The notes beneath the pieces were generated by a model. That model worked only from the letters and a program-made list of their open reading frames with translations. It had not been told where the DNA came from and made no database searches. The position numbers and the translations under genes are program-made. 64,000 nucleotides of DNA from a virus (lineage: Duplodnaviria; Caudoviricetes): IMG/VR virus record IMGVR_UViG_3300032265_002598, positions 96,001-160,000 of that record. One strand, given 5' to 3'. Shown one piece after another: positions 1 to 64,000 of this stretch; the first letter of the stretch is position 1; the number at the start of each line of letters is the position of its first letter.

Positions 1-3000
1 GCTCAAATAGGCGATTTATTTAGAAATGCTCCTAAGTTTATTGAGGCACTATATAAAGGTGAAACTCCATTAGCTAAGGGAAAGAAACATATTTTTTCTC
101 TATTATCTCAAGGAGCCAGAGTTAAAGGCATTGAGGCTTTAATTAAAGCAAGAACATTATTTTCCGGTTCTGACCAATCAGTACTTGGTGAAAGAACAGT
201 TTATGCTGATCCTTCAAGAACTCCAGAGAATACTATTGGAAGAGACAAATTAGTATATAGAAACAATCCAATGGGATCGGTATTTGGAGCTGATAGAGAT
301 CAATCTGGTTTAACTGCCGCAGAAAAAGCTAAAATAGAAGAAAGACTTAGAGAACATGATTGGGCAGGATCATTAGATAATACGGGTTCCTCTCCATCTC
401 ACGCCATGAGAGATCCTAGGTTTACAACTACTGTTGGTAATGATCTTAATTGGGATAAAGATGGTGATGGAAGAGTATCTAAAGAAGAGTGGTTAGAAAA
501 ATTTAGTGGCATGGATAATGGTGGAAAAAGATTATTTAGTAAATATGATCTTAATAATAATGGATTTTTAGAGCTTAAAGAATTTACTAAATTTTATAAT
601 GAGTCCAAGGGTACTCTTGGTCCAGAAAACGATGCGGCAGCTGTAGATTTGGGAAGGTCTATTAATGAAAGACACGCAAATAGAGTAAAACCAGTTGATG
701 CTTTGAAGGCAATGTTTGAAGATAAAAAAATAAGAGAAGCATTAACAACGAATGCTAAATATTCTATTACAGAGACTTTTATACCTAAAAATCTAAAGAA
801 TATATCTCAAAATGAAATTGATGAACCAAAAATTCTTAAAGAATTACAGGATAAATATAGCGAATTATATCCTAAGAGAACCACAATACCTGATATATTA
901 AACAATGAATTACCTTTACCAAAATATATAGATGATAAATTTGCAGATTTATTTGCTGATAGGGCTGAATTTGCTCCCTTAGGTGTTTTAAATAATTATC
1001 ATATAGAAGACCTTCATAAAGTTATTAGAGAACCATTTCATTTTACCAATAAAAATACTTCACGTAATTTACTATTAGAAAAGAATTTTGATTTCAATAA
1101 AGAGCCGTGGAAAGAACTGGTTAAACCATACGAAAAATCTCCCTATCAATTACCGTTTGGCTTTCAATCAGCGACCCAGTTACTCAAATCTAATGCTGAC
1201 CATTGGTTTGACACAACAATATTTCCAGAAAATAATTGGAACAATCCTAGAAGTTGGAGAGATGATAAATATAGTATTGGAGTCATCCCATACGACCCCA
1301 AATCTGTACAACAAGGTCAATGGTCAATACCTCCCGGTCAACAAGTCGGTAACTCTGTTCCACCAGGGCAACAAGCAGGAACACCAGCTAGTCAAGCTGG
1401 AACAGTACCTCCCGGTCAACCACCAACCGGGACATCGGGATCAACAGTTCCTCCTAATAAACCAGTAGAAAACAAGTTAGTTGGCTCTACTATTAGAGAC
1501 AAATACTATGATGAATTAACATATAAAGAATATTTAGCTTCTTTAATCAAAGCTGAAAAAGCTCCAGAAGCTCCAGATAAAAAGTTATTCACAACACCAG
1601 CTTTCTATACTATCGGCCCAGATGGTCAAAAAGTTCGTGATACAGCTTATGACACTAGAGAAACACAAAGAAGAATTGGCGGAGGAAAGCCAATTGATAA
1701 AGATGATATTAATCATGCCATGGTGTCAACATTAGCTAATGATATTTATAATGATTACAATAATGTTCAATCTCATTTAGGAACATTTAAGAATCCAAGA
1801 AGTGATGCTAATGTTAAAGACCAATCTTTATCTGGAATAGAATTAGGCTATGGTAATTTAGTAAATAACTTAACAAAACTTAGCACACTAACTAATCTTT
1901 CCAAGATGAAAAATAAACCCATCATGGTCGGAGAAGCTAAAAATATTCCATTTAGTATTGATGATGTTGTTGATAGACTAAGAGTAATGAGAGAGATATA
2001 TAATAATGAAATCCTATCTAAGAAGAAAGAAAAACTTGGTAAAATTAATGATTCTATTCTCGACGATTTCTTCTCGTCTACTGCAAAAATCACTGAAACC
2101 AACAATGTTCCAACTCCTGCTGATGGCAAGCCATTTAGTGGAAAAGAAGTAAGAACAAATAGAGGTATTCCAGGGCCTATAAGAATGCCTGTTAGAGGTA
2201 TGACTGGAGTAGAAACTCAATATAAAAATTCTTATAATCACTATAGACGTATTTTAGGAGAATATAATTATCATCAGATGGTGGGTAGAGGCAAAAGATA
2301 TGCTCAAGGACATAAAACAACTACTAGAGTAGCTAAAACACTATCTTCTGGTGGAATGGTATATGCTAGTAATGGAATGTTAATTCCTTATGCTCCAAAA
2401 GGAACTGATACTGTACCAGCCATGTTAACTCCAGGAGAATTTGTTGTTAACCGAGCAGCTACTCAAGCTAATTTGCCATTATTACAGAGTATTAATAAAA
2501 ATAAGGGTGGAGAAATCAGTTATTATGCTACTGGTGGAATGGCTGCTCCTGATACTGCTAGTATTTCATACGACATTAGACAACAAGAAGCTAATACTCT
2601 TAATAATCAAAAAACCTCTATGAATAGCAGTAAAACATTGAATGCTATAATAGATACACAAAAAACAACCCAAAATATACAAAGTTCCACACAACAATTT
2701 ATTCCAAGTGTTAATAGTAGCTTTTCTTCTTTGTTTGTAGAATCAAAAAATATTTCAAAAGGAGTTCAAGGAGTAAGAAGAGATATTACAAATGTTGATT
2801 CTTCAATTTTAAAATCCAAAGATGAAACAAATCAGAATATAACTAGTCTTGCAAAATACAATTCTTCTAGTGCTAACTCTGTTGGAAATAGCATTGGAGC
2901 AATTGGTCAGCAGGTTGTAATGAAGTCAAATGATAATATTAAACACGTTTCTAAAGGTGGTACAGTATATGCTGCTGAAGGTCAATTAATTAATTTCCAG

Positions 3001-4848
3001 CCTCATGGCACAGACACTATTCCTGCGATGCTAACTCCTGGAGAATTTGTTGTTAACGCTAGAGCAACACAACAGAATCTTCAATTATTACAGGCTATTA
3101 ATAAAAATAAAGGAGGAATGGTTTATGCTCAAGATGGTATATTAGTACCTAATTCTAGAGAGCTTCAACAATATGGGGATATAAAACAGGACACATTTGA
3201 CCCATCAAAAGCAACAACTCCTAGTTCTGATAAGCGAAAAGCTAAAAGAAGTGAGTATTTACAGAAACAAATAGAGAGAGAAGAAGCAAAAGAATTTAAT
3301 AAATTAGGAATTAACTATAATAATAGTACTACCATAGAAGATATACTAAAAGCTTTGAAAAAACAAAGAAATTACCAAGAAAAAAACGATTACTATCTAC
3401 GTCAATTTATTTCGGATGAATCATTAGGATTAAGACTAAAAAGATTTCCAAAAATTAGCAAAGCAATTGAAACTATAAAAGAACAATCGACTATAAATCC
3501 ATTCGATCCTCCAACAACAGATCCTCTTAATCCTGCCAAACCATCTACAGTTGATGAGCCAAAAGTATATTATAAAGGTGTCGAAACAAAAGCAAATGGA
3601 GGAATGATCTACGCTGCTGAAGGAAAATTAATCAATTTCCAGCCTCGTGGTACTGATACTGTTCCCGCTATGTTAACTCCTGGAGAGTTTGTTGTTAATC
3701 GTCAAGCCACCCAACAAAATCTCTCTTTACTAAAAACTATTAATAGTGGTAATTATAAGGAATCTTCTAAAGGATACTCTCATGGGGGAGTAATATATCT
3801 GGAAAAGGGTGCTCAAGTTCCCCCAGAGTTGCGGGGACTTGAAAATAGTGCTGTTGGTCAAATAATATTAAAAGTCAAAGCTCAAGCTGAAAGTTATCCT
3901 AATCTTTTTGAGGCTCTTGATGATAAAGCTATAAATCAAAATCTTAAAAAAGATGAATTAGTGACAAAGTACGAAGATGCTTGGAAAACTATGGATCCTA
4001 GTGCTAGATATTCATCGGCCCAACAACAATTTAAAACAGATAAAGCTAGAGTAGATTATTTAGAAGAAATATATACTAACAGTATGAATGCTTATGATAG
4101 TATTTTGAAAAGTACTCTATCTCCAAGAGCTAACTATATTAAAGTAAAAGATAAAAGTATAATAGAAATACTGCTTGGACAAAAAGTAGCTAAATTAGAA
4201 CACGATGTAATACATGAAACTTGGGTTGAATTATTCAAAAAGCATCCAGAATTTCGTAGTGGTCCTATTAATGCTGGAGCAACCCAGGCCGCTGGAACAG
4301 GTACTGTAGCAGGACAAACAACGGTAGCAGCAGCAGGAAAACAATATGGTGGTATGATTTATGCTAATCATGGTATGATGATTCCTTATATTCCAAGAGG
4401 TAGTGATACTGTTCCTGCTATGTTAACACCGGGCGAATTTGTTGTTAATAGAGCATCAACCCAGCAAAATCTACCTTTATTACAAGCTATTAACAATAAT
4501 CGATATAGTCGTGGCGGCAGTGTTAAGTATTTAGCTCATGGTGCAATGGCTGATGAGTCTGGTGCTGGTGGTGGTGTATCTAATGGTGGAGGCTCATCCT
4601 CACCCAATATGGATGGATTAAGCCAGTTTACGACAAAATTTGAAGAATTTATTGGCCAATTAAAAGCAATAAACTTACCACCAATTATTAATGTTATGGG
4701 TAATCATAAGGTTGAGGTAGTATTTAATGGAGCAGAAGTATTGAAACAACTCAGTGAAACAGCCATCAGTGATATGGTTGTTGCAGAAGTTGGTAGAGCT
4801 ATGGGTACTCTTAGTGATCAAACAGAAGGCGCTTTAGGGAGAAAATAA
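1..4848 (+). CDS. Large virion protein, tape-measure-like (5' partial; frame open from position 1)
   Basis: Frame 1 has no stop from base 1 to the ATG at 271, so the gene starts upstream of the window. It contains four GTDT(V/I)PAMLTPGEFVVN motifs of the kind seen in C-terminal regions of phage tape-measure proteins, has an EF-hand pair, and lies directly upstream of tail-fibre-like genes. Confidence 0.6.
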   Translation, partial: AQIGDLFRNAPKFIEALYKGETPLAKGKKHIFSLLSQGARVKGIEALIKARTLFSGSDQSVLGERTVYADPSRTPENTIGRDKLVYRNNPMGSVFGADRDQSGLTAAEKAKIEERLREHDWAGSLDNTGSSPSHAMRDPRFTTTVGNDLNWDKDGDGRVSKEEWLEKFSGMDNGGKRLFSKYDLNNNGFLELKEFTKFYNESKGTLGPENDAAAVDLGRSINERHANRVKPVDALKAMFEDKKIREALTTNAKYSITETFIPKNLKNISQNEIDEPKILKELQDKYSELYPKRTTIPDILNNELPLPKYIDDKFADLFADRAEFAPLGVLNNYHIEDLHKVIREPFHFTNKNTSRNLLLEKNFDFNKEPWKELVKPYEKSPYQLPFGFQSATQLLKSNADHWFDTTIFPENNWNNPRSWRDDKYSIGVIPYDPKSVQQGQWSIPPGQQVGNSVPPGQQAGTPASQAGTVPPGQPPTGTSGSTVPPNKPVENKLVGSTIRDKYYDELTYKEYLASLIKAEKAPEAPDKKLFTTPAFYTIGPDGQKVRDTAYDTRETQRRIGGGKPIDKDDINHAMVSTLANDIYNDYNNVQSHLGTFKNPRSDANVKDQSLSGIELGYGNLVNNLTKLSTLTNLSKMKNKPIMVGEAKNIPFSIDDVVDRLRVMREIYNNEILSKKKEKLGKINDSILDDFFSSTAKITETNNVPTPADGKPFSGKEVRTNRGIPGPIRMPVRGMTGVETQYKNSYNHYRRILGEYNYHQMVGRGKRYAQGHKTTTRVAKTLSSGGMVYASNGMLIPYAPKGTDTVPAMLTPGEFVVNRAATQANLPLLQSINKNKGGEISYYATGGMAAPDTASISYDIRQQEANTLNNQKTSMNSSKTLNAIIDTQKTTQNIQSSTQQFIPSVNSSFSSLFVESKNISKGVQGVRRDITNVDSSILKSKDETNQNITSLAKYNSSSANSVGNSIGAIGQQVVMKSNDNIKHVSKGGTVYAAEGQLINFQPHGTDTIPAMLTPGEFVVNARATQQNLQLLQAINKNKGGMVYAQDGILVPNSRELQQYGDIKQDTFDPSKATTPSSDKRKAKRSEYLQKQIEREEAKEFNKLGINYNNSTTIEDILKALKKQRNYQEKNDYYLRQFISDESLGLRLKRFPKISKAIETIKEQSTINPFDPPTTDPLNPAKPSTVDEPKVYYKGVETKANGGMIYAAEGKLINFQPRGTDTVPAMLTPGEFVVNRQATQQNLSLLKTINSGNYKESSKGYSHGGVIYLEKGAQVPPELRGLENSAVGQIILKVKAQAESYPNLFEALDDKAINQNLKKDELVTKYEDAWKTMDPSARYSSAQQQFKTDKARVDYLEEIYTNSMNAYDSILKSTLSPRANYIKVKDKSIIEILLGQKVAKLEHDVIHETWVELFKKHPEFRSGPINAGATQAAGTGTVAGQTTVAAAGKQYGGMIYANHGMMIPYIPRGSDTVPAMLTPGEFVVNRASTQQNLPLLQAINNNRYSRGGSVKYLAHGAMADESGAGGGVSNGGGSSSPNMDGLSQFTTKFEEFIGQLKAINLPPIINVMGNHKVEVVFNGAEVLKQLSETAISDMVVAEVGRAMGTLSDQTEGALGRK
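454..582 (+). other. EF-hand pair (two 12-residue Ca-binding loops)
   Basis: DKDGDGRVSKEE (454-489) and DLNNNGFLELKE (547-582) match D-x-D/N-x-D/N-G-x-[IVL]-x-x-x-E. Confidence 0.75.
1327..1458 (+). repeat. Short Pro/Gln/Gly-rich imperfect repeats (VPPGQ)
   Basis: IPPGQQVG / VPPGQQAG / VPPGQPPTG / VPPN; cctcccggtcaa occurs at 1330 and 1408. Confidence 0.7.
2350..4540 (+). repeat. Four dispersed copies of a ~55-aa motif GGxxYAxxG..GTDTVPAMLTPGEFVVN..TQxNLxLLxxIN
   Basis: Copies start near 2350, 2956, 3598 and 4348 and are visible at both protein and DNA level (atgttaactccaggagaatttgttgttaa and variants). Confidence 0.9.
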
Positions 4849-7800
4849 TGGCTGACACAACAATTTCGGGTACACTAAATGTTGGTTCTGGTACAACTCC
4901 GGATATAAAACTATCAGATACCGCTGGTATCTCTAGCTCTTTTAATATTAACAAATTAGATATTGACTTTAGTATTAAAGGAACGGGTAATGGTTTGATG
5001 TATTTCGATGCCTCAACAGGAAGAGTTGGTATCGGAACCGGTGTGCCTGACGCTGTTTTGCACGTTGTTGCTCCATGCGCCAAAGACGGATTGATTATTG
5101 AAAGTGTAACCAATTGTCCAACTGGCGTAACTCTATTGTTAGTTCATAACCCCCAAACTGCTCCAGTATCAGGTAGTTATCCTGCTATAATTAATCTTGC
5201 TGGTCGTGATACTAATTATAATAAAATAGCATATGGACAAATTGTGTCTAAAATACTAGATCCTATCACAGGATATACTAGTGGAGAAATTCTTTTTACA
5301 GTTGATAATCGTGGTACTAATACTCCAGTATTTAAAGCTAATGTAAAAAATATAGTATTGGGAGGTAATAATAGCGTATCTGGTTATTCATATACTGTTA
5401 TTGGCGGTAGTAATGCTGTAACAGGCGTAGGTATCACTAGTATTGGAGCTTACAATAGTGGACTATCTAATAGTGGTCTAATTATTGGAAATGCCAATAT
5501 TTTTAATGGCACTAAAATTGTTGCCTTAGTAAATAATTCTAAATTTGTTGGAGCCAATAATATTGCTATGGGAGATACTGTAGCTATTACTGGTTTATCT
5601 AATATTTTTATAGGCAACTCAAATCTCCTTAGCGGATCAAATAATATTTTGATGGGAGATAACAATTCTTTTAATGGAGATATGAGTATTGGTTTAACTC
5701 AATTATCTTCAAATACCGGGTCATCAGGCATTATTTTTGGAGCTTATGCTACTAATAGTGGAAATAATAATATATACATAGGTAATCTTAATAATTTGAT
5801 TGGTAATTCTAATAATGTTGTTGGCTCCCTAGTTTCTGTTACAGGAGACAGCAATAATATTTATGGCAGTTCTGATTCTATCTTAGGATCTAAATTAATT
5901 TCTATAGGATCAAATCAGTTTTTAAATACTGTAACTAGTGGTATTTTTATTGGTAATGATATGTCATTATCTAATTCTAATAAACTTTTATTTTTAGGTA
6001 TGGGCAATACCAATACAAAAGATGGTCTAGCAAAAAGCATTTTGATTGGTATCAACAATAATCTAAGTAATGGTACCCCAGATCAAATTTTATTGATTGG
6101 TCAATCAAATATTATACAAAACATTACAGGTTCTGTTGTACTAGGTAATACTAATAATGTTAGCGGGTCTGTTTCTAATAATTTAGTTATGGGTAATTCC
6201 AATGCTGTATCATTAATTAGCACAAATAATTTAGTTTTAGGAATATTAAACAATCAAACTGGTATTTATATTGATTCTGCTGGTAGTATAACAGGATCAG
6301 GTAAAAGACCAGCTGGAACTGTTATTAATTCTATAGTTGCTGGTATAAATAATGTAGTATATGCTGGAAATAGTCATATTGTAGTTGGTAATAAAAATGC
6401 TATATCGGGTTCTAGTAGTAATACTTTAGGATCATATAATAATCTTCAAAATAGTACAAATGCTTATAATATTGGTAATTCTAACTTTTTAGTAGGTAGT
6501 CAACTAGCTACAGTTGGTAGTAAAATTAATTTGATTGGTCAAGAATCAGTGGTATTCAACACATCCAATCAACAAATGAATGTTTTTGGTAGTGGTAACA
6601 TTGTTTTAGGATACAACCAAGTTGTTAATAATGGTATTGCTGTAGGTACTTCTAATAGATTAGATGGCTTAAATAATATTGTTTATGGTCGTAATAATAC
6701 ACTGGGATATACCAGAAATACATGCTTTATGACTGATGCTGGTGGCACTACTATTACTATTCCAACTAAAGGAATGTTAGCCCAGTATTTACAGGGAGAT
6801 AAAATATTAGTTTCTTTTCAGAATCCCCCATCAACATCTAACACTTTTGTAAGAACTATTTCGGCAATTGTAGAAGATACAATTGAGCCAAAAACCTATA
6901 TTACTCTTGATATTCCAGTGATTCTTGATTATGGAAATGGTTATTATTCTATAAATAATGCATTTGATGATAATAATAGTCCTTCAAATGTTGTTAGTGG
7001 GCTTATCATGCCATACCAAAGAATGGGTGGTGCTGGTGGAGCAGAACTTAATCCTGTATATGGATCTAATAATATTATTGTTGGATCTAATAATAGATAT
7101 CCTTTTACTAGTGGTTTAATTTTAGGCTATAATAACTATATGTCTGGTGTGAGAAATATAGCTATTGGATATGGTTTGACCGGAGTTGCAGATGATACTC
7201 TATATTTGGGTACTAATAATAGTAATAAGATGATTCTTGATAATTATAAGATTGTTTTTAATTCCGGTAAACTACAACAGAATCTTATTGTTAAGTCTGC
7301 TTCAGATTCTACTAGTGTTCTCAATGCTAATCTTAATAATAATAGAGTTGGCATTAATACAGATTCTCCAACATCTGATTTTTCTGTTAGTGGACTTTTA
7401 ACCACTACAGATTTTAAATTAGGATTTTCTTCTCCAGATGCTTATGTATTAACCAGTAATACTAATGGAGTTGGAACATGGCAGCTACCAGTTAGATTAT
7501 CTGGTACTAATGGAGGCATGTTATTTAAGATTACTGATAAAGGAGCAAGTGGTATTGCAGAAATTGGATATGATCCCAATAATAAACAATTAGGATTTAA
7601 TTTAGGTGGTAATAATGAACTCTATATTAATAGTACTGGTTTATTTCTAAATGATCAGGCTTTAGCTTATAAAGTAAGAATTCGCGGTAGTGGTGGTGTA
7701 GATTTTGCAAGAATATTATTTGATACTGACTATCCTAATCATAGAATTAATTTTTATAATATCGGCGGTAATTCTGGTAATTTCAATAATTTTACTTTAA

Positions 7801-9218
7801 ATAGTGGATTAACTTTACCTATTAGTTTAACTGGAACTTATTTATATGTTAATAATAGTGGTAAATTATCTTCTTATGTAACTAGACCTAACAGTATTCT
7901 ATTCTCTAATAATGCTTCATATTCTACAGGAAATAGTAGCCTACGCTGGATCAATTCACAACAAGTTATGGCTATGGGAGCATCAGTTGATGTTACAGAA
8001 GATACAGTACCTACTAATGGCTATGATAGTTACTATAACATATTATTAAGTTCTAATTCACAAGTAGACACAGTATTTAATAATCGTGGATTCAATAATA
8101 GATTTGCTGTTTTAAATTCTGGCAATGATAGGACTATAGGTTTTCATATTGGTCCAACTGGTGCTGTAGCTATTAATACAGCATTGTCAAATTTATCATC
8201 TGTCAATCCAAAAGCAGCTCTTTATGTTAATGGTAAAACTTGGGTAACAGAACTAAAAATAGGAAATGATTCTGCTCCATCAGGATATTATTTAAGAACA
8301 GATGCTTCTGGAAATATTCGTTTTAGTAATCTTGATATTAATAATCAGTTTACTGCATATTCTACTGATGCTATTACTAATAGTTATCCTATTAACGTAA
8401 TTTCTACTACACAGGGTGTAGATGGTTCATTTATTACTAATTTTGGTTTTACCAAAAGAAACTCAAATGGAAATCCATTTACAGCAAGTGATGATGGAGC
8501 ATATGTTGCATATAATGGTTTAGCTTGGGTTACTGCTAGTGGTCTTAAAGCGTATCAAACCCAGCTGGAAACAGGTAATCCACAAAGTTCTCCTGGTATA
8601 GCTATTGGTTATAAACCTTCAGTAACTAGTACATTTAATACTCATGCATTCGCTGGCGGTTCATTTAGTCATACTAGCAAAACATATGATGGATCATCCC
8701 AATATGTTCAGTATTATTTAAGAACCCGCACAACAGGCCCAAGTAATACAACCAATCCTCTAGTTACTAATTGGTCAAAAACTAATGTTGTATCAGATGA
8801 AAGTCCTAATAACTGTATTAATTTTAATGATTTTTATGCTTTAGACTCTTATAGTCCTGGATATGATAGAGTTTGGGCATATAAAATTAGCGTTTCAGTA
8901 TTATGGCAAAATAGTACACAATCCACACCCAATAATACTGCTAGAAGATATGCTGGAACATATCAAATTGAGGGCGGTGTATATAGATCAGCCGATGGTT
9001 CTAATTTTTATAAGTTTGGTAATGAAAGCGTTAAATATTATGGAGATGCTATGCCATCTTTTATGGGATTATCTACTGAAGTTAGAAATACAAGTAGTAT
9101 TCCGAGACTCAGTATAGTTGCTAGTGGTGTTGGCGGATATACTGCTCTTTGGTCAGCTACCGCTAGAATTAATCAACTTAACCATCCCGGAGATCTTACT
9201 TTATACGGAACAGTTTAG
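4848..9218 (+). CDS. Tail fibre / adhesin-like protein with YadA-head-like GxxN repeats
   Basis: GRVGIGTGVP and RVGINTDSP tail-fibre-type motifs, plus a long run of (I/V)xxGxxN repeats typical of trimeric beta-roll heads. Start overlaps the upstream stop (TAATG). Confidence 0.65.
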   Translation: MADTTISGTLNVGSGTTPDIKLSDTAGISSSFNINKLDIDFSIKGTGNGLMYFDASTGRVGIGTGVPDAVLHVVAPCAKDGLIIESVTNCPTGVTLLLVHNPQTAPVSGSYPAIINLAGRDTNYNKIAYGQIVSKILDPITGYTSGEILFTVDNRGTNTPVFKANVKNIVLGGNNSVSGYSYTVIGGSNAVTGVGITSIGAYNSGLSNSGLIIGNANIFNGTKIVALVNNSKFVGANNIAMGDTVAITGLSNIFIGNSNLLSGSNNILMGDNNSFNGDMSIGLTQLSSNTGSSGIIFGAYATNSGNNNIYIGNLNNLIGNSNNVVGSLVSVTGDSNNIYGSSDSILGSKLISIGSNQFLNTVTSGIFIGNDMSLSNSNKLLFLGMGNTNTKDGLAKSILIGINNNLSNGTPDQILLIGQSNIIQNITGSVVLGNTNNVSGSVSNNLVMGNSNAVSLISTNNLVLGILNNQTGIYIDSAGSITGSGKRPAGTVINSIVAGINNVVYAGNSHIVVGNKNAISGSSSNTLGSYNNLQNSTNAYNIGNSNFLVGSQLATVGSKINLIGQESVVFNTSNQQMNVFGSGNIVLGYNQVVNNGIAVGTSNRLDGLNNIVYGRNNTLGYTRNTCFMTDAGGTTITIPTKGMLAQYLQGDKILVSFQNPPSTSNTFVRTISAIVEDTIEPKTYITLDIPVILDYGNGYYSINNAFDDNNSPSNVVSGLIMPYQRMGGAGGAELNPVYGSNNIIVGSNNRYPFTSGLILGYNNYMSGVRNIAIGYGLTGVADDTLYLGTNNSNKMILDNYKIVFNSGKLQQNLIVKSASDSTSVLNANLNNNRVGINTDSPTSDFSVSGLLTTTDFKLGFSSPDAYVLTSNTNGVGTWQLPVRLSGTNGGMLFKITDKGASGIAEIGYDPNNKQLGFNLGGNNELYINSTGLFLNDQALAYKVRIRGSGGVDFARILFDTDYPNHRINFYNIGGNSGNFNNFTLNSGLTLPISLTGTYLYVNNSGKLSSYVTRPNSILFSNNASYSTGNSSLRWINSQQVMAMGASVDVTEDTVPTNGYDSYYNILLSSNSQVDTVFNNRGFNNRFAVLNSGNDRTIGFHIGPTGAVAINTALSNLSSVNPKAALYVNGKTWVTELKIGNDSAPSGYYLRTDASGNIRFSNLDINNQFTAYSTDAITNSYPINVISTTQGVDGSFITNFGFTKRNSNGNPFTASDDGAYVAYNGLAWVTASGLKAYQTQLETGNPQSSPGIAIGYKPSVTSTFNTHAFAGGSFSHTSKTYDGSSQYVQYYLRTRTTGPSNTTNPLVTNWSKTNVVSDESPNNCINFNDFYALDSYSPGYDRVWAYKISVSVLWQNSTQSTPNNTARRYAGTYQIEGGVYRSADGSNFYKFGNESVKYYGDAMPSFMGLSTEVRNTSSIPRLSIVASGVGGYTALWSATARINQLNHPGDLTLYGTV

Positions 9219-9240
9219 TTTTTAGGAAAGGATATTTATT

Positions 9241-10842
9241 ATGGCTACGTCAGCATTTCTTAGTTATGGTTCTTTTAGTTTTTCAGGAGTTAGTGGGTAT
9301 CCTATACCGGCTATTTCTATTTCCAAAGAATACCAAAGAAATGGAGCTGGAAAAACTATTGGAGCAACAACATCAGTAAATTTAGAAGGCAAATTATTTA
9401 CTGGTAGTGGAAATAGTGGACTTCCTCAATTATTAATACTAGAGAGTGGTCTTAGATCGGTTTTTATTGACGGAGGAACATTGACTTTTGGTTGTGGATC
9501 AACTAGTGGATCTTTTTCTGGAGGTAAAATATCAAGGTATTCTGCTAATAAAACAGATAATAATTGGACTACAACTATTGATTATAGTATTGATTTGCAA
9601 TTTGAAAATACTGTCACAACTGGCAATAATCCATTTTATGTTAGTAGTACTCAAGATGAATGGAGTATGGAAACTTTAGATGAGACAGCATTTGCTAGAG
9701 GGCCATTTAGTCTTGGTAATTATTTGCCAGGATATGGAAATCCTGCGCTTAATTTCAATCAAGGACAAAACTATCCTTTTTATAGAATTAGTCGCACTTT
9801 GGGAGCAGTTGGTAAATACATTCCATTTACAGGAGGTAGTGGAATTAGTGCTATTCAAAATGCTAAAGGTTGGGTTAATTATCAATTGGGAGATCAGCCA
9901 ACTTATAGTGGTGTAATCGGATTAACGTTGTATAATTTTGTCAGAAGCTTAAGCGTTAGTGAAGTTGAAGGATCTTTTAGATTAACAGATAATTGGATAG
10001 GAGTACCTACTGGAGTAACAATACCATATATAGAAACTTTTAATATTGATAGTTCATTAGATTCAGAACTTTTAAGAACAGTAACAATACAAGGAACAGT
10101 AAAGGGATTAGAACCATTTAATAGTGGTAATATATACAATTCTAATTTACTATCATATCTTAGTGGTTCTTTAAGTGGATCATTAAATCCTTTGTATAAT
10201 GATAATACTCATATAAATGGTATTAATAGTACTAAATTTATAAATGCATTAAGTGGATATGCTCAGATAAAATCTGGTTTACTTAATAGAATAAGCAGTG
10301 CTTTTGCTACTGGTACTTTAACTACTCTTGGTTATTCTACTTCTGCTACTAGTGGACTTTTGCCAATTAATCCTCTTCCAATGAGTATTACGGAAGGTAT
10401 GAATCCGGCAGAAGGTACAGTGACATACAATTGGGTTTTTAATAATAGACCAAGACCATATATAAACGGAGCTCTTAATGAGTCATTAACTATAGATGAT
10501 CGTCATGCTACTCCTATTATAGCTTCTATTTTCGTATTAGGGCGTAAATTAGGACCTATTTTACAAGACCTAGGAACTTTTAACGCATCAAGTAGAACAG
10601 TAAATTTTGAAGTGGTATTTCCTAAACCTAGTAGTTTAGTAGATATCGTATTCCCAGGAAACCATTACAATACTATAACAGGTGTAGTAGAGAGATTTAA
10701 TCCTGCTAGTTTTACAATTGGATATGCTGGTACAGTAGGAATTAAATCATATGTTACAGCTAATACTAGTAATTGGAATCCAAAAGAAGGACGAATCAGT
10801 GTTAGTAAAACCTGGGACTGGGTAAGATGTATAGAACAATAA
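9241..10842 (+). CDS. Putative virion/tail structural protein (533 aa)
   Basis: Long ORF with SD-like aggaaagga, beta-strand-rich S/T/G composition, located in the structural block. No family recognised. Confidence 0.5.
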   Translation: MATSAFLSYGSFSFSGVSGYPIPAISISKEYQRNGAGKTIGATTSVNLEGKLFTGSGNSGLPQLLILESGLRSVFIDGGTLTFGCGSTSGSFSGGKISRYSANKTDNNWTTTIDYSIDLQFENTVTTGNNPFYVSSTQDEWSMETLDETAFARGPFSLGNYLPGYGNPALNFNQGQNYPFYRISRTLGAVGKYIPFTGGSGISAIQNAKGWVNYQLGDQPTYSGVIGLTLYNFVRSLSVSEVEGSFRLTDNWIGVPTGVTIPYIETFNIDSSLDSELLRTVTIQGTVKGLEPFNSGNIYNSNLLSYLSGSLSGSLNPLYNDNTHINGINSTKFINALSGYAQIKSGLLNRISSAFATGTLTTLGYSTSATSGLLPINPLPMSITEGMNPAEGTVTYNWVFNNRPRPYINGALNESLTIDDRHATPIIASIFVLGRKLGPILQDLGTFNASSRTVNFEVVFPKPSSLVDIVFPGNHYNTITGVVERFNPASFTIGYAGTVGIKSYVTANTSNWNPKEGRISVSKTWDWVRCIEQ

Positions 10843-10862
10843 TTTAGATATAAGGACAACAA

Positions 10863-13800
10863 ATGCCTCAACAGAATCCATTTACATGTTCTGGATCGTA
10901 TGAAGAAGTAGGGCCATATAATCAGACATTATTTTTAGGATGTAGTTTAACTAATTTTAATATTAATCTAGGTTGGGGAGCTGACGCTAGCTCTATAACA
11001 ATTGGTTTAGTATCAGACCCAGCATTTCATCCTGTATCACAAAGATATGGTCCACTCAACGCTTTAGTAAGTAGTACCAATGCTAATAATAATACTCCAT
11101 CTACAGCTTTAAGACAAAATGCAGATGGTTCAATTAGTGACACTGATGCTGGCAGAAACTTATTTAAAACTATATCTCCACAAATAACAGATCAAAATCA
11201 ATATAATGATTTGGGAAAAGTTTATTGGGATATTAATAATAGGAAAAAATATTGGACTGATCCTGATCCTGGATTTTTAGGATTAGCCAAATACCAACCA
11301 GATGGACAATTAGTTCGTAAAGCTTACGATATTATTGGTGTCCCAGCCTTTTTTAGATTTTCTTCTGGATTATCTTTTGGAGGTATGATTTCAGATTGGA
11401 AAGCTAATGGTGGTCAAGGAGGAAGTGGATTATTTGAAGTTACATTAAAAAGTTATTCCAGTTTATTAGCTGGTTGTTATTTGATTATTGATGATTATGT
11501 TGGTTCAATATCAACTTCAATTAATACTGATATTGCTGTTCCTTCAAATACTACTGGTGTTTATACCTCAGATATAGTTAAAGGAAATATACCAAATGTA
11601 TTTAATATTTTTGGATATTTAGAAGACAAAGGATTTGGATACGCTGGTAAAACAGATTCTGGAGTTTCAGCTCTACAGATTTATTATGCTTTACAGGATT
11701 TAACAGGAGGAACAGATTGTCCATTTTCCCCATATGGAGCATTGATTGCTAAACATCCGTTAACTATGGATGGCACTGTTGTTGACGTAACCAACCAAAC
11801 AGTATCTAGTCTTATTTCTTCTAATAACACTATGACTTTACAAGAGTGTGGCTTATGTCCTAATATTAATGCCACAGATGGTATAAAAAGGACAAAACTT
11901 AAACTAGATTTAAGTGAAGTACCAATACCTCCTAATGATTTATTTTTAAATACTGGTCCATATATTACTATATTAGATTTTATTAGCAAATTATGTGCTG
12001 GTGCCGGTTTTGATTTTTATGTTGATTTTCGTCTTCCGGAACAAAATGAAATCGGAAATTTTTCTGGAGTTATTGTTATCAGAACAGTAAGCAAAAGAAA
12101 TCAACCTCCAAGAGAAATTATTAAAAATATAGTAGCGAATTTGGTTAATGCTGGAGCAAAAGTCAGCTCTTACACATATGGACAAGAATATAATGATAAA
12201 GATATCAGAGCTATGTATATTGGTAGCAAACAACAAAGATTATTACAAGTCAGATCTGTAAATTTATCGATTAAACAAAGTAGTTTAGTTTTTGATCCAT
12301 ACTATAACAATGGTGTTGGTCATTTTATTGATTTTAATGCTAAAAATAATTCGAATGCTGGTAATGCCAATATCAATAAATATGAAAACTATTTTAGAAT
12401 CCCAGACCCAGGAAGCACAAGATATTCTCAGACTGCTACAGACGGAGGATCAGCAGTTGGTCAAATTAACGACTGGGATATTTTTCAATCCGTAGTACAT
12501 TTTGGTCCAAATTCTTTAGGTATTTTAAGAGGTAATTATTTTCCTACAGAAGAACAAGATCCAGCTTCTCTTTATCAAGGAAATCCCAATCCTGCTTTTG
12601 CAAATAATGAGAGCTATCCACTATATAACGATCTGATTAGTCCATATTTTGGTTACCATGGTCAAGATACGACTGCGACCACAGTACCATCTGCTATCGA
12701 TTGGCACGAACCAAGAAAAGTATATTTGGATCGTAAAATGGGTCAATTACAAATTGTTTTTAGAAATAATGATATTACTTCTTTATTAACAAAAGCTTTT
12801 ACATCTAGTGGTGAATTTGTTGTTTTAGAGAACGAAATCAGAGCAGCTGGAGGAGGATTTGAAGCTTGGTTTTCGTATTGTTTTGATAATATATTTAATA
12901 CAGATATTGCAGATTTGATGTACTCAGCATTTTGTGCTCAATACCCAGTTTTTGGAAATAGAAGAAATTTTCTAGCTGGTTTAAATATTATTAACTGGGA
13001 TGCTGTTAATAAAACTCCAGTTACTCAAACAAAAGAAACTAGAGCGTATACTATTAGTATAGAAAATGCTCAACCATATGTTCAATTTTTATATGCAGAT
13101 CTAAAAAAGATTCATTCTTTTTTTTCGGATATTTGTAACAACTATTATGCTAAAAAATTTATGGTTAAAACACCTAGAATGAGATGGTATCAAACATCTC
13201 CTTTTAGTAATAGCGAAGGTGAGACATTTGTTAAGTATCCAGATCCAAATGGTAATAATTTTGCTTATTCAGCTTCTAGTAGATTTTTTACAAATTGGGA
13301 AATATCCACAGATGGAGCATGGGAAGAAGAAGGTAATTTTATAGATGATACTATTGTTGTTGGATCTACTCAAGCAAGCTTATTTTCAGACAACGATAAT
13401 AAAATACAGCCTATTTTAGGATTTAATGCCAATGGAGATTTTGCTTCTAGAGACTTTTGGTCTCAAACATATTTAGCTAATCGTAGTAATCCTAATTCAT
13501 TAACTGCTTTAATGCTATCTAGATCACAACCTTTTGGATCAGCAGTAGATAGAGGATTATATTTTCATTTTCCTTTAGATCATAATATGGATCCTTCAGA
13601 TTATACCTATGTTCCATATATAAATCCAACATTAACTAATTTAGGTTTAACTAATCTGACTAATACTTTGGTTGGACAAACTTTAGCTCCAACAACTGCT
13701 CATGGAGAACCAGTTCCTTCTAATTGGCAATATAAAATGTATGCTAAGGCCGAAGTTGAGCCTAAAGTAATTTTCATAAAAGATGTTGATGATATTTATC

Positions 13801-16349
13801 GACCTAGAGCCATACTGTCTCTACAAAGTCCATTATATTTAGGAGGAGGTAAATCTGATACACAAGATTCTTTGTCGTACGTTCAATTACATGATGCTTT
13901 AATGATAATGAATAGAGGATCTTCCCAGCCACCAAATAATATATCTCGTACAAATAATTCTTTAAAAGTTACTTCCAATCCAATGAATTGGAAAGCTATT
14001 CTTTGTGCTTGGGGATTTTCTAGCACTATGAAATTAATTGGTGGTTACCATGGTGTGTCTATCAATAATTCAGCAGAAAATGTGTCTATTGTTAAAAAAG
14101 CTACTTGTCCAGAGTTTGCGGCAATACCTATTAAATTTAATAGAGCTACTTATGGTCCTTGGATAAATCATCCTGGGCTTCAAGGTGTTTCTTCATTAAT
14201 ATTTATTACTACAGATCCTAATGGATATGATCAAAATACTCTCAATAATTTAGTTAATAATTTAGTAGGTGGAGTTAAAGTAAATATTGATGATGGTCTT
14301 AATCCTTGGAGTTATGGAGGAACAAATGCTTTAGATGCTGTAGTTATGAATCAAATTAAAGATGATGTTAATTACCAGCAAGTTACTGAACATGGAAGTA
14401 TTAATGCTGTAGGTATGCTATTGAACGATCCTAATGGAAAACCATATAGTATAGGTAGCGTATTAAAATTAACTGCGGCAGATACAGCAGGACCAATAGT
14501 AACTAATTTGGGTCTCAGTTTAAATAATGGTGGTATTAGTTCTAACTATAATATGAGAACATATGTTAAGAAAATAGGATTTTTTAATAAAGAAAATTCT
14601 GATAGAATTAAAGACACAAGTCTAGAGTTTATGAGAAGACGCAGAGATACGAATAATAGTATCAATAATGCTTTAAATAAAATTAAACCAAATATTTTTC
14701 CTAATACTAGCAATAGTTTACTTGGAGGTTCAGATACTCCTAAGCCATTGAGATGGAGTCCTTTTGAAGTTTTAGCTGGAGCGGCATATCCGCAATTAAA
14801 TTTTAAAAGTTCTGTTGGAGATATTTATTCTGATTTAGGATTTTCTCCATCGTGGTCTAAATTACCATATTCTAAAGGAACAAGTTTCAATACTAAAGAT
14901 ATGTTGAGATATTTAACAAATGTCTCTGTTCAAGATATTCAAGAATTACCCAGAGAACTTAAAGATGATTATTCCCAAAAATCATTTATGAGCTTAGATG
15001 GATTATTATCTCCTATTTCTTTTTATCCAACTTTATATGGATCTACTTATAATATTACAAAATATCCTAGAGATCATTGTGAATTTTGTCGTGGAAGCGG
15101 AACTTATACTTGGGAAAAATTTGATATTCCTAGAGATTCAGGGTCTCAGCCGTCTGGTTTTGCGGGTTTAGTGCAGTTGAAGTCGAGTAAAACTGATACC
15201 TGTCCTTTCTGCGAAACTGCTTCTGATAAAGCTAAAAGATCTTATAAAAGCGCCTCCCCAAAACAAACTAATCCTCCATATATTCTAGCGAGTGGAGATG
15301 ATTTAACTATTATTTCTAAAAATGCTAATACTGGACAACCATCTGGTGAAAATAATCAAAATACAATTATTAATTATTCTACTTTAAATCCTGTAATATT
15401 AATTAGTGGTGAATTTAGTTGTTTTCAAAATAGACAATCCGGAGACCTAACCGGACATAGTATTGACTTGATTGGTTTTGGTTCAACAGTTCCAGAAACT
15501 GGTAATTCTTTAAAATTAGCTTATTCATCAACTATAGAGAAAAACTTTTTAGACTATGATCAAAACTATATCGATCATTGTACAGCACATTCTGTTCCTG
15601 GACCTACAGGTGCTTCGGGCACTCCAGCGAATAATGCAAGATTCTTTGGATTACGAGGACCACTAATGGTTCATGCTTGGGGATATGATTTAGAAGGATT
15701 CCCAGTGCCTAATTCTTCTGGTGAGCCAAAATTAGATTCTAATGGTGATATTGTTAAAGATGGTAGTGGTAATATAATATATAAAAATCAAATCCAAAAT
15801 TCTGATCAAACTTGGACACAGCCATATAAAGAAAATTCATTCTACAAAGGCTGGGGACAATTACCAGGAACATGGCCAGTTGGTCCCGTTGATCTTAGAT
15901 GGGATGATATTGCTGGAGTTTGGGTTGCTGGAGGCAATGGCTATAAGCCAATTTGGGTAGTTATAGAAACAGATTTAGTAGGAAATCAGCCATCTCGTGG
16001 CGAAATAGTAGATGACTCTTATAGTAATCAACCATTAGCTAGTGGATTACGTCGTTTAGTTTTTGTGAAAGATCCAATTGGAGTTAATGGTGCTCCAAGA
16101 GGTGCTCATATTTACTGCAATTATAATAGTCAAAATGGATTTTATGAACCAATTTATAATAAAGTAAGTTTAAGTTCAGGTATTATTAGAGGAGCAAATT
16201 CTGTAGATATGTATAATATGTATCGGAATACTAGTGGAATATATCTTACAACTTTTTCTAATCCTTTAGATTTTAATGTTAATGTTGGAGACGCAGGATT
16301 ATTTACTTTTATAGGTAGTGGATGGGTTTTACAATCTTATAGGTGTTGA
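10863..16349 (+). CDS. Large putative tail/baseplate protein (1828 aa)
   Basis: Uninterrupted ORF with SD aagga. Contains a CEFC...CPFC zinc-finger-like pair. Context suggests a structural role. Confidence 0.5.
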   Translation: MPQQNPFTCSGSYEEVGPYNQTLFLGCSLTNFNINLGWGADASSITIGLVSDPAFHPVSQRYGPLNALVSSTNANNNTPSTALRQNADGSISDTDAGRNLFKTISPQITDQNQYNDLGKVYWDINNRKKYWTDPDPGFLGLAKYQPDGQLVRKAYDIIGVPAFFRFSSGLSFGGMISDWKANGGQGGSGLFEVTLKSYSSLLAGCYLIIDDYVGSISTSINTDIAVPSNTTGVYTSDIVKGNIPNVFNIFGYLEDKGFGYAGKTDSGVSALQIYYALQDLTGGTDCPFSPYGALIAKHPLTMDGTVVDVTNQTVSSLISSNNTMTLQECGLCPNINATDGIKRTKLKLDLSEVPIPPNDLFLNTGPYITILDFISKLCAGAGFDFYVDFRLPEQNEIGNFSGVIVIRTVSKRNQPPREIIKNIVANLVNAGAKVSSYTYGQEYNDKDIRAMYIGSKQQRLLQVRSVNLSIKQSSLVFDPYYNNGVGHFIDFNAKNNSNAGNANINKYENYFRIPDPGSTRYSQTATDGGSAVGQINDWDIFQSVVHFGPNSLGILRGNYFPTEEQDPASLYQGNPNPAFANNESYPLYNDLISPYFGYHGQDTTATTVPSAIDWHEPRKVYLDRKMGQLQIVFRNNDITSLLTKAFTSSGEFVVLENEIRAAGGGFEAWFSYCFDNIFNTDIADLMYSAFCAQYPVFGNRRNFLAGLNIINWDAVNKTPVTQTKETRAYTISIENAQPYVQFLYADLKKIHSFFSDICNNYYAKKFMVKTPRMRWYQTSPFSNSEGETFVKYPDPNGNNFAYSASSRFFTNWEISTDGAWEEEGNFIDDTIVVGSTQASLFSDNDNKIQPILGFNANGDFASRDFWSQTYLANRSNPNSLTALMLSRSQPFGSAVDRGLYFHFPLDHNMDPSDYTYVPYINPTLTNLGLTNLTNTLVGQTLAPTTAHGEPVPSNWQYKMYAKAEVEPKVIFIKDVDDIYRPRAILSLQSPLYLGGGKSDTQDSLSYVQLHDALMIMNRGSSQPPNNISRTNNSLKVTSNPMNWKAILCAWGFSSTMKLIGGYHGVSINNSAENVSIVKKATCPEFAAIPIKFNRATYGPWINHPGLQGVSSLIFITTDPNGYDQNTLNNLVNNLVGGVKVNIDDGLNPWSYGGTNALDAVVMNQIKDDVNYQQVTEHGSINAVGMLLNDPNGKPYSIGSVLKLTAADTAGPIVTNLGLSLNNGGISSNYNMRTYVKKIGFFNKENSDRIKDTSLEFMRRRRDTNNSINNALNKIKPNIFPNTSNSLLGGSDTPKPLRWSPFEVLAGAAYPQLNFKSSVGDIYSDLGFSPSWSKLPYSKGTSFNTKDMLRYLTNVSVQDIQELPRELKDDYSQKSFMSLDGLLSPISFYPTLYGSTYNITKYPRDHCEFCRGSGTYTWEKFDIPRDSGSQPSGFAGLVQLKSSKTDTCPFCETASDKAKRSYKSASPKQTNPPYILASGDDLTIISKNANTGQPSGENNQNTIINYSTLNPVILISGEFSCFQNRQSGDLTGHSIDLIGFGSTVPETGNSLKLAYSSTIEKNFLDYDQNYIDHCTAHSVPGPTGASGTPANNARFFGLRGPLMVHAWGYDLEGFPVPNSSGEPKLDSNGDIVKDGSGNIIYKNQIQNSDQTWTQPYKENSFYKGWGQLPGTWPVGPVDLRWDDIAGVWVAGGNGYKPIWVVIETDLVGNQPSRGEIVDDSYSNQPLASGLRRLVFVKDPIGVNGAPRGAHIYCNYNSQNGFYEPIYNKVSLSSGIIRGANSVDMYNMYRNTSGIYLTTFSNPLDFNVNVGDAGLFTFIGSGWVLQSYRC

Positions 16350-16355
16350 TATCAA

Positions 16356-19300
16356 ATGAGTTGCTGTACGTTATTTAATAGATCTTTATTCACTGAAGCT
16401 ACCTTAACCGGACTTAGTGTTGAAGTAGATATATCAAGTCTCAAGAATCTAATTCCTGCTTTCAATTCTGGAACCAGCGGACTATGGAGACCAATTATTG
16501 TTAGTGGAAATGTTTCAAATCATAATTATGTTGATTTGTTGACTCAGCCCCAAACAACTTTGCGTCAAGCTTTTGATCCATTCAATTGTTCATCTGCTAT
16601 TACTTATGCTGGAGACTATAATGATTTGGAAAAACCAATTTTTGGTTTAGATTGCGGTTATTGCAATCCATTAGAACCTATTGATACTATTTGTTGTACA
16701 GGATCTGGTTCGTGTGATAATAGAATGTTGAAAGATGATTATCTACCTAAAATACCATTATTAAATCAAAAATATCTGAATGAATTTTATGACTGGAAAT
16801 ATTATAATCAATTTCCATCAGTATCTAATAAACCATTAGGTCTTGAGCATTTTATTAAATTGTCTAATTTAAAGAATTTTACTATTACTAGTAGTAATAA
16901 TCAATCTAATACATCTGAAGCAAAAATGATGATCGATTGGTCTTTAAAAGAAAGAATGGGAGAGATACCTTATGATAAAGAAACATCTCAATATGATAAT
17001 ATAGATGATCATAATAAAGCATATGCTAAGTTTTTACAAGTTGGTAAGACTTGTGGAAATTTTATACTCACAAACCTTGAACCTGATGGATCTGGATATA
17101 ATCCATATTATCCTATATTTAGTGGACTGATAGGACCTACTGGACAAAATATTCCTTGGCCAAATTGGAGAGATGTTTTACCAACTCCCCAAGAATTTTC
17201 TGCAATACCTTATGGTTTTAATAATAAAACTTATGACAATATTTTTGTAAAACATAATAAACTTGGATCTCATTGGAAATGGAATTATACTTCAGGAATA
17301 TTAGGTTGGTACAGATATTACCAAACAGGAATTGTCAATGATCCTAGAGCAATTTCTGGTGTTGATCTTTATATTTCTCCAGGCGATGTATTTTATGCTA
17401 CAAATGATGGTCCAGAATATTCTCCATATAATGGAAATAGAACAACAGGCACAAAGTTTTGTCCATCTGGATTAAAATTAATTCAAAATAATAGTGTTGT
17501 TGGAATTATCCCTAGTGGTTCTAAATTCACATATATTTCTAATAATCTATATGATAGATTTTATAGTATTTATACGGCACTAGATTTTATTAATGAAGAA
17601 GATAATACTAGAAATTCTAATGTTAATCTATTAAGTCCTATAGAAATATTTGAGCTATCCGCATTATTATGTACTTCTCCAGAATATGATCAAATTACAA
17701 TAGATCTATTAAAAAGAAATCTGGATCAAAATTATATTCTTAATGAGTATAGACAACTATCTGGATTTAATAGTGATATGTCGGCTAGTAAAATTGGTTC
17801 AATTAGTAAACTAGATTTCGTACAAACAACTGGGGATCTAATAACAGCATTAGCCAATAAGTATGGAGCATATGTTTGGTTTCCTCCGCAGGCTACAACT
17901 ACACTAGAATTTACTAAAGATATTGATGCTGCGTGTTATATAGATTTAGATTTTGATATGGCTGTAAAATTATCAGATACTTATGCAATATCTTTCCCAG
18001 GATCTAATGGTATGAATGATTGTTCAGAGCCTTCTTTTTCAAAGAATTTTGATTATTCTCAATCTTTACAATTAGCTAATTTAACATTAGAAAGCAGAAG
18101 AGATATCAGAACCAGATTTGATCAGACTTGTAATAGTGGAATAATAAATATATCTAAAGTTGCAAAAATGGCTGGTATTTATTTCAATAATAATCTTATT
18201 AAAGAAATAGTTTATTCCACAGGAATAGAGCATTTTTATAATAAATATCCTAAAGCTGAATTAAGTAGAAAATATAAAGCTACTGCTGCTAATCTAAGAA
18301 TTGATAAAGCTGCTTTTCATAATCAAGGAGGAGTATATTATGATAGTAAAATATTTGGAGCAGATAATAGTACTATATTCGTTAATAATGTTTCGTTAAA
18401 TTTTTCTAATACACCAAGAGCTAAGATCAAATTTACTACCAAAGATGCTGGTATTAAACTTTATGGTTTAAAAATTGAAAAATTAAGAGGATCAACTTCT
18501 GGAACTTATGAATGTAGAGCTTTTCCTAATAAAAATAGTTGTGGATGTTTTGGATTATTAACTTTTCCAGAATATCCATACATCTGTAATGATAGTTCTG
18601 TAGTTTTCACTAATGATCCCTTACGATATACTCCTGGATTATCTACTGCAAATAGTCCAATCTTAAAATCATACGGAGGTTATTCAGCTAGCTATATAAG
18701 TGGAATATTAGGAAGCCAAACGATACCAAACCATCCAGCAGTAGGAACTTCATTGACTGCTGTTAATAAAAAAATTGATCCAGAAATGCCTTATGGTTGT
18801 GAACAATCTATTCAAGTTAGTCTACCTAATTATGTATATAGTTCGTGGTCTTTGTCTTTACCTAGTTATGATACTGTCCATGCAGATATTTGGGCACAAG
18901 TTTTAGAAAATGTTGATTTATTTAGAACTACATTATCGTGGCAAAATCCAGACAATCCAGACGGTGGATTCGATTCTATTCCAAATCCAGGATATCAAAG
19001 GTTTGCTAGCCAAGTAAATATTAATGATAATATTTCTGTATATGATAAACAAAAGAAAATAGTTGTACAAAAGGGGGACGGAGTTACTAATATAGGAGTT
19101 AAAATTACTAATCCATATTTATCAGCTATTTTAGAAAACACTCATGTCTTATATCCTCCAAATGGAAATTCTTGTCTTGCTAGTAATACAATTGGCGGAG
19201 ATGAGAATATTTTGGTTCCTATTAAATTTAGTAGAATACCCAGAAAACAATTAATCAATTTTGCTATTCCATCTACAACTGGTATGGGAGTTTTAAAAAG

Positions 19301-22300
19301 AGGATTTTTTCATCCTAATAGTGGACTTACATATAAAACCAATTTAAATATTAATGGAAATAATACTATAAAAAATAGCCCAATAGATTATTCAAGACAA
19401 TCGCCATATATCTCTTATGACCAAGAACTTTTTAATTCTGGTGCTCCATATAATTCTGGTTCTATATTAATAGGAAATTTTACGGATGATGTTAAAAACA
19501 TATTATCTCAAATAAATGGTTTTGGATCTCATAAAAAACCCAGATTATATTTGCAACTAGGTAATAGATGGTATGAGTATAATACTGATGACACTTTTGG
19601 ATTTAAAAAAGATAACACTACATATATTGGAGAACCATATCTATTTAAATATTCTAGTCAAGATTCTTTTGAAAAAGTTGATGGTCCAATAATACCAGTA
19701 TCTCCAAAAGGACACATTAACTTTAGTTTCATGTATAATTTCATTCCAAGTGGCAATAAAATTACACATCACTCAGAAAGAAAATATCCTTTCCTATATA
19801 CTGATTTCATTTCAAATCCAAACGATATTAGGACAGCCAAATTAAATGGAATAAGACTATATTTTCTATTAGGAGAAAATGATACGGCACTAATTACATC
19901 ATATGATTCTATTAGTCTTTTGACAGATGATGACCAAAATAAGATTACTGCAACATATCCCGAATTAGTATTGGCTAATGGAGAAAGATGGAAATATAGA
20001 GGAAATGGAGCAAAAAATAATCCTAATTCTTATGCTCTAGTAGACTATAATCGTTTATATACGAATTTTAGTGATTTGCATATTGACTATGAAAAAAGAA
20101 ATAGACAGGGATATATTTACGATACTAAAAAGAAATGCAATCAAACTGTTAAAATTTATAATAAAAAAAATCCATCACAAAATTATGATGCTAAAATTAT
20201 TGAAAAAAGTTTATATCATATAACCGTAGATAAAAATAAAAATAAAATTGTAAGAAAAAAGAATCTTATTAATGAGTATAGAAATTTTTACACAGAAATT
20301 AAATTTGATCAAGATATACGATATGCTCAATGCTATATAGATTTTAGTTTATTAGGTTTAGATTCATCTAATCAAGAAGGAGCGGATTCATTTTTTGTTT
20401 ATCAGAATCAACCTACTTTAAAAGGTGAGATTGATAGTTTATTAGTCAATGGAAATTATTCAACGAAATGGTCTGATATTTTTAATTTTGATGGTAAATT
20501 AACTAATGATCTATCTCAATATTTTCATGGGTCTGATTATTTGAATAGCATATATCCATCTAGTCTTTATGATAATAACTTTTTTAAGATTATTATCAAT
20601 AATGCTGACTATAAAATTCATAGATATAATATTAATCTAAATAACAATAGTCTATTTGTTACTCATTCTGGTTTAGCAAATTATGCTATACATCAACAAT
20701 ACAATATCGGTTTAGATATTTTAACTAATGGATCTATGGAAGATTATCAAAATTATCTTTCTTTTATAGATATTAATATTCCTCAGTCTGGTGATAATGT
20801 AAAAAATGATTTTAGAGATAAAATTCAACCTTATTTACAAAAAATGATTGATGATAATAAAATACCTTTGGGATCTATTAAAATTAGTGGTATTTTAGCA
20901 AATTTGGGATCAACACATACTTATGACAATGATTTTATTTCACCTACCGCTAATTTATTTTGGGTAAATTTAAAAGGTGGAAAATTACTAGAATCTGCTT
21001 TTATGATAAATCCTGGCAAAACTTTTTATACAAACACATTGAGGGTAGATAGTTCTCCTTTTCAACTTTCACAAATTAATTCTGCAACGAAAGTAAATTC
21101 AAATGGTTGTTATAAAGTTTTTTATCCATCGACTCCTACAAATACCCAAACTTTCGCAGATAACGTACTAGAATTTGATCATTTCAAACAAGTTCCTTAT
21201 ACTGGTGGTATTTTTTCTAGACTTCCAGTATATTGTGATACAGATAATCTTCCGGCCGGAGGATGTTCAAGTTTGGCTTGCGGAATGAATACTGCTGGAT
21301 ACGTTTCATATAGTGGAACATATAATATACAAGTTAATAAAACAAAAACATTAGAAGAATCAAACGATATTCCTTATATATTATCATATGATGGAGGTTT
21401 TTATAATCCAATAGGCAATACTGGCTTAAAATATATTCAAAGATTAGAATTATCTCCAAACAATACTCTATATCCTGTATCTAATTGTGATATCAATGTT
21501 TCTCCCAGACCAATAAATAATAGAATTTCAGTACTTAACGAAGAATATCAACAGTTAATGGGTAATAGTATAGTAAATGATCATACAACATTAGTTCAAA
21601 ATACTGATATATTAGCTAATGAAATGTTTTTTAGATTAATATATGGAGAAAAACAAAAAATTAATTTAAATACTATAGATAATGTTAATGATTCAATTTC
21701 TTTTAAAGATTTGATTAAATACAATTATCCTAAGATAGAAGCTAAAGATGTATATAAAAATATCCCATATGATTTGGATAAATTAGCAGATACTAGTAAT
21801 AGAAAAATTTCTGGTAATTTATCTATAAGAGGCATTTTAAAAGTTGGTGATTCTATTACAGCACAAATTGCTGATAAACAAATTGATATTTCAATAGTAA
21901 GACAAGATGGTAAGATAATGTCTGTAGCAACAGTAGATGGGAAAAGTGTGTCGGGGGTGATATATACTGAATTTTCTACTACTAACAATTTAATAGTTAG
22001 TAATAAAATACTTTCTGGATATACTTTTTTGAAAGCGTGCGTAGAATTAGAAAGAAGAAATCTTGGATTTTTACACGCCTTTACTTCAGGGAAAATTAAT
22101 GGAGAAAAAGACTGTGATGGTAATCAACTTGTTTACCCTTGGTGGCCTATTATGGATAGAACAGCATGGCTAGCAATTGCTCAAATAGAGAAAGATGCTC
22201 AAGCAGCTAGAAATGCAGGAAATAATGATCTTGCAGATTTATTATCGAAAAGTGCTCAAGATAAGTATAAACCATATGCTTGTCCATTCCCATCAGATTT

Positions 22301-24194
22301 TAATCAACAAATATATTTTAATACTCATTTTTATACTTGCAGTCCGGAGTTTCTCGATGTTCAAGGAAGAAAAATTCCAGAGTCGCCATTTCCTGCTGGT
22401 GCTGGTGGTTGTGCTTATACAAGTAGTGCGGGGCCACCAGTTAGAAACTGCACCAATTGGGGAGTTGGCCTTGGTGTAGATGCTTTAGATTCAAATATAT
22501 ACACAGTCTTAAGTACTAAATCTAAAAAGGTAAAATTAGGAGGAATTGCAAGAGGAATTTTTGGTTTAACCAAACCATGTTTCATGGAAGGAGCAAGCAT
22601 TAATCTTACTAGAAATGGATATGGTGATATTGAAGATCGTATAGGAGGAGGGGCTATTGCTAGTCCAGGAGCTATAGGTAGTAAAATTACTTCTACAACT
22701 AGTCCATGTGGAACCTGTTATACATTAGATTATAAAGATCCATTAACTGGATATAATTATTATGATCCAATAAAGAAAAAATCAGTACCTCCATCTGATG
22801 GAAATCTTGAGGATAATTGTGAATGTGCAAATTGGGATTATGGCTATTGTAGAAATTCTAATAATTCTAGTTGTTTATGTAGTACTGATTCATATGATTA
22901 TGATGAATTTGATTATAATTTTGAATATTGTAGATATAATATTTCTTTAAAAGCACACAAAAGAAAAATAAAACAAAATTCTAATGCAACATCCTCTTCA
23001 GCAGCTAAACCCTGTCAAAACACAACTCCGGGTGGAACAATAGGTGGAGCTAGTGTTAATGTAGGAGAAGTACAAGAGGAATTTAGTTTCTTGGAGAGTT
23101 CTGCTGGAGCCCCAGCAATATGGTATATACATAACGCAGAAAGAGTTTTTACAAACCCTGCATATGATCCTCAATGTCCAGATGACCTATGTTCTATTGA
23201 GTATGATAATAATACATTAACTATTACTATGCCGAGTGGCCCTAGTTTATGTATTAATAATAGTATTAGAAATAATTGTCCAATTATAAATATTACTGTT
23301 CCAAATAATACTTATACAGTATCTGATTCTATAAGTAGCAGTTGTGATAATTGCGGAGTTGAACCTAATAAAATTAGTATGGTTGATCAAAAACAAAATT
23401 GGGAAATTATTACTGAGACTAGAACATGTATATTAGGAACTATATTAAGTGCTGGAAATCCAAATGAAAATGGGCCTATAGAGATGGGTTGTCAAACAAT
23501 AGGTTGTGGATACTGTAACATATGTTGTACTGATCAATGTTGTAATGATGATTATACTAATTGTGGACAAGGATTAGCTCTTCAAGAAGCTCCAGACTCT
23601 TTTCCTTGGAGTGTTTGTATAACATATTCTGAACCAGTTGTTTGTATCGGTGGTAATAGTAAAGGTTCATTGGTTGGTGGTTGTGATATACCAATAGTAT
23701 ATCCTATTATAACATCTAATAATGCTGCAAATAATAGATATATAAAATTATGGAAAGATCAAATGAGCCAAAAAAGACTCAATACTGCTCCATGCTTTAA
23801 TAATAAAACGATAGATGTTAATGATATAGTAGAAGGTGTTGTTCCAGGATCTTGTAGCGATATTAATTTTACTACAGTTGTTTATAATGGTATGAAATAT
23901 AGAGCAACTATGGGAGATCCAGCAATCGGCTCAAATCCTGTAACATTCACAGTTGCTTCTTATACTTACCAGTATCGTAGACCAAAAACTATACAAGATA
24001 TTTTTAAAGGAGATGAATTAACAGCAAAATGTAATAATGTTGTAGCTTCATGTCCGTCAACAACCCCATTAAATATGACAGAAAGAATTAAAACACTAGA
24101 TTGCAACACTACTCCAACATGTTATGATAATAATATTCCAACATGCGATAATGATAATTATTGTTGTAGAACAGGAAAGACTTCAATATCATGA
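16356..24194 (+). CDS. Very large Cys-rich putative virion protein (2612 aa)
   Basis: Uninterrupted ORF. Cys clusters at the N-terminus (MSCC, CGYC, ICCTGSGSC) and densely in the last ~600 aa (CGYCNICCTDQCC, YCC). Confidence 0.55.
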   Translation: MSCCTLFNRSLFTEATLTGLSVEVDISSLKNLIPAFNSGTSGLWRPIIVSGNVSNHNYVDLLTQPQTTLRQAFDPFNCSSAITYAGDYNDLEKPIFGLDCGYCNPLEPIDTICCTGSGSCDNRMLKDDYLPKIPLLNQKYLNEFYDWKYYNQFPSVSNKPLGLEHFIKLSNLKNFTITSSNNQSNTSEAKMMIDWSLKERMGEIPYDKETSQYDNIDDHNKAYAKFLQVGKTCGNFILTNLEPDGSGYNPYYPIFSGLIGPTGQNIPWPNWRDVLPTPQEFSAIPYGFNNKTYDNIFVKHNKLGSHWKWNYTSGILGWYRYYQTGIVNDPRAISGVDLYISPGDVFYATNDGPEYSPYNGNRTTGTKFCPSGLKLIQNNSVVGIIPSGSKFTYISNNLYDRFYSIYTALDFINEEDNTRNSNVNLLSPIEIFELSALLCTSPEYDQITIDLLKRNLDQNYILNEYRQLSGFNSDMSASKIGSISKLDFVQTTGDLITALANKYGAYVWFPPQATTTLEFTKDIDAACYIDLDFDMAVKLSDTYAISFPGSNGMNDCSEPSFSKNFDYSQSLQLANLTLESRRDIRTRFDQTCNSGIINISKVAKMAGIYFNNNLIKEIVYSTGIEHFYNKYPKAELSRKYKATAANLRIDKAAFHNQGGVYYDSKIFGADNSTIFVNNVSLNFSNTPRAKIKFTTKDAGIKLYGLKIEKLRGSTSGTYECRAFPNKNSCGCFGLLTFPEYPYICNDSSVVFTNDPLRYTPGLSTANSPILKSYGGYSASYISGILGSQTIPNHPAVGTSLTAVNKKIDPEMPYGCEQSIQVSLPNYVYSSWSLSLPSYDTVHADIWAQVLENVDLFRTTLSWQNPDNPDGGFDSIPNPGYQRFASQVNINDNISVYDKQKKIVVQKGDGVTNIGVKITNPYLSAILENTHVLYPPNGNSCLASNTIGGDENILVPIKFSRIPRKQLINFAIPSTTGMGVLKRGFFHPNSGLTYKTNLNINGNNTIKNSPIDYSRQSPYISYDQELFNSGAPYNSGSILIGNFTDDVKNILSQINGFGSHKKPRLYLQLGNRWYEYNTDDTFGFKKDNTTYIGEPYLFKYSSQDSFEKVDGPIIPVSPKGHINFSFMYNFIPSGNKITHHSERKYPFLYTDFISNPNDIRTAKLNGIRLYFLLGENDTALITSYDSISLLTDDDQNKITATYPELVLANGERWKYRGNGAKNNPNSYALVDYNRLYTNFSDLHIDYEKRNRQGYIYDTKKKCNQTVKIYNKKNPSQNYDAKIIEKSLYHITVDKNKNKIVRKKNLINEYRNFYTEIKFDQDIRYAQCYIDFSLLGLDSSNQEGADSFFVYQNQPTLKGEIDSLLVNGNYSTKWSDIFNFDGKLTNDLSQYFHGSDYLNSIYPSSLYDNNFFKIIINNADYKIHRYNINLNNNSLFVTHSGLANYAIHQQYNIGLDILTNGSMEDYQNYLSFIDINIPQSGDNVKNDFRDKIQPYLQKMIDDNKIPLGSIKISGILANLGSTHTYDNDFISPTANLFWVNLKGGKLLESAFMINPGKTFYTNTLRVDSSPFQLSQINSATKVNSNGCYKVFYPSTPTNTQTFADNVLEFDHFKQVPYTGGIFSRLPVYCDTDNLPAGGCSSLACGMNTAGYVSYSGTYNIQVNKTKTLEESNDIPYILSYDGGFYNPIGNTGLKYIQRLELSPNNTLYPVSNCDINVSPRPINNRISVLNEEYQQLMGNSIVNDHTTLVQNTDILANEMFFRLIYGEKQKINLNTIDNVNDSISFKDLIKYNYPKIEAKDVYKNIPYDLDKLADTSNRKISGNLSIRGILKVGDSITAQIADKQIDISIVRQDGKIMSVATVDGKSVSGVIYTEFSTTNNLIVSNKILSGYTFLKACVELERRNLGFLHAFTSGKINGEKDCDGNQLVYPWWPIMDRTAWLAIAQIEKDAQAARNAGNNDLADLLSKSAQDKYKPYACPFPSDFNQQIYFNTHFYTCSPEFLDVQGRKIPESPFPAGAGGCAYTSSAGPPVRNCTNWGVGLGVDALDSNIYTVLSTKSKKVKLGGIARGIFGLTKPCFMEGASINLTRNGYGDIEDRIGGGAIASPGAIGSKITSTTSPCGTCYTLDYKDPLTGYNYYDPIKKKSVPPSDGNLEDNCECANWDYGYCRNSNNSSCLCSTDSYDYDEFDYNFEYCRYNISLKAHKRKIKQNSNATSSSAAKPCQNTTPGGTIGGASVNVGEVQEEFSFLESSAGAPAIWYIHNAERVFTNPAYDPQCPDDLCSIEYDNNTLTITMPSGPSLCINNSIRNNCPIINITVPNNTYTVSDSISSSCDNCGVEPNKISMVDQKQNWEIITETRTCILGTILSAGNPNENGPIEMGCQTIGCGYCNICCTDQCCNDDYTNCGQGLALQEAPDSFPWSVCITYSEPVVCIGGNSKGSLVGGCDIPIVYPIITSNNAANNRYIKLWKDQMSQKRLNTAPCFNNKTIDVNDIVEGVVPGSCSDINFTTVVYNGMKYRATMGDPAIGSNPVTFTVASYTYQYRRPKTIQDIFKGDELTAKCNNVVASCPSTTPLNMTERIKTLDCNTTPTCYDNNIPTCDNDNYCCRTGKTSIS

Positions 24195-24685
24195 ATAACA
24201 CAGCATATTGCGATTTAGAACTTCTAGATAGCACATTTAATAATAAACCACTTTATAAATGTAAATATTGTGATCTAACAGTTGCATTAGAAGATCCAGA
24301 AACTAAAATTATGTGTTTTAAAAAAATAGAAGATATAGCACATAAAATACATCAAAATCATACTGGTAATTTTGATTCAAAACCACCAATTCATATATCT
24401 GGTCAGCAAAACATTAAAGACGTGGTACTAGAAGAAACCAAAAAAGATGCAATAAAAAGAACTGCAAATTCTGGAACAGAAATATCTAGTAAGATGTGTT
24501 CAGAAAATGAGATAGCCGGAAGGCTAGCTATTTGTAATTCTTGCGAATACTTTAAAGAAAACTCTTGTTTATTATGTGGCTGTACGGTTATAAGAGAAGC
24601 AAATTATAAGAATAAATTAGCTTATAAAAATCAAAAATGTCCTGCTGATAAATGGGGACCTATTATTAGTTCCGAACCCTATTAA
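24191..24685 (+). CDS. Small Cys-rich metal-binding protein (DUF6171-like C-terminus)
   Basis: CKYC...C and RLAICNSCEYF...CLLCGC...KCPADKW motifs. ATGA overlap with the upstream gene. Confidence 0.6.
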   Translation: MNNTAYCDLELLDSTFNNKPLYKCKYCDLTVALEDPETKIMCFKKIEDIAHKIHQNHTGNFDSKPPIHISGQQNIKDVVLEETKKDAIKRTANSGTEISSKMCSENEIAGRLAICNSCEYFKENSCLLCGCTVIREANYKNKLAYKNQKCPADKWGPIISSEPY

Positions 24686-25655
24686 ATCTTGCAACTTCCT
24701 TCATAGCCATACCGTAAACACACTCAGTTTGTAAGACTTTTGTTTCTCCATCAACTTTAATTATTAGAGTAACCGATACAGATCGAGATCCAGACCAATT
24801 TCTAAAGTTATGAAGAGACACAACAAACTCCCCATAAGGGGAATGTCCAGTAGGCCAAAACACATTCTCTACAGGTTTATCTGTTAAATGATATCTATTG
24901 GCATTCATATCTACATCTAGCATTCCACCACAAACTCCATGTCTGTTAGTCCAAGAAATATATGAATTTTGACCGAATGACCTAAAATGCACATGAACAT
25001 CTATATCATCAACAGTATTCCAACCTATACTCACTTGAACATCTCCTGTCTTGGCTCCCGCAGCATTTAGCCTACGACCAATGTCAAGGGCTGCTCCAGT
25101 CTCTCCAAAGCCATTGTTTAATCCATTAGAACCTGAAGTGGGTATGTTTTTAATAAGCTCTCCCAGCACCCCGGTAGCTTCATTTTGATTATTAGATGAT
25201 CGATTTTGTGATGCGGGAGATTCCTCAACTAGTTGAGTAGATAAATTTTCTATTGATATATCAGAGATTAAATTTAAAAAAGAATTATCTCTTGGTTCTT
25301 CAAAAGGTTCTGGTAAAATTTCTTCTGTTAGAGTTTCTGTGGTGCTATTTGCAGCTATAGCCTCTTCTAATAGCTCACTTTCATCAGAACCAGAAGCAGA
25401 CACTTCGGCATCAAAGTTTATTTCTACTGGTTCATCTAAGGAGATTCCAGCAACTTCACTTTCAAATGATATTTCTAAACTAATCTTTTTAGGAAGACTA
25501 GCAGATATTGATAAAGAAAGAATCAATAATATAGAAGTATGCCATATTATACTATGAAACATACCAATTCTATATAAATAGTTTACTGTTCTATTTAAAG
25601 AGCTGGGATAATTGTCTAGCTCTTCTCGCCCTGATTCTTTTGCCATTTGTGCCAA
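24666..25655 (-). CDS. Membrane-anchored protein with YfaP/DUF2135-like C-terminal domain
   Basis: Hydrophobic N-terminal segment (HTSILLILSLSIS), acidic linker, then GDVQVSIGWNTVDDIDVHV and LDVDMN...VENVFW. The start codon is uncertain. Confidence 0.65.
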   Translation of the reverse strand: MAQMAKESGREELDNYPSSLNRTVNYLYRIGMFHSIIWHTSILLILSLSISASLPKKISLEISFESEVAGISLDEPVEINFDAEVSASGSDESELLEEAIAANSTTETLTEEILPEPFEEPRDNSFLNLISDISIENLSTQLVEESPASQNRSSNNQNEATGVLGELIKNIPTSGSNGLNNGFGETGAALDIGRRLNAAGAKTGDVQVSIGWNTVDDIDVHVHFRSFGQNSYISWTNRHGVCGGMLDVDMNANRYHLTDKPVENVFWPTGHSPYGEFVVSLHNFRNWSGSRSVSVTLIIKVDGETKVLQTECVYGMAMKEVARFNRVRN

Positions 25656-25948
25656 CCATTATTTGGTAACCAATTGTTTTCGTCATCTTTACGCTTGGGA
25701 AATAGGGTACCACCCTTTTTATGCTGACCGAAAGACAATACTGCCCCACAGTCCATACATCTTAGTTCATAATAATCGTTACCTTCGACATTACGAACTA
25801 TAAACTTAAGATTAGTACTCTTACACAGCCCGCACTTATCTTCTGAAAAGATTTCCTGAATTAAGGCTAATTCCTTAAAAATTTCCTTTTGTCCAGCAGC
25901 TTCTAATTCAAAAGATAGTTTGTCATTGGCCGTATAAGTTACTTTCAT
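25616..25948 (-). CDS. Zinc-ribbon hypothetical protein
   Basis: CGLC and CMDC pairs in a 110-aa ORF within the - strand gene run. Confidence 0.6.
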   Translation of the reverse strand: MKVTYTANDKLSFELEAAGQKEIFKELALIQEIFSEDKCGLCKSTNLKFIVRNVEGNDYYELRCMDCGAVLSFGQHKKGGTLFPKRKDDENNWLPNNGWHKWQKNQGEKS

Positions 25949-25952
25949 AATA

Positions 25953-26681
25953 TCACTTCCAGTTTGGTAAGTACCCCGTTAATTCTTCTGTAATTTTACT
26001 CATATCTTGCTGATACGAAGTCAAGTGCTTGATCACACCAACTGCGTCCTCATGTGAGATATTATATATGTTCTCTTCAGCAATTGCAAGTGATTTTATT
26101 AAATTACTCACATTAACATTTAGTCTTTGAGCAATTACATCTATAAAATTAATTTGATTAACACTAATCTTAGATACTGAATTTTCATCTGGATGATCCT
26201 CAATATCTTTTGCAATTTCTTCAGCAGCAACAACTTTTCTTAGTTTCAGACCTCTTCTTAATGCACGACCTTCTGCTCTCGTTTCTGCAACAGCAGTGGG
26301 GTGGTTGCGATAGATCTTATCACAGTTGCCCCAATAAACGTCAGCAGCACCCGTAACAGCCCGATATTTAACTTCGTCTAGTGATGAGGAATCACCTTTT
26401 AATACATAACGAATAGTATGGGTAGCAGTTGCTCTTTTTTCATTTTCTGGGCTGGGAGCTTGAACAATTTCTGTAATAGCTTCAATAACATCACAATTTA
26501 AAGCTACTTCAAATATTCTCCTTAAACCATCAGTAGTAGGATTGCCAGAAATTTTTTCATCATCTGACAATAATCCTAATACATAGTCTGTCCATCCTAG
26601 ATCATTAGGTGTAACTTTTGCTGGTATTGATTCTGTTGATTCCACAACTACTTCTGCAACTTTCTTTTCCTTAACCATCAT
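25953..26681 (-). CDS. Hypothetical protein, possibly single-strand annealing / recombination protein
   Basis: AVAETRAEGRALRRGL segment resembles Rad52/Sak-like annealing proteins. The resemblance is weak. Confidence 0.35.
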   Translation of the reverse strand: MMVKEKKVAEVVVESTESIPAKVTPNDLGWTDYVLGLLSDDEKISGNPTTDGLRRIFEVALNCDVIEAITEIVQAPSPENEKRATATHTIRYVLKGDSSSLDEVKYRAVTGAADVYWGNCDKIYRNHPTAVAETRAEGRALRRGLKLRKVVAAEEIAKDIEDHPDENSVSKISVNQINFIDVIAQRLNVNVSNLIKSLAIAEENIYNISHEDAVGVIKHLTSYQQDMSKITEELTGYLPNWK

Positions 26682-27469
26682 TCATCCTCTATTTCTAATA
26701 CGGTTCCTAAATTATATTTTTTGTTTTTAAGACAATCTATTAGTCTAGAATAAATCAAATTTGCTCTAGCTGTAGAAAAGTCTTTTTGTTGTTTAACCCT
26801 AATTAATCCTAATCCCTTACCTATAAGAAGACCATTCTTCTTTTCATCATATTTCTGATTTTTCTTAAATGTTTCTTCTCCCCATATGGGAGAAAAATGA
26901 GATGGACCATCAACCTCAATCGCTAAGTTCATTGTAGGCAGAAAGAGGTCCACTTGCAACTTGGTATTTGATAACATTTGCTCTTTATGGAATTCTACAA
27001 CATAACCATCAGCTAGCAACTTTTCCAAAAGAAACTTTTCTAATTTAGATCCTGTTTTACTACTTAGTCTAGCTGCTGTATTTGCAGACTTAACAATATT
27101 AGCTTTTTCTTCTGAGCTTAAATTATTCCAATTCGCCCGACTTTTCTCTTTTCTTTGGTCTAGTTCATCCTTGCTTAGATTGTTCCAAGAATCCATAACC
27201 CCCATACCAATCTTCTCTTTGGTCTCTGTGCTTCTTTCAGATCCTTTAGTTGGGTGTTTATGTTTACCACTACTTAAAGCATTCTTTTGTGCCTGACTTT
27301 TATCTCTGATAGGAATTTCAAACTTTTTAGCATCTCTTCTTATTTGATTGGCATATGTATTATATTTTAAAGCAATATCTTGAAAGCTTAACTTTTCTAG
27401 TACATAGTATTTATTCAAAATATCTTTTTTAGCAGAGTCAGATAGTTGTTTGTACTTTATCGATGACAT
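26678..27469 (-). CDS. NUMOD3-like repeat plus DUF559/Vsr-type endonuclease (free-standing homing-endonuclease-like)
   Basis: RSTETKEKIG NUMOD3-like motif, with C-terminal VDLFLP..LAIEVDGPSH PD-(D/E)xK core. Confidence 0.7.
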   Translation of the reverse strand: MSSIKYKQLSDSAKKDILNKYYVLEKLSFQDIALKYNTYANQIRRDAKKFEIPIRDKSQAQKNALSSGKHKHPTKGSERSTETKEKIGMGVMDSWNNLSKDELDQRKEKSRANWNNLSSEEKANIVKSANTAARLSSKTGSKLEKFLLEKLLADGYVVEFHKEQMLSNTKLQVDLFLPTMNLAIEVDGPSHFSPIWGEETFKKNQKYDEKKNGLLIGKGLGLIRVKQQKDFSTARANLIYSRLIDCLKNKKYNLGTVLEIEDE

Positions 27470-27917
27470 TTTTAATTTCCTTACTGTCTATTTTTTTAAT
27501 TAAACTGAGTGGTGTTTTCCAACAAATCTTGCATAATTCATATGTATCAATACTATCTGTGATTATTTCCATATTATCCTTCATATACATATTATACCAA
27601 AAACCATATGGAAGAGAAGAATTTTTATTCCATTCAACTTCCGTCATATACAAAATTTGTTTTTTTGGAACAGGAAATGTTTGTGTTAGCATTGCGCTCT
27701 TGGTATCAAAGACAAATAATATCCCATCAAAATATTTAGCTTGCTGTATATGTAAAGTATAATATTTATTGTTCATATTAATTCTATTATATTGATCATT
27801 AAACAATACAATATTGTCATATGGACATGACTTACATAAATCATTTAACGCTGTAAGAATATTATTTTGTGCTGGTACGTTTGGTAAAATATCTAGTAAA
27901 TAAAAGCCTATGTCCAT
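27438..27917 (-). CDS. Hypothetical protein in glycosylation cluster (GT-B N-terminal-like fragment)
   Basis: 159-aa ORF coupled to its neighbours. Rossmann-like pattern only. Confidence 0.4.
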   Translation of the reverse strand: MDIGFYLLDILPNVPAQNNILTALNDLCKSCPYDNIVLFNDQYNRINMNNKYYTLHIQQAKYFDGILFVFDTKSAMLTQTFPVPKKQILYMTEVEWNKNSSLPYGFWYNMYMKDNMEIITDSIDTYELCKICWKTPLSLIKKIDSKEIKNVIDKVQTTI

Positions 27918-27919
27918 AA

Positions 27920-28702
27920 TTAACCCTCAAGAATTGTTGGTAAGAATTGATTTTGAATATAATATTTAAATGATGAAGTGTCTAAATCATATTGTGTATT
28001 TTTCAAAATCTTATTAGCTATATTAGAAGAAATATCATTTTCTATTTCAATATTATCTATTCCACAAACTTGTGCTTCAATAGAATATTTATCATCTAAA
28101 TCTATTAGACACATATAGGTATTAAGTATTAAACAAGCATCATATTGGTTTAGCATTCCTACATTTTGTGCAGGATTGAATGTTGGTGAATTAAATAATA
28201 CAAGTTTTTCATTACTATAAGGATACAACATGGGTCCTATTATGTCAATATTTTTTTGATTATTTTCTGATAACATTACAGCAATTTTATCATTCCTCGG
28301 TTTATTAGGATCTATTCTATAAAAAATATTGCTATCATACAATTTAGAATAGAGAAGAGGATTTTCTAAAACCGTAATTAGACATTGTTTTTTACCAGCT
28401 AGTATAATTTTATTTATATTCCAATATTCAATCAATTGTTCATCTGGGATATTAACATTAACAAAAATTATTATTTTACAGGATTTATTATGTTCATTAA
28501 TGAAGTCATGAAATTCTTGAGTATATTCATTTGCTGGTAAAATTACTATATTTGGCTTATGAGCATAAAATAATTCAAATAAATTACCATGAACACTAAG
28601 AGCTATAATTTCATTATCATCTGAGATGATAGGGTTTAAATTTTGAATGAAAGAGATATATTCATTTTCTTTTGCCACATGTATTAAAATTTTGTTTTTC
28701 AT
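27920..28702 (-). CDS. Hypothetical protein, degenerate glycosyltransferase-like
   Basis: 260 aa. YSIEAQVCG resembles a degenerate GT4 ExxxxG motif. Cluster context. Confidence 0.4.
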   Translation of the reverse strand: MKNKILIHVAKENEYISFIQNLNPIISDDNEIIALSVHGNLFELFYAHKPNIVILPANEYTQEFHDFINEHNKSCKIIIFVNVNIPDEQLIEYWNINKIILAGKKQCLITVLENPLLYSKLYDSNIFYRIDPNKPRNDKIAVMLSENNQKNIDIIGPMLYPYSNEKLVLFNSPTFNPAQNVGMLNQYDACLILNTYMCLIDLDDKYSIEAQVCGIDNIEIENDISSNIANKILKNTQYDLDTSSFKYYIQNQFLPTILEG

Positions 28703-28705
28703 TAT

Positions 28706-29398
28706 TTAATCTTTAATTTTATGTTTATCTTTCATTCCTATTATATTGATAACTGAATCATTGTTTACAATAACTTGTTCGTATTTAGCATCATTACTGA
28801 TAGACTTATTTATTATTTCAAATAAAAACATATTATCATAATAAGATGCAATATTATTTTTTATCAAAGAAATATCTTCATTACAAATATAAACACTATC
28901 ACACCAAGCATAATCTCCAATATCATAAAAAATGTAATCTACTTGTCCTTTATTATCTGTCCTAGCTCCTAAAAACTTTGTATTTTGTTGAGATTTTTTG
29001 ATCGACTTGGAAAGGATCCATGATTTTTTTGTAGAAAGATTTTTGTGTGGTGATAAGTTTCTAATTAGCGTACCACTATTGATAATAAAAATTCCGTCAT
29101 AGCTGTCTAGTTCATAGTTAGCTAAAATGAGTTTTAATGCATATCCTTGGTTCTTAGTATCAAATTCATCATTACTTATTGTTTTGATATCTGTGGGTAT
29201 TTTTTTATGGAGTTTCTCTCCCCCAAATCCAGAAATAATAGATATATCTGTTTTTGGGAAAAGATTTTTTAAATTATTAATTTGACACAAAATTAATTCT
29301 CTATTGAATCCACTAGATTTTAAAAGTCCAATTGGTCCAAAAGATTTCATTCCTTTTGTTATCTCATAAGATAAAATAAAACATGCTATTCTGTTCAT
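28706..29398 (-). CDS. Sugar-phosphate nucleotidyltransferase-like protein (degenerate)
   Basis: ILSYEITKGMKSFGPIGLL at the position of the LAAGxGxRM..PKxL motif, followed by IISGF and FIINSG (GT-A/NTP-transferase layout). Confidence 0.5.
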   Translation of the reverse strand: MNRIACFILSYEITKGMKSFGPIGLLKSSGFNRELILCQINNLKNLFPKTDISIISGFGGEKLHKKIPTDIKTISNDEFDTKNQGYALKLILANYELDSYDGIFIINSGTLIRNLSPHKNLSTKKSWILSKSIKKSQQNTKFLGARTDNKGQVDYIFYDIGDYAWCDSVYICNEDISLIKNNIASYYDNMFLFEIINKSISNDAKYEQVIVNNDSVINIIGMKDKHKIKD

Positions 29399-29811
29399 TT
29401 ACTTTTTTCAATTACTGCAATAGAATAAACGTCCTCATGGATATGTTTTAATAGATTAAACCCATTTAAACCAGACACAAATCCGAGAAAATCACTTTCC
29501 ATCCAGGATGATCTTAAATCATTAACCAGGGAAGAGAATCCTTCACTCGATAAACTACCGTTTTTAATTTTATGGGCTAGTGCATCTGGATTTAAAAACT
29601 TAACCGTTATAGAACCACCATGATTTAATTTTTTACATAGTTCCATAAAAATTTTATTTCTATTTTCTTGATCCACTTTATCAATAGTTGTAAAAACAAT
29701 ATTATTAACATAACCATTAGTAATCTGAAAAATATTCTCTATTCCTATATTAGAATATCCTGTAACAATATCTTTCTCTTTATCTACAACAATATTGATT
29801 TGATTAATCAT
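29395..29811 (-). CDS. Methyltransferase-like fragment protein
   Basis: CKKLNHGGSITVKFLN resembles the post-motif LKPGGxL of class I methyltransferases. The SAM motif is not clear. Confidence 0.35.
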   Translation of the reverse strand: MINQINIVVDKEKDIVTGYSNIGIENIFQITNGYVNNIVFTTIDKVDQENRNKIFMELCKKLNHGGSITVKFLNPDALAHKIKNGSLSSEGFSSLVNDLRSSWMESDFLGFVSGLNGFNLLKHIHEDVYSIAVIEKSK

Positions 29812-30731
29812 AGCGTAAATGCCTCTCTATTAGCTTTTTGTATTATATTACTCATAATGTTACTAAAATTATTAAAATCAAATTCTTTCAATATAATTTC
29901 TGAATTATTTTTTCTTTCTTCATCGTTTATATCAAGCATTTGGGATAATGCAGGAAAGATTTCTTCTATATTATTTATGAATGTCAATCCATTAATATTT
30001 AAATACTCTTCTGAGGTTGTAGGTGTTCTTATTGATAGTCCAGCACATCCTGATGCTATTCCACATAAAAGATTCAGAATATTATGTTCAGCTAGATCAA
30101 TACATACTTTATAGTTATTCATTGTAGAATTTATATCTTCTATAGGAATCCTACAAGAACTCATAATATCACAGGAATAATTTTTTTCAATTAATGCTGC
30201 TTGTATTTGTTGTGCATGTGGGGCATTTTCATAATTTAAAATTAGAACATCTTTTCTTTTTGTTATATTATTGACGTATTGAAAATTGCTGGGCACCCCA
30301 TATTTCAAAACTATACTATTATCTAATCTCCAAGAATTTTTTGCTGACTCTGAAAAAAATATTTTCACTTCTTTTTTGAGTCTTTGACTCATAAGAGCAG
30401 AATCTTCTTTTTTTACATTTTGTGGTTTGTGTGAATGTGTTAAAATAATTGTATTTAAATGAAATTGTTTAATGGTAGGATTACCAGTATAATTTAAAAG
30501 TCTGTTCGTTATACATAAATTATAATTGTATAGAGACAGATGATCATTCGGCAAATCAATCATATTATCAATTTTATAATGAATATTATTACTACCAAAT
30601 ATGTAGTATCTATGTTTATCTATAGCTGAGATGCAATGATCTATAATATTATTCTGTGGATAATAGACTATATTATAATTATTTTCTGTAATTTTTTGTA
30701 GTATGTTTCCAGTAACAAAACTCAAATACAT
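29808..30731 (-). CDS. Glycosyltransferase GT-B (GT4-like, degenerate)
   Basis: MNNYKVCIDL...LLCGIASGCA segment matches the GT4 C-terminal domain layout. Confidence 0.5.
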   Translation of the reverse strand: MYLSFVTGNILQKITENNYNIVYYPQNNIIDHCISAIDKHRYYIFGSNNIHYKIDNMIDLPNDHLSLYNYNLCITNRLLNYTGNPTIKQFHLNTIILTHSHKPQNVKKEDSALMSQRLKKEVKIFFSESAKNSWRLDNSIVLKYGVPSNFQYVNNITKRKDVLILNYENAPHAQQIQAALIEKNYSCDIMSSCRIPIEDINSTMNNYKVCIDLAEHNILNLLCGIASGCAGLSIRTPTTSEEYLNINGLTFINNIEEIFPALSQMLDINDEERKNNSEIILKEFDFNNFSNIMSNIIQKANREAFTL

Positions 30732-31846
30732 AGTTTTTTCCCTATCGTATTATGGCTAAATTGATCAATTGATTGTAATCCTAGTTCTTTTTTTTGTTCC
30801 CATTCTTTCTTATTGCTCTTATATAGAGAGTATGCTGCTCTCATTTTTTCTATAAGATCATAAATATTTATTTGATACCAATATTCATTAGCATTATAAA
30901 TATCAAATTCATCTGATAAAATTTTATTATCAAGTACAACTGGTGTTCTATAGCTTTGTACAATATAACCATTCTTATTATTAATAAAATCTATCATCCC
31001 GGTATTATCCGGCACTATTGGAGTTTTACCGAGAACTAAGGCCTCTGCTGCTGTTCTACCAAAAGATTCGCCTTTTGAAGTAGAAATAAAACAATCACAA
31101 CAGTTATGCATTCTGATAGAATTTTCATAAGATAATTCTTCAGTAATGATAATTTCTTTCTTATATCTATGACTTATGTTAAGTCTTTTTTTGATATTTT
31201 CTATTTCTTTTTCTATGAATTTATAAGAGTCTCCAACAGACATATTTGGAATACTACTTTTTATTATTAACGATACTGGTTGATTAATATCAAAAGCTAG
31301 ATGAAAGGCAGTGATTAAATCTTTAAGATTAGCTTTTTCTGTATATTCTCCCATATAATAAAATTTAAATGTTTGCTTGATCATTGGGTGCAAATCTAAA
31401 TCTTTATCTCTATTATTATTAATCAAATCAATATCTAATGGTTGAGATATAACTTTTATCGGCTTGGTAATACCAGATTTTCTCAAAGACTTTTCTTCTT
31501 GTGTACTAGCTACCCAAATTTCATCCATTTGATTAACATTGAATATAGAAACAGAATTAGAAATATTATTTGTTTCTAACTTAATGCAGCCAATATGTTT
31601 CTTAAATTTACCATTATAAAATAGACAATGTGGAAATGTTTGTTGAATAACAGTATCATAAGAATCATACAAAGAATTTTCATATTCTAATATGTCTCTG
31701 TCAATCTTTTCTGATGGTGAACCTAAAAATATAGGTCTAGTAGTAAGATTATATTTTTGTTGAGAAGCTATTGCTTTAATATAGCTTTGAGAAGCTATTC
31801 CGAAATCGTCCTGTTGTCTATATGGTCCCAAAAATAATGCATTCAT
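30722..31846 (-). CDS. Glycosyltransferase family 4
   Basis: CDCFISTSKGESFGRTAAEALVLGKTPI contains the E-x7-E signature. Confidence 0.85.
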   Translation of the reverse strand: MNALFLGPYRQQDDFGIASQSYIKAIASQQKYNLTTRPIFLGSPSEKIDRDILEYENSLYDSYDTVIQQTFPHCLFYNGKFKKHIGCIKLETNNISNSVSIFNVNQMDEIWVASTQEEKSLRKSGITKPIKVISQPLDIDLINNNRDKDLDLHPMIKQTFKFYYMGEYTEKANLKDLITAFHLAFDINQPVSLIIKSSIPNMSVGDSYKFIEKEIENIKKRLNISHRYKKEIIITEELSYENSIRMHNCCDCFISTSKGESFGRTAAEALVLGKTPIVPDNTGMIDFINNKNGYIVQSYRTPVVLDNKILSDEFDIYNANEYWYQINIYDLIEKMRAAYSLYKSNKKEWEQKKELGLQSIDQFSHNTIGKKLCI

Positions 31847-33510
31847 TTGATACTTTCTTTCATATGAGCATATTGAATAAAGTCTTCTTCTCTTAATGTG
31901 TTTTGATTGTTTTTTACATTTTGGGCTACATTGTTATTATTGATAATATTATTTATCGAATTTATTGCATGTTCAGGAGTGTATGACTCAGTATGCATTC
32001 CATTAATAGAAAATCCATAATCTAAATCTCTAATCATATTTAGTAGTATCAAAGAAGAAGCTAATTGATGCTGAGGCATATGTTTGGATACAGTACCAGT
32101 AATAGCATCATATGGACTTATGTTTGTAGGTAAGTTTTTGACAGGCTCAAGTATCGGTAAACTTTCTTTCCACTTACCTTGTAATCCTTTGAGAACAACA
32201 CTATCAAAATATTTTTCCCATTTTTTAGCTATATTATCCCAATTATAATGCTGCTCAGTAAGCTTGCGTGTTTCAAACCTTTTTTGTTCTTTAAGAAAAT
32301 TTGGTAAAGCAAGGTATTCTTGTAGCACTTCTACTAAATGATCATTGTCTGGATAAACTCTAACAGCTTTTGTCTCTAGTTCTTTAAAATACTGGTTTAT
32401 CTTAATAGGATATCCACCAACCTTACGAACAACGTCGCTCATAGCACTATAATCTACAGATGCTATTGGAACACCACAAGCCGATGCTTCAACTTGAGGC
32501 ATACCAAAACCTTCACAAATAGCATATTGAACATATATGTCAAAAGAATTCATAAGCATATTTAATGTCTGAGAAGATACGCCAGCACCAACATTAGGAA
32601 GAGAAAATGCTTTCTGGCTACATCTTGGACAATGAGCCATAGGATGTTGATATAAACAAGGATAAAAATATCCACAGCTTTTGCAACTATATGAGAATAA
32701 TACTCTATTGCCTACTTTATATTCTTTTAGTAATTGTGGTATGTCCCAACCTGCATCTGGATAGCTAGTATGAAGATATAGATAGGTTTTTTCTCCTATC
32801 GGATTATTTTCTGCTTGTAATTTGGATAATAAAGACTTTAACGCTGAGAATAGTTCAGGAATGAGTTTTCTTTTTTGGTTTCTCATTACAGAACCAATAA
32901 TAAAACTATCTGGATCAAGACCGAGATGAATCTTTAATTCTTTTCTATCCTCTATCATATTAAACGTATTTAGATCAACACCGGGAGAAGTAGTATCTAT
33001 ATACTTAATTTTATTATTACTTTGTGCTAATAAAGTTTCTTTACCAAAATCAGAATAGGTAAAAATAGCATCTGCTTGCAAAAAAGTATCAATCCATTCT
33101 TCTTGCTGTGGGGCAGAATCCACAGTTGGCATAAGAACCCAATGAAAGAAGGGCCTTAGTGGAGAAAATTGTTGATACGAACTCATCCAGTAATCTCTAA
33201 CATCAAATACAATATCCGGCTGGAAGTCTAATAATACTCGTTCAAATCTCCAACGACCAAATTGGTTTTCCATAGAACTATTATATTCTTGGCTTCTAGG
33301 GTCTTTAGAATCCACAGCATTGGCATAATATTTCCAATGAATATCGACATCTTTTGGATCATTTACCTTACCATATGAAGCAAATTCTGCTATATCATAT
33401 TTTCCGGTAGCATGAAGTCTTTTTAGTATTTCTCTAGCATATGTTCCAAAACCCGAACTTAAAAAGCTGGCCTCAGAACACATTAAAATTTTCAATTTTT
33501 TGTTAGACAT
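31843..33510 (-). CDS. Glycosyltransferase family 4 with inserted zinc ribbon
   Basis: EGFGMPQVEASACGVP signature, N-terminal SGFGTYARE, and CKSC...CPRC insert at 32617-32685. Confidence 0.85.
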   Translation of the reverse strand: MSNKKLKILMCSEASFLSSGFGTYAREILKRLHATGKYDIAEFASYGKVNDPKDVDIHWKYYANAVDSKDPRSQEYNSSMENQFGRWRFERVLLDFQPDIVFDVRDYWMSSYQQFSPLRPFFHWVLMPTVDSAPQQEEWIDTFLQADAIFTYSDFGKETLLAQSNNKIKYIDTTSPGVDLNTFNMIEDRKELKIHLGLDPDSFIIGSVMRNQKRKLIPELFSALKSLLSKLQAENNPIGEKTYLYLHTSYPDAGWDIPQLLKEYKVGNRVLFSYSCKSCGYFYPCLYQHPMAHCPRCSQKAFSLPNVGAGVSSQTLNMLMNSFDIYVQYAICEGFGMPQVEASACGVPIASVDYSAMSDVVRKVGGYPIKINQYFKELETKAVRVYPDNDHLVEVLQEYLALPNFLKEQKRFETRKLTEQHYNWDNIAKKWEKYFDSVVLKGLQGKWKESLPILEPVKNLPTNISPYDAITGTVSKHMPQHQLASSLILLNMIRDLDYGFSINGMHTESYTPEHAINSINNIINNNNVAQNVKNNQNTLREEDFIQYAHMKESIK

Positions 33511-33537
33511 AAAAAACGGGGGTGTTTTGCACCCCCA
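33511..33537 (-). terminator. Rho-independent terminator downstream of ssb
   Basis: Minus strand GGGGGTG-CAAAA-CACCCCC-G-TTTTTT: 7-bp GC-rich stem plus U tract. Confidence 0.8.
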
Positions 33538-33564
33538 TCTCTTAAAATGGTAAAGGGATTTAAT

Positions 33565-33936
33565 TTAGAAACTAACTACTTCTTCAGCCTGATCCTTGTT
33601 TTTCTTAGACAATTTAGTAATCTTAGAAAAATTATTAACACGAACCTTCAGGGAATTATGCTTCACGCCATCTTTTTCCCATGAGTCGTTCCTGAGAGAT
33701 CCTTCTACCAAAACAAAATCACCTTTCTTGAATGATTGTCCGATAATCTCAGCACCACTATCCCATGCTTCACATGGAACGAATGTAGTTACCTTATCTC
33801 GTTCACCATTTGCCTTCGTGTATTCCCTAGAAACAGCTACAGTAAAATTAACTACTGAAGTCTGTTTACCATTTGTATTCACTACACGCATTTCAGGATC
33901 TCTAGCTAAATTACCACGTAGAATATTAATATTCAT
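33565..33936 (-). CDS. ssb: Single-stranded DNA-binding protein
   Basis: NINILRGNLARDPE, FTVAVSR, VEGSLRNDSWE. SD AAGGAG lies 7 nt before ATG 33936 (the track start at 33963 is upstream of the SD). Confidence 0.92.
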   Translation of the reverse strand: MNINILRGNLARDPEMRVVNTNGKQTSVVNFTVAVSREYTKANGERDKVTTFVPCEAWDSGAEIIGQSFKKGDFVLVEGSLRNDSWEKDGVKHNSLKVRVNNFSKITKLSKKNKDQAEEVVSF

Positions 33937-33985
33937 CAAAGTGCTCCTTAAAATAAAAACCAAGGTCCAAAACGAACTGCTCCAT

Positions 33986-34013
33986 ATTATAGCTTGATGG
34001 AAGCCAGAGTCAA
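33986..34013 (-). promoter_or_regulatory. Sigma70-type promoter for ssb
   Basis: TTGACT-16 nt-TATAAT on the minus strand. The -35 box overlaps the TGA stop of the dnaE C-half. Confidence 0.7.
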
Positions 34014-35641
34014 GTCTTAGGAATATACGTCTTTTCGACTATGAACGAATCACCAGACTTGGCTCTATTACCTTTGATAATGATAACATTACCATCAAAC
34101 AAAATGTTACGATAAGCTTTATATGCTTCCGGAAAGAATACAACAGAATCTATTACTCCCGTGCCATCACTCATGGTAACAAATGCCATCTCTTGACCAG
34201 GGGTTTTGCCAGATTTAGTTTTGGTAACACCTACACTCTCTATCTCTCCACATAGAATAATATTATCTTTAAGAGTAGTATTCTTAAAATCTTTACAAGT
34301 TGTATTAGTCATTGTAATATCATACATATCAACCTTAGAACAAGTAATACTACAGCCCAGGAAAGCATCCTCCGCATCAGATATCCAATCTGGATTATCT
34401 TCTAAAGAATATGGAGGTTTATTATAACTATTAATTAGATCAAGTATAATACTTTTTCTGTTTTTATTAGATTTACCATTATGATACAAATCATATAAAG
34501 CATCTCCTATAGACTTATATTGATACAGGTTAGCTAGTATGAAATCCGATTCTTTTTTTGTTAATTCAGATACTAATCCAAACTCAAATAACATCCCGGT
34601 TCTTTGTTTACCCAAATAAGATATAGCACCACTTTGAATTAAAGCTTTGGCTGATGTAGAATTGATATTTATCAAGACTTTCATAAGCATCTCAACCCAA
34701 TTCATAGTATCAAAATCTAGTTTTTTATCTGTTTTAATTTTAATCAACTTATCAAAAACAGACTGTCCAAAACCCTTAATATCTGTTAATCCAAAATATA
34801 TCTTATTGTTTTTTAGAATAAACAATTGGTTTAGATTTCTAATATCGGGTATACAAACAGGAACATCCATCTCATTAGCATTTTGAACTAATTCTTTGAT
34901 CTCTGCTTTAGGATCAATTTTATCTTTAGCAAATCTTAAGTACGCTGCAAAAAAGATTTTTGGAAAGTGAGCTTTTGTATATGCTGATAAATAACTATTA
35001 ATCGCATAACTAACAGCATGAGATTTATTAAAGGAATATCTTTGAGATTTTTCGATCCATCCAAAAATTTCTTCAGCTTGAGAGGTAGCTACTGTACCAA
35101 CTTTTTCTGTTCCTTCTAAAAATTTAATCTTAATCTTAGCCATCTCTTCTGGCTTTTTCTTACCGATTGCTTTTCTCAACATATCTGCTTCTTGAAGATC
35201 AAAGCCAGCTACTATTTTAGCAATTTCCATAGCTTGTTCTTGATAAATCATTTCGCCATATGTTCCTTTTAGAATGGGCTCTAAAGAAGGATGATAGTAA
35301 TCTACAGACTCTTGACCATTCTTTTTATCTATAAAATGGTTAGAAACTGATTTACCATCTCTAAAAGCTTCCAAACATCCTGGTCTCATAATACTAATTA
35401 AAGCAGAAAGTTGTTCAATATTTTCTGGCTTTAATTTTTTGGCCATAGATTTACCTAGTCTAGACTCCAATTGGAAACACCCCTTTGTATTTCCATCCGA
35501 AATTAAATCCCAAGTCTTCTGACACTCTAAACTAATCTCTTCTATTTTTGGATTAAATTTAAGAGTCATTCTGTCTTTGTCTTCATGTTCAGACAGAATA
35601 TCAAAAGAACAACCGCAACTATATTGAAATTTTTTAGGCAT
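34010..35641 (-). CDS. dnaE: DNA polymerase III alpha, C-terminal half (fingers/thumb, HhH, OB fold)
   Basis: GCFQLES, ISIMRPG, IYQEQ, DMLRKAIGKK, YSFNKSHAVSYA, FGLTDIKGFG, C-terminal OB fold. Confidence 0.92.
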   Translation of the reverse strand: MPKKFQYSCGCSFDILSEHEDKDRMTLKFNPKIEEISLECQKTWDLISDGNTKGCFQLESRLGKSMAKKLKPENIEQLSALISIMRPGCLEAFRDGKSVSNHFIDKKNGQESVDYYHPSLEPILKGTYGEMIYQEQAMEIAKIVAGFDLQEADMLRKAIGKKKPEEMAKIKIKFLEGTEKVGTVATSQAEEIFGWIEKSQRYSFNKSHAVSYAINSYLSAYTKAHFPKIFFAAYLRFAKDKIDPKAEIKELVQNANEMDVPVCIPDIRNLNQLFILKNNKIYFGLTDIKGFGQSVFDKLIKIKTDKKLDFDTMNWVEMLMKVLININSTSAKALIQSGAISYLGKQRTGMLFEFGLVSELTKKESDFILANLYQYKSIGDALYDLYHNGKSNKNRKSIILDLINSYNKPPYSLEDNPDWISDAEDAFLGCSITCSKVDMYDITMTNTTCKDFKNTTLKDNIILCGEIESVGVTKTKSGKTPGQEMAFVTMSDGTGVIDSVVFFPEAYKAYRNILFDGNVIIIKGNRAKSGDSFIVEKTYIPKT

Positions 35642-36335
35642 GAGATGTTGATTGAAATGAGTCCTTAAACTTAATCTTATTTCCTAGGTTACGATGCAGT
35701 CTCATAAAACGAACCAGAATTTCTGCACAATCCTTAACATCTTTAAGAGCATCATGGGCACCTTCTTTATTAATACCAAGATAATCTCTTAGAGTATCTA
35801 AAGAAAGATTTTTTAGATCACTATTGTTTTCAAACCAATAGAAAACTAAATTCATAATATCTAATACATCTCTTGGATAAAAAATATCACTTCTATCTTC
35901 CTTATTAGTATTACCATATTTGCGACTAAGTCTATCAATAATTGGTAGGTCGAACCTATTAATATTATAGCCAGCGGCAATAGGGGCACTAAATTGGCTC
36001 TTCTTACTAGACCTGCTATGGTGCATAGTCAAATAATTTGTAAATAACTTCCATGATTGATCTTGAGAGGGATATTTCTTCCACTCTGCTAAAATAGACT
36101 CTTTTGAAGAACCTCTTACTTTAGCATGAAAATCTAATATGTCTGTAGTATATTGGTAATCTTCATTATTTGCCAAAACTTCTGGTTTAAAAAAGATATT
36201 AAATTCAGAATTTGGAACAATCTCTAATTTCAATGGATCGATAATCACTGCGGCAATCTGAACAGGACTACAAGACTTTGGGTCAGAGCCATCTGTTTCA
36301 AAATCAAACACACAAATTTTGTTATAGTTAATCAT
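35634..36335 (-). CDS. DEDDh 3'-5' exonuclease (DnaQ/epsilon-like)
   Basis: VFDFETDG (Exo I), AGYNINRFDL (Exo II), HDALKDV (Exo III). Confidence 0.88.
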   Translation of the reverse strand: MINYNKICVFDFETDGSDPKSCSPVQIAAVIIDPLKLEIVPNSEFNIFFKPEVLANNEDYQYTTDILDFHAKVRGSSKESILAEWKKYPSQDQSWKLFTNYLTMHHSRSSKKSQFSAPIAAGYNINRFDLPIIDRLSRKYGNTNKEDRSDIFYPRDVLDIMNLVFYWFENNSDLKNLSLDTLRDYLGINKEGAHDALKDVKDCAEILVRFMRLHRNLGNKIKFKDSFQSTSHA

Positions 36336-36532
36336 TCGGTGGTCTCAACCTCTACTTCTATTAATGGTAGAACCTGAATCTTTTGTTCTGGATTGTCTAA
36401 TCTAGCAGCATTTATAACTGTACAACAACTAATTCTTTGTTCTTCAGTCTTAGTATACTTATTAAGTTCAAATGTAAATACCTTACCAATAGCTAAATCC
36501 ATAAATTTAATCTTTTGGGTTGCCATAATCAA
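36332..36532 (-). CDS. Small hypothetical protein (66 aa)
   Basis: Fills the gap exactly, with 4-nt overlaps at both ends. Confidence 0.6.
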   Translation of the reverse strand: MIMATQKIKFMDLAIGKVFTFELNKYTKTEEQRISCCTVINAARLDNPEQKIQVLPLIEVEVETTE

Positions 36533-38422
36533 TCTCCTTTTGATAAAATGTCTTGAATAGTCATGATCTTATCTAACATTGCCACGCCAAGAATATCAAA
36601 CTTGATAATACCTAACGCTTCTAGGTCTTGCATCTCCATGCCAGCTATAAGTTGGTCATTCTTTGAATCATATACCATAGGACACAGAGTATTTAATGGT
36701 TGAGCACTAATTGCAATACCAGCCGCATGTTTAGACTGGTTAGACTTAGTACCTTCTAATCTAATAGCCTGTTCAAACCGTTTGGCAAGTGGTCCCTGCA
36801 ATTCATTTTTTTCATCTATATAGCACCATTCTTTCAGTTTATCTGGCTCATTTTCTAAAGCCCACCGAATAATAGATGCTTCGCCAGTTTCTTCTTTCAT
36901 TTCTTGAAGATCATCAGCAATTTTAGCTTCATCTGGAATACTTTTAGTAATCTTATTCATTTCATCAAAAGATATATTACCATATACTCTTAATACATCC
37001 TTAATAGCTCCACGACCCTTAATAGTATTAAATGTAATCATTTGGGAAACCTTATCAGCCCCATAACACTGTTTAATATATTCAATTACATTTTCTCTTT
37101 TGTTGATAGGTACGTCTACATCAATATCAGGCATAGAGATGTGATCTTTACTATTTCGTCCAGCATTGTAAAATCTATCAAATAATAGACCATATTTAAT
37201 AGGATCAATACTAGTAATACCGATTAAATAAGAGACCAAACAACCGGCAGCACTTCCTCTTCCCGGTCCCGGAAGCCAATTATTTTTTCTAACATAATTC
37301 ACAATATCTTGTACAATTAAAAAATAGCTAGAAAGATCTGCTCCTTGTAGAACCTCAAGTTCATACTTAATTCTATTAACATAATCTTGTTGCTTATCTT
37401 TGTCTATTATATTAGCAATTTTATCTCTCCATCCATTACGACATAATTGTCTGAGATATTCATCTGGATTAGCTCCGTCCGGACAAGGGAATGGAGGTAA
37501 ATGTGGCTTATCTAAGATATTATAATTTTCACATAATGAATCTACTAATTTGGTATTTTCCATTTCTTCTTCAGTATGAAAATGATCCATTTCTTCTGGA
37601 GATAAGATATGGAAGTTGTCAGATGTAAAAAAGCACCCAAGAGGCACTTCCTCGTCGTTACTAATCTTCCTGCTGATCTCTGGGAAGGTCGTTTTTAAAT
37701 TATTACAGAGAAGCACCCTTTGATCTACAGCATCCTCCTTACGGCAATAGTGAGCGTCTGGTGTGGAGATGATTTTTGTGTTGGTCATTTTGGCCAAATC
37801 TCTCATAGCACCAGTCAAAACTGTTTGGATAGGAGAATTGGCCGAATCCATTAATTGTGCTTCTAAAAAGAAATTTTCTTTACCAAAAACATCTTTAAGT
37901 TTACCAATTTGATCAATACCTATATTTTTCCAGTCGCCAAGTAATTGATTATCAACACTAATCTTATCTGCCAAATAGGATCCAGCATGACCACAAAATC
38001 CAATAATATTATTATTACAATATTGTGCAAGAGTCTCTATATTTAGTCTTGGTTTATGATAAAAATGATCGGGTTGATTAGACTCAGAAACAATTCTAAT
38101 AAGACTCTTCCATCCCTCGTAGTTCTTGGCTAGAATAACAAAGTGAGTTAGGTCTTTATTTTCTTTTGTTTTAATCTTAGGATCTTGATCACAAATATAA
38201 ATCTCACACCCTAAAATAGGTTTAATACCCTTCTTCTTCATTTCTGTATAAAATTTAACTGATCCAGCAATATTACCATGATCAGTCAATGCGCAAGAAG
38301 TTGCACCTATTTCCTGACATCTTTCAGTAATAGTTCTCGGTTGCGATAGTCCATCCAAAAGTGAGTACATAGCCCACCTAAGAATGGACATGCAGAGGCA
38401 CATATCCTCTAGTCATGTCCAT
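36529..38422 (-). CDS. dnaE: DNA polymerase III alpha, N-terminal half (PHP plus catalytic palm), interrupted by a 10-nt coding gap at 38371-38380
   Basis: SD AAGGAG, then ATG 38422 gives MDMTRGYVPLHVHS, then TAGGTGGGCT, then MYSLLDG...TDHG...GCE...DAHY...GRGSAAG...MPDIDVD...KFDILG. 627 aa if the 10 nt are skipped. Confidence 0.9.
38371..38380 (-). other. 10-nt insertion (TAGGTGGGCT) inside the PHP HxHSxYSLLDG motif; candidate bypass element or micro-intron
   Basis: Read directly from the sequence. It contains an in-frame TAG and shifts the frame by +1. The mechanism is inferred. Confidence 0.75.
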
Positions 38423-38463
38423 ATCTAATTTTCTCCTTATTTCGTTGTTCTAACCAAAAATAT

Positions 38464-39504
38464 TTATACGGTGCCGGGTGCTTTGTAATGACCTATACTA
38501 TAGCCGGGAGCTTGATACTTGTCAATGACAGCTTTCATCCCAGTTGTGTCTATATCATGTTTAACTTGTTCGCACTTTGTCATACATTGGTCTTTAGCTG
38601 TTAGTTGACCATCTCTATATTCTGTTAATGGTTGTATTGAACTATTAGCAAATGTACTTTTCCCAAAGTGGCATAACTTACTGCATTTCCAACTTTTATT
38701 TAGTTGTGGCTTTTGAGTATTCTTTATAGTCTCAAATTTTTGTTTCAACATGATTTCTGTTTTGTATAGATCTGTTTTATCAAAACAAATAGTAAATGCT
38801 CCACCATCATTGATGAAATTAATAGATATCATTACGTGTTCGATCTCTGGGTACATATGCTGAATAGCATAGTGATATATTCTTAATTGAGGATCATTTT
38901 GTAATTTTTCTAAAGTTTTTTCTTCTCCAGTAGCCCAGTCTAATCTTCGTCCTGTTTTCCAATCAATAACTTCTAGAGTATTGTTATTGACTTTGGTAAT
39001 AAGATCAATAGTGCCTTTTATAGCAAGATTTCCTTCAAGGATTCCATCTTTGGTTTCATATCGGTATGATGACCAGGGTTTCTTAATCTCAAGATCAAAG
39101 CGTTGTTCTGGCTGAACGATATGTCTATTCCTAGGATCAAACATACCCTTATTATATTCTAAAGCTTTATTAATCCATGCATGACAATCTTTATGATCTT
39201 TTGGTTCCCAAACATGATGAGTGAACTGAGAAGTATAATATTCATATACTTGATCAGTTATTTTTTTGATACTATAATTATTAATGTCTACTTTTCCCAC
39301 AACATCATCCTCAAAAATTGGACTATTGTTTTGGGTATTTAGTTTAATAAATGCTAAGATTTCTAAAGCCTTATGACAAATAGTTCCTTTGTCTGCTTTT
39401 TTATTTGATGGAGATCTTAAACCAAGGATATACTCAAAAAAATATTGCTGTGGACACATAGAGTGTGTGCCATAAGAACTACTTCTTAGATATGTAATTA
39501 TAAT
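38464..39504 (-). CDS. PD-(D/E)xK nuclease, Cas4/AddB-like with Fe-S Cys ligands; probable ATT start
   Basis: LRSSSYGTHSMCPQQY, GTIDLI...EVIDWKTG, C-terminal CSKLC...C. No ATG/GTG/TTG occurs in frame upstream of 39459. ATT at 39504 has AAAGGA 8 nt upstream. Confidence 0.8.
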   Translation of the reverse strand: MIITYLRSSSYGTHSMCPQQYFFEYILGLRSPSNKKADKGTICHKALEILAFIKLNTQNNSPIFEDDVVGKVDINNYSIKKITDQVYEYYTSQFTHHVWEPKDHKDCHAWINKALEYNKGMFDPRNRHIVQPEQRFDLEIKKPWSSYRYETKDGILEGNLAIKGTIDLITKVNNNTLEVIDWKTGRRLDWATGEEKTLEKLQNDPQLRIYHYAIQHMYPEIEHVMISINFINDGGAFTICFDKTDLYKTEIMLKQKFETIKNTQKPQLNKSWKCSKLCHFGKSTFANSSIQPLTEYRDGQLTAKDQCMTKCEQVKHDIDTTGMKAVIDKYQAPGYSIGHYKAPGTV

Positions 39505-40094
39505 GTGAATATTCCTTTTTCTTTTAAGAAAGCTACTATTAATTCTGACTGTTGGAAAATATTTAATCTATCATTTTGAACAAATGAATCAAACTTCCAC
39601 GGAGAATATTTTTCTGGATCTAGCGCTGTTTCGCTTGGATGATCTGAATGATATGGATTTCTAGTAAGTTTTATTACTAGTCCACCAACAGCTTGAATAG
39701 CTTCCACTTCATTGGGAAATCTGCAATCAGCTATAATAGCCAAATCTGGTTTTTCATTCTTTATTCTGTTAATAGTAGCACTAGTCCATACATCATTTTT
39801 CATTTTACGAAATAAATCAGTACCAACAAATTGCATAACTTCTCTAGCTGTGAGATTTTTACCTTCCCACGAAATATCTGTTTCTGTATTCTTATCCGTA
39901 TCTTCTCCGTAACATTGCTGATAAGTTAATCCAAGTATATTTATACATATTTCTTGTTTGAGTGGATCAGCAAAATTATATATCTTAACAGAACGATCTT
40001 CTCCTACATTAGCTTTATAATAACCCAAAACAGCTTCTGCACAGGTTGTCTTACCGGATTGTTTTCTACCAGCGAACGCTATAATCTTGGTCAT
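39498..40094 (-). CDS. Deoxynucleoside monophosphate kinase
   Basis: IIAFAGRKQSGKTT, FADPLK, TAREVMQFVGTD, IADCRFPNE, HPSE. Confidence 0.88.
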   Translation of the reverse strand: MTKIIAFAGRKQSGKTTCAEAVLGYYKANVGEDRSVKIYNFADPLKQEICINILGLTYQQCYGEDTDKNTETDISWEGKNLTAREVMQFVGTDLFRKMKNDVWTSATINRIKNEKPDLAIIADCRFPNEVEAIQAVGGLVIKLTRNPYHSDHPSETALDPEKYSPWKFDSFVQNDRLNIFQQSELIVAFLKEKGIFTL

Positions 40095-41242
40095 ACAATG
40101 CTTTCTAAGAATGGTTTAATTTCTGTTTCTATTTCTGATTTAGTCATTTCGCCGATATCTGATTTTGAAATTTGTGGAATAAATATTCTATATGTATTTT
40201 TACATTTTTCTTTAATCTGTTCAGCAGCTTTTCTGCCAGCATCATCATTATCTGTTAATATAACAATAGTCATAGCTCCAGAAGAATCAAGCATAATTTT
40301 TTGCCTATCACTCAGAGAAGAACCAAATATAGCTACACTATTATGTATTCCACTTTCTTCTAATCTCCATACATTTCCTGGGCTTTCAACTATTATAGCT
40401 ATTGTACTTTTAATAATATGTTCTTTTGCAAACCAGAAATTATATAGACAGTTTTGACTTTTAAAGTTTACGCTATGTTTCCACTTGGAAGATAACCATT
40501 TCTTTTCATCAGATGGACAGGCCTCTTTTGAATCATGATATGATGAACATTTAGGGCATTTTTCAGATATACTCCTACCGGAACATCCTATCATATGGGT
40601 ATAGTCATTATTATAGATTGGAACAACAACCCTATTAGACATCTCTTTATTTGGCTTATTACAAAATCCAATATCATATTTATTAAGTATCTCTAATGAG
40701 TATCCTCTACTTAAATAATACTCAGCTGGCATTATCAAAGACTTTCTCACTTGTTCTCTTGTAGGAAGTTGTGATACTGGAGTTTGTGTAGCTGTAGCAT
40801 TACCAATATAGTTAATAGTACTAGTAAATAATTTTTTATCTTTATCTGAACCAGATATCTTGATATTCTTTAAGTCTTTCTTAATGAACTTGAGAGCAAA
40901 GTCTAAAGCATCATTAAAAGAACAGGCCTTATCTCCATCTTTTTCCCAGCCATGCTTTTGATGAGATAATACCCCTCTGATAAAACCTATTACTGATGCT
41001 TTAAATACTTTATCACATCCATGTGTTCTACACTTCCAATTACCTCGATATCGATCTCCTTCTGGATATAGATTGATAGCTGAGATGTTGTCTCCACCGT
41101 GGATAGGACAAGCCATTGAAATCATCTTATTATTTGATCTATACTCAATATTAAAAAAGTCTAGTAAGGTATCAATATTATCACATACCTCATCACAAAC
41201 TATTTTAAGCTTGTGTTGATCATTCAAATGGGATTTCTTCAT
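40091..41242 (-). CDS. dnaG: DNA primase (DnaG type)
   Basis: Zn-binding CPIH...C..HGC, RVVVPI, TOPRIM VESPGNV...DNDDAG. The likely start is ATG 41242. Confidence 0.88.
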   Translation of the reverse strand: MKKSHLNDQHKLKIVCDEVCDNIDTLLDFFNIEYRSNNKMISMACPIHGGDNISAINLYPEGDRYRGNWKCRTHGCDKVFKASVIGFIRGVLSHQKHGWEKDGDKACSFNDALDFALKFIKKDLKNIKISGSDKDKKLFTSTINYIGNATATQTPVSQLPTREQVRKSLIMPAEYYLSRGYSLEILNKYDIGFCNKPNKEMSNRVVVPIYNNDYTHMIGCSGRSISEKCPKCSSYHDSKEACPSDEKKWLSSKWKHSVNFKSQNCLYNFWFAKEHIIKSTIAIIVESPGNVWRLEESGIHNSVAIFGSSLSDRQKIMLDSSGAMTIVILTDNDDAGRKAAEQIKEKCKNTYRIFIPQISKSDIGEMTKSEIETEIKPFLESIV

Positions 41243-42674
41243 TATTTTGTTCTTCAACAACAAATCCATCAGATGCGCCGCCTTTATTATTAATGACTTC
41301 TAATCTTGTTCTGCCTTCAGTAATCTTTGCACACCAACCCTTCATATGGCAGTTGATGTAATCATTATCGTCTAGTCCACCTCCATGTCTGCTAATTAAA
41401 GGAACTAGTTTACGATTGCCATTATCTGGACCATCTTCAGCAATCTCTTCAGGAGTTTTTCTCTTAAAAATACTAAAGTTACTACACAACCAAATGATTC
41501 TATCTGAACCACTTGCTGTATCTGTGCTTTCCTTTGTAATACCATCTCTATTTAATTGGATAAATGCAACAATAGGAACCTTATATCTAACAGCAAAGTT
41601 ATGCAGAGAGGTCATCATAAAACCAAGAACCTGATATTCTTTTAGGTCTTGGCTCATACCAGCACTATCCATTAGTTTTAAATAGTCATAGAAAATGACA
41701 CAATCTTTTGCTGTGCCATCATCATTAAGACCAACTTCTTTTAAAACCCAACGTCTCATAATAGCTAGCTGATCTTCAAATGGTTTACCAGCAATACTTT
41801 TATGAAAGAATGGTGTTTTCTTAATTTCTTCTACTGCTTGTAGTAATTTAGTTTTCTTATCTGGTGATTCTGCAAACTTACCAGTTTCAATTGCATTGAT
41901 CTCAATTTCGGTCATCATTGCTAAGATTCTGTTAATATGATCTTCTTTATTCATTTCCGTATCCATATTCAATACGGGAACCCCCAGCTTGGCTACATTA
42001 CGACCAATATTATCTGATAGTAGAGTTTTACCAGTCTTAGGACGAGCAGCTATAACATTAACCGTGCCTTTTCTTAAACCACCACCAATGGCTTGATCAT
42101 ATGCTGGAAAACCAGTAGGAATACCAATCTGATCAGTTTTGTTCTCTTCAAGATTACGAATATAGGCATCTAGATCTTTACCAATAGTGACAGGATTATT
42201 ATCGCTATCATTTAGTAAAGAAGTAAAATTGAATATCGTTTCTTCTGCAATACCAAGAATAGAACCAATAGGCTCTGTACCATTAACGTCTAGAATTTTT
42301 TCTTGAGCTAATTCAAGTTGTTTTCGTAAAAGTCTAGCAATCTCTAGCTTGCGAATCTTAGCAGCAAATTTACGAACATTATCTAAAGCTACTGGAAAAT
42401 CAATGATAGCTCTAAGATGTTGAACCTCTTCCTTTTTGCTTAAGATATGTCCATAACCCAATTCTTCTGCTACTGAAAAAATAGTAGCCACATCGATATT
42501 GGGCTTTTGTTCTCTTTCACAAACAGTTTTAAGACATTTGTAAATGATAGAATTACTATCAATAGTAAATGATGTATCCTGAATAATATCAGCAATATCT
42601 AAATAAGCATCTTCGCCATAATTACATATTCCAGATAAAACAGCACGTTCTGCTGCAACGTCACAGAGTATCAT
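41220..42674 (-). CDS. dnaB: Replicative DNA helicase (DnaB)
   Basis: AAERAVLSG, IAARPKTGKT, DTEM, FYDYLKLM, QLNR, ASGSDRI. Confidence 0.93.
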   Translation of the reverse strand: MILCDVAAERAVLSGICNYGEDAYLDIADIIQDTSFTIDSNSIIYKCLKTVCEREQKPNIDVATIFSVAEELGYGHILSKKEEVQHLRAIIDFPVALDNVRKFAAKIRKLEIARLLRKQLELAQEKILDVNGTEPIGSILGIAEETIFNFTSLLNDSDNNPVTIGKDLDAYIRNLEENKTDQIGIPTGFPAYDQAIGGGLRKGTVNVIAARPKTGKTLLSDNIGRNVAKLGVPVLNMDTEMNKEDHINRILAMMTEIEINAIETGKFAESPDKKTKLLQAVEEIKKTPFFHKSIAGKPFEDQLAIMRRWVLKEVGLNDDGTAKDCVIFYDYLKLMDSAGMSQDLKEYQVLGFMMTSLHNFAVRYKVPIVAFIQLNRDGITKESTDTASGSDRIIWLCSNFSIFKRKTPEEIAEDGPDNGNRKLVPLISRHGGGLDDNDYINCHMKGWCAKITEGRTRLEVINNKGGASDGFVVEEQNNEEIPFE

Positions 42675-42675
42675 A

Positions 42676-43068
42676 TTAGCCTGCTGCTCCGGAACATTTG
42701 TTACACTTATATCTGTCTATTGAGTCTGTAATTAGCACTGGATTAACAGTCTCTTTCTTTCCACAAACTCTACAAATAGCAGTGACCAAATTGAATGGTC
42801 TAGCTCTTGGTACTGGAGGCTGAACTATTAATTTCTTATCTATTTCAATGTCTTCCATATGCATTCTTTTTTCCATCATAGCATCAAACTTATTATTTGA
42901 AGACTTTGATGTTGAAGGTTTGCTCTTGTTATTGGTACGAGGAGCTTTTTTCTTAGTCTTCAAGTCATTCTGCTCTGATGAAGCATTGTCCTGCTTTGGC
43001 AGCATAGACTGAAGCATTAAAATCATCTGCTGTATTTGCTGAGGATCTAAGTTCATATTATTGTCCAT
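42676..43068 (-). CDS. Hypothetical protein with C-terminal zinc ribbon
   Basis: CRVC and CNKC pairs. Confidence 0.6.
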   Translation of the reverse strand: MDNNMNLDPQQIQQMILMLQSMLPKQDNASSEQNDLKTKKKAPRTNNKSKPSTSKSSNNKFDAMMEKRMHMEDIEIDKKLIVQPPVPRARPFNLVTAICRVCGKKETVNPVLITDSIDRYKCNKCSGAAG

Positions 43069-43552
43069 GTTTAGTCACTTTCATTCTTTGAATAGCAATT
43101 AAAATATCTGATAAGTTCTTAATAGAGTTAGCTATATATGATAAACGATCAGTTCTTTGTTTAGCATAAATCTTAATTTTATTTAAGGATTGAGCTTTAT
43201 CATTATGTTTAATTGCCTGATTAGATTTTTCAACGTATCCATAACCTTTATAATTATTGATATCATCTGCTATTACTATCTTAGTAGTATCTTCTGCCCA
43301 ATTATATCTAGCTATTTCTCTATTAATAGTTCGTTGAACATGAAAAGAGAACTGTGCTAATCTATAAGATATCTGACCACAATCTTCTGGAGTTAACTTT
43401 TCTAATTCATCTCTATTCATAGATAGATAGCTATTTAGTTCTGCTTCTGGCAAACCTCCAGCAGAATATCTAGGAAGACCTAGATTATTTTCATATTCAT
43501 CTAGAAGATTATCCCAATCTTGTAATTCTTCTTTAGCAGTTTTATTGCTCAT
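43058..43552 (-). CDS. Helical protein, possibly UvsY-like recombination mediator
   Basis: All-helical coiled-coil pattern, located near recA. The assignment is by context only. Confidence 0.35.
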   Translation of the reverse strand: MSNKTAKEELQDWDNLLDEYENNLGLPRYSAGGLPEAELNSYLSMNRDELEKLTPEDCGQISYRLAQFSFHVQRTINREIARYNWAEDTTKIVIADDINNYKGYGYVEKSNQAIKHNDKAQSLNKIKIYAKQRTDRLSYIANSIKNLSDILIAIQRMKVTKHGQ

Positions 43553-43952
43553 TTTTAATCCTATTAGACCAAAGTTCTACATCTTCATGAAATGGCAACT
43601 CAATATAAGTTATACCATTTATATCACACCATTCCTGTTTTTCCTGATCTCTCTTCTTGTGTTTAACAAATCCTAGCAAAGTGTTATGATAGAATGGCAC
43701 AAATTTATAATGTTGCTCTCCATGCACCTCTATTGTTTTCTTTAGTAGAGGGATATAAAAATCTAAGTATAAAGTTTCTGATCTTCTTAGAGGAATTGCC
43801 ACTTCTTCCAGAATTTGCATCGTGGGGAAGCATTTATGTAGTAAGTCCCTAGCAACCAAGTGCAAGGACGATTTGTTTTTAGCTTTCCCATGCGCAATGC
43901 CTCCAATAAGTTGCCAATTGCACATGTTACCATCAAGATCTTTTACTTGCAT
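43542..43952 (-). CDS. DUF559/Vsr-like PD-(D/E)xK endonuclease
   Basis: LYLDFYIP..KTIEVHGEQHY...KQEWC. Confidence 0.7.
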   Translation of the reverse strand: MQVKDLDGNMCNWQLIGGIAHGKAKNKSSLHLVARDLLHKCFPTMQILEEVAIPLRRSETLYLDFYIPLLKKTIEVHGEQHYKFVPFYHNTLLGFVKHKKRDQEKQEWCDINGITYIELPFHEDVELWSNRIKNEQ

Positions 43953-44968
43953 TTAATGCCCATTGTTTCCTTGACTTGTGCTAGTAAACTATCGTAGACA
44001 GCAGGATTATCTACTATATACTGTCTTAGTTTTTCTGTTCCTTGAAATTTAGGCTTGTCTGTAACTGATGTTAGAGTATACCAAGCGCCACCCTTTTGTA
44101 TAATACCAATATCAACTGCAAGCATGAGCAATTCCATTTGCTTATCTATGCCCTGACCATATCGAATATAGCTAGTAATAGTTCCGCCGGGAGCGCCTAA
44201 TGCAGAGCACATTACTTGCCATTGAATTTCTTGACCAATTTGTTGACCATCTTCTGCTGATCCAATTTTCCAAGCGGTGTGGAACTTAGCTCTTAGTTTA
44301 ATATCTGTTTGATAAGCAATAGCCTGACCACTCTTTTCTTTCCATTCAACATGACCAGTACCTGGATTACCCATTAAGTGAGTAATACCAATAACAATAT
44401 TTCTATTCACAGGAATAACATTCGCCACCTTCCTGCAAAACTTAGCCAATAGTTTAGCCCCATCCGCTCTTTGCATTTTGTTCATATCGCTAGTGATTTC
44501 TGTTTCAGTACATAGTGCAGAGTAGGAGTCTATGATAAGAACACATCCAGGAATTTCATTAATAATTCTCTCTCCAATCTGGAGATATTCTTCTGCGTGT
44601 AAAATCTTACCTTGCTGAGAACCTATAATATGAAATCTATCTAGATCTAATCCTGGAATTCCTTCTAGATCCCTTTTCTTTAATCGACCTTCAATGTTAA
44701 GGTAGTACACTTCTCTACCCTCTTTGAATCCCTGATAAGCATATTCGGGTCTTTGTGCTGTGGCAGCAAAGTCTAAAGAGGTCGTGGTCTTTCCACATTT
44801 CGGTTGTCCGGTTAAAATCATAAAACTTCCTTCTGGGACACCACCATTTAAAATAATGTCCAGAGAAGGGCTCACAGGAATTGTAATGAGTTTTTTGTCA
44901 ACAACAGCACTTGCTGTGAGCATGATTTCATTACCGAAATTTTTAATTACGTCTTCTTTGAGACTCAT
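43943..44968 (-). CDS. recA: RecA/UvsX-like recombinase
   Basis: SLDIILNGGVPEG, GQPKCGKTT Walker A, IIDSYSAL, SGQAIAYQTDIKL, KGGAWY. Confidence 0.9.
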   Translation of the reverse strand: MSLKEDVIKNFGNEIMLTASAVVDKKLITIPVSPSLDIILNGGVPEGSFMILTGQPKCGKTTTSLDFAATAQRPEYAYQGFKEGREVYYLNIEGRLKKRDLEGIPGLDLDRFHIIGSQQGKILHAEEYLQIGERIINEIPGCVLIIDSYSALCTETEITSDMNKMQRADGAKLLAKFCRKVANVIPVNRNIVIGITHLMGNPGTGHVEWKEKSGQAIAYQTDIKLRAKFHTAWKIGSAEDGQQIGQEIQWQVMCSALGAPGGTITSYIRYGQGIDKQMELLMLAVDIGIIQKGGAWYTLTSVTDKPKFQGTEKLRQYIVDNPAVYDSLLAQVKETMGIKCK

Positions 44969-45384
44969 TGATCTAAATCCTTAAGTTTGGAAATAATATT
45001 TTTAGAAACTGGTGATTTTATACCAAAAGTGATATTATCTTTTCTTTCAATAGTTAAACTAAGAGTTGTGTTTTCTTGTTTAATATTAATTTCTTGTTGT
45101 TCTATAATAGCAGGAAGATGGGGTGCTCGCAAAGAATAGATTTTCTTGCCTTGATCAGTATTGAGAGCCCTTATGATTGCTTTAGCTGAATATGTCTTAA
45201 GTAATTTATGAGCAGAACCTATTTGATTTCTAAAAAAAGTTGCCCACTTATTATGTACCCAGAAACGATAATGTAAATCTAGTTTGTCTTTTTGGGCTTT
45301 TCGTTCACAGATAATCTCTGTAATAAACTGAGCCTGGGACACTTCTTTCCCATTTGAGTACTTAGATATGTATTTGTCGCACAT
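44965..45384 (-). CDS. Hypothetical protein
   Basis: 139-aa ORF overlapping both neighbours. Confidence 0.6.
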   Translation of the reverse strand: MCDKYISKYSNGKEVSQAQFITEIICERKAQKDKLDLHYRFWVHNKWATFFRNQIGSAHKLLKTYSAKAIIRALNTDQGKKIYSLRAPHLPAIIEQQEINIKQENTTLSLTIERKDNITFGIKSPVSKNIISKLKDLDQ

Positions 45385-45800
45385 TACTTTTTAAACTGGT
45401 TTAATTCTTGACAAACACTTTCCAAGGAATTATGAAACTTTTCAAAAAACTTATCCATATGTATTTTCCAATCGTCTTTAGATTTGACTGGAACATGATA
45501 ATATTTTTCTACGATCTCTTTAATTTCACCAAGATATCCCTTATCGTCTATCTCAGATACTTCTGCTTTGATAAAAAATGTAATCTCATGAGGAGCTGTT
45601 GTTACATGCTTAGGATGTATAACATCAGGATGCTTTTCTGAGAAGTCCGGAACTATATTAGGATTATTTGTATCAATATCTGCAAAACGATTATCTTTAA
45701 TTTCTTCGATAGCAGCATTGAGCTTATTTTCTATTTTAGACAGAAGCTGTTTTTCTTCTTCTGTCAATTGTTCGTATACGTTTGCAAATGATTCTATCAT
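45384..45800 (-). CDS. Hypothetical protein
   Basis: 138-aa ORF in the - strand run. Confidence 0.55.
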   Translation of the reverse strand: MIESFANVYEQLTEEEKQLLSKIENKLNAAIEEIKDNRFADIDTNNPNIVPDFSEKHPDVIHPKHVTTAPHEITFFIKAEVSEIDDKGYLGEIKEIVEKYYHVPVKSKDDWKIHMDKFFEKFHNSLESVCQELNQFKK

Positions 45801-45805
45801 ATAAT

Positions 45806-46147
45806 TTAATTATTAAAGGGTCTAAAAATACCTTTTTGATTTTTACGAACTTCTGGAGTGTTGGCTTTTTTCAAATCATCATTCATAGAAGAAGCTTCTT
45901 TGGTCATGATTGATACTTTACGAGTTTTACCGGCACTCTCATTAATCATCAAATTCTTAGATGGAGACTTGCCCATAGGAGAAGAAACAGTTTTTATTGA
46001 GGCTTGAGGAGTGGTAGATGGATTATCTACTACATTCTTAACCTGATTATCAGTAAGAGATAATTCATTAGCAATCCTAGGTAAATCCCATCCTTGACTA
46101 TTTAGCCATAGAGCAGCATATTTTTGAACCTTATTAATTCTAGCCAT
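45806..46147 (-). CDS. Helix-turn-helix protein
   Basis: QGWDLPRIANELSLTDNQVKNVV fits an HTH pattern. Confidence 0.55.
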   Translation of the reverse strand: MARINKVQKYAALWLNSQGWDLPRIANELSLTDNQVKNVVDNPSTTPQASIKTVSSPMGKSPSKNLMINESAGKTRKVSIMTKEASSMNDDLKKANTPEVRKNQKGIFRPFNN

Positions 46148-46548
46148 TATTCTTTCTCTCTTTCAGCATTGTTAAGCCATGCGATATTTTTGGTTTTTAA
46201 AAATTTGACATACCAATTAAACACTTTTTGATTTACTTCAGCAAACTTATTATTTGATCTACAAACTCTATTTAAAAAAGTATTATTAACTTCTTGACCT
46301 AAAATAGATACTGGATTATATAGTTTACCATTATTGCTTAGTCTAATGGTATATTTTGTTGTTCCATTTTTTCTTTTTGTTCTTTTAGCAAAGACCGAAT
46401 CTGTTTCAACTTTTGTTCTTGGAAAATCTTCTGTATCCAAAAAATCTTCCATACCAGATAATGTAAAAAATTCTGCAATAATCTCTTCATCAATATTTTC
46501 TGATGAATATTTGCTCTCAGGATTAAAAATAAAATTATCCATGTTCAT
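46147..46548 (-). CDS. Hypothetical protein
   Basis: 133-aa ORF whose stop overlaps the next start. Confidence 0.55.
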   Translation of the reverse strand: MNMDNFIFNPESKYSSENIDEEIIAEFFTLSGMEDFLDTEDFPRTKVETDSVFAKRTKRKNGTTKYTIRLSNNGKLYNPVSILGQEVNNTFLNRVCRSNNKFAEVNQKVFNWYVKFLKTKNIAWLNNAEREKE

Positions 46549-46555
46549 AATCTCT

Positions 46556-46906
46556 CTATGAGGTCCATTTAGTTTTAATTTTAGGTTTCTGTATTCTAGA
46601 CATACCCTTTGGTAATTCTTTCTGGGATGGTTCTTCTTTATAATCGTTATGTTTTTGTTCTAAACTTATTTTATGGTCTTGACTAAGCCTATCTCTATTA
46701 CGATTAGCTAAATCACCAAGTGTCTTAAGTTCGCTATCTGATTTTTTGATGGAAGTATTAAGTGTCTTGATATCTTCGGTATACAATCTATGTGTTTTTT
46801 TGCTTTTACAATACTCGCATTTTGGTTGAGCAATATAATCCTTGATAGAAAATACTAATTCAAATTTAGTATCACACTTTTCACAACAATATGTATAGCA
46901 TGGCAT
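46556..46906 (-). CDS. FmdB-family zinc-ribbon regulator-like protein
   Basis: MPCYTYCCEKCDTKFE...CEYC matches MPxYxYxCxxCxxxFE. The start is at 46906 (TAATG overlap). Confidence 0.8.
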   Translation of the reverse strand: MPCYTYCCEKCDTKFELVFSIKDYIAQPKCEYCKSKKTHRLYTEDIKTLNTSIKKSDSELKTLGDLANRNRDRLSQDHKISLEQKHNDYKEEPSQKELPKGMSRIQKPKIKTKWTS

Positions 46907-47487
46907 TATAAATAAGACTCTGGAAGGTAAATCGTCCATTCCTCTGGGATGTCTGATCTTATCTTAAGGAGAAGTCCTCTTACTGGCAAGTACTTTGCAC
47001 TTTTATTTGGTACTACTGGAAGATTTCTAAGAGGCATATTAGCCTCTTTTGGTGTTCTATTTCCTTTTTTTCGATTACACTCCACACAAGCTGTAACAAT
47101 ATTTGTCCAACAAGTAGGAGAACCTATATTTTTTTTCCAAACAGATTTGGGAATAACATGATCATATGTTAGTTGATTGATTTCTTTTTCGCAACCACAA
47201 TATTGACAGCTATAATTATCTCTAATAAATAAATTTTTTCTAGAGAAATTAACATTTTGATGATTTAGACGAAAATATTTTGCTGTTTTAACAACTGCTG
47301 GTATGGGTATTTTTTTATTATTAGCCCCACAGATATAATCATCTTTATAAAAATCAATAATTTCTACACCAACATGAGAATTCTCTTCATGTCTAAAAGA
47401 CCACACTAATGCTCTTTTCCAAGAGATAATACCAAGTGGAGTGTAATCAGCATTTAAAATCAAGCATTTACTATTTTGAGGTTTCAT
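46906..47487 (-). CDS. HNH endonuclease
   Basis: CLILNADYTPL, FSRKNLFIRDNYSCQYCG, TYDHVIPKS, NIVTACVECNRKKG. Confidence 0.9.
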   Translation of the reverse strand: MKPQNSKCLILNADYTPLGIISWKRALVWSFRHEENSHVGVEIIDFYKDDYICGANNKKIPIPAVVKTAKYFRLNHQNVNFSRKNLFIRDNYSCQYCGCEKEINQLTYDHVIPKSVWKKNIGSPTCWTNIVTACVECNRKKGNRTPKEANMPLRNLPVVPNKSAKYLPVRGLLLKIRSDIPEEWTIYLPESYL

Positions 47488-48199
47488 CTTTTTCGTAGTT
47501 GTCTAGTCGTCCGATAATTTTTCCTATAATTGGATTTCTAACAATATCTGATGCTTCTAATCTAGCTACAGCAATACCTTCAATATCTGATAAAGCATGA
47601 GTCATGGACCAAAATCCACCCTGCATATGTCTATGCAAATCTGATTGACTAACATCTCCAGTTAATACCATCTTGCTGTTAGTACCAATTCTTGTTAATA
47701 ACATCTTTAGTTGATCATACGAAGCATTCTGACACTCATCTGCTACAATAAAAGCATTATGAAAATTACGACCTCTCATCAATCCAAGGGGTACGATCTC
47801 TATTTTATTATTAGTTTTGAGACTAGCATATTTGGCACTAGGTATGAAGTGATTTACTTCATCTAATAATGGTAATAAATAAGGATGCAATTTTTCTTCT
47901 GCTGTTCCAGGCAAATATCCAATTTTTTCTCCTGATTCAACCACTGGTCTAGTAATGATAATTTTTTTTACTTTTTCGTCCAGTAAATATTCTAAAGCCA
48001 TACCAATAGCAATATGGGTTTTACCACTACCAGCAACACCTTGGCAGAATGTAATGACGTTTTCTGCTATATCTCTGATGTATTGTTTTTGATTTTCAGA
48101 TCTGGGTTTTAGCCTATTTCGGTAAATTTCTGGGATGGGAAGTTCTTTAGTAGCATCTATGACCTTGGACCTTTTCTTGGTGGTTTTATTTTTTCTCAA
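47471..48199 (-). CDS. phoH: PhoH-like ATPase
   Basis: GVAGSGKT, RPVVESGEKIGYLPG, MRGRNF, DECQN, GDVSQSD. TTG start. Confidence 0.93.
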   Translation of the reverse strand: MRKNKTTKKRSKVIDATKELPIPEIYRNRLKPRSENQKQYIRDIAENVITFCQGVAGSGKTHIAIGMALEYLLDEKVKKIIITRPVVESGEKIGYLPGTAEEKLHPYLLPLLDEVNHFIPSAKYASLKTNNKIEIVPLGLMRGRNFHNAFIVADECQNASYDQLKMLLTRIGTNSKMVLTGDVSQSDLHRHMQGGFWSMTHALSDIEGIAVARLEASDIVRNPIIGKIIGRLDNYEKDETSK

Positions 48200-48250
48200 G
48201 GCTTACCCTTTAGCTAATATATGGAATAGAGATCCCAAGTTATTCTTATA

Positions 48251-48257
48251 ATACACC
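48251..48257 (-). promoter_or_regulatory. Intergenic RGTGTAT motif (copy upstream of phoH)
   Basis: GGTGTAT(TATAAGAA). Related copies at 50567-50573 and 62277-62283. Confidence 0.4.
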
Positions 48258-48319
48258 ATATAAGAAGTATTATTATAGTAAACAATTAGTGCTTGCTAAT
48301 TAATTGACCGTTAACTCTA

Positions 48320-50512
48320 TTAGAGTAAACAAGCTCCACCAGCACAGCTGATCTCCTCAATACCCGCAGTATTGTCTTCTGTTTCTAGTAATTGAGTATA
48401 GTCCACCTTCTCAAAACTATCATAAAGATCACAGTATAACTTCCAGTTGTAGACATCCTTCATGCAATAAGTCAGTCTCCTGTTATCTCCATTAAAATAC
48501 TTAGTAGCAAAGTTTTTCATCTTATTAATAAACCTAACTTTATTTTCATCATCTCCATCTTTGGCTTGATTTAAACTAACATAATCACAAGCTGCCCATA
48601 GATTATTGTTAAAAGCATTTAGACCAAGCTCAATCAAACCAGAACACCACAATGCAGCATCTCCATATTCTTTAACAATCTCTCTACTAGTATAAACAGT
48701 AGTAAAAGGAGCTTGTGGATAATCTTTGTCTCCACTTTGAGGAATTAAAGATATACCTGCAAAATACTTTCTATTATCATAGATATATTTTGTTACAGAA
48801 TCCCATTCATCGGGTTTCACTGTTACAGTATTACTAACATTATGACTCAAATATTCTTGTGTACATAATGATCTATTTTTGCCAGAATGAACCCAATTCT
48901 TTTGTGTATCTTTTACAACAGAAAGCATTTCTACTGCTGGTAATTGATTTCTTAATTTAGCTCCATCTGGTACTTCTATTGGAAACTTAACTACTTCATC
49001 AGTATTATTTGCAGACCATGATGATTTCTCACAGGCTTGTGGATTAACTTTCTTGAAGTGTTGATATGGTGCTTCTAAAATATTGGCTTGTACGTGGCGT
49101 ATATAGCGTTTGGCATGGTGTGGGTGGATACCAGAGCTAGTACCAAGCATACTTGATGATGTTCCTTCTGGTTTTAGGCATGTAACTCTAGCCGCTTGAT
49201 TAATATTGATCCTTTGGGAAATCTGCTTATTGGTATCAACAGCAATCTTAGCGCCCTTAGTTAATGTCTTTTCTGTAAGAACAAGATCATGCTTTTCCAT
49301 AGTGCCAGTTAAAGACACTCCCAAAAGAGCTTCTCTTGCAAAAATCTTTTCGCTAGTTTGTCCAAGATAGTCTAGTTTTGTAAAACCAGCTTGTAATGTA
49401 CCAATAATAGCTGCTGCTTTGCATCTCTCATAAAAATCTTCTTCGTCATCAACACTAGAACAATTGATTGTTGAAAGATTGCAGCCTTGCCATCCAGACT
49501 TACCAGATTCTTCTTCAATAGGCCACATACCAATTTCTACACAAGGATTAAAAATCATTTCTGTAGATTCACTCCAGATAAATCCGGGTTCTCCAAATTC
49601 TTTAACCGATTGCATCAATAAAGAAAATTCTTCAAAAGTAGTTTCGCTTTTTAAGAGTAAGGCAGAATTATTGCTTCGTGCTCTTTGTGGATTCTCCATA
49701 TACCAGTTTCCAGTTTTAGCTTTAGCCATTTCTTCATCATTATGACTAAATAAAGCTAGAGATGCACTTCGTCGAACACCACCAGATAATACAGCATCAC
49801 TGCTATGCATAACAATATCATATGCATCAATAGGTCTAAGTTTCTTTTGTCCATTTGCCAAACATCGGTCTAGTAAAGTACGAATTTTTTCAAGACCATT
49901 AGCAAGAGGCTCATATCCTGGGGCTTTGCCTACTCCAGAAGCTAGTGCTGCTCCCTTTGGTCTGATATTAGAATAATCAAATGAAATATGACTATTTTTG
50001 TATTGTTTAAATTCTTCTACAGGCTTGCTGAAATAAGAACTTAACAGAACACCCAAAGCATTGGACCAGCCTTCAATACTATCATCAATAACATACTTAG
50101 TTGATTGTCCTTTTTCCACTTCATGCTCTAATGATGGAAGTTTAGCAACATGGTGCTTTTGAACACTAAAGCCAGTTCCTGATCCACACAATAGTAACCA
50201 AAAACACTCTTGGAAAAATCGTAATCTATCACAATAAGAAGCTGTGCAATTATATATCTTAGCATGTCGTTTGAGAATAGGATCTCCACCAAACTGTAAT
50301 GCTCTCTGACTACCTAATACTTTCTTCTTATACATCATATCGTAAGCCCAATCGATCTCTTCTGAGATTCCAAATGTATCATAACGAGAGTGCATCATTT
50401 CTCTAACTCTGTCTACAGCTTCTTTCCAAGTTTCCCTTCTATTTTGATCACTTAACCATCTGGCATACTTACTAACGAAGGTATAATTTTGAAGTTCTTG
50501 TAGAGCTGACAT
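48320..50512 (-). CDS. nrdJ: Class II (B12-dependent) ribonucleoside-triphosphate reductase
   Basis: GGVRRSA, NPCVEI, CNLS, KPEGTSS, C-terminal CAGGAC redox pair. No small-subunit gene is adjacent. Confidence 0.88.
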   Translation of the reverse strand: MSALQELQNYTFVSKYARWLSDQNRRETWKEAVDRVREMMHSRYDTFGISEEIDWAYDMMYKKKVLGSQRALQFGGDPILKRHAKIYNCTASYCDRLRFFQECFWLLLCGSGTGFSVQKHHVAKLPSLEHEVEKGQSTKYVIDDSIEGWSNALGVLLSSYFSKPVEEFKQYKNSHISFDYSNIRPKGAALASGVGKAPGYEPLANGLEKIRTLLDRCLANGQKKLRPIDAYDIVMHSSDAVLSGGVRRSASLALFSHNDEEMAKAKTGNWYMENPQRARSNNSALLLKSETTFEEFSLLMQSVKEFGEPGFIWSESTEMIFNPCVEIGMWPIEEESGKSGWQGCNLSTINCSSVDDEEDFYERCKAAAIIGTLQAGFTKLDYLGQTSEKIFAREALLGVSLTGTMEKHDLVLTEKTLTKGAKIAVDTNKQISQRININQAARVTCLKPEGTSSSMLGTSSGIHPHHAKRYIRHVQANILEAPYQHFKKVNPQACEKSSWSANNTDEVVKFPIEVPDGAKLRNQLPAVEMLSVVKDTQKNWVHSGKNRSLCTQEYLSHNVSNTVTVKPDEWDSVTKYIYDNRKYFAGISLIPQSGDKDYPQAPFTTVYTSREIVKEYGDAALWCSGLIELGLNAFNNNLWAACDYVSLNQAKDGDDENKVRFINKMKNFATKYFNGDNRRLTYCMKDVYNWKLYCDLYDSFEKVDYTQLLETEDNTAGIEEISCAGGACLL

Positions 50513-50566
50513 GATGTATAAATAATACTCCTATAAATTATTCTGACACAGCTTTGGTTCTTGGTA

Positions 50567-50573
50567 ATACACT
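50567..50573 (-). promoter_or_regulatory. Intergenic RGTGTAT motif (copy upstream of nrdJ)
   Basis: AGTGTAT(TACCAAGAA), 55 nt upstream of the ATG. Confidence 0.4.
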
Positions 50574-50663
50574 ATCGAACGAAAAAGAATTCGATCTCTG
50601 TGAGCGATGAATTTATCATATCTCCACACGAAAAAAACACCAGCGCATTGTTTTTTATTTGTC

Positions 50664-51668
50664 TCACCAGTCAGAATGTTTGAATTTCAACATAACTTGC
50701 TTTATAGCCATCCACATATCTAAATATTGGTAAGTGGCTAATCTTCCTAGAAAAATAGTATTCTGTTCATTTTTAGATAATTGAATATATTTCTTTGCTA
50801 TCTCAACACCGTCACCAAATGGTATTGGGTAGTAAGGAATATTATTTTGGTTATATTTAACTGGATATTCTTCAGTAATAACTGTTGTGGACTGAGAATG
50901 ATTATGTTGCAAGTAGCTGTGGTCGTATTTTCTAGTATATTCTACAATATTATTATTTTGATTCTCTATAAAATATGGCATTTTTTTGTCTGTAACTGTG
51001 TGCTTAAATTCTAATGATCTATATGGAAGCTCGCCGTAGATATAATCATAGTATTCATCTATCTTACCAGTATATACAGTAAGATCAGTATTAAAATTTT
51101 TCCAGTCTTCATTGGAGCATGATAGTCTGATATCAAACCCTTTAAGCATATTTCCCATCATTTTAGTATATCCGTGTTTAGGCAAACACTGATACTTTTG
51201 TCCCTCAAACCAAGTAGGATCTTCACAATCTTTTGTTTTGGGTATTCTGTTTGTTATAGTTCGTGGTATAGAATCAAAAGGAACGCCCCATTGTTTTTCT
51301 GAGTAATCTTTAAAAATAAACTCTAATATTTCTTCTTGTGACAGCTCTCTACCAATTTCTTTCTTTGTTTTTTTACTATATGGTAAAGAAATAAGACCTA
51401 ATTTGGAATTGCCTTTTGGTTGCAACTTAAATGGAATCCAATCTGTATATCTGCTAAGAAACTCAAATACTTCATCATCATCTGTATGAAATATATGTGG
51501 ACCATAATTATGAATCATTGTTCCACATAAATTACTATCAAAACAGTTGCCACCAATATGATTTCTTTTATCAAAAATAGTGACACTATATCCTCTTTCT
51601 TTTAATAAAATAGCAGAGGTTATACCAGATAATCCGCAACCTATCACTTTAGCTTTTTGTGTTGTCAT
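50664..51668 (-). CDS. glf: UDP-galactopyranose mutase
   Basis: VIGCGLSG, KRNHIGGNC, YGPHIFHT, YSEKQWG, YTGKIDEYY, LPYRSL, PYYP, GRLATYQYLDM. Confidence 0.93.
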   Translation of the reverse strand: MTTQKAKVIGCGLSGITSAILLKERGYSVTIFDKRNHIGGNCFDSNLCGTMIHNYGPHIFHTDDDEVFEFLSRYTDWIPFKLQPKGNSKLGLISLPYSKKTKKEIGRELSQEEILEFIFKDYSEKQWGVPFDSIPRTITNRIPKTKDCEDPTWFEGQKYQCLPKHGYTKMMGNMLKGFDIRLSCSNEDWKNFNTDLTVYTGKIDEYYDYIYGELPYRSLEFKHTVTDKKMPYFIENQNNNIVEYTRKYDHSYLQHNHSQSTTVITEEYPVKYNQNNIPYYPIPFGDGVEIAKKYIQLSKNEQNTIFLGRLATYQYLDMWMAIKQVMLKFKHSDW

Positions 51669-52497
51669 CGTGTGTATTTTTGTTTTGGAAGGATAAAAGA
51701 ATATTATAGATTTTTTCGTATGCTGCTTCTTTAGTTAAATATTCTAGGGCAAACTTTTTTTGTTCTTGTTTGATATATTTTTGTATCTCAAGATCATTTT
51801 CGATAATATTATAGTTTTGTTCTAAGTCGCTAAGATCTTCTTTAATAGGAACATAGTGTTTCCAAGGAATAAAAAATTCATGCCACCATTCTTTATAAGG
51901 ATTATCTACTATAAAAACAATTCTCGGAGAAGATACTAATATTTTTAATCTAGCAGAATATCCTGCTCCTTCAATATCTAATAAATATTTCCATTTATTT
52001 ATTTGTTCTTGAAAAGATAAATATTTTGAAGTATTTTTCCATAAATTATCTGGATCTTCACGATTCCATTCTAATGTAATAGCTTCGGTCAAAGGAGTAT
52101 TTTGGTATTGATCAATATAAATTCTTCTCTTTTCTCCTGTAATAGCTCCTATCCATCCTATTTTGTTGCTTAATGGAATAGTATCTTCAAAAGAATTGAT
52201 TAATTCGTGATAGTTTTGAATATTACAAGCTGGCCAAGAATCGTAAGCAAAACAAGGAAATGTTTTTTGGTAATTTTGTGTTACAGTTGAAAAAGAAAAG
52301 TTTTCGCTATCGGATGGACGATCACCTGTCCATATAGACATCTCAAATTCTTTTCCAGGATAATTATTATATTTTTTAATACCATAACGAACAGAATTAT
52401 AAATCAGATCTCTTACGGATTCTCCTCTGTTTTCATAATTATTAAAAAGTCTTGTTTCTATTTTTTGAAGATCTTGTGATACTAAAACTAATCCCAT
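51649..52497 (-). CDS. GT90 / CAP10-domain glycosyltransferase
   Basis: KIGWIGA, KWKYLLDIEGAGYSARLK, WWHEFFIPWKHYVPIKEDLSDL. Confidence 0.8.
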   Translation of the reverse strand: MGLVLVSQDLQKIETRLFNNYENRGESVRDLIYNSVRYGIKKYNNYPGKEFEMSIWTGDRPSDSENFSFSTVTQNYQKTFPCFAYDSWPACNIQNYHELINSFEDTIPLSNKIGWIGAITGEKRRIYIDQYQNTPLTEAITLEWNREDPDNLWKNTSKYLSFQEQINKWKYLLDIEGAGYSARLKILVSSPRIVFIVDNPYKEWWHEFFIPWKHYVPIKEDLSDLEQNYNIIENDLEIQKYIKQEQKKFALEYLTKEAAYEKIYNILLSFQNKNTHDDNTKS

Positions 52498-52500
52498 TAT

Positions 52501-53178
52501 TTATACCTTAAAATTATGAATAATTGTGGCATTCATATCTGCATCTACAAATTCATTGTTTACTACATGCATAGGAATATTTGATACTTCCTCCCAATGA
52601 CCAAAAGAAAGTCCTGCTATTCGTCCAATTAAAGTTAAAATCATATCCATAAAATAATTTTGTGGAAATTTATCAAATAATTCTTGAAATAAACCAAAAA
52701 GATTTTTTTCTTTAATAGTAGTGAAATACTTATTAGAAAAAATAGTTCCACCACACCCAGTATGTATTCTAGGATTTCCAATATTTAATGCATCATATAG
52801 AGCAAACTCTTTTGGTCCACAAGGATTATTTGGGCCAGCTATGTCAAATTTTGGCTCTATAGTAATAGTTCTATTTGTTAATACATCTGTTTCTAGTAAT
52901 AGTGTATGTGTAAAATTCTCGTTTAATCCAAAATCAAAAAAATAATCAGCGAATTTTGGTCCGAATGAACCTCTGCCGCAATGTGTTTTTTTATGCCAGA
53001 GATCCGGTGCATCTATAAATTCAATATTAGAAATATGAGATAGTAATGATTTTGGAGAATCTCCACCAGCATTTATTACTCTAATAGGTATAATAGGATT
53101 GTGTTTTCTAAAATTTTCTAGAGTAAATTTGGCTCTAGCAAAATCATTACGCATAAATAATATTGTTTGAATTTTCAT
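52501..53178 (-). CDS. Putative GT-A glycosyltransferase
   Basis: LLETDV acidic motif, GCGGTIFS, C-terminal IIHNFK, cluster context. Confidence 0.5.
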   Translation of the reverse strand: MKIQTILFMRNDFARAKFTLENFRKHNPIIPIRVINAGGDSPKSLLSHISNIEFIDAPDLWHKKTHCGRGSFGPKFADYFFDFGLNENFTHTLLLETDVLTNRTITIEPKFDIAGPNNPCGPKEFALYDALNIGNPRIHTGCGGTIFSNKYFTTIKEKNLFGLFQELFDKFPQNYFMDMILTLIGRIAGLSFGHWEEVSNIPMHVVNNEFVDADMNATIIHNFKV

Positions 53179-54095
53179 AAGTAGCTCTCATATTTTTTTA
53201 ATATCTCTTTCCAATCAAATGTTTGAGCATATTCTTTTATTATATTTCTAGATATATTAGAACATAATTCTCTATTTTTGATGATAGTACTTTTTACTAT
53301 TTCTTCGTTATCAATTTGATCTTGAGGTATCATAGAAATAAAAGGTTGTGATAGATTTAAATTTTGTGCAGCGACTTCTGATACTACTAGTCCGAGACCG
53401 GCAGATAAAGCCTCTAAACAAACTAATGGATGTAACTCTGATACTGATAATAATACTAAGTTAGTATAATTAGTCAACTGATTAAATACCATAGTACGAT
53501 CCCATAACCCCAAATAATTATCATCTAGTGGATTAAATTCTGCTATAGTATTTTGTCCGGCAAAACAAATACCACAATCCAATGACTGCAAAAAAGCCTG
53601 TCTTTTTCTTTGATCTATTTTTCCTAAACAAATACTTTTATCTTTAAATTTTGGCTTATCAGTAATTCTAAATTGACCATTATCTACTCCGTTAGGTAGT
53701 ATTTTTATTTTAGAATTATCAACTCCATTATCTAATAGAAGTTGCTTTTCCCATGATGTTAACATAAAAAAATTGCAATCTTTAAAAAAACTTCTGATTA
53801 AATTTTTATGAAAAGATTGAGAATATAAAAATCCGCCATCATGAGATGTTACTATTTTTTTACAATCTAAATAAGGCATAATCTGCCAATGTTTACCATA
53901 ATGCAAATGAACGATGTCCGGTTTCGTTTGCAAAACTTTTTGGTATGTTTCATTGGTGTCTTTTTCATTAACAATAGTAACAGTATGTCCCATTTTTTGC
54001 AAATTGATGTATTGATTCCAAACAACTGTTTCTAGTGCTCCCCAACCACTAGGAGGAATACTAATTTCTCCAGGACCAACAAAAGTAATTTTCAT
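53175..54095 (-). CDS. Glycosyltransferase family 4-like
   Basis: IPPSGWGALETVV, PNGVD, CLGKIDQRKRQ, ELHPLVCLEALSAG. Confidence 0.8.
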   Translation of the reverse strand: MKITFVGPGEISIPPSGWGALETVVWNQYINLQKMGHTVTIVNEKDTNETYQKVLQTKPDIVHLHYGKHWQIMPYLDCKKIVTSHDGGFLYSQSFHKNLIRSFFKDCNFFMLTSWEKQLLLDNGVDNSKIKILPNGVDNGQFRITDKPKFKDKSICLGKIDQRKRQAFLQSLDCGICFAGQNTIAEFNPLDDNYLGLWDRTMVFNQLTNYTNLVLLSVSELHPLVCLEALSAGLGLVVSEVAAQNLNLSQPFISMIPQDQIDNEEIVKSTIIKNRELCSNISRNIIKEYAQTFDWKEILKKYESYL

Positions 54096-54104
54096 AAATG
54101 AGTC

Positions 54105-54860
54105 CTATTTATGGATAAAATAAACATCTTGTCTATCTATTTCGTATTTTTTAAAATTACTAGTAAAAGGCTCACCAATTAATAGTTTTTTATTAGATAG
54201 TAAATGTCTGAATACATATTGACCTACCCACATATCAGCATTAAAATATTCATATCTCATATCTTCTCTTGCTTGACAGAATGTTTTTAAAAATTCAAGC
54301 ATATTATCATATGAACCTCCTATAACCCCCATATTAATTAAATCCCATTCTTTAGCATTTTCTGTAAAGAACTGTAGATTATCCCATTTAAGATCTCTAT
54401 GAATCCAGAGATATGGGAATTCAGACAGTTTAATGCTGTCTTTACAAATAAAATAGTCTATATTAGAAAAATCTTTTAATACTTGAGAAGGATCCTTTAC
54501 AACTGTAACATCTGAACCATCGGTCAAAAAAACAGAATCAAATTTATTAGCTAATAGATATTTTTTATAAACAAAGAATCTCCAGTCATTATTTGAGTAT
54601 TCTGATGGTGCAGCATAAATGAATTTTATTTTATCTGTTTCATATGTTCTCAAAAATTCATCAGATAAATTATCATAAAAAATTCTAGCTTCTAATCCGA
54701 GAGAAACGACAGAGTTATACCAGTTTTTAATATAGTCAAAATTATTCTGTAATACTCTTCCATCCTTGTCTCGTCCCACTACGGCATCGTCAGAGGGATC
54801 ATTAGGATGTTTTTTTTGTGAAAAATAAGTAGTAAATATTACTGATTTATTCATTGTCAT
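54105..54860 (-). CDS. Putative GT-A glycosyltransferase
   Basis: VFLTDGSDV, LINMGVIGG, ADMWV; typical GT-A layout. Confidence 0.55.
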   Translation of the reverse strand: MTMNKSVIFTTYFSQKKHPNDPSDDAVVGRDKDGRVLQNNFDYIKNWYNSVVSLGLEARIFYDNLSDEFLRTYETDKIKFIYAAPSEYSNNDWRFFVYKKYLLANKFDSVFLTDGSDVTVVKDPSQVLKDFSNIDYFICKDSIKLSEFPYLWIHRDLKWDNLQFFTENAKEWDLINMGVIGGSYDNMLEFLKTFCQAREDMRYEYFNADMWVGQYVFRHLLSNKKLLIGEPFTSNFKKYEIDRQDVYFIHK

Positions 54861-55719
54861 CTTGTTTTGTCATTTCTGATGATAAAGAGGTATAAAAAAT
54901 TTGATTAATTTGTTCCATTTTTTCTATTTGTTCTTTAGCTATTTTATTGCAAGTCTCAGGAGAAACGTTGGATAAATCTAAAACTGCTTTTGGTTTACAA
55001 TCTGGTATCATTACTATATTGCCAAATTTAGAAATTTCAGAACAGAAATTAACATATTCAGGTTGACCAACAGTTGACCAGAAACATTGTTTTAACACTG
55101 GTGTTCTGATCAAACTAAATCCACCATGACCAGCACTTATAGAAATGGGAGAATTTTTATTCCAAGCTTCTCTATCTTCTTTTAGCAAGAATGGGCAGTC
55201 TGTGAATGGTAATCCATGATGAAAATATTTATCTCTAAATGTTAATATATCATAAAAGCTATCTTCTGTAACTTCTTCCATAAGATCTTTAGTTTGAAAA
55301 TCTCGTGTATTGGCAACTAACATTACTGCCATAGGAATAGTTTTAGCTTTTTCAAATAATCTTATAAAATCTATATGATCAAATACAACGTCTGTGTTAA
55401 GTAATAGAGTGTATTCTGTCTCAGCCATTGTTAGCTGATTTAATTTATTTCTACAGTATGAAGATAGTATAAATCTATGTAAAGGCTCCAAACTTTCTAG
55501 TTTGGGAACCCCAAGATCTTCATGTATTAATTCTCCAGATTTATTTTCAAGCCATTTTTTTAATATTTGTTGAGTATTATCTGATGAATCATTTTCGTAA
55601 AAATAAAAATTGAACTTGAAATTTTCTAGATTTGATAATTTTTCTAAACACGCAAGCGTTCTTTCTATATAAGCTTCTGAATCTCTCCATATTCCACAAA
55701 CATTAATTTCTGTAACCAT
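54847..55719 (-). CDS. Putative GT-A glycosyltransferase (CAP59/Anp1-like)
   Basis: FYENDSSDNT, RNKL, LNTDV, DILTFRD, SAGHGGFSL. Confidence 0.55.
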   Translation of the reverse strand: MVTEINVCGIWRDSEAYIERTLACLEKLSNLENFKFNFYFYENDSSDNTQQILKKWLENKSGELIHEDLGVPKLESLEPLHRFILSSYCRNKLNQLTMAETEYTLLLNTDVVFDHIDFIRLFEKAKTIPMAVMLVANTRDFQTKDLMEEVTEDSFYDILTFRDKYFHHGLPFTDCPFLLKEDREAWNKNSPISISAGHGGFSLIRTPVLKQCFWSTVGQPEYVNFCSEISKFGNIVMIPDCKPKAVLDLSNVSPETCNKIAKEQIEKMEQINQIFYTSLSSEMTKQDDNE

Positions 55720-55727
55720 ATTTTTCC

Positions 55728-56192
55728 TTAAACTTTAAGATTATTAATCCACGATAGGTCTGGGTTTATATATTCAATAGTCATTCCACTCATTTTAATA
55801 AATAGGTCAAATCTTTTCTTTTGTTCTTCATCAAAAAGATGAGTTCCATGATTTTCTCTCATGTAGACTTTTGTTATTCCTTCTTGCCATAAAGCCATTA
55901 TGCAATCATTGCAGGATTGACCTGTAACATATGCTATTCCATTTTCGGGTCTGATTGTACAATTAGATAGAGCATTACGTTCTGCATGAATCATCCAAGG
56001 ATACTTTTCTGGTCGAATATTAGGTAGTTTACTATCATCAAGTCCTTTAGGAAAACCGTTATATCCTAATCCTAAAATCCTATTATGATGATCTGTTATA
56101 ACACAGCCATGTTGGGTTTGTATGTCATGGCTACGAACAGCCACGGCATGTGCTAATCCTATAAAATATTCTTGCCAGTTTGGTCTAAACAT
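55728..56192 (-). CDS. dCMP deaminase (ComEB-like)
   Basis: GYNGFPKG, HAERNA, SCNDC zinc-deaminase motifs. Confidence 0.88.
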   Translation of the reverse strand: MFRPNWQEYFIGLAHAVAVRSHDIQTQHGCVITDHHNRILGLGYNGFPKGLDDSKLPNIRPEKYPWMIHAERNALSNCTIRPENGIAYVTGQSCNDCIMALWQEGITKVYMRENHGTHLFDEEQKKRFDLFIKMSGMTIEYINPDLSWINNLKV

Positions 56193-56198
56193 AACTGT

Positions 56199-56226
56199 AT
56201 GATAGATAATTTTTTCATCTGGTCAA
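56199..56226 (-). promoter_or_regulatory. Sigma70-type promoter giving a probable leaderless dCMP deaminase mRNA
   Basis: TTGACC-16 nt-TATCAT-6 nt-ATG. No SD is present. The -35 box overlaps the upstream TGA. Confidence 0.6.
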
Positions 56227-59200
56227 GATTTACATTCGGTTAAGGTGCCATCTTCGGTAATTGTTCCTATAACTTGGGAGAATGTATCATAACAAGATCC
56301 TGATATAAAAATAGCATCACCACTAACTAAATGATAGTTTTGTCCAGAAATAAATGTAGCATTTCCAATAACTGTACCTTTATTTTTACTAAATTCAAAT
56401 GTAGTATTATGATTTGTAGCTATTCCTTTGTTAGTAGAATTTATAAATAAACTATCAGAATTAGTATTAATAATATTTTTGTTTTCAGAATTATCAAAAA
56501 TGCCACCACCATTTTCAATTGAACCATTGTTTATGCTATAATAAAAAATGTAATCTCCAAAAATATATCCATGATCACTTTGAAGAATATGATCATTGCT
56601 CCAAATATATGTTTTTGTTCCAACTCTTTGTATAATAGGAATAGGATAAATTGGATATGGTGGAACGTATTCTATTCTTTCTATAGTATCAGAATTATCA
56701 TTAGTAGAACTCAAAAAAAGAGTTTTACCTGTAATAAAATGAGAATTTTTTGAGTTAGAAAATATTGATACTCCATTGATTGTGCCTTTATTTGTTGAAT
56801 TAATAAAAACAGTAGAACAAATATTATCTTGTATAAATCCAGAAACATATGGTTGCCTATAAAAATAAAGTATTGTTGGATCTATATTATTTTTAATATC
56901 ATCATTTCTACCATTAATAATATTTCCATAATTAATTGAATTATCACCAAAAGAACAAAGTCCATTTAATGTTGCTAAATAAGCATTAATAGAATTACCA
57001 AAAGAAGATGGACCATCTATATTTCCAAAATTTATACTTTTATTGAAACTTCCTCCATTTGCAAGATAGCCACCATAATTTGTGCTTTGATTAAAAAATC
57101 CAGTATTAGAGATTACACTATTTTTAGTTACAATTTTATTTCGAGCTAAAAATATATCAATATCAATATCACTAGTACGATAACTAAAATAAGATTTTGA
57201 TGGATTAAAAGCAGCATCTCCAAATAAAGCCCCATCTGTAAAAGTTGCTCCACTAGCAAAAATAGAGCTTACATATTCAGATTTATCGAAATTTGCTATA
57301 CCACCAACATTTGATGCGAAACATAAAGAGTTGTTCATGGTAAGATTGCCACCTATATCACCATAATTATCTGAATCGGTAAAAATAGCATCTCTAGTTA
57401 TATCTCCAAAATTAACAGAACCACTAAAATTACCACTACTATTAATATTGTTAAAGTTTTTGGAATTATTGAATATTGCAAATGTTGATAATGCACCAAA
57501 ATTTTTTGAACTATTGATGAAATTCAAAGTTCCGCTAATGCCTAAAATGTTACCAGAATTAATTGATCTATCAAATAATCCTAAATCAATAGTTCCATAA
57601 TTAATAGAGTCTTTAAAATTTACCGTATGTTCGATATTTCCATAGTTTGAACAAATTGCTCCTGTTCCAGTAGTACCATTAAAAATAGCAGTAATATGAT
57701 CACTAGGAAAAACTGGATATATAGAAATATTTGCATAATTAATTCCAGTATTTTTAAATATTACCTGTTTATACCCAAAAATATTTCCTCTATTTATAGT
57801 ATTATCTTGAAATATTATAGATGGACTTTTATTAAATAAAGTTAAAAAGCTTTCATTAGTTATGTTACCAGTATAATAAATAAAAGCATTTGATTGTGCA
57901 TCATAAACACTATCTATTGTTAATATTCCACTTGAAGTAAATATAAATTTTTCATGTTCTATTGGAGTCCAATTAAGTTTTCCATTATTTATTCCTGAAT
58001 TTTTAAAATTTATAGCAACATTTTCTAAAGAAGCATTGTTTATTCCACTATCTAATATTTCTATTTGACGAGCACCATATGTAAATTGATCTTGTCCAGA
58101 AACAAATGGTCTTCTCATTGAGCTATTATTTATAGAAAAATCATGAAAATTTGCTATTTCTAATACTCCCAAATTTTGATTTTTTGATCTATGGAAAAAA
58201 TCACCAGATTGTGCATATCCATAATTAGTAGAATTGTTTAAAAAATATCCACTATGTATTCCAGCCATTTTATCATTGAATGCATTATCAAAAAAAACTG
58301 CTCCTTTAGCATAGTTTTTATTAATAGAAGAACCCGAAAAGAAAATTAATCTATTATTTAAATATGCATAATTAATAGCGTTTTCAAAAAAATTACAACT
58401 ATAATTTCCAGAAGCATAATTAATAGAGTTTTGTCCAAATTCTGCAAAAAGTCCAATATTAGATCCACTCATATTACTAGACTGATTACAAAATATTGCA
58501 TTTTGTGCTGTAGCTCCAGAAATATTTTGACTATTACCATAAAAAGATCCATATCCAACATCTTTCCCGTTATGAGAAAAACTTTCAAATCTTCCACTTC
58601 CAACTTTTCCACTATTAGCAGATTGACCATAAAATATAGCCCCAGTAGCATTACCCACATTGATTGAAATATTATTAAAGATACCTAGATTAAAAATATT
58701 TCCACTATTTATTGAATCTTTATTAAATATACCAGTAACTAAACTACCACCATTAACACAGCCAGATCCAAAAGATGCTATTCCGGTTATTACAGATTTA
58801 TTAAATGATGCAGAGTCAAAAAAAGTCAAGGCGGCTGGAGCATTTAATTCACTCCAATTAGAAGAACCACTAATAAAAGAAATAATTCCAGAATTTCCAA
58901 TTGATCCACGATTTTCAGAATTATTCGCAAACAAAAAATTTCCAGAACCATCTCCAATATTGTATTGATTTTTAGCGAATGTGAATTTAGCTCCACTAAT
59001 TAATATACCATCATTAATAGCATAATCAAACCAAGAATATTTTTTTAATAATCCTTTGTTCAAAGTACCAGAATAAAAAATTGCTGGTTCTAAAATAATT
59101 CCTTTGTTGATTGCTCCGCTTACAAAAGTAGTAATTCCAGAAACAACTCCAGCATTAATTGATCCTACACCACTAAAAATTACATCTCCATATATTGTTC

Positions 59201-59966
59201 CACTATTAATACATCCTTTTGTTCCGGTTGAAGCAAAGAAGATATCTCGACCATATAATTTACCTATGTTGAAAGATTCTTGAAATAAAAATGATCCAGT
59301 TAAAGAAGCATTATTTACTGATTGATTTTGAAATATAAATTTCCCATTACCGCTTCCTTCAATATTACAATTATCTAATAAAAAAGAACCATTATATTGA
59401 ATTCTATCTCCTACTCCAGAAGAGTCTATTAATATAGAAAATAAATCGCTTTTTTTAGCTTTAAGAGTTGTAAAATATGGGCTGTTACCATTTAAATTTA
59501 CTCCGCTTAAGTTTATAGTATTTGATGATATATAAGAATTATTAATAGAAGATTTATTATTTAAAATAAAATAATCTAGTCCTTCAAATATTATTTTATT
59601 AATATCATTTTTACCTCCAGAAAAAGAATTAATATTCCACTGGCAATATGTATTTGGATACCAATGAGAAAAAATAATATCGTTTCCTGCAACAACATTC
59701 TCAGCAACTAATTCTGCACAAGTAAAGTATCCTCTAGTATTTCCTCCATTACTGACTATTCCTCCTGTACTTAAAACAATATTAATATTATTGCATTGTA
59801 GAAATGGGATTTGAGAATAACATTGAGCATTATCTATTATAGAATAAGCGAAAAAAGAAGAATCGATCTCTACCTCATCGATCTGATTTCTTGGAATAGC
59901 TATGCTTTGATTACTAAACTTAGCATCTTTCCACCAATGATGAGAATCGCACCACTCAGATGTCAT
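56223..59966 (-). CDS. Beta-solenoid repeat protein (1247 aa), putative fibre/adhesin
   Basis: Recurrent F-x3-S-x-N-x-G motif with a ~15-aa period over most of the length. SD GAGAGGA. Confidence 0.65.
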   Translation of the reverse strand: MTSEWCDSHHWWKDAKFSNQSIAIPRNQIDEVEIDSSFFAYSIIDNAQCYSQIPFLQCNNINIVLSTGGIVSNGGNTRGYFTCAELVAENVVAGNDIIFSHWYPNTYCQWNINSFSGGKNDINKIIFEGLDYFILNNKSSINNSYISSNTINLSGVNLNGNSPYFTTLKAKKSDLFSILIDSSGVGDRIQYNGSFLLDNCNIEGSGNGKFIFQNQSVNNASLTGSFLFQESFNIGKLYGRDIFFASTGTKGCINSGTIYGDVIFSGVGSINAGVVSGITTFVSGAINKGIILEPAIFYSGTLNKGLLKKYSWFDYAINDGILISGAKFTFAKNQYNIGDGSGNFLFANNSENRGSIGNSGIISFISGSSNWSELNAPAALTFFDSASFNKSVITGIASFGSGCVNGGSLVTGIFNKDSINSGNIFNLGIFNNISINVGNATGAIFYGQSANSGKVGSGRFESFSHNGKDVGYGSFYGNSQNISGATAQNAIFCNQSSNMSGSNIGLFAEFGQNSINYASGNYSCNFFENAINYAYLNNRLIFFSGSSINKNYAKGAVFFDNAFNDKMAGIHSGYFLNNSTNYGYAQSGDFFHRSKNQNLGVLEIANFHDFSINNSSMRRPFVSGQDQFTYGARQIEILDSGINNASLENVAINFKNSGINNGKLNWTPIEHEKFIFTSSGILTIDSVYDAQSNAFIYYTGNITNESFLTLFNKSPSIIFQDNTINRGNIFGYKQVIFKNTGINYANISIYPVFPSDHITAIFNGTTGTGAICSNYGNIEHTVNFKDSINYGTIDLGLFDRSINSGNILGISGTLNFINSSKNFGALSTFAIFNNSKNFNNINSSGNFSGSVNFGDITRDAIFTDSDNYGDIGGNLTMNNSLCFASNVGGIANFDKSEYVSSIFASGATFTDGALFGDAAFNPSKSYFSYRTSDIDIDIFLARNKIVTKNSVISNTGFFNQSTNYGGYLANGGSFNKSINFGNIDGPSSFGNSINAYLATLNGLCSFGDNSINYGNIINGRNDDIKNNIDPTILYFYRQPYVSGFIQDNICSTVFINSTNKGTINGVSIFSNSKNSHFITGKTLFLSSTNDNSDTIERIEYVPPYPIYPIPIIQRVGTKTYIWSNDHILQSDHGYIFGDYIFYYSINNGSIENGGGIFDNSENKNIINTNSDSLFINSTNKGIATNHNTTFEFSKNKGTVIGNATFISGQNYHLVSGDAIFISGSCYDTFSQVIGTITEDGTLTECKS

Positions 59967-59983
59967 AGTTATATCCTCTCACT

Positions 59984-61567
59984 TTAATTAAAATACAGAG
60001 TAGAGGTGGTTTCTTGGTTTTTAAACTTGTGGATAGGATAAAATTGTTTATAGTCTAGATTCCTAGGAGGAAAACCGCTATTTGTTGATAATCCTATAAT
60101 TAAACCAAAAGCACTTTGATGATCTGTACAAGCAAAAGGAACACAGCTAGAATCTTCTGAACACGCAGCGGCTTGAGCTTGTGATATAGGATCGCACGGT
60201 TCAGGACATTCTTTTTTACGACATCCTATTAAATCTGGATTTTGATTAAATTTTACTATCTTACTTAGGTGGGTTTCTGTAACTAAAAAACTACCATCTG
60301 GTATTGGTCCCCAACTAGGACCACCACCAGTATTCCAATTTCCCCAACTATTGGCAATTAAGAATACACACTCTGGATATTCTATCTTACGATCATCATA
60401 TCCTATAATGGAGTATGTATGATAATGATTACGATCAGGATAGGTTAATCCGGTAGAATCTCTAGTATTAGGAAATCCAACATTAGTAAATAATACAACC
60501 CCATAGCCATTGTATAATAAATCTTTGACACTACTAGTTTGATCTTTTTGAATAAAACTAATAGTTCTCATTCTTGGAACAATATTGTTTGATATTCCAG
60601 TATTTTTTATATAGTCATAACCATTATTGTTTTGAAAATATTTTAAAAATAAATCGTTTTTGCAAATATTCATACTAGAAGATACAACTGGATCTAAAAA
60701 GTTAGCATATCCATCATATCTTTTTCTTTTAACTATTCCTATATGTTTGAAAACTTCATCAATCCAACCAGTTAAAATATTTCCTCCAAAAGAACTATCT
60801 TCTGATGGTACTAGATATTGAAAATCAAATCTGCTTGTTTGTGGTTGTCCACAACAAAGATTCATTTTATCTCTACAATTACCAGCGCAGCATGGGTCTG
60901 TAGCATAACCCGGATCATCTGCTTCTCTTGTACATGGGCTACAACTATCACATGTACTTTTCATAGTCAATAAATTTAATTGACAAGAATGTGGAGCCCC
61001 TAAAGAACCGGGCACTGAAGTAACAAAACAAGATAATTCTTGATCGCAACCTATTGTTCTTTCTATATCAGGATATGTATATCTACCAATAGAATTAGTT
61101 ATTGCATTTCCATTTTGGTCTAATAAAATACCAGAAACTACATCTGGACCAAGCATCATTAAACAGTCTGGTAGAGAGTTGCCAGCAAAATATTGGAGAT
61201 ATTCTGTAGACATTCTGGCTTCCCAATCTTGATAATTACCACTAACCTCTATATCGCAGGCTCGTGTAATATCACAAGCATTTCTTATACCATAAGCAGT
61301 TCCGCTTTTAATATCAGATTGGATTTCTGTAAATGCTTCAGCATCTAATCTCATTAAAAATTTAAAAGGCATACCTAGTTTATTAGCGCCAGTGCCGCTA
61401 ATATTACCAGTAAGAGCTGGAGAAATATTTGGCACTCCAGAAGTTATTGGATCATAACAAGGCCTATTTAAATGTTTTACAAATTTAACCAAACGAATCA
61501 AGTCGTATGGGGTACCATCACAAATATTTGCAGAGTATTCATTATATAGTTGAGTGGGAGTAAACAT
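59984..61567 (-). CDS. Papain-like (C1A) peptidase fold, catalytic Cys apparently replaced by Gly
   Basis: HTYSIIGY (His) and FLIANSWG (Asn) motifs are present. The N-terminal QSDIKSGTAY aligns with QxxxGSCWAF, with G at the Cys position. Confidence 0.7.
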   Translation of the reverse strand: MFTPTQLYNEYSANICDGTPYDLIRLVKFVKHLNRPCYDPITSGVPNISPALTGNISGTGANKLGMPFKFLMRLDAEAFTEIQSDIKSGTAYGIRNACDITRACDIEVSGNYQDWEARMSTEYLQYFAGNSLPDCLMMLGPDVVSGILLDQNGNAITNSIGRYTYPDIERTIGCDQELSCFVTSVPGSLGAPHSCQLNLLTMKSTCDSCSPCTREADDPGYATDPCCAGNCRDKMNLCCGQPQTSRFDFQYLVPSEDSSFGGNILTGWIDEVFKHIGIVKRKRYDGYANFLDPVVSSSMNICKNDLFLKYFQNNNGYDYIKNTGISNNIVPRMRTISFIQKDQTSSVKDLLYNGYGVVLFTNVGFPNTRDSTGLTYPDRNHYHTYSIIGYDDRKIEYPECVFLIANSWGNWNTGGGPSWGPIPDGSFLVTETHLSKIVKFNQNPDLIGCRKKECPEPCDPISQAQAAACSEDSSCVPFACTDHQSAFGLIIGLSTNSGFPPRNLDYKQFYPIHKFKNQETTSTLYFN

Positions 61568-61590
61568 ATATTGGTCTAATTAAGCTAACT

Positions 61591-61848
61591 TTATTTAGTC
61601 TGATTTAGCTTATTATAAACCACAAGAGCTAAAGTGCCACCAGCAACACCCATAAATATACCCGCTGGACTCATACTACTATATTGTCCCATTAAATACA
61701 TTATAGCTCCGCCTAAATAAGAACCAGCTACTCCAAGAGCTACTGTTTTAACAAAACCAAAATTTTCTTCACCAGGAACTAAGCTTTTGGCAATAGACCC
61801 AACAAATAGACCATAAACACACCATACTAAAATATTAAACATTGGCAT
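61591..61848 (-). CDS. GlsB/YeaQ/YmgE (transglycosylase-associated) membrane protein
   Basis: VYGLFVGSIAKSLVPG...GVAGSYLGG...GVAGG, three hydrophobic helices. The start may be 61842. Confidence 0.8.
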   Translation of the reverse strand: MPMFNILVWCVYGLFVGSIAKSLVPGEENFGFVKTVALGVAGSYLGGAIMYLMGQYSSMSPAGIFMGVAGGTLALVVYNKLNQTK

Positions 61849-62239
61849 TCTCCACTAGGGTTTTAATTTCATCATCCGTGAGAACTTCTCCTGTTTCTAA
61901 CAAAGCATTCAAAATACTTAATGAATATTTTTCATAATCTTCTCTATTCATTTCTCTGCGTAAAATTTTCTTAATTCTCATTTTTGTAAACCAGCCTCTA
62001 CGTTCACTGAAAGTATGTAGCTGTTCACCATATATAGAGTATTTATCTTCTGCTGTTGAACTAGCTGATAGTTTATTTTTATTACACTCTTGTAAAATTC
62101 TTACACAAGTTAATACTATACTAATTATCATTAAAATAGTAACAATAGCAAATCCATATACTTCATCTTTTTGTACATTAGATTTTTCTAAAATTTTAAC
62201 AGCTATAGCTTTTAGTTTTTCATTATCTGGAGTTGTCAT
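61835..62239 (-). CDS. Hypothetical single-TM membrane protein
   Basis: FAIVTILMIISIVLTCV hydrophobic segment. Confidence 0.6.
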   Translation of the reverse strand: MTTPDNEKLKAIAVKILEKSNVQKDEVYGFAIVTILMIISIVLTCVRILQECNKNKLSASSTAEDKYSIYGEQLHTFSERRGWFTKMRIKKILRREMNREDYEKYSLSILNALLETGEVLTDDEIKTLVENANV

Positions 62240-62276
62240 AATTATTACCTTATTAAAATGATTGAATCTTAATTTG

Positions 62277-62283
62277 ATACACC
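62277..62283 (-). promoter_or_regulatory. Intergenic RGTGTAT motif (third copy)
   Basis: GGTGTAT directly after tandem stops TAG TAA, 38 nt upstream of ATG 62239. Confidence 0.4.
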
Positions 62284-62286
62284 TTA

Positions 62287-63999
62287 CTATACGTTTGCGG
62301 ACTCAAGAATTACAGAAGGATATCCTCCATCTGTTCCTATACTAGCTATTCTATAAGTACCTGAAATATCAGCAATTCCAATACCTACCGAAGAAGTAAT
62401 TATAACTACTAATTCTCCTACAATAAAAGTTCCAGTAACTGTGCTACCAACTCCGGCATTAACTCTACCATTTTTTACTCCTAAACTAGATGTATATAAC
62501 GCTGTTTGAATAGCCCCAGAGGTTTGACCAGTCATACTAGACGAATTAGCAGGATATGATTGGCTCCAATTACTAAAATCACTAGGAGATACTTTAACAG
62601 TTGGGTTGGTTTTAAAGAATCTTTTTCCTATGGTAACTGTTGCTGGGGCATAGATATTTGGAGTTGTGTAGTATCTATATACTGGGGTGCTTTGACAATA
62701 GCTATCTCCAAATTGATTATATACTGTACATATATTTGCATATCCTATCCTTTTTCTATATTTTCTTACATATGCAAAATTAGAAACATTAAATTGTGGA
62801 GATGTTGCATTATTACTATTGATCATATCTCCTCTGTCAATTGTCAATGTCTGAGCAAATTCTGTTTCCATTGGATCTATATTATTAAGATTATATCTAT
62901 CAGAACCATCAGATGTTGATCTATATTTTTCATAGATAAAATTTGAACCAAAAGTAAAAGTTCCACCATTTGGGTTTGGAATTCCAGTTCCTAAATTGGT
63001 AAAAGTTATAGGGTATTGAGCAAATACTGAGGATGTTCCTCCACTACAAGAAATAGAAAAATCAAATGAACCTGATACTATACTTAATTCTAATGCTTCC
63101 CAACCAGATAAATCTGAAACAAAAGTATCTCGATACCATATCACGGGGGCTATCATAATACAACCACCACCCAATTCATCACGACATGTATCTACTCCAG
63201 TTGCATATGGATCTCCAGATATTGGAAGAAAATCTACTACAGACGGATATGGTATAGTAAATGTGATACTATTTTCTGGTAATAAAAATTTAAAAGAAGA
63301 AATCAGATCAATATTTTCATTAGTTTTGGAAGTATATAATGAACGATAATCTATTAAAAGATCTGGGTCTGTAAATGCAACTGTTGTATTAAATGTCTTA
63401 TGATTATTATTAGAAAATGTTACAAGACCGGTGGCTTTAGAAGCTCTATCAACTGTGAAAATAGTATATTTATGAGGAAACGAACTACTTATAGTATATG
63501 CAATATTATTACCATCAACCATATTCAATCCAGTAGTAGAAATAATACCAGACCAATATTTACCTTCTGTACCTCCATAAAGACCTCCTGCTGGAGAGGC
63601 GGTTTTATATTGAATTTCTATCAAATTTCCTGCTCTAGCATTTAACCCAGTATTATATATCACTCCGCTGTAAGGCCAAGTAGTTTCAAAGTCTCGTACT
63701 ATCAAATTCTCTGTACGAGTATTTAATCCTGTGGTAGAAACAATACCACTAACATATTTACCCCCAACTCTACCATATTTATTAGCAGCAGGCGTTCCTG
63801 CATAAAATTGAACTTCCATGTTGTTTCCAACAATAGCATTTAATCCAGTATTATAAATTACTCCACTATATGGCCATGTCGTCTCAAAATCTCGTACTAT
63901 TAGATTTTCTGTTCTACTATTAAGTCCTGTTGTAGAAATAATTCCACTAAAATATTTGCCTCCAACACCACCATATTTATTAGCTGCTGGAGTAGACGA
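62287..63999 (-). CDS. Repeat-containing putative virion protein (5' partial; frame open to the window end)
   Basis: No stop between 63819 and 64000 in this frame. Contains tandem 66-aa repeats. Confidence 0.7.
   Translation of the reverse strand, partial: SSTPAANKYGGVGGKYFSGIISTTGLNSRTENLIVRDFETTWPYSGVIYNTGLNAIVGNNMEVQFYAGTPAANKYGRVGGKYVSGIVSTTGLNTRTENLIVRDFETTWPYSGVIYNTGLNARAGNLIEIQYKTASPAGGLYGGTEGKYWSGIISTTGLNMVDGNNIAYTISSSFPHKYTIFTVDRASKATGLVTFSNNNHKTFNTTVAFTDPDLLIDYRSLYTSKTNENIDLISSFKFLLPENSITFTIPYPSVVDFLPISGDPYATGVDTCRDELGGGCIMIAPVIWYRDTFVSDLSGWEALELSIVSGSFDFSISCSGGTSSVFAQYPITFTNLGTGIPNPNGGTFTFGSNFIYEKYRSTSDGSDRYNLNNIDPMETEFAQTLTIDRGDMINSNNATSPQFNVSNFAYVRKYRKRIGYANICTVYNQFGDSYCQSTPVYRYYTTPNIYAPATVTIGKRFFKTNPTVKVSPSDFSNWSQSYPANSSSMTGQTSGAIQTALYTSSLGVKNGRVNAGVGSTVTGTFIVGELVVIITSSVGIGIADISGTYRIASIGTDGGYPSVILESANV
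63505..63995 (-). repeat. Tandem 198-nt (66-aa) repeats, at least 2.5 copies
   Basis: TPAANKYG(G/R)VGGKY.SGI.STTGLN.RTENLIVRDFETTWPYSGVIYNTGLNA occurs twice 198 nt apart, followed by a degenerate third half-copy. Confidence 0.9.
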
Positions 64000-64000
64000 A

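Follow-up and report, generated by a model that had tools for sequence, protein, structure and literature searches.

A short stop-containing coding gap in phage dnaE as a candidate for programmed translational bypassing

In an uncultured phage whose only DNA polymerase gene is dnaE, ten extra bases beginning with a stop codon interrupt the metal-binding PHP motif of the polymerase. Comparison with relatives leads us to regard these 10 bases as very probably a gap that ribosomes cross by a short programmed hop (translational bypassing). The first-pass annotation of the window (the whole stretch of 64,000 nt analysed here) had offered either bypassing or a micro-intron. The recurrent grammar of the gap, a selected leader and covarying stems all point to bypassing; the micro-intron is not supported, as it predicts neither the stop codon nor the serine-like triplet. 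Our search of the literature found no report of a coding gap in dnaE, and DnaE does not figure in a 2025 paper on aquatic jumbo phages.

The gap and the interrupted polymerase gene

On the minus strand of the window, dnaE begins with a leader of 14 codons (ATG GAC ATG ACT AGA GGA TAT GTG CCT CTG CAT GTC CAT TCT), followed by TAG, by GTGGGCT and then, from 38370, by ATG TAC TCA CTT TTG GAT GGA. In the terms of the proposed hop, the features of the site are as follows.

38433 to 38438, minus strand: Shine-Dalgarno sequence of the leader, AAGGAG, with a 10-nt spacer to the ATG; present in nearly all gap carriers in the alignment
38378 to 38422, minus strand: leader mini-ORF, 14 codons (MDMTRGYVPLHVHS) from the ATG at 38422, plus TAG; codes for the first two His ligands of the PHP domain
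38381 to 38383, minus strand: putative take-off codon TCT (Ser14), the last of the leader; TCT in 31 and TCC in 15 of 46 gap carriers
38371 to 38380, minus strand: putative coding gap TAGGTGGGCT, ten extra bases between the leader and the remaining DnaE PHP motif; TAG at 38380-38378, landing triplet GCT at 38373-38371
38368 to 38370, minus strand: putative resume codon ATG, the Met of HVHS-M-YSLLDG, from comparison with relatives

The gap, its stop and the flanking codons are exactly as first annotated. Deletion of the 10 nt from the window gives HVHS|MYSLLDG, the same as in uninterrupted relatives, and the canonical PHP motif that was said to be restored in this way is carried, exactly as PLHVHSMYSLLDG, by the uninterrupted relatives L028, L030, L032-34 and L036. 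Furthermore, the alignment of an uninterrupted relative with Thermus aquaticus Pol III alpha (FAHLHQHTQFSLLDG) is gap-free. The resume position is occupied by M, H or T in uninterrupted relatives and by ATG, CAT, CAC or, once, GAA in gap carriers. The landing GCT of the window has the same bases as the take-off TCT at positions 2-3 only, and the Ser anticodon would be matched at two of three positions. Uninterrupted relatives are without the leader AAGGAG, and their dnaE start overlaps the stop of the upstream gene as ATGA.

The ORF caller took the frame 36529-38403, which starts with MCLCMSILRWAMYS, and this is the odd N-terminus, MCLCMSILRWA, that had first drawn attention to the site. As gene callers truncate or mis-start gapped genes in this manner, short stop-containing inserts in catalytic motifs should not be dismissed as pseudogenes or assembly errors. 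A second gap had been suspected where the upstream nuclease gene begins, but this gene proved to be extended in frame at its N-terminus, probably with an ATT start, and to have no gap there.

The gap belongs to the first gene of a split polymerase, the order of whose four genes (34010..38370) is kept in all relatives examined:

36529 to 38370, minus strand: remaining DnaE N-terminal protein (PHP, palm/NTPase), from the resume codon, by Pfam
36332 to 36532, minus strand: 66-aa ORF downstream of the DnaE N-terminal gene
35634 to 36335, minus strand: DnaQ-like exonuclease
34010 to 35641, minus strand: DnaE C-terminal protein (fingers, HhH and OB)

The N-terminal protein matches the Pfam families PHP (5e-31) and DNA_pol3_alpha (4.6e-73), and, going by the Taq alignment and the general PHP motifs, we take its downstream LLDG, DHGN, GCEIY, HFVIL, CGHAG and PDAHY to be probably the other PHP ligand motifs. 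The complete 201,067-bp phage genome contains one DNA_pol3_alpha match, and no DNA polymerase of family A or B was found in it. Within clades sharing one gap, dnaE shows a dN/dS of 0.03-0.04 at a dS of 0.4-1.4; in the clade with the gap of the window, the value is 0.035-0.045. The earlier assertion that the polymerase is intact and needed is upheld by its standing as sole DNA polymerase gene and by this dN/dS and, because dnaE encodes the only replicative polymerase of the phage, its product must be made. An alternative genetic code was rejected: TAG is not simply a sense codon here, because the two parts of the gene are out of frame, three different stops are used and the 64,000-nt window holds no suppressor tRNA. 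None of the 8 tRNAs of the genome reads UCN or a stop.

Recurrence of the gap and the RNA structures around it

Of 80 related loci sampled without bias, 23 have an insert at the identical codon boundary, after the Ser of HxHS, which greatly exceeds chance. Pattern scans added 75 IMG/VR and 44 metagenome contigs with such inserts, with one false match in each set; the two sets are partly the same assemblies, and the scans contribute about 115 contigs with 56-62 distinct contexts, or about 60 distinct relatives. Most of these pattern-derived sequences were chosen with GTCCAY and TCN fixed and form a narrower sample. Both sources answer the question, raised with the first annotation, of whether inserts recur at the HxHS|xYS junction: they do. 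Because independent assemblies from about 60 sample identifiers carry such gaps, an assembly artefact is ruled out. A defective single lineage, or dead gene, is rejected on the many independent assemblies and the purifying selection on dnaE.

The gaps fall into 31 types with lengths of 6, 8, 9, 10, 11 and 12 nt, all three frame classes being represented, and HxHS|xYSLLDG is restored in every variant once the gap is deleted. The triplet that follows TCY is a stop in every gap type (TAA 17, TAG 14, TGA 1), and the in-frame gaps of 6, 9 and 12 nt all begin with a stop codon. At its other end, the gap closes with TCT, TCA or TCC in 23 of the 31 types, with ACT in 5 and with GCY in 3; the middle C of this triplet never varies. 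The take-off Ser codon is only TCT or TCC in the 46 gap carriers, and both TCN and AGY occur in uninterrupted relatives. In L061, the 6-nt gap gives TCT-TAA-TCT, the classic layout of a stop-hop.

Across 46 distinct relatives the leader conforms to M[DG][MV]xxxYxPLHVHS, and YxPLHVHS is retained while its Leu codons vary (CTG, CTT, TTA, TTG, CTA) and its Pro is written with two codons; on this comparison, the leader is translated and under amino-acid selection. A comparison of gap conservation with that of 4-fold sites is only suggestive because it is confounded by cassette transfer, and the strong conservation of the gap could come partly from recent transfer of the cassette described below, not from constraint.

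Three helices are predicted around the gap:

38414 to 38422, minus strand: 5' arm of P1, ATGGACATG, which includes the start codon; the stem is predicted independently by RNAalifold
38384 to 38392, minus strand: 3' arm of P1, CATGTCCAT, which ends one base short of the take-off codon
38359 to 38379, minus strand: P2, the gap stem-loop, from covariation and a permutation control
38349 to 38389, minus strand: P3, an alternative helix that encloses P2 and excludes P1

P1, whose inner stem joins AGAGG (38410-38406) to CCTCT (38398-38394), is found in 46/46 gap carriers and 0/32 uninterrupted relatives, with 98.8% of cells paired and compensatory changes at two pairs. The energy of this hairpin is -19.0 kcal/mol in the window and on average -17.8 kcal/mol (z -5.3) in the 46 gap carriers, against a mean of -2.3 kcal/mol (z +0.2) for the same region in the 32 uninterrupted relatives.

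In P2, which includes the stop codon, AGGTGGG (38379-38373) pairs with CTCACTT (38365-38359), and the resume codon shares the loop CTATGTA (38372-38366) with the final two landing-triplet bases. Its run of consecutive pairs averages 6.6, compared with 4.57 +/- 0.22 (maximum 5.29) when gaps and their downstream partners were permuted in 1000 rounds. Up to five pair types occur at a single position, and the stem varies from 3 to 9 bp among variants. As judged from the alignments, P1 and P2 covary and, like P3, are specific to gap carriers.

P3 is formed by GTCCATTC (38389-38382), which consists of the P1 3' arm together with two bases of the take-off codon, and GGATGGAC (38356-38349), which lies in the D-G-L codons. 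GATGGAC is present in 56/68 gap carriers versus 2/35 uninterrupted relatives, synonymous sites of the P3 block are frozen in gap carriers only, and the folds have z values of -3.7 to -5.4. In the window, the two alternative states are isoenergetic (-26.8 vs -26.9 kcal/mol). Hitch-hiking by co-conversion was rejected as the cause of the conserved block TTGGATGGAC, because third-codon positions closer to the gap are free while the block is frozen. L061, with its 6-nt gap, is almost without P2 or P3. A search of Rfam with 38200-38600 (E<=1) gave no RNA family match.

Duplex energies between the gap and the 3' tail of 16S rRNA are, for most gap types, only modestly better than those of shuffled sequences, the outliers being TAGGTGATCT and TAGGTGAATCT only. 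A Shine-Dalgarno function for AGGTG/GTGA in the gap was dropped as unnecessary, though it may still play a part, since the pairing with TCAC in P2 accounts for the motif; likewise, the AGGTGG that had been annotated as Shine-Dalgarno-like is better explained as a strand of the covarying P2 stem. As for the conserved leader, constraints on the RNA coincide there with those on the PHP domain.

A proposed ribosome hop and its alternatives

The element has a removable insert, a stop after the take-off codon, a take-off stem-loop and a further stem-loop on its 5' side, all of them features of bypassing. We propose that ribosomes would start at the leader ATG, read 14 codons and halt, the P site then holding peptidyl-tRNA-Ser on UCU and the A site UAG. 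The tRNA would then release UCU, the mRNA would slide by 10 nt, and the tRNA would re-pair with the last triplet of the gap (GCU in the window). Decoding would restart at AUG-UAC-UCA and yield a single protein with the canonical HVHS-MYSLLDG metal-binding motif, for which the predicted junction peptide is GYVPLHVHSMYSLLDGLSQPR, with no added residues.

The helices suggest how such a hop might be promoted. On the model of the 5' stem-loop in T4 gene 60, P1 probably zips up behind the ribosome and drives the movement, drawing the mRNA onward by roughly one gap length; pairing of mRNA on the exit side has a precedent as a driver of bypassing (bioRxiv 2024.12.09.627546; PMC5009743). P2 would pair the stop and gap with the Tyr-Ser-Leu codons and offer the landing and resume codons in its loop. 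As P1 buries the start codon, initiation would be lowered; P3, as the other partner of the P1 3' arm, may leave the start codon accessible until translation begins. Several features count against a hop: a leader of just 14 codons has little room for a nascent-peptide signal of the gene 60 type, the landing GCT of the window is an imperfect match, P2 has the landing site at its top and would have to melt before decoding resumes, L061 has hardly any P2 or P3, and P1 covers the start codon.

A bolder proposal, which we put forward tentatively and would not ourselves bet on, is that the cassette is a self-contained, portable RNA device of about 100 nt, in which a bistable P3/P1 switch makes ordinary bacterial ribosomes hop 6-12 nt and no long nascent-peptide signal is needed. 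The ribosome would melt P3 and reach the stop, whereupon P1 would snap shut behind it, pulling the mRNA by about one gap length and barring the next ribosome from initiating. If this is true, homing endonucleases own a general, transferable means of breaking catalytic motifs in essential genes non-lethally, and the first natural stop-hops are ready for mechanistic study.

Among alternatives to a hop, one might suppose that two products are made, the leader peptide being freed at the stop and the rest of DnaE re-initiated at or near the resume codon, with a polymerase that works without two His ligands or is complemented by the free leader peptide. The phage family already tolerates DnaE as two polypeptides and, in the clade of the window, the resume codon is ATG with the purine-rich AGGTGG just before it. 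However, in 20/46 variants the resume codon is CAT or CAC and the downstream frame offers no ATG, GTG or TTG at or before it after the last stop. AGGTGG is a strand of the covarying P2, and the anti-Shine-Dalgarno match is weak in most variants. Two products would also leave unexplained the Ser-like landing triplet and the restriction of take-off to TCY, and the HxHS|xYS spacing is exact in every variant. We therefore consider two products, in either form, very improbable.

Equally poor prospects attach to a +1 or -1 frameshift, or readthrough, at TCT-TAG, which would lengthen the PHP motif internally by 2-4 residues. The +1 frame of the window is indeed open through the gap (SILRWAMYS), and a 5' hairpin near a shift site can stimulate +1 shifts (PMC5009743). 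Nevertheless, gap lengths in three frame classes would call for three mechanisms, two of the 10-nt gaps (TAAGTGAACT and TAGGTGATCT) contain TGA in the +1 frame, and the residues that would be inserted are not conserved. Moreover, the spacing from the His ligands to the Asp of LLDG is gap-free against Thermus aquaticus Pol III alpha.

Excision from the mRNA, with the 5' strand of P2 cut out between internal and apical loops and the ends ligated, would suit the position of both gap borders in predicted single-stranded spots of the conserved structure. It is nonetheless a most improbable explanation: the stem has no constant length (3 to 9 bp), neither the obligatory initial stop nor the Ser-like final triplet is predicted by it, and Rfam has no match here. 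We know of no bacterial or phage system that excises 6-12 nt from mRNA.

Finally, it is hardly credible that the gap is an inert scar of cassette damage in a dispensable PHP N-terminus, conserved through recent descent of the cassette: the cassette is mobile and the separate DnaQ-like exonuclease gene could make PHP activity unnecessary, but the leader keeps its amino acids through synonymous change, P1 and P2 are maintained by compensatory changes, gap and helices are intact in one-gap clades diverged to dS 0.4-1.4, and the downstream ORF of many variants is without a usable start codon.

A probable homing endonuclease cassette and known bypassing systems

The gap lies in a segment that has no counterpart in L005, the nearest uninterrupted relative of the window:

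38359 to 38458, minus strand: cassette, approximate extent

The blastn alignment with L005 ends at 38459 and restarts at 38358. In L019, an 895-nt segment that includes an HNH endonuclease gene stands in place of 79 nt in its sister L021, and in both comparisons sequence identity drops cleanly at the cassette borders. Full-length HNH-type ORFs of 238-253 aa lie directly upstream in L019 (at 2221-2982), L039, L077, L089, L094, L114 and L134, and endonuclease remnants of 80, 51 and 36 aa are found in other cassette lineages; no endonuclease gene of the cassette type was found in the genome of the window. The endonuclease matches generic phage HNH/endonuclease families and, compared by annotation only, none of the matching records listed is annotated as MobA. 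The cassette is spread patchily over the DnaE tree, which forces at least nine gains or losses. On these alignments, a cassette of about 100 nt has replaced the usual 5' end of dnaE in many separate lineages, and the adjoining ORF and patchy distribution suggest that the gap-bearing element is a free-standing homing endonuclease cassette.

The most conserved DNA of a gene is the typical target of a homing endonuclease, and it is the most conserved DNA of dnaE that the gap interrupts. By analogy with T4 mobA/gene 60, the gap would shield cassette carriers from cleavage, and it probably exists for selfish reasons; the insert would be tolerated because it is bypassed. The first-pass annotation had suggested that the gap may be a switch that gates phage replication; we find no support for such a switch, and the evidence points instead to a homing endonuclease cassette.

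To our knowledge, natural cases of efficient bypassing are few, namely T4 gene 60 and its homologues, the byps of yeast mitochondria and one candidate in a Streptomyces phage. The bypass in phage T4 gene 60 and its MobA element were reportedly the subject of work by Huang in 1988 and Bonocora in 2011. The dnaE family would add a case that is unrelated and much shorter, and its roughly 60 natural variants provide a ready mutational series in gap length, stop, landing codon and three helices.

In T4, the 50-nt bypass of gene 60 lies within a MobA homing-endonuclease element (bioRxiv 2022.08.31.505936). As in gene 60, the stop in dnaE directly follows the take-off codon, and the two are part of the 5' strand of a stem-loop; P2 resembles the take-off stem-loop of gene 60, in which the stop codon is hidden. 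Both systems have another stem-loop on the 5' side of take-off, and in dnaE, too, decoding would resume at the codon next to the landing triplet. The putative landing triplet of dnaE is a Ser codon, like the take-off codon, in most gap types, but only a near match in the window. The resemblance extends to the MobA element: an HNH-type endonuclease gene adjoins, its frame overlapping the start of the interrupted gene, and the endonuclease gene has often decayed or disappeared where the bypass cassette persists, with a patchy distribution among related phages. However, the host gene is dnaE and not a topoisomerase gene, homology of sequence is not seen, and with a different host gene and layout there is no indication of descent from the T4 MobA/gene 60 element. 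The dnaE gap is 6-12 nt (20-50 nt in gene 60), and take-off at codon 14 makes a long nascent-peptide signal impossible. In addition, the 5' hairpin of dnaE contains the start codon, the take-off stem-loop has the landing and resume codons in its loop and coding sequence in its 3' strand, P3 would make the element bistable, and the endonuclease lies between genes and does not split one. The best reading is that the dnaE gap is a non-homologous counterpart of T4 gene 60; the cassette would then link the origin of such gaps to homing endonucleases for a second time.

UUA-mediated bypassing has been proposed for 10-nt inserts in the terminase gene of the Streptomyces phage Hau3 (PMC10732093). There too, an insert of about 10 nt sits in a phage gene needed for the lytic cycle, a 5' stem-loop and a nearby landing codon are the proposed signals, and frameshifting alone would leave disruptive residues. 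The slow A-site codon of Hau3 is a rare sense codon, UUA, linked to the supply of tRNA in the host, whereas in dnaE it is a stop. An endonuclease link, as in the dnaE cassette, is not described for Hau3, and comparative support there comes from a handful of genes, against about 60 variants and covariation in dnaE.

In the synthetic stop-hops that Weiss et al. described in E. coli in 1987 (as reviewed in PMC5009743), a single amino acid is specified by 9 nt, and the peptidyl-tRNA clears an adjacent stop to reach a matching codon, as proposed here. These hops were engineered, of low efficiency and without dedicated structures; those in dnaE would span at most 12 nt, cross frames and have conserved helices. 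A 2016 review stated that no natural stop-hops were known (PMC5009743), and the layout of L061, identical to that of the synthetic constructs, is exactly the one that it called unknown in nature. The mitochondria of Magnusiomyces capitatus have 81 byps of 27-55 nt each (Lang 2014, in PMC5009743), which share with dnaE short bypassed inserts in essential genes and two-out-of-three codon matches (GCT and ACT here). Unlike the dnaE gaps, these byps are mitochondrial; their A site holds an unused sense codon, and they reportedly depend little on context.

The interrupted dnaE gene

The first-pass annotation placed a 10-base gap in the PHP motif of the phage dnaE gene, and the minus-strand sequence it gave there is borne out base by base:

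38438-38433, minus strand: Shine-Dalgarno sequence AAGGAG
38422, minus strand: ATG, start codon of the leader
from 38422, minus strand: 14-codon leader MDMTRGYVPLHVHS, final codon TCT at 38383-38381
38380-38371, minus strand: the 10 extra bases (the gap)
38380-38378, minus strand: stop codon TAG, then 7 further bases before 38370
from 38370, minus strand: ATG TAC TCA CTT TTG GAT GGA, where coding resumes
38379-38373 with 38365-38359, minus strand: AGGTGGG with CTCACTT, predicted pairing (helix P2)

In the mechanical ORF list, the sole frame for the N-terminal part of DnaE is the downstream ORF at 36529-38403, which starts MCLCMSILRWAMYS and holds both the PHP and the DNA_pol3_alpha domains. 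The window belongs to a complete phage genome of 201,067 bp with terminal repeats, in the whole of which DNA_pol3_alpha matched once and we found no polymerase of family A or B. In clades with one common gap, dN/dS of the downstream ORF is 0.027-0.045 at dS 0.41-1.41, similar to that of uninterrupted controls. Pol III alpha of Thermus aquaticus (FAHLHQHTQFSLLDG) aligns without a gap to an uninterrupted relative and, from this alignment and known PHP motifs, we presume that the window's downstream ORF retains the other PHP ligand motifs.

An IMG/VR search with the downstream ORF as query yielded 80 loci (64-99% identity). Fifty-seven are uninterrupted, with the consensus PLH[VCLA]HS[MHT][YFHM]SLLDG, and several of them read exactly PLHVHSMYSLLDG. 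Examination of the dnaE 5′ ends of relatives had been proposed in the first-pass annotation, and the insert does recur, at the identical codon boundary in 23/80 loci. Furthermore, with nothing held constant except GTCCAY-TCY-stop and the YSLLDG codons after it, pattern scanning matched 75 IMG/VR contigs and 44 metagenome contigs, with one false match in each scan and the two sets coming partly from the same assemblies; combined, they represent 31 true gap types in 56-62 distinct sequence contexts. Judged from these sequences, the dnaE gap is a genuine, conserved recoding site, of which we found no published report in the literature.

Reading across the gap

The leader motif Y-x-P-L-H-V-H-S is invariant in 46/46 distinct sequences, despite varied Leu codons (CTG 12, CTT 11, TTA 12, TTG 5, CTA 6) and Pro as CCT or CCG; the leader frame is thus under amino-acid selection. 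Independent initiation of the downstream ORF is impossible in 20 of the 46, because these lack any ATG, GTG or TTG from the preceding in-frame stop up to and including the resume codon. The gap lengths (6 nt, 1 type; 8 nt, 2; 9 nt, 7; 10 nt, 10; 11 nt, 9; 12 nt, 2) bear on simple frameshifting: in two of the 10-nt gaps the +1 frame contains TGA, the 8- and 11-nt gaps would need a shift in the opposite direction, and those of 6, 9 and 12 nt preserve the frame, yet open with a stop.

The codons flanking the gap follow a strict pattern. Gap carriers have TCT or TCC as the take-off codon without exception (uninterrupted relatives additionally use TCA, TCG, AGT and AGC), and the first triplet of the gap is always a stop codon, with all three stops occurring. 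The last triplet, on which a ribosome would land, is TCT, TCA or TCC in 23 types, ACT in five and GCT or GCC in three, the window falling in the GCT group; its middle C is invariant in the alignment of gap carriers. On this sequence pattern, a single mechanism would cover all gap lengths, in which peptidyl-tRNA-Ser quits UCY and re-pairs on the last gap triplet. The likely hopping tRNA would read UCU and UCC at take-off and UCA too at landing, which suggests a U34 anticodon. One locus, L061, reads TCT-TAA-TCT, matching the layout of synthetic stop-hops (PMC5009743), of which no natural case was known to that 2016 review.

ARAGORN predicts eight tRNAs in this genome, outside the window (G000:C1 19936-23403 and 195784-195860: Lys, Glu, Ser-ACU, Asn, Gln, Thr, Arg and Ile-UAU), none of the eight reading UCN or a stop codon, and a phage-encoded tmRNA with the tag GKTSLALAA (G000:C1:195237-195586, also outside).

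RNA helices at the gap

Three predicted helices are specific to gap carriers. In helix P1, ATGGACATG (38422-38414, nine bases from the start codon) is the reverse complement of CATGTCCAT (38392-38384), which sits immediately 5′ of the take-off codon. RNAalifold found this stem unprompted, and across the 46 sequences 98.8% of cells pair. Third-codon A or G covaries with CAT or CAC (GC 28, AU 15, GU 3), and CAC is the partner of the sole GTG start codon. The covariation score was not attained by any shuffle, and pairing in slid controls was only 24-48%. Mean hairpin energy is -17.8 kcal/mol (z -5.3) in gap carriers, whereas the same stretch in 32 uninterrupted relatives gives -2.3 (z +0.2). In the window's minimum-energy fold, AGA directly 5′ of the start codon (38423-38425, minus strand) pairs with the take-off UCU (38381-38383), adding 3 bp to P1.

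In P2, the Tyr-Ser-Leu codons downstream are the pairing partners of the stop codon and gap, and the two sides covary between types (GTGA/TCAC, CGA/TCG, AGAGAAT/ATTCTCT, GAAT/TAT-T, GGGT/TAC-T). Runs average 6.6 consecutive pairs, against 4.57 +/- 0.22 (maximum 5.29) over 1000 permutations of gaps against downstream partners, and a swap test agrees. The landing triplet contributes its first base to the closing pair of the stem and its last two to the apical loop, usually of 6 nt, together with the resume codon and one further base; this layout explains why only N-C-N is retained in the landing triplet.

P3 pairs GTCCATTC (38389-38382) with GGATGGAC (38356-38349, Asp-Gly-Leu codons). GATGGAC occurs in 56/68 gap carriers but in only 2/35 uninterrupted relatives, and synonymous sites of the P3 block are frozen in gap carriers only, whereas third positions closer to the gap vary freely. 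The P3 plus P2 hairpin forms in 48/49 variants (z -3.7 to -5.4). P1 and P3 share the strand GUCCAU and are therefore mutually exclusive; constrained folds average -26.2 kcal/mol for the P1 state and -24.0 for the P3 state (window, -26.8 and -26.9).

From these predicted folds, we infer a role for each helix. Before translation, P3 would sequester the P1 3′ arm and leave the start codon open. At take-off, that arm would lie in the E site and exit channel with the 5′ arm already outside, and tRNA release would allow P1 to close and draw mRNA out through the exit. Full closure would correspond to a shift of about the exit-path length, in keeping with the observed gap lengths (6-12 nt, most often 10-11), and P2 could screen the stop codon from release factor. 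A pulling role has already been proposed for the 5′ stem-loop of T4 gene 60, and P2 is similar to the take-off stem-loop of that gene, an A-site structure that includes the stop codon. On sequence grounds, the dnaE gap is best read as a short-range, non-homologous counterpart of gene 60 bypass.

The cassette and its neighbours

In a maximum-likelihood phylogeny of the N-terminal DnaE protein, well-supported branches force at least nine gains or losses of the gap. In uninterrupted relatives, dnaE starts in an ATGA overlap with an upstream PD-(D/E)XK nuclease gene; in gap carriers there is an extra spacer containing AAGGAG. In seven loci (L019, L039, L077, L089, L094, L114 and L134), an ORF of 238-253 aa lies between nuclease gene and leader, its stop codon overlapping the P1 5′ arm. 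It matches PHROGs annotated endonuclease, HNH endonuclease and endonuclease VII (E 1e-22 to 1e-13); further matches are to HNH endonucleases from cultured phages. In other lineages, nothing but the final 80, 51 or 36 residues of this ORF survives, and the window's genome has neither ORF nor remnant. Compared with the nearest uninterrupted sister, 895 nt replaces 79 nt in L019, and about 100 nt (38458-38359) replaces about 35 nt in the window; excess similarity among gap carriers stops within 30 nt downstream of the gap. This mobile cassette has the layout described for the T4 MobA/gene 60 element, namely an HNH endonuclease (frequently degraded), an overlapping start, a short homologous stretch and then the bypass cassette.

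HNH-type paralogues with a similar C-terminal motif lie elsewhere between replication-module genes (L037:717-1157, L050/L051:1549-1923, L094:1025-1396, L103:99-758). That of L037, from the window's clade, separates dNMP kinase and nuclease genes, where the window has only 38 nt.

DnaE itself is split: the 36529-38403 ORF is followed by a 66-aa ORF with no family match, a DnaQ-like exonuclease and a second DnaE protein (fingers, HhH, OB), an order common to all relatives examined. In the window (34010-38422, minus strand) the N-terminal protein (PHP and palm) has about 613 aa and the C-terminal one 543 aa. The split is family-wide (L005, L010, L021, L025, L043, L054, L064, L069 and L077), and we saw no intein or intron signal at it.

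Finally, the PD-(D/E)XK nuclease gene, called from ATG 39459, probably starts 15 codons upstream; the in-frame extension IIITYLRSSSYGTHS (39459-39504, minus strand) is kept in all relatives. Its first codon is ATG in some relatives and ATT in many others, including the window (39504-39502), where it overlaps the kinase stop as ATTATAA and resembles an AUU start with translational coupling.

Follow-up and report, generated by a model that had tools for sequence, protein, structure and literature searches.

In this uncultivated phage dnaE, the replicative polymerase gene, is interrupted near its 5′ end by a stop codon and a short coding gap, and comparison with related viruses indicates that the site is probably a programmed short-range translational bypass, a natural 'stop-hop' in which peptidyl-tRNA-Ser would leave its codon, pass the stop and join a short first reading frame (ORF1) to the remaining DnaE. 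The inserts found among relatives begin with a stop, measure 6–12 nt and fall in three frames, and they are accompanied by two competing, co-varying hairpins; together these properties argue that ribosomes most likely skip the insert. The interruption lies on the minus strand of the 64,000-nt stretch analysed here (hereafter the window; positions 96,001 to 160,000 of IMG/VR record IMGVR_UViG_3300032265_002598), and all coordinates refer to the window. Two features that a first-pass annotation made from the letters alone had noticed are real: ORF1 terminates at UAG directly after HVHS, and the frame picks up 10 nt on at MYSLLDG. The coding parts of the site are:

38432–38438, minus strand: Shine-Dalgarno sequence AAGGAGA, 9 nt 5′ of the ORF1 start and unpaired in either predicted conformation.
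38381–38422, minus strand: ORF1, 14 codons, MDMTRGYVPLHVHS, encoding the first strand of the DnaE PHP domain and the HxH motif.
38381–38383, minus strand: take-off codon UCU (Ser14); UCN in 48 of 48 distinct cassettes.
38378–38380, minus strand: in-frame stop UAG, adjoining the take-off codon; some stop is present here in 48 of 48 cassettes.
38371–38380, minus strand: 10-nt coding gap, UAGGUGGGCU, from the stop to the landing triplet; 6–12 nt among relatives.
38371–38373, minus strand: proposed landing triplet GCU, matching the tRNA-Ser anticodon at two of three positions.
38368–38370, minus strand: resume codon AUG (Met), equivalent to the M, H or T residue that separates HxHS from YSLLDG in ungapped relatives.
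36529–38370, minus strand: ORF2, the remaining N-half of DnaE, with the PHP domain from profile position 8 and the palm/NTPase domain.

Removal of the gap restores HxHS-x-[YF]SLLDG with no insertion or deletion, as in 38 ungapped relatives and in the solved DnaE proteins of Taq and Mycobacterium tuberculosis. Positions 1–7 of the Pfam PHP profile are missing from ORF2, are present in an ungapped relative and are supplied here by ORF1, which is 13–14 codons long among the cassettes and keeps its YxPLHVHS, with synonymous changes, in all of them; any role of this motif as a signal is confounded with its protein function. Gapped relatives carry AAGGAG or GGAG upstream of ORF1, and in ungapped relatives the dnaE start overlaps, at an ATGA, the nuclease gene that precedes it. 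The DnaE of this phage is, moreover, already split into two polypeptides. The listing of open reading frames opens the long dnaE frame at an out-of-frame ATG at 38403.

A pattern search of IMG/VR retrieved 72 viral contigs, to which a relaxed pattern added 6 with UGA stops or UCG/UCA take-off codons, giving about 78 contigs that represent 48 distinct cassettes. The relaxed pattern accepted any insert after the Ser codon and returned 14 new matches, 8 of them unrelated chance matches; it recovered no in-frame sense insertion, and all true inserts begin with a stop. Gap lengths among the distinct cassettes were 6 nt (1 cassette), 7 (2), 8 (3), 9 (10), 10 (15), 11 (16) and 12 (1), so that the frame needed to continue is 0 in 12 cassettes, +1 in 17 and +2 in 19; since the gaps occupy all three frames, only a frame-independent mechanism fits them all. 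The take-off codon is UCU in 30 cassettes, UCC in 16, and UCG and UCA in 1 each, and the stop that follows it is UAA (26), UAG (19) or UGA (3). The last triplet of the gap (UCU 16, UCA 13, ACU 9, GCU 5, UCC 2, and UCG, GCC and UGA 1 each) encodes Ser in 32 of 48 cassettes, the sole UCG take-off codon being matched by a UCG landing triplet, and is ACU or GCY in 15 of 48, the window included, where the Ser anticodon is matched at two of three positions. One variant combines a UCA take-off codon with a UGA landing triplet. The middle C of the landing triplet is kept in 47 of 48 cassettes, although it is unpaired in a loop.

The cassettes have a patchy distribution across the phylogeny. Megablast of the locus gave no match among cultured phages, and the closest GenBank phage protein shares 34% identity; with protein identity to any GenBank phage at or below this value, the arrangement has no annotated precedent. 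A genome-wide scan for short ORFs with a start able to pair with the 9 nt that precede the last codon placed the dnaE site alone above a shuffled background.

That pairing is one of two alternative RNA folds at the site, the parts of which are:

38414–38422, minus strand: 5′ arm, AUGGACAUG, the start codon and codons 2–3, forming 9 bp with 38392–38384.
38384–38392, minus strand: centre strand, CAUGUCCAU, codons H-V-H, abutting the take-off codon on its 5′ side; forms the 3′ arm of the 5′ hairpin.
38394–38410, minus strand: inner stem-loop of the 5′ hairpin, AGAGG (38410–38406) with CCUCU (38398–38394).
38359–38379, minus strand: upper 3′ stem-loop, AGGUGGG (38379–38373; stop nucleotides 2–3 and gap) with CUCACUU (38365–38359; codons Y-S-L).
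38349–38389, minus strand: whole two-part 3′ hairpin, with a lower stem of GUCCAUUC (38389–38382) and GGAUGGAC (38356–38349; codons L-D-G-L) around the upper stem-loop.
38366–38394, minus strand: hairpin claimed in the first-pass annotation, confined to the window's clade, weaker than both conserved hairpins and in competition with them.

The 5′ hairpin has the consensus AUGGACRUG, at the start codon, paired with CAYGUCCAU, just 5′ of the take-off codon. In a 42-sequence alignment of gapped relatives, 99.5% of the cells of its 9-bp stem are paired, a value reached by 0 of 500 shuffles, and stem pair 25–51 is compensatory (GC in 26 sequences, AU in 14 and GU in 2). The predicted energy is −19.0 kcal/mol in the window (z −4.4) and averages −17.7 over 43 cassettes, nearly all of which are predicted to form the inner stem, in differing registers.

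The two-part 3′ hairpin is recovered unaided in the RNAalifold consensus, with predicted energies of −19.3 kcal/mol in the window (z −5.9) and −17.8 on average over the 43 cassettes. Its lower stem (consensus GUCCAYUC with GGAUGGAC) is complete, with all 8 pairs, in 32 of 35 gapped relatives as against 1 of 38 ungapped relatives. The upper stem-loop, also seen in the fold centroid, has in its loop the resume codon and those landing-triplet bases that are not part of the stem; its stem begins at nucleotide 2 of the stop, or at nucleotide 1 where the Leu codon is CUA. Because the gap columns of the MAFFT alignment are out of register for this stem, its pairs were counted by a script that took the stop and the resume codon as anchors and found 5–8 bp in 33 of 34 distinct combinations of gap and downstream sequence, with a mean of 6.4 consecutive pairs in natural combinations versus 3.75 in chimeras (0 of 2000 permutations reach the natural value). 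Compensatory sets include GUG:CAC, GAG:CUC, GCG:CGC and ACG:CGU, and in the cassettes with a UGA stop CUC replaces CUU in the opposite arm. A Shine-Dalgarno-like GGUG within the gap was set aside: its variable middle base co-varies with the downstream Ser codon, for which the hairpin is the better explanation. The non-coding parts of the cassette are reverse complements of neighbouring conserved codons.

The two hairpins have the GUCCAU strand in common, are mutually exclusive and are approximately isoenergetic, at about −18 kcal/mol each. The same regions of ungapped relatives fold at −0.6 (5′) and −4.0 (3′) kcal/mol and contain neither hairpin. The first-pass annotation had proposed a different hairpin, in which GUCCAU pairs with GUGGGC around a loop holding the take-off codon and the stop. 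The sequence quoted there is correct (minus strand, 38394–38366: UGCAU GUCCAU UCUUAG GUGGGC U AUGUA), and in isolation the segment does fold into that hairpin (−10.4 kcal/mol, z −2.67, a level reached by 2 of 200 shuffles), but it is not a conserved structure. When 38430–38340 is folded as a whole, the minimum-free-energy structure pairs GUCCAU with the start-codon region instead, and the two rival hairpins are about twice as stable. Among 42 gapped relatives, 66% of the cells of the claimed stem pair, with zero compensatory changes, RNAalifold does not predict it, and its lower stem (UGCAU with AUGUA) requires an ATG resume codon, which 8–9 of the 42 have. The suggestion made there that the element could be a bypass signal is strongly supported by the comparative data, yet through RNA elements other than that hairpin.

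We lean towards a model in which a bistable RNA drives the stop-hop, the H-V-H strand exchanging the start codon for the L-D-G-L codons as its partner. With the centre strand paired downstream, in the 3′ hairpin, the start codon would be free and a ribosome could initiate. After reading 14 codons the ribosome would halt, its A site occupied by UAG and its peptidyl-tRNA-Ser still paired to UCU. The start-codon strand, now behind the ribosome, would then re-pair with CAUGUCCAU as it leaves the exit channel and, by analogy with known bypassing, pull the mRNA forward (by 6–12 nt across the family). The peptidyl-tRNA would release UCU, the mRNA would slide by 10 nt and the anticodon would re-pair at the landing triplet, which is GCU here and UCN in most relatives; decoding would restart at AUG to give ...HVHS-MYSLLDG..., the spacing of every uninterrupted DnaE, with ...GYVPLHVHSMYSLLDGLSQPR as the expected junction peptide. 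The stem, which begins with nucleotide 2 of the stop, may in addition shield the stop from release factors, as has been proposed for T4 gene 60. With the start codon as its 5′ arm, the 5′ hairpin could form only where a second ribosome has not loaded, so that bypass efficiency could, speculatively, depend on the initiation rate; bypass would in this way be coupled to ribosome spacing. The same model would make the site one member of a widespread natural cassette in the replicative polymerase gene of uncultivated phages of about 200 kb, gained or lost at least 10 times.

An alternative interpretation is that ORF1 is a leader peptide, with termination at UAG, restart at the AUG 7 nt 3′ and an N-half of DnaE that lacks the HxH strand, the hairpins merely tuning initiation or coupling. 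Translational coupling is frequent among phage genes, this DnaE is already in two pieces, and the 5′ hairpin, which sequesters the start codon, could be mere initiation control. The window's clade and 10 further distinct cassettes resume at ATG, so that for this clade, taken by itself, reinitiation is more plausible than for the family. We nevertheless consider reinitiation or a split protein unlikely, because 20 of 44 cassettes have no in-frame ATG, GTG or TTG for ORF2 at or 5′ of the resume codon, which is CAT or CAC in 36 of 48, and because the M, H or T residue encoded there is the ancestral state, as seen in ungapped relatives. The PHP motif in ORF1 is, furthermore, under coding constraint, and reinitiation does not account for a loop that keeps its C and a landing triplet resembling a Ser codon. 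That triplet is left unexplained, too, by clade-specific conventional recoding, namely a +1 frameshift at UCU-UAG for the 7- and 10-nt gaps, −1 or +2 for those of 8 and 11 nt, and read-through for those of 6, 9 and 12 nt, each adding 2–4 residues after HVHS. An A-site stop with nearby hairpins is a classical stimulator of frameshifting and read-through, and a +1 shift in the window would yield HVHS-RWA-MYSLLDG. We judge this quite improbable, however: it requires three mechanisms for one conserved cassette, the added residues would be unconserved and would disrupt a spacing that these phages share, unchanged, with Thermus and Mycobacterium, re-pairing from UCU to CUU is poor, and the 9-nt class would require read-through of UAA. 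A constant +1 frameshift, of the kind used by prfB, is needed by just 17 of the 48 cassettes.

Removal at the RNA level appears highly improbable, whether the insert is taken for a micro-intron or, as the first-pass annotation had suggested, for what is left of a lost group I intron and its P1-like helix, or for the substrate of a ribozyme or nuclease-ligase acting in trans. In group I introns the last ~6 exon nucleotides pair with a guide in the P1 helix, with a U·G wobble at the 5′ splice site, and the intron ends in G. The window does permit two 10-nt excisions with U before and G at the end, as that annotation had pointed out, but the rule holds in just 20 of 35 distinct relatives and is broken in the other 15, and the helix likened to P1 is neither conserved nor compensatory. 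A catalytic core cannot fit an insert of 6–12 nt, and an Rfam search of the window identified no RNA family; no catalytic core (P3–P9) was found at or near the site. The single group I intron of the genome, although it shows that such elements are present, is an ordinary cis intron about 55 kb away, in the anticodon loop (position 34/35) of tRNA-Leu(UAA), and no Rnl2-type or RtcB ligase (PF09414 and PF01139) was found. The window contains no tRNA genes; the whole genome encodes 8 tRNAs, a tmRNA and the intron-bearing tRNA-Leu, with neither a UCN-reading tRNA-Ser nor a suppressor tRNA among its tRNAs. Finally, one genome alone would resemble a 1-base indel, but a sequencing or assembly error or a decaying pseudogene is effectively refuted by the occurrence of the cassette in about 78 contigs, from dozens of metagenome datasets as judged by contig names, by compensatory changes in three helices and by an intact downstream frame of 613 codons with 58–99% identity among relatives. 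The comparative record points to a genuine interruption that is kept by selection.

As a programmed bypass, the dnaE site most closely invites comparison with T4 gene 60, in which take-off and landing codons match, a stop is used, and stem-loops lie both at the take-off site and 5′ of it (Manning and Atkins, bioRxiv 10.1101/2022.08.31.505936); pairing of ribosome-exiting mRNA as a driver of forward bypassing is named in the title of a preprint by Wills et al. The two systems share a stop immediately after the take-off codon, a stem-loop whose 5′ arm holds that stop, an upstream 5′ stem-loop, a landing triplet that adjoins the resume codon, interruption of an essential phage replication gene and patchy phylogenetic spread. 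They differ in gap length, 6–12 nt in the dnaE cassette versus 20–50 nt in the gene 60 family, and in the placement of the landing triplet, which in dnaE is enclosed by the apical part of the take-off stem-loop and in gene 60 comes after it. Unlike in gene 60, the 5′ hairpin takes in the start codon, the two hairpins use one strand in common and have similar folding energies, and no Shine-Dalgarno-like element is clear; landing is mismatched in about a third of dnaE cassettes, in contrast to the strict matching of gene 60. With ORF1 of only 13–14 codons, a nascent-peptide signal like the 46-residue one of gene 60 is impossible. The interrupted gene is dnaE, not a topoisomerase gene, with no sequence homology to the T4 gene 60/MobA system, and no linkage of the MobA type was found: on the dnaE strand within 3 kb there is no ORF cluster or gene, such as a candidate homing endonuclease, specific to gapped loci.

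In prfB, which encodes RF2, a +1 programmed frameshift relies on overlapping re-pairing and an upstream Shine-Dalgarno-like stimulator; the dnaE cassette resembles it in having an A-site stop after a slippery P-site codon, but its frames vary, whereas that of prfB is fixed at +1. Synthetic stop-hops work in Escherichia coli as engineered, low-efficiency events (Weiss et al. 1987, as summarized in PMC5009743); there, matched codons around a stop allow 9 nt to encode one residue, and the 6-nt variant of the present family, UCU UAA UCU, has the identical form. The proposed dnaE hop would differ from these in being natural, conserved, up to 12 nt long and flanked by elaborate RNA structure. A 2016 review of recoding knew of no natural in-frame stop hop, although short-distance counterparts had long been presumed (PMC5009743). 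Bypassing between g6 and g7 of the terminase gene of Streptomyces phage phiHau3 was demonstrated by mass spectrometry, and local RNA structure brings its landing codon near (PMC10732093). That case, like the one proposed here from sequence, joins a phage gene in two frames, but it involves another gene, its trigger is a rare UUA in the A site and not a stop, and a start-codon hairpin is not described. In Magnusiomyces capitatus mitochondria, ribosomes pass over many short inserts in coding sequence ('byps'), whose take-off and landing triplets match (Lang et al. 2014, as summarized in PMC5009743); in that summary, byps are unlike the dnaE cassette in being mitochondrial, 27–55 nt long, spread over many genes and mobile GC-rich elements.

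For annotation, these patterns mean that gene callers will truncate or mis-start the DnaE of these phages. To our knowledge, natural programmed bypassing comprises very few systems, namely T4 gene 60 and its homologues, Magnusiomyces mitochondria and one Streptomyces phage terminase; if the reading given here is true, the dnaE cassettes would constitute a new natural family of this very rare form of recoding. They would comprise about 50 natural variants with graded gaps of 6–12 nt, three frames, four take-off codons, three stops and rich covariation, and would thus offer a ready mutational series on how mRNA refolding at the ribosome exit may promote forward sliding and the choice of landing site.

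The 201-kb phage genome is complete, with direct terminal repeats (the window covers its bases 96001-160000), and is poorly related to cultured phages, the best DnaE identity being 34%. A minus-strand replication block encodes a DnaB-like helicase, a primase, a dNMP kinase, a PD-(D/E)XK nuclease and then a split DnaE, the gene order of which is kept in essentially all of 80 related loci, gapped or ungapped:

36529-38403 (as a mechanical ORF), minus strand: DnaE N-half, PHP and palm domains
Between the N-half and the C-half, minus strand: 66-residue ORF and DnaQ-like exonuclease
End part of the split DnaE (34010-38422), minus strand: DnaE C-half, fingers, HhH and OB domains

The start of dnaE is interrupted. 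The minus strand reads ATG(38422) ... CAT GTC CAT TCT TAG GTGGGCT ATG TAC TCA CTT TTG GAT GGA; translation from 38422 gives MDMTRGYVPLHVHS and then a stop, and MYSLLDG... picks up 10 nt on, in the +1 frame. Deleting the gap (stop through the landing triplet, which precedes the resume codon) regains the spacing HxH-[S/T]-x-[Y/F]-S-x-L-D-G found in all ungapped relatives and in the solved Thermus and Mycobacterium DnaE structures, and the PHP profile positions absent from ORF2, the rest of the N-half, are provided by the 14-codon ORF1.

The related loci (58-99% identity) came from a protein-guided scan of viral contigs. Many are uninterrupted (M..Y.PLH.HS-[M/H/T]-[Y/F]SLLDG), their dnaE start overlapping the stop of the nuclease gene, and others are interrupted at exactly the same position as the window. 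A DNA pattern describing the interrupted loci matched 72 contigs and a relaxed pattern 6 more (UGA stops, or UCG/UCA as take-off codon, the last Ser codon before the stop), the relaxed search finding no in-frame sense insertions at the site; combined, they give 48 distinct cassettes.

Features of the 48 distinct interrupted dnaE starts (cassettes), with counts in brackets
Gap length in nt, from the stop to the last non-coding triplet inclusive: 6 (1), 7 (2), 8 (3), 9 (10), 10 (15), 11 (16), 12 (1)
Frame needed: 0 (12), +1 (17), +2 (19)
Take-off codon: UCU (30), UCC (16), UCG (1), UCA (1)
Stop after take-off: UAA (26), UAG (19), UGA (3)
Last gap triplet: UCU (16), UCA (13), UCC (2), UCG (1), ACU (9), GCU (5), GCC (1), UGA (1)
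Resume codon: CAT (23), CAC (13), ATG (11), GAA (1)

Gaps in all frames, an invariant protein spacing, a fixed codon followed by a stop, and a cognate-like triplet beside the resume codon argue, from sequence comparison and predicted folding, that this is probably a site of translational bypassing by peptidyl-tRNA-Ser, which would leave the take-off codon, hop the gap and land on that triplet. The sole cassette with a UCG take-off also has a UCG landing triplet. Reinitiation at the AUG may account for the window's clade taken alone; across the cassettes, 20 of 44 contain no in-frame start codon for the downstream frame. All ACU landing triplets (9/9) are paired with UCC take-off codons, and one cassette, L160:3724-3759 (IMGVR_UViG_3300010234_000274), breaks the matched-codon rule, with take-off UCA, stop UGA, the 7-nt gap UGAGUGA and UGA ahead of its resume codon GAA, both hairpins described below being intact.

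RNAalifold predicted a single helix in 42 cassettes, joining AUGGACRUG (the start codon and two further codons) to CAYGUCCAU, the nine bases directly 5' of take-off. In this 5' hairpin 99.5% of cells are paired, one pair alternates between G-C (26), A-U (14) and G-U (2), and a second shows one switch from A-U to G-C; none of 500 shuffles reached the observed score, and slid registers are only 25-48% paired. Since its 3' arm adjoins the take-off codon, zipping of the nine pairs would need ~6-12 nt of forward movement, as observed, and may move the mRNA forward; pairing of ribosome-exiting mRNA is named as a driver of forward movement in the title of a preprint by Wills, Parsawar and Atkins.

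Downstream lies a two-part 3' hairpin, whose upper stem, first spotted by inspection and tested afterwards, pairs stop bases 2-3 and the gap with the Y-S-L codons 3' of the resume codon. This stem shows compensatory exchanges (GUG:CAC, GAG:CUC, GCG:CGC, ACG:CGU), is 5-8 bp long in all but one of the 34 distinct combinations, and averages 6.4 consecutive pairs in natural gap/downstream combinations versus 3.75 in chimeras (0/2000 permutations). In two of the rare UGA-stop cassettes (L155:5986-6023 and L156:3292-3329) the paired Leu codon is CUC, not CUU, an A-to-G/U-to-C compensatory change that takes in the stop codon itself. Beneath it, the lower stem joins GUCCAYUC to GGAUGGAC (codons L-D-G-L), with all eight pairs in 32/35 gapped versus 1/38 ungapped relatives; GGATGGAC is present in 27/35 versus 2/38, and the S-L-L codons between the arms vary freely. 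RNAalifold predicted the two-part hairpin unaided in the 11-nt-gap group (-22 kcal/mol). The window's hairpins fold at -19.0 (5', z -4.4) and -19.3 kcal/mol (3', z -5.9), and the means over 43 cassettes are -17.7 and -17.8 kcal/mol, versus -0.6 and -4.0 in the same regions of ungapped relatives. GUCCAU is common to both, which makes them mutually exclusive, and the 3' stem may shield the stop from release factors.

The first-pass annotation had drawn another hairpin (38394-38366, minus strand) and read it as a bypass signal, a group I intron relic or a substrate for a trans-acting ribozyme. Folded alone, it can indeed be drawn (-10.4 kcal/mol, z -2.67); in a 91-nt context its GUCCAU pairs instead with the start-codon region, and in the same 42-cassette alignment 66% of its cells are paired, with no compensatory change and a lower stem confined to ATG-resume sequences. 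The bypass reading is supported, but by two other, covarying hairpins. The intron-based readings are not supported: no Rfam family was found in the window, no Rnl2-type or RtcB RNA ligase was found, and the excision rule (U before the excised stretch, G as its last base) is obeyed by 20 of 35 cassettes and broken by the rest, and some of the obeying excisions would swap out the conserved Ser. Start-to-pre-stop complementarity occurs at no other site in the genome, and the only group I intron there, an ordinary cis one, lies in tRNA-Leu(UAA). This gene (G000:C1:189675-189950, minus strand, outside the window; L154:1443-1718) is split between anticodon positions 34 and 35, the classical cyanobacterial/plastid tRNA-Leu intron site. 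The intron (202 nt, Rfam RF00028, 62 bits) has similar sequences in huge uncultured phages and Agrobacterium phage Atu_ph07. ARAGORN found, also outside the window (G000:C1:195237-195586 and 19936-23403, 195784-195860), a tmRNA (tag GKTSLALAA) and eight tRNAs (Lys, Glu, Ser-ACU, Asn, Gln, Thr, Arg, Ile-UAU), none of these eight being UCN-reading or a suppressor.

Like T4 gene 60, dnaE has a stop after take-off, a putative landing triplet and two stem-loops, one holding the stop and the other on the 5' side. Unlike gene 60, its gaps are very short, the landing triplet lies inside the stem-loop apex, the 5' hairpin contains the start codon, the nascent chain is only 14 residues, the landing match is imperfect in about one-third of cassettes (the window's GCU included) and the dnaE strand has, within 3 kb, no gene (an endonuclease, for instance) that is confined to gapped loci. 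The 6-nt variant (UCU UAA UCU) is built like the synthetic 'stop-hop' described by Weiss et al.; a 2016 review (PMC5009743) gave a natural in-frame stop hop as not known, and we found no report of dnaE bypass in the literature searched.

When 79 distinct N-half proteins were placed in a tree (identical proteins merged, loci omitted where a contig end left the ORF shorter than 550 residues), gapped and ungapped forms proved interspersed, with at least 10 changes forced by well-supported branches and a most parsimonious count of 15; the pattern search enriched the gapped set, so the proportions of the two forms are not meaningful, but their interspersion is. Both forms share the same synteny. 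Each novel part of the cassette is the reverse complement of conserved codons next to it (38349-38422, alignment A1): M-D-M/V (AUG-GAC-RUG) mirrors H-V-H (CAY-GUC-CAU), as the gap does the Y-S-L codons, and small inverted duplications may have been the source. In the mechanical ORF listing the long dnaE frame starts at 38403, at an ATG that is out of frame (MCLCMSILRWAMYS...), so automatic annotation of these phages will mis-start or truncate DnaE.
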